Origin: Orbicella franksi
Lineage: Eukaryota
Direction of reading: 5' to 3'
Length of the DNA: 64,000 bases
Assembly (NCBI GenBank): GCA_964199315.1
Contig: OZ116707.1
Coordinates: forward strand, 1,550,001-1,614,000
Part shown: positions 1-64,000 of the stretch, in pieces
Numbering within the stretch: the stretch's first letter is position 1
Layout: every line of letters starts with the position of its first letter
The notes under the pieces: model-generated
Databases searched by the model: none
Seen by the model: the letters and a program-made list of their open reading frames with translations, nothing else
What the model was told of the DNA's origin: nothing
Position numbers and translations under genes: made by a program

Positions 1-24441: not shown

Positions 24442-25330
24442 GATGACCGCTCATGCTGCAATTGAGGTGGTAATTGCCTCGCAGTGCATACAACCTTCGA
24501 GCAATTTGTCCACCATTGTGTTTCTTTTCTTTGAAGAGGTCTGGTTCTAGAGATGCATATAAGCTGTCGTATAAGCCTACTGAAAAGACCCTCTTTACAG
24601 TTAAATACGGAAAGTTCATGACCATTACCGAGCGGTGTTCACATGAGTCTTGCCAGATGTCACACTGCGAAGTAATGTTCCAGATGCCAGATCAAATGAT
24701 CACAGCTTGATAATCTTCAACAGACAAATGATTTCAGTCTGTTCCCAATATAGAACAGGTTTTATCAAGTTGCCTTCGAGTCTCGCAGTTTGTCTGAAGA
24801 AATTTTTTGAATACATGCTGGAAGATATGACGAAAGGGTAGATTTCACTATTCTTCAGGCGGTTTTTTCTTAACGAGGAGAAGCATTGTGCGACCAACCA
24901 CATTATGGCTGCGAAGGACACAACTTTTGCCTGGGTTTTATTTTACGAGAGCTTATTGTTCTTTTCAGCTTTTAGCGTCGCTTTCAAGGAAAACGAGGCC
25001 AAGAAGTCTAGTCTTTGTAAACAGAAATTCATAAATTCGGGCTAAATAAAAACATTCAAATTAAGGTTTTTATGGTGTGAATGTGTTATCTTACATAAAA
25101 TTTTAACTGCGAAATGCTTGGAGAATTGTCTTTTTGCTTTACCAAAACACTTAAACACATGAACTATAGCGCTATATAAATAAAGTACCTATTAATATTA
25201 TTATTATGACCGAGTCTTTGCACCTCGTAACCATGGCCAGTTTGCCGCGGGTATGTGGCATCGGACGTGTTTTCACTACGCCGGTTGTCTCGCTTAACAT
25301 TCCTGAAGGTGTTTTGGTTGTTTTCATGAG

Positions 25331-25440
25331 AGATAAATACTAAAACATGCAATCACCTAAAGCCACCTACAATGACCTACAACGACCTAAAACCACCTAA
25401 AACCGTCTACAAGCACCTTCAATCCACTTAAAATGTTGTT
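25331..25440. repeat. Degenerate ~10-bp minisatellite (AACCACCTAA/AATGACCTAC)
   Basis: aatcacctaa-agccacctac-aatgacctac-aacgacctaa-aaccacctaa-aaccgtctac-aagcaccttc. Confidence 0.7.
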
Positions 25441-27049
25441 TTGTGCCTCTGATCGCCTGCGTGCATACCGGAAATGGGTGTCTCTGGGGGGAGCGGTCCG
25501 GTTTAGTCCCAAAGAACTGCAAATCGATAATAACATTACCAGAATATAGTTGCTGTGCTTTGAAGCAATATCCCATAGAAGGAAGGTTGCATGGGTTCTA
25601 GAAAGGCCTCAATTCTGGTTCAACCAAATGGTTTCAAACAGTACGCAAATAATATTTGAAGAGAACATTTCTGTTCCCCGAATCAAACGTTCCAGCTTGT
25701 TTGCAATTTGGTTAAACCACTTCTAAGTAAGTTTTTTCCGTTTGCCATTTGTTTAACCAACGCGTAACACTTAAATGTTATGTCCGTGCCTTTGTACATT
25801 CTTTCTAAGTGTTAGTTTACAGACCAACATTTGCTAGTCAAGCATGACATCTGCTTTCACTGGAAAGTTAACCCAGAAGAGTGTGCAAGTTGCAAAAAAG
25901 GCTGAGATAGGAAGTGCTTTTCTACCTATATTTATGCGAAGGAGAAGGTATTTCTTCCAGAGGATTTGGTTAATGTGCCCCAAAATGAAGAAGATTCAAC
26001 GAAATGTTGTAATGCAAGAACTCGCTCTGCATGTCGATGCCGTGTCATAGGTAGGGTCCTGGCCAAGGAGCTGGAGAATCTAACGGGACCATTGGAATGG
26101 TGAACTGAAATAAATGAGAAGGAGTACTGAACTCATCTGCCGTTTTAAAAGTTCAGTTTCGCAAACTGAACCGTGATACAAGCGTCTGGTAAATACTATT
26201 GCTGGATTCTTTGACAGCCATCTGCCACTACGCTCAGTGTGATTGGCTGCAGCATTTAGCAGGACAAGTTATACCATCTCGCCAGGTAGTTTAACTTGGC
26301 ATGAATTTCCGGTTATATTGACAAGTAAATTGCTTGTTTTTTCTGGAAAAAACAGCGTGTATTTTTAACTCGCGAAACTCTAAACGAACTGTTTTGTCTG
26401 CATTTCCGGACTTTTCCGACTTTATCTAGCCAAAATTGTCCTAGTGAAAACACAATCAGGGTGGGTCAGAGAGTTGATGCTGTTGAAGAAATCCAAACCA
26501 CTCACCGTTTTTTCGCATACTGTTTCCCAGTTAGTCCGGCTCCCTGCCTGATTATAAATCAAACGCCTGCTAGGCTAGGTTGACGCATTTCCACACTATT
26601 ACTGAGGAAGAACTAGGAATAAATATTTATTTTTATAAAAAGAAGCTTTACTTCAGGGAAAATTGCCAACTTTACTAACTTTGGCTAGAAAAAGTCAGAA
26701 TTTCTGAAATGAACTAAATAAACAACAAGGAGTTCTGTGGATTGCATGTAAATCCTCAAACATGTCCACATCTGCTCAGCGACTCAACGGTACAAAAATG
26801 TACCTACGTAGTTCAGGTTATCTATTTCAGTGCAGTTCCACTCAAAATTGCATCTGATAAAAACTGGATTAGAAACCACCATATTTCTCAGGAAAAATAA
26901 AAGAGGCCATGAAAAATTAGGTATATGTAAGAAAGGGTTACGCAACCATGTGTGGCCAATAACATCAACTAAACTATTTGTAACAATTATCAACAACAAA
27001 ACCTACACTATTTCTTAACTATGTCTGCAACTAAAATGTTACAGTTATG

Positions 27050-27810
27050 TTACGGTGAATGGTTTACGTTCCAACAAATGTCTAAACAAGGCTTACTGCT
27101 TTTCATTCTGTTCACACATGCTTGTGTAACGCTTGTCTTGCACACACAAATATATGTCAAGTTCCTTAAGCATCCAGTGACAAACATAAACGTGTTGTCA
27201 TCAATAAATGCATAGGGGAAGATTAAGCCGGTGAGTTGGCTGTTGTTCCTGACAATCTGTGCGATCTCCTCCTGGTCAGAAAAGTAACCCTCTTGACAAT
27301 CCAGTGTTGTCAGGGACGGGCAGCCTTTTACAATTACCAGTACGGCTCTCTTGCTGAATCCACAGACACCTTCAGGGGGGAAAGCAATATACCTAAGTTT
27401 CCTAAGGCCCGTTATGTAAGGTACACACATCTCGCTGATTCGAGTTCCGGTCAAGTGAAGTTCTAAAGCTCGCCGCTAGCTTGTAGGATGCTTGATAAAA
27501 TTTTGTCCGTGACCCTGGTCCCTGTCAAAGTGAGGTGTCTCAGCCTGCTCAGTCCTGCTAGCAATATTCAGGACCCATTCAATGAAAGACTATTAAAGAA
27601 GTCGACTGTGATGAGCCTTTTTGAAGCGGTGAACAAAGATGTGAGTTGATGATCCACGCAGTACGACTTGGTTACAGAGATATTTCTTAGCAAAGAGTGA
27701 TCGTAGAGGAGAGAACTCCACCTCCAGGACACTGTGCGCAAAATTATTCACTCTGCAAAATGGATGAAGGAAAATATTCTTAGCAGAATTTCATCAGGAA
27801 GTTTATCCAT
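27050..27810 (-). pseudogene. Intronless F-box/LRR protein pseudogene
   Basis: MDKLPDEILLRIFSFIHFAE*IILRTVSWRWSSLLYDHSLLRNI (F-box), then LRRs (LRHLTLTGTRVTD, LRKLRYIAF, CPSLTTLDC). TGA at 27748-27750 and 27568-27570, frameshift near 27460. Confidence 0.85.
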
Positions 27811-28394
27811 GACTCCGCTCTGGTATCCAATCGTATGAAAGGCAGATGACCAAGGCAAAAGAATGGATATTATAATAGGGTCCTAGCATTTTTAAAAAAG
27901 GTGCAAAATTATTCCAGGAATTACCGGTATCCAGTCCTACGCCCAGAACATGGTGATGTCTTTGTCCAAAGTTAAGAATCATTAACAGAAATAGAAATAC
28001 TGTTATTCCCAGGTGAAGTCTATTTTGCTTATTGACTTGATTAGCAACCATATCCATTAAGTACCCCTTTTTCCTGCACCAAGGGTTAGAGTTGACTGTA
28101 GAATGTGGAACAACCGATTCGATGCTTCAAGACAAACCTCAGGAAAAAGAACCTAACTGAGGTCAACGGTAGCCTGTGGATTTTGAAATGTTTGAATCTA
28201 CGAGAAATAAAAATGTGTTCGCACATGACCAAAACAAAGCTCGTAGCCTGAGTATCAAGCTTTCCTATTGGGGGGTGGTGGGGAGGAAGGAGACGGGAGC
28301 TCCGATCCCCCTTTCCTATCCAAAGGAGATATCAGCCCGGCTCACCTCTATGGGACGACGGAGGCTTATGGTAGTTTGCGAAACGAAACGAAAT

Positions 28395-28504
28395 GAAATG
28401 GTTCTTTGCGAAATGGTACTTTGCGAAACGGTACTTTGCGAATTGGTACTTTGCAAAATAGTACTTTGCGAAAGGGTACTTTGCGAAATGGTACTTTGCA
28501 AAAC
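28395..28504. repeat. 15-bp tandem repeat (GAAATGGTACTTTGC), about 7 copies
   Basis: Read directly; it produces the spurious (E/K)xVLC and QST ORFs. Confidence 0.85.
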
Positions 28505-28736
28505 ATAGGCCGTGAAAGAGAGACGATGAGAGATGATGTGGTGTAGAGACTGTTACGAGTTCACATAGGAAACAAACACTTCACATGGCTTCACAATATT
28601 TTCGCCATAGTTTTCCGCTACTGGCTATCGGCTTTACTTCGCTATGCTTAAATTAAAATTTGGATCCGAGTTCAGTGTGAAGTCTGCATTTAATTTTAAT
28701 GAGCTAGGCAGAAAGGCAAAACGGGTATAAGTCTGG

Positions 28737-29190
28737 TTTGCATGACGGATAAATGTGATGCCTGACAGGAAATGAAGAGTCATTTCTAATTTAAGCATGA
28801 AGTTATCCTTCCGCAGATCTCTACATAGAATATAACAGTCAGTGCGGCATTTTAGCTGGGAAATTTGTGTTTTTTGTTGGCTTTAAGAGTGCGATTGGGG
28901 TTTGGAACAGGAGAGACCTTTGAAAGACCTTTCAAGCAAGCACACTCACCAAAAGTTGCGTTACCTTGTAGTGTGATATACGATAAACAATATAGTATAT
29001 ACGATACAAGCTCAAACGCCAGTGGTGGATCCAGACCTTCAGCCAAGGAGGGGACCTGCTGGACTATGAATGTTGAATACTGCGAAGATAATTCCAGCAC
29101 TTCAAAGAAAATGTGCTATTCATGCTTCATGCTTAAAATAGAAATGACTCTTCATTTCCTGTCTCACATCACATTTATTCGTCATGCAAA
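28737..29190. mobile_element. MITE with ~65-bp inverted termini
   Basis: TTTGCATGACGGATAAATGTGATG...TAAGCATGAAG is mirrored by CTTCATGCTTA...CATCACATTTATTCGTCATGCAAA. Confidence 0.7.
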
Positions 29191-29394
29191 AAAAATGGTC
29201 ATTTGCGAAACGATACCTTGATAAATGTTCATAAAGCGCGTAACTAATATTATTAATCATTTAATAATTTATTATTGTAATAATTACTTATTTTTAATTT
29301 GCAATTGCTATTATTAGCATTAATTAAAATTAAAGCAAATCAAACAAGACAGTAACAGTAACAGAAACGGTAACAGTAACAATAACAATAACTG

Positions 29395-30175
29395 GACCAT
29401 ATAAGGTCAGCCCACTTATAATTAGTTTACATCAGTTCTTTGCCTCATTAGCATAAGGTGACTGAAGAGACTTATCCCTGTTTTAAATGCTTTATTCATG
29501 TGAAAAGTCGATTTGAGAAAAAATCCGGTACTTCCCATTGAGAAATTTCTGTCTCTTGTACTATCCAGGAATGCGATTGCTGGTTTTCAGTGTCACGCAA
29601 TTCAAAATAGATCAAAATAAAAATCGAAACCGGTCAATAGATAAAGTCCAGAATCTGGGAAATGAAAGAGGGTAAATATGCAAAGACTCTCGCCAAAATT
29701 TCTGGTCACAGCAATTTTTCTTATGCAAGATATGCGGAGAAATTTTTTTACCCAAATTTTTTGAGACTTGTATGGAGACGCCATGCCGGTGCCCATCTGT
29801 ATGGGCACCAACATAGCGGCCGGAAACCAACAGAAACACCTGTCACCGAGTTTTACTACAAAAGCATGAATTTATCTCTCGAGGAACTCTAAAACATTAA
29901 AATATTACTTTTTTTAAGACATAAACTGTTCAGATAGCCAAGTTCTCCAAAATAAGTCCCTTTTTAACCATCATGGCATCTAGGCCGTCATGTAAATGCC
30001 GCGTCACACAAAAGCTTAGAAATTCAAGCGTAGTGTATCACAAAACCCATTCAGAGCAAAAATTTGCATGAATATTAGTTTTCAGATGCACTTATACATC
30101 ATTTAAGTAACATCTCAGGAAGATCAATAGTTTTGTAGTTTGAATTTTGGTGACGTCATGTGAAAACCAGCTATT
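29395..30175 (+). repeat. Truncated copy of the composite MITE at 32168-33232 (direct repeat, ~2.83 kb offset)
   Basis: Near-identical to 32250-33004; ends right after the inner MITE terminus GTGAAAACCAGCTATT. Confidence 0.85.
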
Positions 30176-30545
30176 GATTTCTAAAAACAGGATCACCGAA
30201 ACTTATTAATTAACATCATTGACGTTTTGAAATGTCAACAGCGTCTAACAACATTAACACGATTAACTATTTCCAGATTTACATTTCAATATTTTTACGT
30301 GTTGTTCACCAAGACAAAGTTTTACCCGAAACTTAAAAAAAAAATCAAATAAACAAATAAATTGAGATTCCATGACCTTTCAGTAAAGTAGTGGAGGCCC
30401 CTTGATGGAATTGAAAACACAACAACGAATACATGACTTATTCCAAAGCGCTCTGACTTTTCTTGATTTCCTGTATTTCTACAGAACCATTCTCCATCCT
30501 TAAACCTCTGTGTGGGCCTAAAAATTAAGCATATAATAAACCACC

Positions 30546-31804
30546 CTAATTTGATGCAGAACAGCCAGAGCCAGAGTATTGGGTGTCATCGTCACTTTCT
30601 TCACCTTCACCTCCACCTCTCAGACAAAGATAAAATCCACGATAATTGGGTAGTACATGCTGGGATGCAATTTTCTTGAGATCCTTTAATTTGCCTGGCT
30701 TGAGGGGAATCTGGCTGTGGTAAAGCTGTGCCGGTGGACTTGCAATGATGTTATTTTCGCTGCTTTCCCTTTTAATAAGGCGTACTTTGATCCAGGGCTC
30801 CTCTGATGAAAAGGATGTCCTCATCCACACTTCATAGGGATGATGGACCATAATTTTTCTTCCATCACGATCCATCTCTGCTCTCCAACCAAAATTGAGC
30901 CAGTGGATTTCTCTCAAAAGGACGCGGTTGCCGTCACGATCTTTGTTCTGTAGAGCATATCTCTGTGCCACAGCGCCCTTGAAATTGAGGAAGTCTTCCT
31001 GTTGCATTTCCACTACCTGAAACGGCTTCTTCAGGCTTGCTTCTCCAACAACTTGGTACCATTGGGATGGAATATAGACTTAAGCACTCTGTTTCCTTTT
31101 TTCAATAATGCCAAAGTCACGGTCATTCTCGAGGTAGGTGTGGCCTCTCTCCAAGCAGATGTGGTCAATTGATTGATAAACATTGGCCAGATGAAGGTCG
31201 CTTAACATTCCAAGAATTGTGAGGTTCTTATTTTGGCCTCCGCAGCTATCAATAACTCACGAGGGAACGCGCGCCTATGCAAAAACGGTTGAAGAAGGTG
31301 TTAAGGCAGGAGGAGATTTCAGATGCTCCACATTTAGCCGGTGCAGGCAGGTACCCTCAGCTCTGGCCCTCTTCCTCACATTCCTCTGCCACCTCTTGGG
31401 ATTTTTTTCCTTTTCCGGCTTCCCTTTAGCCCAGGGTCAGACACCAAATCATAGCTGTGGTTGGAACTTGATGTGCTTACACCACGGTTTTCACAAAACT
31501 CACGACTGTTGCTACCCTCTGGGAAAAATATTTCCTCCCTGGTGTACCCTGAAAAATCATCCTCTTCATCATCACTCAAACTCGCACTTACTTCTACATA
31601 AGGCCTTCGGAAAAGAAGTTGACGCCTTGCATGTCGGCAGTCTAGACGAGTGAAGCCTTGAAAATCTTCCAGAGAAGAGCTAGAGCTCTGAAACTCAAAT
31701 TCTTTGTCAGGGTCCACAAAACAGTAAGGATCGTGGGGTTGTGGTGTTTCATTTAAAGCAACGAGTTGTTCATCAGTGGTGTTCTCACTAGAATTCGTAG
31801 CCAT
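30546..31804 (-). pseudogene. Internally deleted Sola-like transposase
   Basis: Acidic N-terminus (31376-31804) joined to [24 protein letters not shown] and C-terminal PLKPGKLKDLKKI...YRGFYLCL; stop at 31080-31082; the middle of the protein is missing. Confidence 0.72.
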
Positions 31805-32167
31805 AAGTCAGTCTCGTGTTGTGAATTGTGCGAGGCAAGTCTTAATGGATGAAATCAGTAGAATCACTGGTGACACTGATTGTTCGCTTCAATTTAAAAT
31901 GTAAGGAGGGAGGGTTGAGTGATATGGGTGGAAAGGGGGCAAGGTTAGGATACTTTTGTGCGGTCAAAACCTTTATTCAAAGGGTTAATAGCCACCTACT
32001 TGGTACAAATTGCAAAGCACCTGTTTTGTGTACTCTTGCTGGGCAAGTTTTTTTTCACTAACTCCATTGAAAAGGGAAACACCTTACAAAATAGTTCTCA
32101 ATCTGTTCTCCCATCTTCACTACCCACGGTAGGGGTTTCACCTTGAACAACCTTGCATACGTGTATA

Positions 32168-33232
32168 CAGTTGAACCTCTCGTAAGCGACCACCCAAAAG
32201 GTCAAGTCTGAGTGGTCGTTTAGGGGAGTTGATCGCTTATGAGAGCATAGACCATATTAGGTCAGAATTTTGCCTCATTAGCATAAGGTGACTGTAGAGA
32301 CTTATCCCTGTTTTAAATGCTTTATTCATGTGAAAAGTCGATTTGAGAAAAAATCCGGTACTTCCCATTGAGAAATTTCCGTCTCTTGTACTATCCAGGA
32401 ATGCGATTGCTGGTTTTCAGTGTCACAGAATTTGAAATAGATCAAAATAAAAATCGAAACCGGTCAATAGATAAAGTCCAGAATCTGGGAAATGAAAGAG
32501 GGTAAATATGCAAAGACTCTCGCCAAAATTTCTGGTCACAGCAATTTTTCTTATGCAAGATATGCGGAGAAATTTTTTTACCCAAATTTTTTGAGACTTG
32601 TATGGAGACGCCATGCTGGTGCCCATCTGTATGGGTACCAACATAGCAGCCGGAAACCAACAGAAACATCTCTCACTGAGTTTTGCTACAAAAGCATGAA
32701 TTAATCTCTTGAGGAACTCTAAAACATTAAAATATTACTTTTTCTAAGACATAAACTGTTCAGATGGCCAAGTTCCCTGAAATAAGTCACTTTTTTAACC
32801 ATCATGGCATCTAGGCCGTCATGTAAATGCCGCGTCACACAAAAGCTTAGAAATTCAAGCGTAGTGTATCACAACCCATTCAGAGCGAAAATTTGCATGA
32901 ATATGAGTTTTCAGCTGCTCTTATGCATCATTTAAGTAAATTCTCAGGAAGATCAATAGTTTTGTAGTTCGAATTTTGGTGACGTCATGTGAAAACCAGC
33001 TATTCGGTTACAACACCTTAGCCAGTTTTCGTTCAATTATCTCTCCACTGGTCGCTTACAGGAGGTTAAAAACAAAAGAAAATTTCAAATTTCTGGCTCT
33101 AAAAGTGGTCGCGGTCGCTTATGAGAGATGATCGCTTACAAGGTTTCAAATATAGTGATTTGACTTGGAAAATTTTGGTATTTTTGAAAACTGGTTGCTG
33201 AGGAGAGGTGGTCGCAACCGGAGGTTTGACTG
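32168..33232. mobile_element. Tc1/mariner-pogo-type MITE (TA TSD) carrying a nested MITE (~32409-33000)
   Basis: TA|CAGTTGAACCTC ... GAGGTTTGACTG|TA; inner TIR GCTGGTTTTCA...TGAAAACCAGC. Confidence 0.8.
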
Positions 33233-33559
33233 TATTTTCATCTAATTGGGCGACTAGACAAATTATTATGTACAATACCACACCCGAAGCCTGGGCCAAA
33301 GTTTACAAACTGGTCACGCTCTTTCTACATGTCTATCAAGATTTTGCTCATTCCGCTTTCTATATATATGTAGTTAAAGTTATTCCGGGATGCCCTCCTT
33401 TGCAAGAAATTCGTTTCAAAACGACTTTATTAGGCTGAATAAAATCTTATTTAATGAGACAATCTTCTTGGACAATGGGTGGTCATAAGACATCCATTGC
33501 TAAGACGTTTTCCTGCGGGCGCATATATATGATGCCACATGCTAATTCGCAAGGGAGAA

Positions 33560-34520
33560 ATGGCTGAATCAAACAACAAACCGGTCTGTAGGCAACTCCT
33601 GACATGTGTGAGGCCAGAGAGCAACTCTAGCTCAGAGGAGGAAGAGATCCCTCAATTTCATAAAGGCATTCTAAAGCAAATCAAAAAGATTGAACAAATG
33701 CTGAAGAAATGTGAAGAAAAAGAACAAGTTGGGGAAAAGGAAGATTCCAATCAGATCAGTGGTAACGGGGAAGAGGATTAATTCGATTACAAGAAATGGG
33801 TTGAGGAACAATGTAAAAAAATTAAAGAAATAGAAGAAGGAGAGTTCGACGAGAAGACAATGGAAGCAATGGTAGAAGAAAGTGATTTAAGTCTAGTGTC
33901 ATTGGCATGGCCTGCCATTGAACTTAAGCGGTTTAAATGCAAGGTAAGTGCACAACTTAGGCAAGGGCCTGTGCGCACTAGGCCAACAAAATTTGTTTGT
34001 CTCTACCAAAATTGCGACAAAAATTGTCTCAGTCAAATTTTCAATTTGGTAACCGTGGGCGCACTCGAAAACAGTAAAATATTTGTTGACCACAAAGTGT
34101 CAATCACATGGCGAAATCAGAGGTAAAAGAGAGATCAAAGCAAGATAAATCATGGTGCGTTAATTTGAAAAATCTCTCAGTTTTTATGCCTGCCAAAAAT
34201 TTATCATGCTCCGAAGCAGGACTCTGGTGCCTTTTACATTTGAGAAGTTGGTAAGAGAATCACCTTGCGAACTTATTTCGCAGAACTGAAAACACAATTT
34301 TGCCTAATGTGCGCACAGGGCCCCAAGTCGTAATACAATGTAACAATTGTCGTGGGTTTGTGGAGGTCATGAAGGTTAAGATTCTCTCTCTTTTGACTGT
34401 TAGCTTCCTGATGCCGAGGACACTGACCAGGAAAACTTGGACATGAAGCTCAGCGAATATGCCCTCGAAAACTTGAGGAAGTGCCCCTGGCTTGAGTTCC
34501 CAGAATTGTTAAATGAATGA
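33560..34520 (+). pseudogene. Orphan two-exon acidic protein gene with one in-frame stop
   Basis: Exon 33560-33943 (MAESNNKPVC...RFKCK, then GTAAGT), in-frame TAA 33779-33781; exon 34404-34520 after a pyrimidine tract and TAG (LPDAEDTDQ...ELLNE*); phases match; TATA-like CATATATAT at ~33522. Confidence 0.55.
33965..34323. mobile_element. Harbinger-type MITE in the intron of the orphan gene
   Basis: GGGCCTGTGCGCACTAGGC ... GCCTAATGTGCGCACAGGGCCC with 3-bp CAA duplication. Confidence 0.7.
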
Positions 34521-36600
34521 CTTTTGTTAATTAAAGCTTTGTTTAAAATGAGTAATTTGATTTCCTGATGATTCTTATTTTCTCAGTTATTTTACATACT
34601 GTACAAAAAACGCAGATGTACACCGACTATACAGCGTGCATGTATTGATTAAACTTTAACTACAAGACATTGAACCCATGTTTCCTGATGGAATATGCTC
34701 TGCATATTATTTTAAAATAACATTAAAATTTTAAATTTATTCAACAGTGAAAATATTTACCCGAGGTTTCCCAATGGGTAATTGGCTTGGTCTGGGATCA
34801 GCTTGGGTTTCCGGTCAGGTCATATTTTCTGGTTGCACTGTAGATACCCAAGGTCAGCCTTGGACCTGGCAGTGTTTATCAAGAAATTTAATTCATCGTG
34901 GAAATCGCGAGCTGCAAAACGTGTGGTTTGCAAGCAGTCGTTCTTTAGCGATCAAAATCTTCATTTTAAGAAAAATGCATAGAAGGCATCTGCTCTTCCA
35001 ATTAAATAGTAGGGATATTTAGTGCATGCTTTGATAACTCTCTTGCTCCGAGTTCACAGGAATAAATAGCCGTTGTATAATGCCGCATCTTGTTTAATTT
35101 GGCATCTTCTGGTCTAAAGTTGGTGTGAAAAAGAAAATGAATTACAAAACTATGCACTGCTGAAAGTAATCAAGTAATCACAGTTAACCACGAAAGTTGG
35201 TCATACTTGTTGCCGTGTCTCTCAAATATCTGATTCCTGCCGCGTTATTTGGCGTAATTTCAGTGCAACATCACAAAAATGTGCCCAGCATGAGCTGCGG
35301 CTTCCTGTTTTTACCATATCCTTTGAACCGGTTGGCTAAAGCACTGTTATGGTTAGATAAACCATAGATACACAGTTTTTTTCCCCAGATGTGCCAGTTG
35401 AGGTAAATAATGTTCAGTGCTGTCTTGATTGCATAATGACATGTCTGCAAACTCAAATTTGTTGTCCATTGTTTATGAATACTAGTTTGTGCACTTTTAT
35501 CCAGACCATAATGATAATTGAAGTGAAATATATTAGTTGTAAAAAACATTCTAACACCTAAAACCTTTCTTAAGGAGGAACATTTTCTTGTTTCACTGGT
35601 TTTTCATCTTATGGGAAACAACTTTGGACAATGATGACTAAACATGGATCCTCCTTCCTTACAGGCTAGAAAGGTTTACGTAAAAACAAAGCCAAAGAGG
35701 AATAAAATTGGATCACGATAGGCCCTTGTCAGCCGATCGGAAAATGGGGGAAGAAAAAAAATTGTGCTTGCGTATAAGAAGGAGCAGGACATATTTCCAA
35801 TGGCTCACACTTTCTGATCAACGTGGAATACGTCTGGTTATAACCCTACCACTGGCCATAACAGTATCTATTGAGCAAGTAAACATATCAAATGGTAATA
35901 ATTAAATGTCTGCGAGTAAATATAAGCGTTATAACTTTAGATTTCACTACTAGGAGTCCACGTGACACAGGAAACGCGGGTTCTTTCACGCTTCAGTTGT
36001 TTAGTTCTATATTACAGACACTAGTTAGCTATTTATTTCTCCTGTTTTCATTGATTTCATTCAAAGTTTTCTATTTCTATGGGTAAAACATCTTCATGAG
36101 CACGACAATAGCTTTCTCTTTTATTTTCCAAGACAGTACACATTCTTTAAGTGAAGGAATAGTGCTAAAATTGCATGAAACAAGAAAATGCTATTTTACC
36201 GAAAATTGACTTGGAGTCACTTAGGGCTTTTTTGCACACACCCCTTCAATTGCATGCTTGAAGTATAAACACACGTGGTTGAGCACGGTCACTGACTCAA
36301 CTGACAAGGTAATTACTATTTAATTTATTTCTGGATACTGCCATATTCATAAATGGATTGGGAGAATGAATAGAAAGAAGGTAACTAGTGTTATTTTTTG
36401 GCATTTTTGTGCATTGACAGTGCAAACTATCTGTAGAAAAACACAAAGCAATGCTATGAATAGCAACACGTTGAAAACCGCAACAGGCACAAGGTTGATT
36501 CTTACTCTATTTTACGCCAACAAGAAATTTCTAGAATAACAATATTCTTTATAAATATCTAGTCCGGTATTAAGGTCAAAAATTCTGCAAAAGATCGTTT

Positions 36601-50164: not shown

Positions 50165-52451
50165 TAATGACAATTGTCATGTCATTGCTATTTTGCAATG
50201 ATCTTTTCAATGAATAGTTGGAGAACCTAACACTCTTTTGTGTTTCGTCTTTTTGCTTCACCTGATTATAGAGACTCTTATCAAAGCACACTCCATCGCA
50301 GAAACCATTTGCACCTTGAAACTTAAAGTTGAAATATGTATAATTATTGTGGCTCGGCTTTACTGGCAAAGTATCATGAATATATCCAGAGATTGGAACT
50401 TTCTTTAGATGATCACATTCCTTTGTATCTCCATCAAACTGTTTATTCAGTTGACCTTCACTTAAAGATGCTGCAAAAAAAGAGAATAAGATTTCATATC
50501 ATTCTTTTACTGGCTGTTTTAAAACTTGGATATTCTAAAGTGCTGGCAGTCTTTGATGTTTTAACCATTTGTCTTAAAGAAACTGAGCTAAATTGTTCCA
50601 TGCTGCCACTCATTCTAGGCCTATCAGCAGACTGAGTTATTACTTTAGCATAATTTACTCAAATGACTATTTGCCAGCGCATTTGGTAATCACGGTTTTG
50701 GGTAATGTCATTAGTTGTTAGGCGAAGGCCTGTAGCTATTAACGGATCTGGGACATTAAAGTTTTACATCGCCGCCAATAAGGAGGGAACACTGCGTTAA
50801 CTTGAAGGTTTAATATACGACAACTTGAATCAATGGCGAGCACATGGAACAGACTTAGTCCAGATGTGCCTGTGCAGCACTAACAACAGCTGGGTACAAT
50901 GCAATAACAACACATGTTCACTATAATTGGTACTTGTTCAAAATAATTGGGACTAATTGGTGTTAGTGGTTATTGCTTGTTATCACGTTAGAGCCAATCA
51001 GGATCATGCATTTTTATGGCCCACAGAGTCAATAATGTTATCTGCTAACAGGGCAATTATAACCAATGAGTGGTTTGTTATTCAATAACAGGATAACAGA
51101 GAATAACAACTTTGTGTTAGGGGACAATATTAGTCAATTCCACCAATAACACGCTCACAGGATGCAAACATCTGCACAACCTGAGAAGATGCTGAAAACT
51201 TCAAATTTAGAGGAAAAGCAAAAGGGTGATAAGCTTTAGATGTAACCATTCACAAGTTTATGACATGATGCTTTGGTAAAATTATTTTGAATCATAAATA
51301 TCATCCTGTTCATTCAATGTTTTTTTTCGATTTTAAATAAACCTGTTCTGTTGAAAAGAAAACTTTTTCAATTAGCGAAAATATCACTGGGAAAATAAAG
51401 TCCGTAGCTAAGAGAAAAGAATTATCGTGTTCTGGCTGTTAAGCGTGGCTGGAAAGGCAAGACCTTATCAGATAACACATTTCAAACATTCCTGCACGCA
51501 GTGCTATTACATAAACTTGACTTGTCTTTGGTCATCTTTCTTCTAATTGATCTACTTGCCATGTATTAAAACTATGCGACTTTGATATATTTGCGATGAG
51601 CAACTGGAATTATGTTTGATACAGTAATGACGAGTCTAAAAAAAATATATCAAAAGCTGTGTTTGTTTTGCTACTCACAACGTTAATATATAAGCATATC
51701 ACATTACATGTACGTATGTTTGGAACAATAGATCATTGAACAAGCTCAAGAGATCATCGAGTCAGCCATTGCAGACCAATTAGAGACTTGTTAGTCGATA
51801 ACAGGATAATGGTTTCCTCGTTAGTGGATAATGTTAGACAGAAATGACCAATAGCGCTAAAGGAACATGTCACGAGGCACCAGATTTTGTCCTTGAAGCG
51901 CAACGTAAACTTCCATCAAAATTATCTGCCCTTGTTTGGCTGGTGCCGATTTTTGCGGTTAAAACATTAGGTTTTAGTGGCTCTAAAGTGAATGTATGAT
52001 CCCACTAGTTGTTAACTCGGGTCTGGTACTATTTTAAAATCATTTTAAACTTATTCTGTTTTGCGCCAAAATACGATCGTTTGCCACGAAATCCCCACTT
52101 TTTCCCTCGAATAAAGAGACATGCTTTTACTATTGGAAAAGTTGTCTCTCGTCTAAATACTCTCCACATATTCCAGCCGTGCGCAACAGCAATAACGCCA
52201 AAACAGATCGTAAAAACACAACTTTATTTGCTATCGTGTGCTCACTGGAGGCCGCACGGCCCATGACTCAAATATCTACAAAGGGAAAGTAAAATATGGT
52301 CACGAGAAAAATCTAGGCGAAAAACTAAGAGGGTACCAACGAGCATCCATAGGATGAAAAAACCTCGCCGCGCTCGCTGCGGTAATGCAGAGGAAAAACC
52401 CCAGCCCTATGGATAGAAACCCTCCAACCTGCTAGGCTCGGTCTTATTAAA

Positions 52452-53450
52452 TTAAATTCCTAATGATTTCAAGACTGAAAGTAGGGACTGAACATTGTCT
52501 TTAACATAACCATCTTTGGCATTTTCACTCTGCCAACGACCGTGTCTCTTAAAAAGTCTATCAGCGATGCCTGCATTGGCAGCAGCTGTGGCTCCTCCAG
52601 CCCTGAGACTGTGAAGACTTATGCAGGAAACGTCAGTAATGTCTTTGAAAGCGTCCTTAACGATCTCCCTGGCTCTGCTGTAGCTTAAGCCTTGACGTCG
52701 AACTTTAGATGTACATCGAGGAGACAAGAGGGCTCTGAATAACGGTAAATCCTCACTAAGATCAATTTCAGCGGCAGCAATGTATTGCTCTAAAGCCTTT
52801 ACAGGACAGGTTTCCAGGTCTGATCGCGCTATTGTTGTCCACGCCCCATCACGGTATTGGTCTGTCTTGGACGACTCTAAAAATATGGACACATAAGTAG
52901 GAAAAAACTTTATGTCACAAGCTCGAATAGAGCATAGCTCACTGAAACGAAAAAACCCAGCATATCCTATGAGACAAAGCTACTGTTCTCAAATCCGATA
53001 AGGAAGGAGACTTATCTGAAATCTTGGAGGATGCAAGCGCCCTCAGCATCTCGGGAGTGATGGGTTCTTTCTTCGATTTAGCCTTCCCCAGAATCCTTTG
53101 AGATGCGCTAACCATGGCAGAAACCATAGGATGCACCGAGACCTTGGGCAAACCGGCCAGCTGTTGGGCCCAGTCGATACTGTAAACAGCATTAAGAACT
53201 GGAGAAGGAGAATTAGCTTCCAGGATTAGGCACTGCAGGTAAACTGAAACTTGAAAGGGGTTGGCAGGCATGTGGCGAATACAATTAGACGACACCCAAA
53301 ACTTCCAACGTCTAAAACCAGCCAGGTAAGTGCAAATAGTGCCATCAGCTCTGGAAGCGAGCACAGTTTCCTGGACTCGACTAACCAAGGGCTGGAGATG
53401 GTCGGGGATAGTGGCAAAGAATTCGGTCCACATCTCTGATTGAAACACAT
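52452..53450 (-). pseudogene. Tyrosine recombinase of the DIRS element, one frameshift
   Basis: LASRADGTICTYLAGFRRW, KKEPITPEML, frameshift ~52985, GFFRFSEL (R), SKTDQYRDG, HSLRAGGAT (HxxR), HGRW, GYV (Y); strong splice acceptor at 53451-53452. Confidence 0.9.
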
Positions 53451-53579
53451 CTAAAATCAAAATAAAACTGACCAGCAAATTAGCAAAATAACAAAGAAAA
53501 ACATGACGTGAACAAAAAGGTAATAGCAATACAAAAAAGACATAAACGGGCTCGAGAAAGAGCCCAAAAAATACGTCTC

Positions 53580-54070
53580 GGCTACACAAATAGCTACCCA
53601 CTTTCGCCACAAAAGAGCTTCTATATATCGGGCACAGATCGTCCCATACTTCATGGTGGCACACAGCCCAACCATTTGGATACAGAAAGACCTTAATTCC
53701 CAGGGCGCAAAAAACAAAAGGGGGGCACAGATGGTCCCATTCATTCTCAAGGGCAAACAAAGGCCCCTAACATTTGGGCACAGATGGTCTCATACTTCAT
53801 GTAGGCACACCGGCCCTAACATTTTAGATACAGAAGTTCCTGAATTTTTAGGGTGCAAAAAAGGCCCCATTCTTCGGGCACAGATGGTCCCACTCATACT
53901 CATGGGCAAGCAATCTCCCTAACAATATAAGCCCAGAACGTCTCATACTTTTCGGGGGTAAAAAACCTAAAGTTCAGGCACAGGTGATCCCATATTCCTA
54001 GGGAGCAAGAAAGGCCCTACCTACCAGGCACATGTGGTCCCATACATCTCGTGCACAAATAGGCCCTAGA
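53580..54070. repeat. Degenerate ~50-bp tandem array with core GGGCACAGATGGTCCCAT
   Basis: Cores at 53630, 53723, 53776, 53876, 53976 and 54026, with a partial core near 53930. Confidence 0.8.
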
Positions 54071-54503
54071 ATCTAGAGCTCAAAAGAACGAACCCTAAAT
54101 TTTTGGCCCTGATAGAAATAAATGATAAATAAATAAACGAATAAATCACAAGAAAAAGAGAGTAAAAATAAAAATAAAATAAAAGCAAGTCACCTCCAGA
54201 AAAGAGCACCAAGAGGACGAATTAGCATAAAACCACTCCTAAATACCCTGTTCAAAACCCCTAGAGAGTTCATACCGACGAGAGAATATTTTTCCGCTAA
54301 TTTCCAAACCGCGGAAAAATTCTACTCTCGTCTAAATACTCTCCACATATTCCAGCCGTGCGCACAGCAATAATGCCAAAACAGATCGTAAAAACACAAC
54401 TTTATTTGCTATCGTGTGCTCACTGGAGGCCACACGGCCCCAAGAGTACAAAGAAAGAAAAAAAAGGACAACAAAACCATATAAAATACAAGAGGAAAAA
54501 CTT

Positions 54504-56783
54504 TCAGACAAAATGGATTCTCAAAGCAAGCATCCTAAAGTTTAAATTCTCATTACCAAAGACGCTATTACATCTACCAGGAATGAAAGCTTCTTTTAAA
54601 GATGGAAGATCCATCCAGTCAACAATAAAATCGGAAAATTTATCGCCGCCGGCGCTAATCATTGGCCAGAAGGGAGCGGAATGCCACAGCGGAACAATAA
54701 GAGTCCCTGATGCCTTGCAGTTACGCATATGAAGTAACACTCGCGGAATAAGGCAAATACGCGGACATACATAATTGTTCTCCCCTGCCCAGTTCATAAT
54801 GAATGAATCAATTCCTTCCGAGCCTGGATTCCAAAATCTAGAATTGAACCTCGGAAGTTTGGCATTTAAATAATTAGCAAAGCGATCGAAAGAGTGCGGA
54901 CCCCAAACAATATCAATGTTTTGAAATGTATCCCACAAAAGACCCCAGTCATCGGGATCGTAAATGCGGCTGAGAAAATCGGCCTGGTCATTCTGAGATC
55001 TAGGGATCCATTCCATCTCGATCGAAATACCGCGATGACAACAAATGTTAAAAATCGACAAAGCTTCAGTCTGCAAATGACCTTTACTGCTGCCAGATGA
55101 AATGATCCTGGGAACATTCTGATGATCTGTAAACCATTTCACAGTCAATCCTGACAACTTGTCCAGTAAAGAAAGAAGAACAAATTTAACGGCCAAAATT
55201 TCTCGCAAAGTAGAACTGGTATGCATTTCCTTTTCGGACCAAGTGCCAGACACAAAATCCTGACCGCATTGAACGAAATAGCCACCAAAACCAGTGTCAC
55301 TTGCGTCAGAATAAACAACGCCAACAGCACTTGACTTGGGCGACATAGGCTTGCCATTAATGGAGTCGATGTTGTTCTACCAAAATAAAAGCTCATTACG
55401 AATCTCAAGGGACACGTCCAAAGGCTGATCCCAGGAGGTTCTTTGCTCTAGGGCCGCATAACAATTTCTTGTCAACAATCTAGTAATATTACCGACAGCA
55501 CACGACATAGAAATAATTTGCCCCGTAATTGAAGCAAGACCACGGGCTGAAAAACTACTTTTTTGAAGACAGGAAGCAATGGAGGATTTCAGCTTGAGAA
55601 TACGCTCTTCGGGAATATGAATCAAACCGTGTTGGAAGTCCAAAACCGATCCCAAGAAGACTAACTTCTGGACAGGTTCCCAATTTGATTTTTCGTCATT
55701 AGCTGTAAAACCGGCCAAAGTCAGGTCCTTACGAACTTGAACACTAATGTTTTCGGCACTTTCGAAAGACAAATTTCCCCCGATGCCATCGTCTAGATAC
55801 ATCAAGGCTAAATGGCCGTGAGCCCTCCAGAACTTAACTAATTGACGTATGACTTTTGTAAAAATATACGGCGCTGAAGTTAAACCAAAAGGTAGCACTT
55901 TAAACTCGTAGAAATGCATTACGCCATCGACTGAAGGCCATTTGAACGACAGAAACTTCATATGTTCTTCACAAATGTCAATGTGATGATATGCCGATTT
56001 GAGGTCGAAGGAGAAGACAAACATCCCAGGCGAAAACATTTGAAGAACAGTTCTTAAATCTTCATACTTGACAGCTTTTTTGACAACAAATTTGTTTAAA
56101 TGAGACAAATCTAAAATAAGTCTTAACTTCCCTGAAGACTGGACAGCGACGTGCAGCGGATTACAAAATTGAGGGTATTCCTGAACTTCCCTTACACAGC
56201 CACGTGCCATCAACTCTGAAATTGCCTCCCGAACAAAACTATCCCTACGAAGGGCGGAAGATCTATTTTCAATCGAAAACGGTAAAGGCGATTCCATAAA
56301 AAGAATCTTGTAACCATTCTGGATAATGTCTAGAACAAAGTCCAAAGCCTGGATAGTATCACGCCAAAATGTGAAGTTCGCATGCAGTTTTCCTTGAGTA
56401 AAGCTGGATGCCTCGATATCCTGTTCAAATTCGTACTGATCCAAAAAATTAAGGTTTTGATCCTGAAGACAACGGTTTGTCTTTGGTGGGGCACATATTG
56501 GCCCAGTGTCCTCGTTTACCACATCGAAAGCACATGTCAAGGCCTCTGAATGAGTTGTAAGGGTATCGACCTTGGGGACGAAAATAACTAGTAGCTGGAG
56601 GAAAAGAGCTAAACGTACCGCCAACTCTGGAGGCGCTAGAAGATGAAAGCGCAGAAGAGGAACCTTTAGGACTAGTTTTCCTCTTTTTCTCTTGCAGTGT
56701 TTTGATCTTAGCGGCAGCTCTTTTCTCGGCTTTTTTAATCTTCGAAGCGTCGGCCTCGTCGTCGGCCAAATCGTCGCAAACAT
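54504..56783 (-). pseudogene. DIRS pol: reverse transcriptase, RNase H, N6-adenine methyltransferase-like domain; one nonsense mutation
   Basis: KLRLILDL, FDLKSAYHH, LPFGLTSAP, YLDD (RT); TAG 55377-55379; YSDASDTGFGG, REILAV, FTDHQN, NDQADFLSR (RH); DRFAN...FNSRFW...DSF..NW (MT). Confidence 0.92.
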
Positions 56784-57173
56784 ACTCTTGCACTGTAGCC
56801 CAACCGAATTCAGATTTGTCGGCCAATTTAATAATTTTTTGCCTATTATTTAGCAAAGAAATACCTTGTTAAGCTCTTCCTTGGCTTTAGGAATATTTCC
56901 ACCTTCCAGGGCTTTCAGGGCCAAATTACTCGTATTGGCCACTTTGCGGTTGAAACTAAACTGTTGCTCGTTTCCTTTCTTCTTGAAGACGTAATTGTTG
57001 GGCTGAAGATCCGTCACAATTTGAACCGCTAAATCAGACTGGGCTTGAAGCAGGTTGGTCTGAAGTCCTTGGATCTCGGAGTTAACGGCTGATAAAATTG
57101 CATTCTTCTGGGCATCTAAAACAGCACTCAGTTCTGGAGAAATAGAGGTGCTGGCTCCTGCTGAGTCTTCCAT
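56449..57173 (-). pseudogene. DIRS gag with CCHC zinc knuckle, one frameshift
   Basis: FKKKGNEQQF, frameshift ~56860, RQKIIKLADKSEFGWATVQEY, CFRCGKRGHWANMCP; its 3' part overlaps the start of pol in another frame. Confidence 0.88.
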
Positions 57174-58369
57174 AAGGATGAGAGCAACACAAATAAAAGC
57201 GAGTCACCTCCAGAAAAGAGCACCAAGAGGACGAATTAGCATAAAACCACTCCTAAATACCCTGTTGAAAACCCCTAGAGAGTTCATACCGACGAGAGAA
57301 TATTTTTCCGCTAATTTCCAAACCGCGGAAAAATTCTATTTTAAATAGATTAAACAATAAACAGTGGAAACATTAGCTTTTAGCAGCTCTGATGTGAATG
57401 TATCATCTCTATGATTGTTTACTTGGGTCTGGAACTTTTTAAACGCTAAAATCGTTTTAAAACTTGATTATTCCATTTTGCACCAAAATACGGTCATCTG
57501 TTGCGAGATCCGTGCTTTTTTCCTCAAATAAAAAGACATGGCCATGCTTTTGCTATTGGAAAAGGCGTTATTCAAATGTGTTTGTTCTGTTCTGAATTTG
57601 TTGATTAAGAGAAGTGCATGTCAATTTAACTATATATTAAACTCACCTCTGTTGTTTCGTGTGAAAGTGACCATGAAGCTCAAAGGAAGCCGAAGTCTCC
57701 TCTTATATAATCGATTTTTGCCTTTCAATGTTCCCATTCAGTCTTAAGTTCTCTGCCTCTTCGCACTTAATTATATTGTATTTTTCCTCTTAACTGTACT
57801 TTTTTGAGTTTCTGTTGGAAGTATTTCATTTGTTGACCATTGATAGGCAACCGATCCCAGACCCTCACGAGTTTGCATGCTGAACTGCAAAGCGAGAAAA
57901 CAGTCCCATGGGTGGTAGGGTGAGTGTGAGAAAAGGCGGAGGAGCGTCGGGTGTCTTAAAGATGTTATTTACCAGTACAGTCCACTGAAATGTGACAAAA
58001 TAGTTTTATTTCACACTCCAAATAAACTGTTCCTTTACTTGACATTTTTAGCTGTAAATTAAATACTTTTTATTTAAACTCGTGATTGGCACCGAAAAAT
58101 TGTACATATGAAGCATATGGGTGCAACGTCAGTTGAGAATGATCCTTTATTGTTCTATTCATGTCTTGACGGCGATACTTTGAAAAGTGAATTAGGGGTG
58201 AGCCCCAAACCCATCGCATGGGAATTTGACCCAAGGTCAACGACAATAACATATTGCAAGTTCCGCTTTCAACTGCATTGTTGTCTAGATGTATACTTCA
58301 AACTGTTCAATGGAAATTATTTTTTTTAGAAATACTTGGATGAAAAGCTTGAAACCTGTCTTTGATTAA

Positions 58370-59460
58370 CTTAATATTTTTTACATTGTATTTTGTAACA
58401 CCTTCATCGGCTTTCATGACTTCAACATCGTGGCGGAAGATGAAAATGGCCTTAATGTCTTGTTTATCCTGGACTCGAGGCCAGATGAAAGCACCTTTTT
58501 TATTCTCTAAGAGAAAGTTGTTCCAACCTTATGAGAAAGAATTTTTCTACTGTTCCAATGTAGAAACCTTTCTTTGTAGACGACAGCAACCCACTTCAAT
58601 TGTAGTTTCTTCAGGTCATAATCCTAAAGAATTAAAAGAAAGGAGTTAATTTTCCTGTGGGTTTCTAGTTTTGATACCGTTTCCAAAAATTCTTTTAAGT
58701 GGGATAAAATAATTTATTGGTTGTATATACACTTGACCTACCCATTCATCTTGATAAGGCTGTTTTGTCTTTGAGATCTGTTTTTAAAGTGAAATTGAAA
58801 GACAACTATCACATTTAAGCTTACAAATAATGAGACACAACAGAATAATTGCTTTTCTGACAAATGACACTAATTTGTATGACTAAAAGTTGAAGAAATA
58901 TAGCATAGATACTTCACTTCTGAAGCTAGGATCCATGAGAAATCCATGAAAAGACAAATCTGAGTTTTTTTGAGCAAAGTAGCCCAGTCTTGTGATGCCT
59001 CAATCCTCTCTACTGTGTAAAAGAACTTCTGTATACAACCAAATTGCCTGTTGCATATCAAGTACAAATGTCCCTCTAAAGGAAACTTGAGATCTATTCT
59101 CCGAAACTTTTCCTTTTTCACCAGGTGATTGAGGTAAAAAACTAGGCATTCTTTAAATTGGCCCTGAGTGTTATCACACCAGATAGCTAGGGGGATCAAA
59201 TCTGCCATGTTTTGTTTCAACTTTGTCAAGTAGATTGTTCAACAGAGATATTACCTCATTCAGTCCTGCTTTAAAAACAGTTCTTTAATAATATTGAAGT
59301 ACCTTGGGCAGTTTAAACATGATTAAGGACTATAGTTGCTGGCGTAGGAGGCAGTATATATCCAGGAGTGAGGATCTAGATAAGGAGAAATTTGAAGTCT
59401 AGGTTAGGGTGGCTAAATTTTGGTTATGGAGAAGTCACAGGTTAGGAGGGAAACTTCAAA
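58370..59460 (-). pseudogene. Decayed Sola-like transposase
   Basis: GLNEVISLL, IWCDNTQGQFK, PLEGHLYLICNRQFGCIQK; C-terminal VAVVYKERFYIG...FIWP..DK..I..IFIF segment; many stops. Confidence 0.55.
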
Positions 59461-59606
59461 CTCTCATATCATCCTGAGCAAGAGATATTTAGCTTTCATT
59501 TCTTATTACTAGCAAAAAGAACACAGCAAGATGGAATGCGTGCCATATTACAATTACGCTTTAATTAAACATAATTAGACAATTTCAATGCAGTAAGTAA
59601 AAATTG

Positions 59607-59950
59607 AATGACTTACCAGCAACCTGGGAGCTCTAAAATGGGGTTTGAGAAGTCAATTGTCATCGACACTTCATGCCATCTGTTAGGCGGTTTAGCCTCC
59701 ACTATTGCCAAGAGCCTGATGATGACTTATCGGTAACCTGCTAACTCCAAAATGAGGTTTGAGAAGTTAATTTTTATGGACGCTTCGTACCATCTGTTAG
59801 GCGGTTTAGCCTCCACCATTGCCAAGAGCGTGTTGACGACTTATCAGCAACCTGCTTCTTCCAAAATGGGTTTTAAGAAATGAATTGTCATCGACGTTAT
59901 GGGCGATCCGTCAGGTCGTTTAGCCTTAACCATTGCCAAGAGCTTATTTA
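59607..59950 (+). repeat. Three 114-bp tandem copies of the RPL13A 5' UTR and first ~26 codons
   Basis: ATGs at 59638, 59752 and 59866, each preceded by C(A/G)G(C/T)AACCTG..C(C/T)AAAATG and followed by TTAGCCT..AC.ATTGCCAAGAGC. Confidence 0.9.
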
Positions 59951-60253
59951 CTGGGCAAAGAATAGGTGTTGTTCGCTGTGAGCAAGTGAACATCAATGGA
60001 AGTTTCTACAGAAACAAGCTAGAGTACCTTGATTTCTCACTGAAGAGAACCAACACCAAGCCTAGCAGGGGACCATTTCATTCCAGTGCTCCAAGCAGAA
60101 TTGAATGGAGAACAGTTAGAGGGATGATTCCACAGAAGACCAAAGGGGGTGCAGAGGTGATGCAGGCTGAGCAAGACAAATCAGATGAGCCGAAGTCTGT
60201 GAATGAGGTGTTGGAAAGTTATGGTTATGGATACAGTCATCAGCAGAAATAAA
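59866..60253 (+). pseudogene. RPL13A: Processed 60S ribosomal protein uL13 pseudogene, internally deleted
   Basis: [52 protein letters not shown]...[32 protein letters not shown]; jumps to C-terminal [10 protein letters not shown]; AATAAA at ~60248; no introns; 5' CTTCTTCCAAAATG. Confidence 0.9.
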
Positions 60254-62005
60254 TTTCTTGCACTTAGGAAAGTTTGCGAGGATACAGATATTTATACAAC
60301 TGTGAAGCGATATCTTTGAACCCTCTATGGTCCATACGCACTTTGCAATGAGCATTATATGGAATTGTCCTCTTTCTTTCGTGCACTGAGAGGCCACAGG
60401 AAATAGAAATGAAATTCTACGAGCGAAGCAACAGGTATTTTGTGTTGTCTGTTGTTTCAATGATCGAATAGACCTCTGCTTGTGTACAACGACAAATGCG
60501 CGTGCTTAATTCATAAACAAAGAGCGCTATGACGGTACTTTCAAAACTGGTTTAAACATTCAATCTTCTTACAAGTACTTGAAGTTAAACACTAAAATCA
60601 TACATTACCTTTTTTAAAGAATGCAGTGTGCTGACAGGAAATCCAAGCCATATTTTGCCGCCATTTTGAGGAGTGAGCGGTCCCACACAAGTTTTAAAAT
60701 CAATAGAATTTTGGGCAATAAAATAAAGCATAACAGATTAGAGCCGTCGTTTAATAAGAGTTTAATAAGACTGCATAGTGTCAGCAGGAAAAAACACTAT
60801 TAACAAGGGCTCTGAGCTTCAAATAAGTGATTAGCCAGCCCTCATCTCGTCAAAAAAAATAAATAAATAAAAATAATGAGAAAGTGCACAAGAGGAGTAT
60901 TGGGATTACGAATTATGGGATTAAAATTTGCTAAGTAGCAATAACAAGAGTAAACGTTTGTTAGAATTTTAGACAAACTTTTCATGAACACTTAGACTTC
61001 TGTTTTAATAAATCTTCATGCATACCATGTTTTGTGAAAAATTAGTTTACTACATCTTGAAAAAGGTGACATTTTAATTACTGCCTAGTTTCAAATAACG
61101 CAATGGAGGAGGTAGTAACTGTGATCATGGAGGTAGTGGTTTTAAAACAAGGGCGTTTGATTTACACTTTGATAAGCTTGACCTTTGCAAATTTTGTTGT
61201 TACCAACTTTCCCCATCGATTCCAAGTAGAAAATATATATCAATGTGTGTATGGAGATTATTGCAACTTTCATTTCTATTTTTCTTGACTGGTATTTTTT
61301 TGCCATCAACTCGCAATTTGCATTATAGACGGTAGTATTCTGTATCTAGCAGAACATATCGGCGTTAAGTTGCGATTCAAACTTCTTTTCGTTGCTTTTC
61401 TCTCTTTTCGCAAGAGTTTTTGTGCTAATCTCAGTTCGCAAGTGAACATTTGCGCGGTTTCGGTTCCTAAGCCTAAATGAGATACTTTACCGAAAATCAA
61501 TCTTACTGCGAAGGCCTGGAAGAAAGGTGTACCGGAACTTCAAATGTACAGGGTAGGTTTTTACGAGAAGAACAAATTAAGGCGCAAAGTTGAAGCCAGA
61601 ATTCTTTTTCACTTTCTAAACAATTAAAGTCAAAAAAAAACTTAAGAATATGAAAACAAATAAAACTAAGATTACAGTGATTAATTTGGTTGGAGAATGG
61701 TTTTATTGGTTACATGTAGCATGCGCTCAAATATAAAGCACTAAACAATTTCAAGAAATCTTCTCTTTTCTCAATCAGGCGGCAACCAGCTAATCTAATT
61801 ATTCCTGTTTAAGTTGTAAAAGTAACTTGAAAAAAAAAGTAACAAAGCAAATAAATAATTGGAACTATCCAATGCAATTGGGTCTAAAAAGTTCATAGGG
61901 CGATAATAACTTTGCGATTATAATTGCCATTGTTTATTCGTAATAGGGCAATCGAATTTTTATATCAAGAAAGCAGTTTAAAATATAATAAAACGGAATA
62001 CTTAC

Positions 62006-62417
62006 GATCATCCAATGGCGCAAAAACTAGAATAAAATGTGAAAAGAAATAAAAGTAAGATTAAGGGAACTTGACATGTACCAAAATAAACGCAAAATGA
62101 TATCTGGTTCTTATGTAATCTTGGGGCGAGAAAACTGATGTTATAAACTCCTTACAAAGTTTTTCAAAACGCACCTTGAAAACAAAAAAAGAGTAAGTTT
62201 GTAAGAATATAAATGATATGTACTTACAAGTGCTTTCTTCCGCAATGGGAACTTCGTGTGGCACTGAAAAGTTTCATAGAGATAAAGGTTTTAACTTTAA
62301 GATGAAGTTGAGCAATCAAATCTTCACGTAAGTAAAGCAAAGAAGTTTAAAATAGAAAACTAAAGATAAAATACGTACACTCGTCTGAATTAATCTTTAT
62401 GTTGATTTGCTGTTGAT
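62006..62417 (-). CDS. Paralogous micro-exons of the unknown gene (partial)
   Basis: Exons 62379-62417, 62228-62263 and 62006-62026 splice in frame: DQQQINIKINSDELPHEVPIAEESTFFAPLDD. Confidence 0.5.
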
Positions 62418-64000
62418 CTAGAAGACAAATATACATTTTAACACCATTAGAAATTATCTTGGCTAACGGAGCAACATCGGTTTTCTAACGACGATTGACA
62501 TATTTAGAGAAAAAGTAATATGGTTTACTTCATTAAAGTGCCCTAGTGCGAAGAAACTTTAAATTTGCACTGCATTCATTTTGCGAGGTGTAAATTTCTT
62601 GACAAACGCAGCTTTAAACTTACCCATCTTAATAAAACGTAGAAAAACAATTAACTGAACTTGCAGCGCAATGTTACAATGGCGCAAAACAAGCAGGGTG
62701 TTGGCGTTTTATACAGGAATGCTAAACGATGTCATTGTGTTGCATAAAAAGACGTTATTGGTTCTGAGATGTTTGAGTGACAAAAACGTAGATTGGCTGT
62801 TGCGTTTGCTCTTTGGCTTGAGGCGGGGCTAAAAAAGCACCCTGGGGCCGAGATTGGAGATAGGCCCTTTGCAGAGCATACTACTTTATTAATCATAAAA
62901 ATCAAGTAATTGAATTATCCACTATGGATCTACCGTAGAACCATTTTAAAATTTTAGCTTGAGTTTCAATTCAAACGCAGAGACAAGTCTCTTGTCTTAT
63001 AATATATCAAAGTTACAAAAAAGAGGAAACCTTTACCTTTAGAACAATGTAAAGAAAATGCAAGTAACACCAACAGAAAGAGACGGTTGTTTAGGGTTTC
63101 CATTTTGTATTAACTATGTCAACCAATTTCACTGGATGACTGAAAATTAAAACCTACAAAGGCATCTTTATATCCAATTTGGCAACAGTGAACAGCAACC
63201 TTATTGGCTTATGGTTTGATAAATATTGCAAAATTTTCATTTATAGCAAAGTGAGTGCTGATTATCCTCCACTTATTTTGTTTACCTTTTTGTAGCCCTT
63301 TATCTTTTTGAGATCATTTTGCTATGTTAACAATGCATTTTTCTCTTCATTGCATTTGAATCTAAATTTATGTTATCAGTTCCCAGAGTGGTTACTGATG
63401 TTTTTTAAAGTTATTTTAACTTTGTTTTTGGCGCTGTTTTCCAAGTATATATGTTATCTTTGAATGCATTAGTTAGGCTCCATTGGAAAATTTTTACTAT
63501 TTTCTTTTCCCGTCTACTTTTTCTTGGTAACATAAGTACATAACCGGCAACACGTTTTGTCAAGGCAACAATTTTCATATTCTTATCTTTATCTTTCTTG
63601 ATATTGTTGTTACAGCATCAGTATAGCTCTGACGTGCATTGCTCTATCGGCTGTGTATTATTTTTGTGTGCTAACACCTCTTCTCGGTTGTCTAGTGGTC
63701 TCTTCTGTTTTCCAGTAAAAGTATTAGCACGCTTTTTTTTGTTGTTTTTTTTCTAACTAGGTTTGCATCCTATGATTGTCGCTATCAGGATGTGATAAAA
63801 AATGTCTTTTTTCGTTTTTTTATACTTTCTGCTAACCACATTTCTTACTTCTTAAGAATAACAATTTTAAGGAAATTTCTCGTTTAATCTAGCAGATCTA
63901 AAATGACGCAAGTATTTCTTGTATCTTTTCTACTGTATGCGCCATTGTCTGTTTTTGTATGTACATCATATTTCCTTTTAAGGAGTTGTTTATGCACTTG

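Follow-up and report, generated by a model that had tools for sequence, protein, structure and literature searches.

The window analysed here is a 64,000-nt stretch of DNA from the coral Orbicella franksi. On its minus strand lies an element with the order A1, gag, RT/RH/MT, B1 abutting A2, an array of motifs, YR and B2, which matches base for base the anatomy given in a preliminary description of this DNA. In coding order, the features are:

57191–57338, minus strand: A1, 5′ terminal repeat of 148 nt, starting TAGAATTTTTCC
56449–57173, minus strand: gag, with a CCHC zinc knuckle (zf-CCHC, E 4e-6)
54504–56783, minus strand: pol, coding for RT and RNase H plus an MT-like (Dam-related) domain (profile matches and alignment)
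55380–56783, minus strand: RT part of pol (RVT_1, E 4e-15)
54504–55346, minus strand: RNase H and C-terminal MT-like domain of pol (RT_RNaseH match for the RNase H)
54325–54440, minus strand: B1, internal copy of the 3′ repeat, ending GACGAGAG
54177–54324, minus strand: A2, internal copy of the 5′ repeat, 148 nt, directly joined to B1
53434–54176, minus strand: non-coding stretch from A2 to YR, an AT-rich part followed by the motif array (from the sequence)
52452–53433, minus strand: YR, tyrosine recombinase gene (PF00589 and Cre alignment in an unbroken sister copy)
About 52146–52263, minus strand: B2, 3′ terminal repeat, direct-repeat partner of B1

In the window copy, A1 and A2 form a 148-nt direct repeat of 99% identity, B1 and B2 are about 96% identical, and the mismatches within both pairs are private to that copy; zero bases separate B1 from A2. 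The split direct repeats A1...B1A2...B2, with A1 equal to A2 and B1 equal to B2, hold in 7 of 7 full copies, as the split-direct-repeat model requires at insertion, and the proposed division of the element by B1-A2 into two units, each bounded by A and B, was seen in every copy. When three families were compared, the A repeat was found to contain a conserved TATA-like box ∼80 nt in and a second conserved block ∼30 nt downstream of the box. The B repeat starts with a conserved 22-nt block, followed by AATAAA (AATAAG in one sister family), and the end of B and the start of A are conserved across the family of the element and two sister families. Such conserved blocks are compatible with a promoter role for A and a terminator role for B.

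For the family scans, unaltered translations of sister copies were used as queries, without consensus, mended frame or ancestral sequence. In unbroken sister copies, gag, which starts 18 nt after A1, encodes 241 residues; pol, which overlaps gag in another frame, encodes 759, and YR 327. The YR of an unbroken sister copy matched PF00589 at E 4.8e-8 and gave a full-length alignment with Cre in which the Cre catalytic residues R, H, R, W and Y coincide. The MT-like domain has no Pfam match itself; residues 607–677 of pol align with a stretch of P0118, a relative, and this stretch scores 30.8 bits with PF05869, above the cut-off of 28.1. Taken with the RVT_1 and RT_RNaseH matches, these results bear out the initial identification of a tyrosine-recombinase retrotransposon of the order DIRS, PAT-like and with an MT-like domain. 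Among named relatives in databases there are uncharacterised proteins of bivalves, of ∼42% identity. None of the three genes is intact in the window copy: gag has a frame break near 56856–56865, pol an in-frame stop at 55377–55379 between RT and RNase H, and YR a frame break near 52940–52975. These three lesions were absent from the preliminary description.

The stretch from A2 to the start codon of YR measures 743 nt, and within it a 17-nt motif is present in six copies (53630–54042), about 50 or 100 nt apart, against a chance expectation of 0.05 copies. The number of array units differs among copies of the coral element. Tandem Repeats Finder did not call the array between A2 and YR, and a hairpin array was rejected because the RNA fold was no more stable than that of shuffled sequence (z 0.13).

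Seven full copies with identical layout and ends, at 97–98% sequence identity, were found at different loci and on different chromosomes of the 497-Mb coral genome. Their flanks are unrelated, so that copying by segmental duplication looks excluded, and their tree is star-like, with pairwise distances of 0.9–2%, which points to one recent burst. No target-site duplication was seen at ten insertion sites inspected, and an A-rich 5′ flank is preferred at insertion sites. Collection of genomic copies had been proposed as a check on the layout, and it revealed a shared arrangement rather than a one-off fusion, identical in the seven full copies, in coral metagenome contigs of the same family (L043 and L049) and in two sister families that are 25–30% diverged (L058 and L061). 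A 175–200-bp repeat of 75% identity flanks the window copy at either end, and this could suggest a local rearrangement and thereby a layout that is an accident of this locus, produced by fused elements, nested insertion or misassembly; the identical layout and ends of six other genomic copies and of independent metagenome contigs refute this reading, to which practically no weight is given. Elsewhere in the genome this repeat is present at one place, there as a tandem pair, so the element simply lies between two tandem units. Among copies of the element the repeat is present only at the window copy, and it was rejected as a part or a target of the element.

Older, degenerate relatives on C2 (L015–L017) have an MT-to-YR gap of ∼970 nt and keep the start of B after pol; no A2 was recognisable in these loci, which are too short to show ends. 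A-like modules of 65–150 nt (L018–L030) were ruled out as solo units, being embedded in other multi-kb repeats, and no gag, pol or YR was found within 1.5 kb of them.

The best explanation is that the window element is a decayed copy of a young PAT-like (Pat1-like, order DIRS) family in a stony coral, with the nematode-form layout A1, gag, RT/RH/MT, B1A2, YR, B2 and an inferred split-direct-repeat cycle; we place its probability at about 0.82. The PAT-like assignment rests on repeats, domains and layout: as in Pat1-like elements, there are split direct repeats, a YR without target-site duplication, RT/RNase H followed by an MT-like domain, and a Gag zinc finger. The layout had been regarded in the preliminary description as a departure from the usual split-direct-repeat form, of which only the echinoderm/Ngaro version was considered, and this view had to be given up on a ground that the preliminary description itself had named: Szitenberg et al. 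2014 (PMC4157794) already place the internal repeats between MT and YR in Kangaroo and in Pat1-like elements of the nematode form. In the coral element, too, the internal repeats lie between MT and a YR on the same strand, as in the nematode form (PAT of Panagrellus redivivus, CbPAT1 and relatives; PMC4157794), with which it also has in common the Gag zinc finger and the pol order RT/RH/MT. The likeness is one of layout and domains; the host here is a stony coral, and in the coral element A2 and YR have a motif array of ∼410 nt between them. Kangaroo of Volvox carteri, as far as the account in PMC4157794 citing Duncan et al. 2002 extends, likewise has split direct repeats, an MT domain and internal repeats between MT and YR; in that same account its YR is inverted and a Gag zinc finger is lacking, whereas the coral element has a CCHC knuckle and a YR that shares its strand with pol, and thus falls outside the Kangaroo type.

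Echinoderm-form Pat1-like elements (SpPat1; reported from Nematostella and Lottia too) have the same genes and kinds of repeats as the coral element but in a different order, A1, gag, pol, YR, B1A2, a short spacer and B2. This is the form of the other PAT-like families of the coral genome (L031, L034, L035 and L040), where the MT-to-YR gap is 360–630 nt, compared with 1077 nt in the coral element. Since these nearest families have the echinoderm form, the shift of the internal repeats in the coral lineage was probably independent of that in nematodes. DIRS1-like elements and Ngaro resemble the coral element in YR integration without target-site duplication and in related RT/RH, and Ngaro also in its split direct repeats. 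Ngaro, however, has no MT domain and its B1A2B2 is clustered after YR, whereas the coral element, with an MT-like domain and B1A2 upstream of YR, does not belong there. No inverted repeat pairs were found in or around the element, which sets it apart from DIRS1-like elements, defined by terminal repeats in inverted orientation plus an internal complementary region.

The replication cycle of the coral element can be reconstructed by analogy with its family, for which the split-direct-repeat layout and model are described (PMC4157794 and PMC6681497). Under that model, an RNA running from inside A1 to inside B2 would be reverse-transcribed, the internal B1|A2 junction would fill in the end sequences that are lacking and serve as template from which a closed circle is made, and the element's own Cre-like recombinase would insert the circle by crossover at the B|A junction, leaving no target-site duplication. 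The position of B1A2 along the element would be irrelevant to such a cycle.

Element sequence was present in 20 public runs from 12 studies, with hosts labelled coral; 14 of the 20 are RNA runs, and the coral element is transcribed. Whether one transcript or two are made bears on a tentative reading, possible but not favoured by us, in which A1 drives a gag-pol mRNA ending at the poly(A) signal of B1, A2 drives a YR mRNA ending in B2, and a rare read-through RNA serves as the genome. It is in keeping with an A2 identical to A1, with the preservation of the TATA-like box and downstream block across three families, with the AATAAA or AATAAG of B after a strongly conserved block, and with the short distance (18 nt) from A1 to the gag start. 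In run X13, contig depth was 331 over YR and 23–30 over gag/RT, a difference of ∼10 times in depths that are rough; a single-transcript picture explains this excess only by 3′ bias, but depth in poly(A) libraries is indeed 3′-biased. Raw poly(A) RNA reads on the element numbered 0, 15 and 8 in three runs; the 23 reads of X23 and X24 fell on YR and gag/RT and none on the 2.4 kb between, a distribution that speaks for two units. These numbers are too few for calling starts or ends, however, and B1 showed no poly(A) loose ends. Against two mRNAs, L043 and L049, assemblies that may derive from RNA or DNA, continue without splicing from pol across B1-A2 and the array as far as YR, and an mRNA started in A2 would have a leader of ∼750 nt with upstream ATGs, one of which opens a 74-codon ORF overlapping the YR start. 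One RNA-library contig also crosses from B into A, which fits the internal B1-A2 junction just as well as a circle or tandem junction; a joint in X13 that "goes back 5193" was dismissed as evidence of a circle, its sequence being equal to the internal B1A2 junction. A spliced YR mRNA is not supported, as sister families do not keep the donor-like GT that lies close to the end of A, and no skipping joint was seen in the RNA data.

The preliminary description had further predicted sub-elements arising by A1/A2 or B1/B2 recombination. Its YR-only half was upheld by three solo A-YR-B units with exact ends in the coral genome (L008, L009 and L010), which occupy loci at C14:15.40 Mb, C1:39.46 Mb and C10:16.05 Mb, and by others elsewhere, of which metagenomes gave one and a sister family two (L048/L051, L047 and L064); its gag-pol-only half was not, since no such unit was found in the coral genome. 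The solos show one effect of B1A2 lying where it does: when the interval from A1 to A2 is lost, an A-YR-B unit with exact element ends is left. Template switching in reverse transcription, ectopic recombination or resolution of a two-junction circle could each cause such a loss. It is improbable in our estimation that two modules, each mobile independently of the other, make up the element as a cointegrate, one a retro-module with gag-pol and the other an A-YR-B DNA element resembling a Crypton, with the solos being this DNA element moving alone as a circle. Exact A and B ends, unrelated flanks and recurrence in at least two families would suit such mobility, as would the 3 YR-only to 0 gag-pol-only units, but that count is not significant and direct-repeat deletion yields identical products. 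Recombination at the element ends would also be expected to give a head-to-tail YR-B|A-gag arrangement, as seen in L056, and head-to-tail units such as may be present at C10:24.54–24.57 Mb, where pol and YR matches cluster on the same strand. The solos, however, are not monophyletic, each being a single copy nearest to a different full-length copy (L009 has a 53-bp indel in common with full copies L005 and L006), and the YR frame is broken in most of them. Lacking a lineage of their own, they look like recurrent by-products of deletion. With B1A2 between pol and YR, each replication circle would carry two B|A junctions, which the element's recombinase could resolve into two circles, one with gag-pol and the other with YR only; that the solos are integrated YR-only circles is, in our view, unlikely. 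If true, this would be a retrotransposon shedding a Crypton-like DNA element, a living form intermediate between the YR DNA transposons and the YR retrotransposons.

The layout of the coral element is not new; what is new is a further PAT-like lineage having it, and the understanding of how PAT-like elements work is unchanged. The family adds a young, transcribed, multi-copy PAT-like lineage of stony corals with an arrangement hitherto described for nematode PAT and Kangaroo, in a genome whose sister families carry the other arrangement. Homoplasy of internal-repeat position has been argued previously (PMC4157794), and the coral family fits the view that this position has shifted more than once. 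The recurrent recombinase-only units offer a concrete starting point, open to testing by PCR, and the family as a whole is a natural system for asking what internal-repeat position does.

A repeat search of the window bore out the repeat coordinates of the preliminary description. A2 directly adjoins B1, and no inverted repeats were found in or around the element. The 743 nt between A2 and the start codon of the tyrosine recombinase (YR) in the window copy contain a 17-nt motif six times, at spacings of ~50 or 100 nt (0.05 expected by chance). The features are as follows.

Features of the element in the window
57191-57338 and 54177-54324, minus strand: A1 and A2, 148-nt direct repeat, 99% identity
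54325-54440 and 52146-52262, minus strand: B1 and B2, ~116-nt repeat, ~96% identity
gag, minus strand: CCHC zinc knuckle present
RT/RNase H ORF (pol), minus strand, after gag: C-terminal 150 residues are a DIRS-type MT-like domain
YR, minus strand, downstream of the internal repeats: PF00589 match in an unbroken sister copy
Near 56856-56865: gag frame break, window copy
55377-55379: in-frame stop, window copy
Near 52940-52975: YR frame break, window copy

All three genes are broken in the window copy; sister copies elsewhere in the genome encode products of 241 (gag), 759 (pol) and 327 (YR) residues, with pol overlapping gag in a different frame. The YR of an unbroken sister copy aligns end to end with Cre and keeps all five catalytic residues (R, H, R, W and Y). 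The MT-like domain of pol had no Pfam match of its own and was colinear in alignment with the Pfam Dam-passing region of a relative of 43% identity.

Searching the whole 497-Mb assembly gave seven full-length copies of 97–98% identity, on different chromosomes and with one common layout (one, L006, is 5246 nt long). All seven share their first bases, TAGAATTTTTCC, and their last, GACGAGAG, and their insertion flanks are mutually unrelated. No target-site duplication was seen at the insertion sites of the copies; AA ends the 5′ flank in 8 of 10 insertions. A1 equals A2 and B1 equals B2 family-wide, and the window copy's mismatches are mutations private to it. The tree of copies is star-like, with pairwise distances of 0.9–2%, which points to one recent burst. 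The element stretch was also present in 20 public runs from 12 studies, 14 of them RNA runs, with host labels of coral or coral metagenome. The element is genuine, with clear limits and good support. A repeat of ~175–200 bp that flanks the window copy on either side (57363-57565 and 51960-52140, 75% identical to each other) is specific to this locus; elsewhere the genome has it just once, as a tandem pair (C10:4505034-4505428), so the window element was inserted between two tandem units.

Two forms of Pat1-like elements were told apart by Szitenberg et al. 2014 (PMC4157794). In the echinoderm form (SpPat1; also Nematostella and Lottia), the internal repeats lie downstream of YR, as in Ngaro; the preliminary description had considered this form only. 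The other, the nematode form, places the internal repeats between MT and YR, as Kangaroo does, and is described in the same paper. Based on its split direct repeats, MT domain, Gag zinc finger and same-strand YR, the family can be assigned by those structural criteria to those Pat1-like elements that are of nematode form. The layout itself is thus already described, and the family is a newly found member with it. Echinoderm-form PAT-like families do occur in the same genome, with YR 33–44% and RH/MT up to 48% identical to the window family. In one, L034, the order is A1 (2804-2977), YR (6519-7475), B1 (7531-7614), A2 (7610-7783) and B2 (8066-8149), and L035, L040 and L031 are alike; the gap from MT to YR is 360–630 nt in these families, whereas it is 1077 nt in the window family.

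The window family was found with identical layout in two coral metagenome contigs (L043, L049), and A2 also lies between MT and YR in the sister families L058 (pol ~75% identical) and L061 (YR 65–71% identical). The nematode-form layout is a trait of the lineage and no accident of a single family. Because it is common to these families and contigs, a shift of the internal repeats probably took place inside a cnidarian lineage, which fits the homoplasy argued for in PMC4157794. Three old, stop-riddled relatives (L015–L017; G000 C2 at 34.34, 38.68 and 32.77 Mb), show 67–84% DNA identity in pieces and keep the start of B directly after pol, with a gap of ~970 nt from MT to YR; they may represent an older family that shares the layout.

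The replication cycle proposed for split-repeat elements is summarised in PMC6681497, with experimental support in the related DIRS-1 (PMC7192593). Under this model, the RNA would run from within A1 to within B2, the ends would be restored from the B1/A2 junction, which would also serve as template for the circle junction, and the recombinase would insert the circle at the B/A junction. Across the three families, A has a conserved TATA-like box ~80 nt in and a conserved block ~30 nt beyond. In B, a 22-nt block is conserved and is followed by AATAAA, which reads AATAAG in the L061 family, and the 3′ end is conserved too; the B end and the first ~55 nt of A are conserved in all three. These features fit the proposed cycle. 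The ~22-nt block with which B begins (54415-54440 and 52237-52262 in the window; also L061, L047, L064, L058, L056) is almost invariant across three families otherwise 25–30% diverged; it holds a small GGCC...GGCC hairpin and lies directly before the poly(A) signal. The first 65–150 nt of A recur at 75–86% identity at loci L018–L030 (e.g. G000 C15:536703, C7:13348106, C6:20487014, C7:12756879), beginning at the identical base; they lie in three or more other repeat families of multi-kb length, and neither gag, pol nor YR occurs within 1.5 kb of them. They may be a shared promoter/recombination module or non-autonomous relatives.

Two transcription units, with A1 giving a gag-pol mRNA and A2 a separate YR mRNA, are a tentative proposal to which we give somewhat worse than even odds. 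Three raw poly(A) runs yielded 0, 15 and 8 reads. In favour of two units, these 23 fall on YR and gag/RT, with none on the 2.4 kb between, and contig depth in RNA run X13 was 331 on YR versus 23–30 on gag/RT. Against them, one contig crosses B into A, with a sequence that fits the internal B1-A2 junction and a circle or tandem junction equally, and L043 and L049, from assemblies that are RNA- or DNA-derived, are unspliced from pol to YR. An mRNA started in A2 would moreover carry a 750-nt leader whose upstream ATG codons include one that begins a 74-codon ORF overlapping the YR start. For a possible splice from A to a strong acceptor immediately ahead of the YR start codon, the sister families do not conserve the donor, and no skipping joint was seen in the RNA runs.

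Other arrangements were also observed. In coral metagenome contig Ga0126343_10001668 (L056:6880-8695), a YR unit truncated at its 5′ end precedes B, which is joined to A and the gag start. This is a head-to-tail (tandem or permuted) arrangement in a sister family. The truncation points of L045 and L062 are nearly identical to that one, with different flanks. At G000 C10:24544000-24573500, at least five YR and at least ten RH/MT matches lie on one strand within 29 kb, spaced ~6–7 kb; they belong to another PAT-like family (35–39% identity, 69–75% over the last 55 YR residues) and may be head-to-tail units.

The preliminary description had suggested that gag-pol-only or YR-only sub-elements could arise, and only the latter were encountered. 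Three independent A-YR-B solos (L008, L009, L010), each bounded precisely by A and B and with unrelated flanks, lie in the genome, a fourth of the window family (L048/L051) is found in metagenomes, and L047 and L064 are two solos of the L061 family. No gag-pol-only unit was found in the genome, where pol exceeds 90% identity in the seven full elements only, the count of three against zero not being significant. Since the solos are scattered in the tree of copies without clustering, a 53-bp indel is common to L009 and full copies L005 and L006, and YR frames are broken in most, the solos are best read as recurrent deletions of the A1-to-A2 interval. Such deletions could arise by template switching from one direct repeat to the other in the course of reverse transcription, by ectopic recombination after insertion or through a two-junction circle resolved by the recombinase; the data favour no one of these routes. 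L012 (G000 C14:15738382-15739290) is no new insertion but a segmental duplication: it repeats the 3′ 900 bp of L008 (C14:15403813-15405995), together with the L008 flank, in inverted orientation ~330 kb away. An internal-deletion derivative of the L061 family (coral metagenome contig L052:1150-3385) joins a fragment of the gag 5′ region to array, YR and B, so deletions do not always proceed via the A repeats. The recurrent recombinase-only units are the most interesting remainder, a modular consequence of the layout that is cheaply testable.
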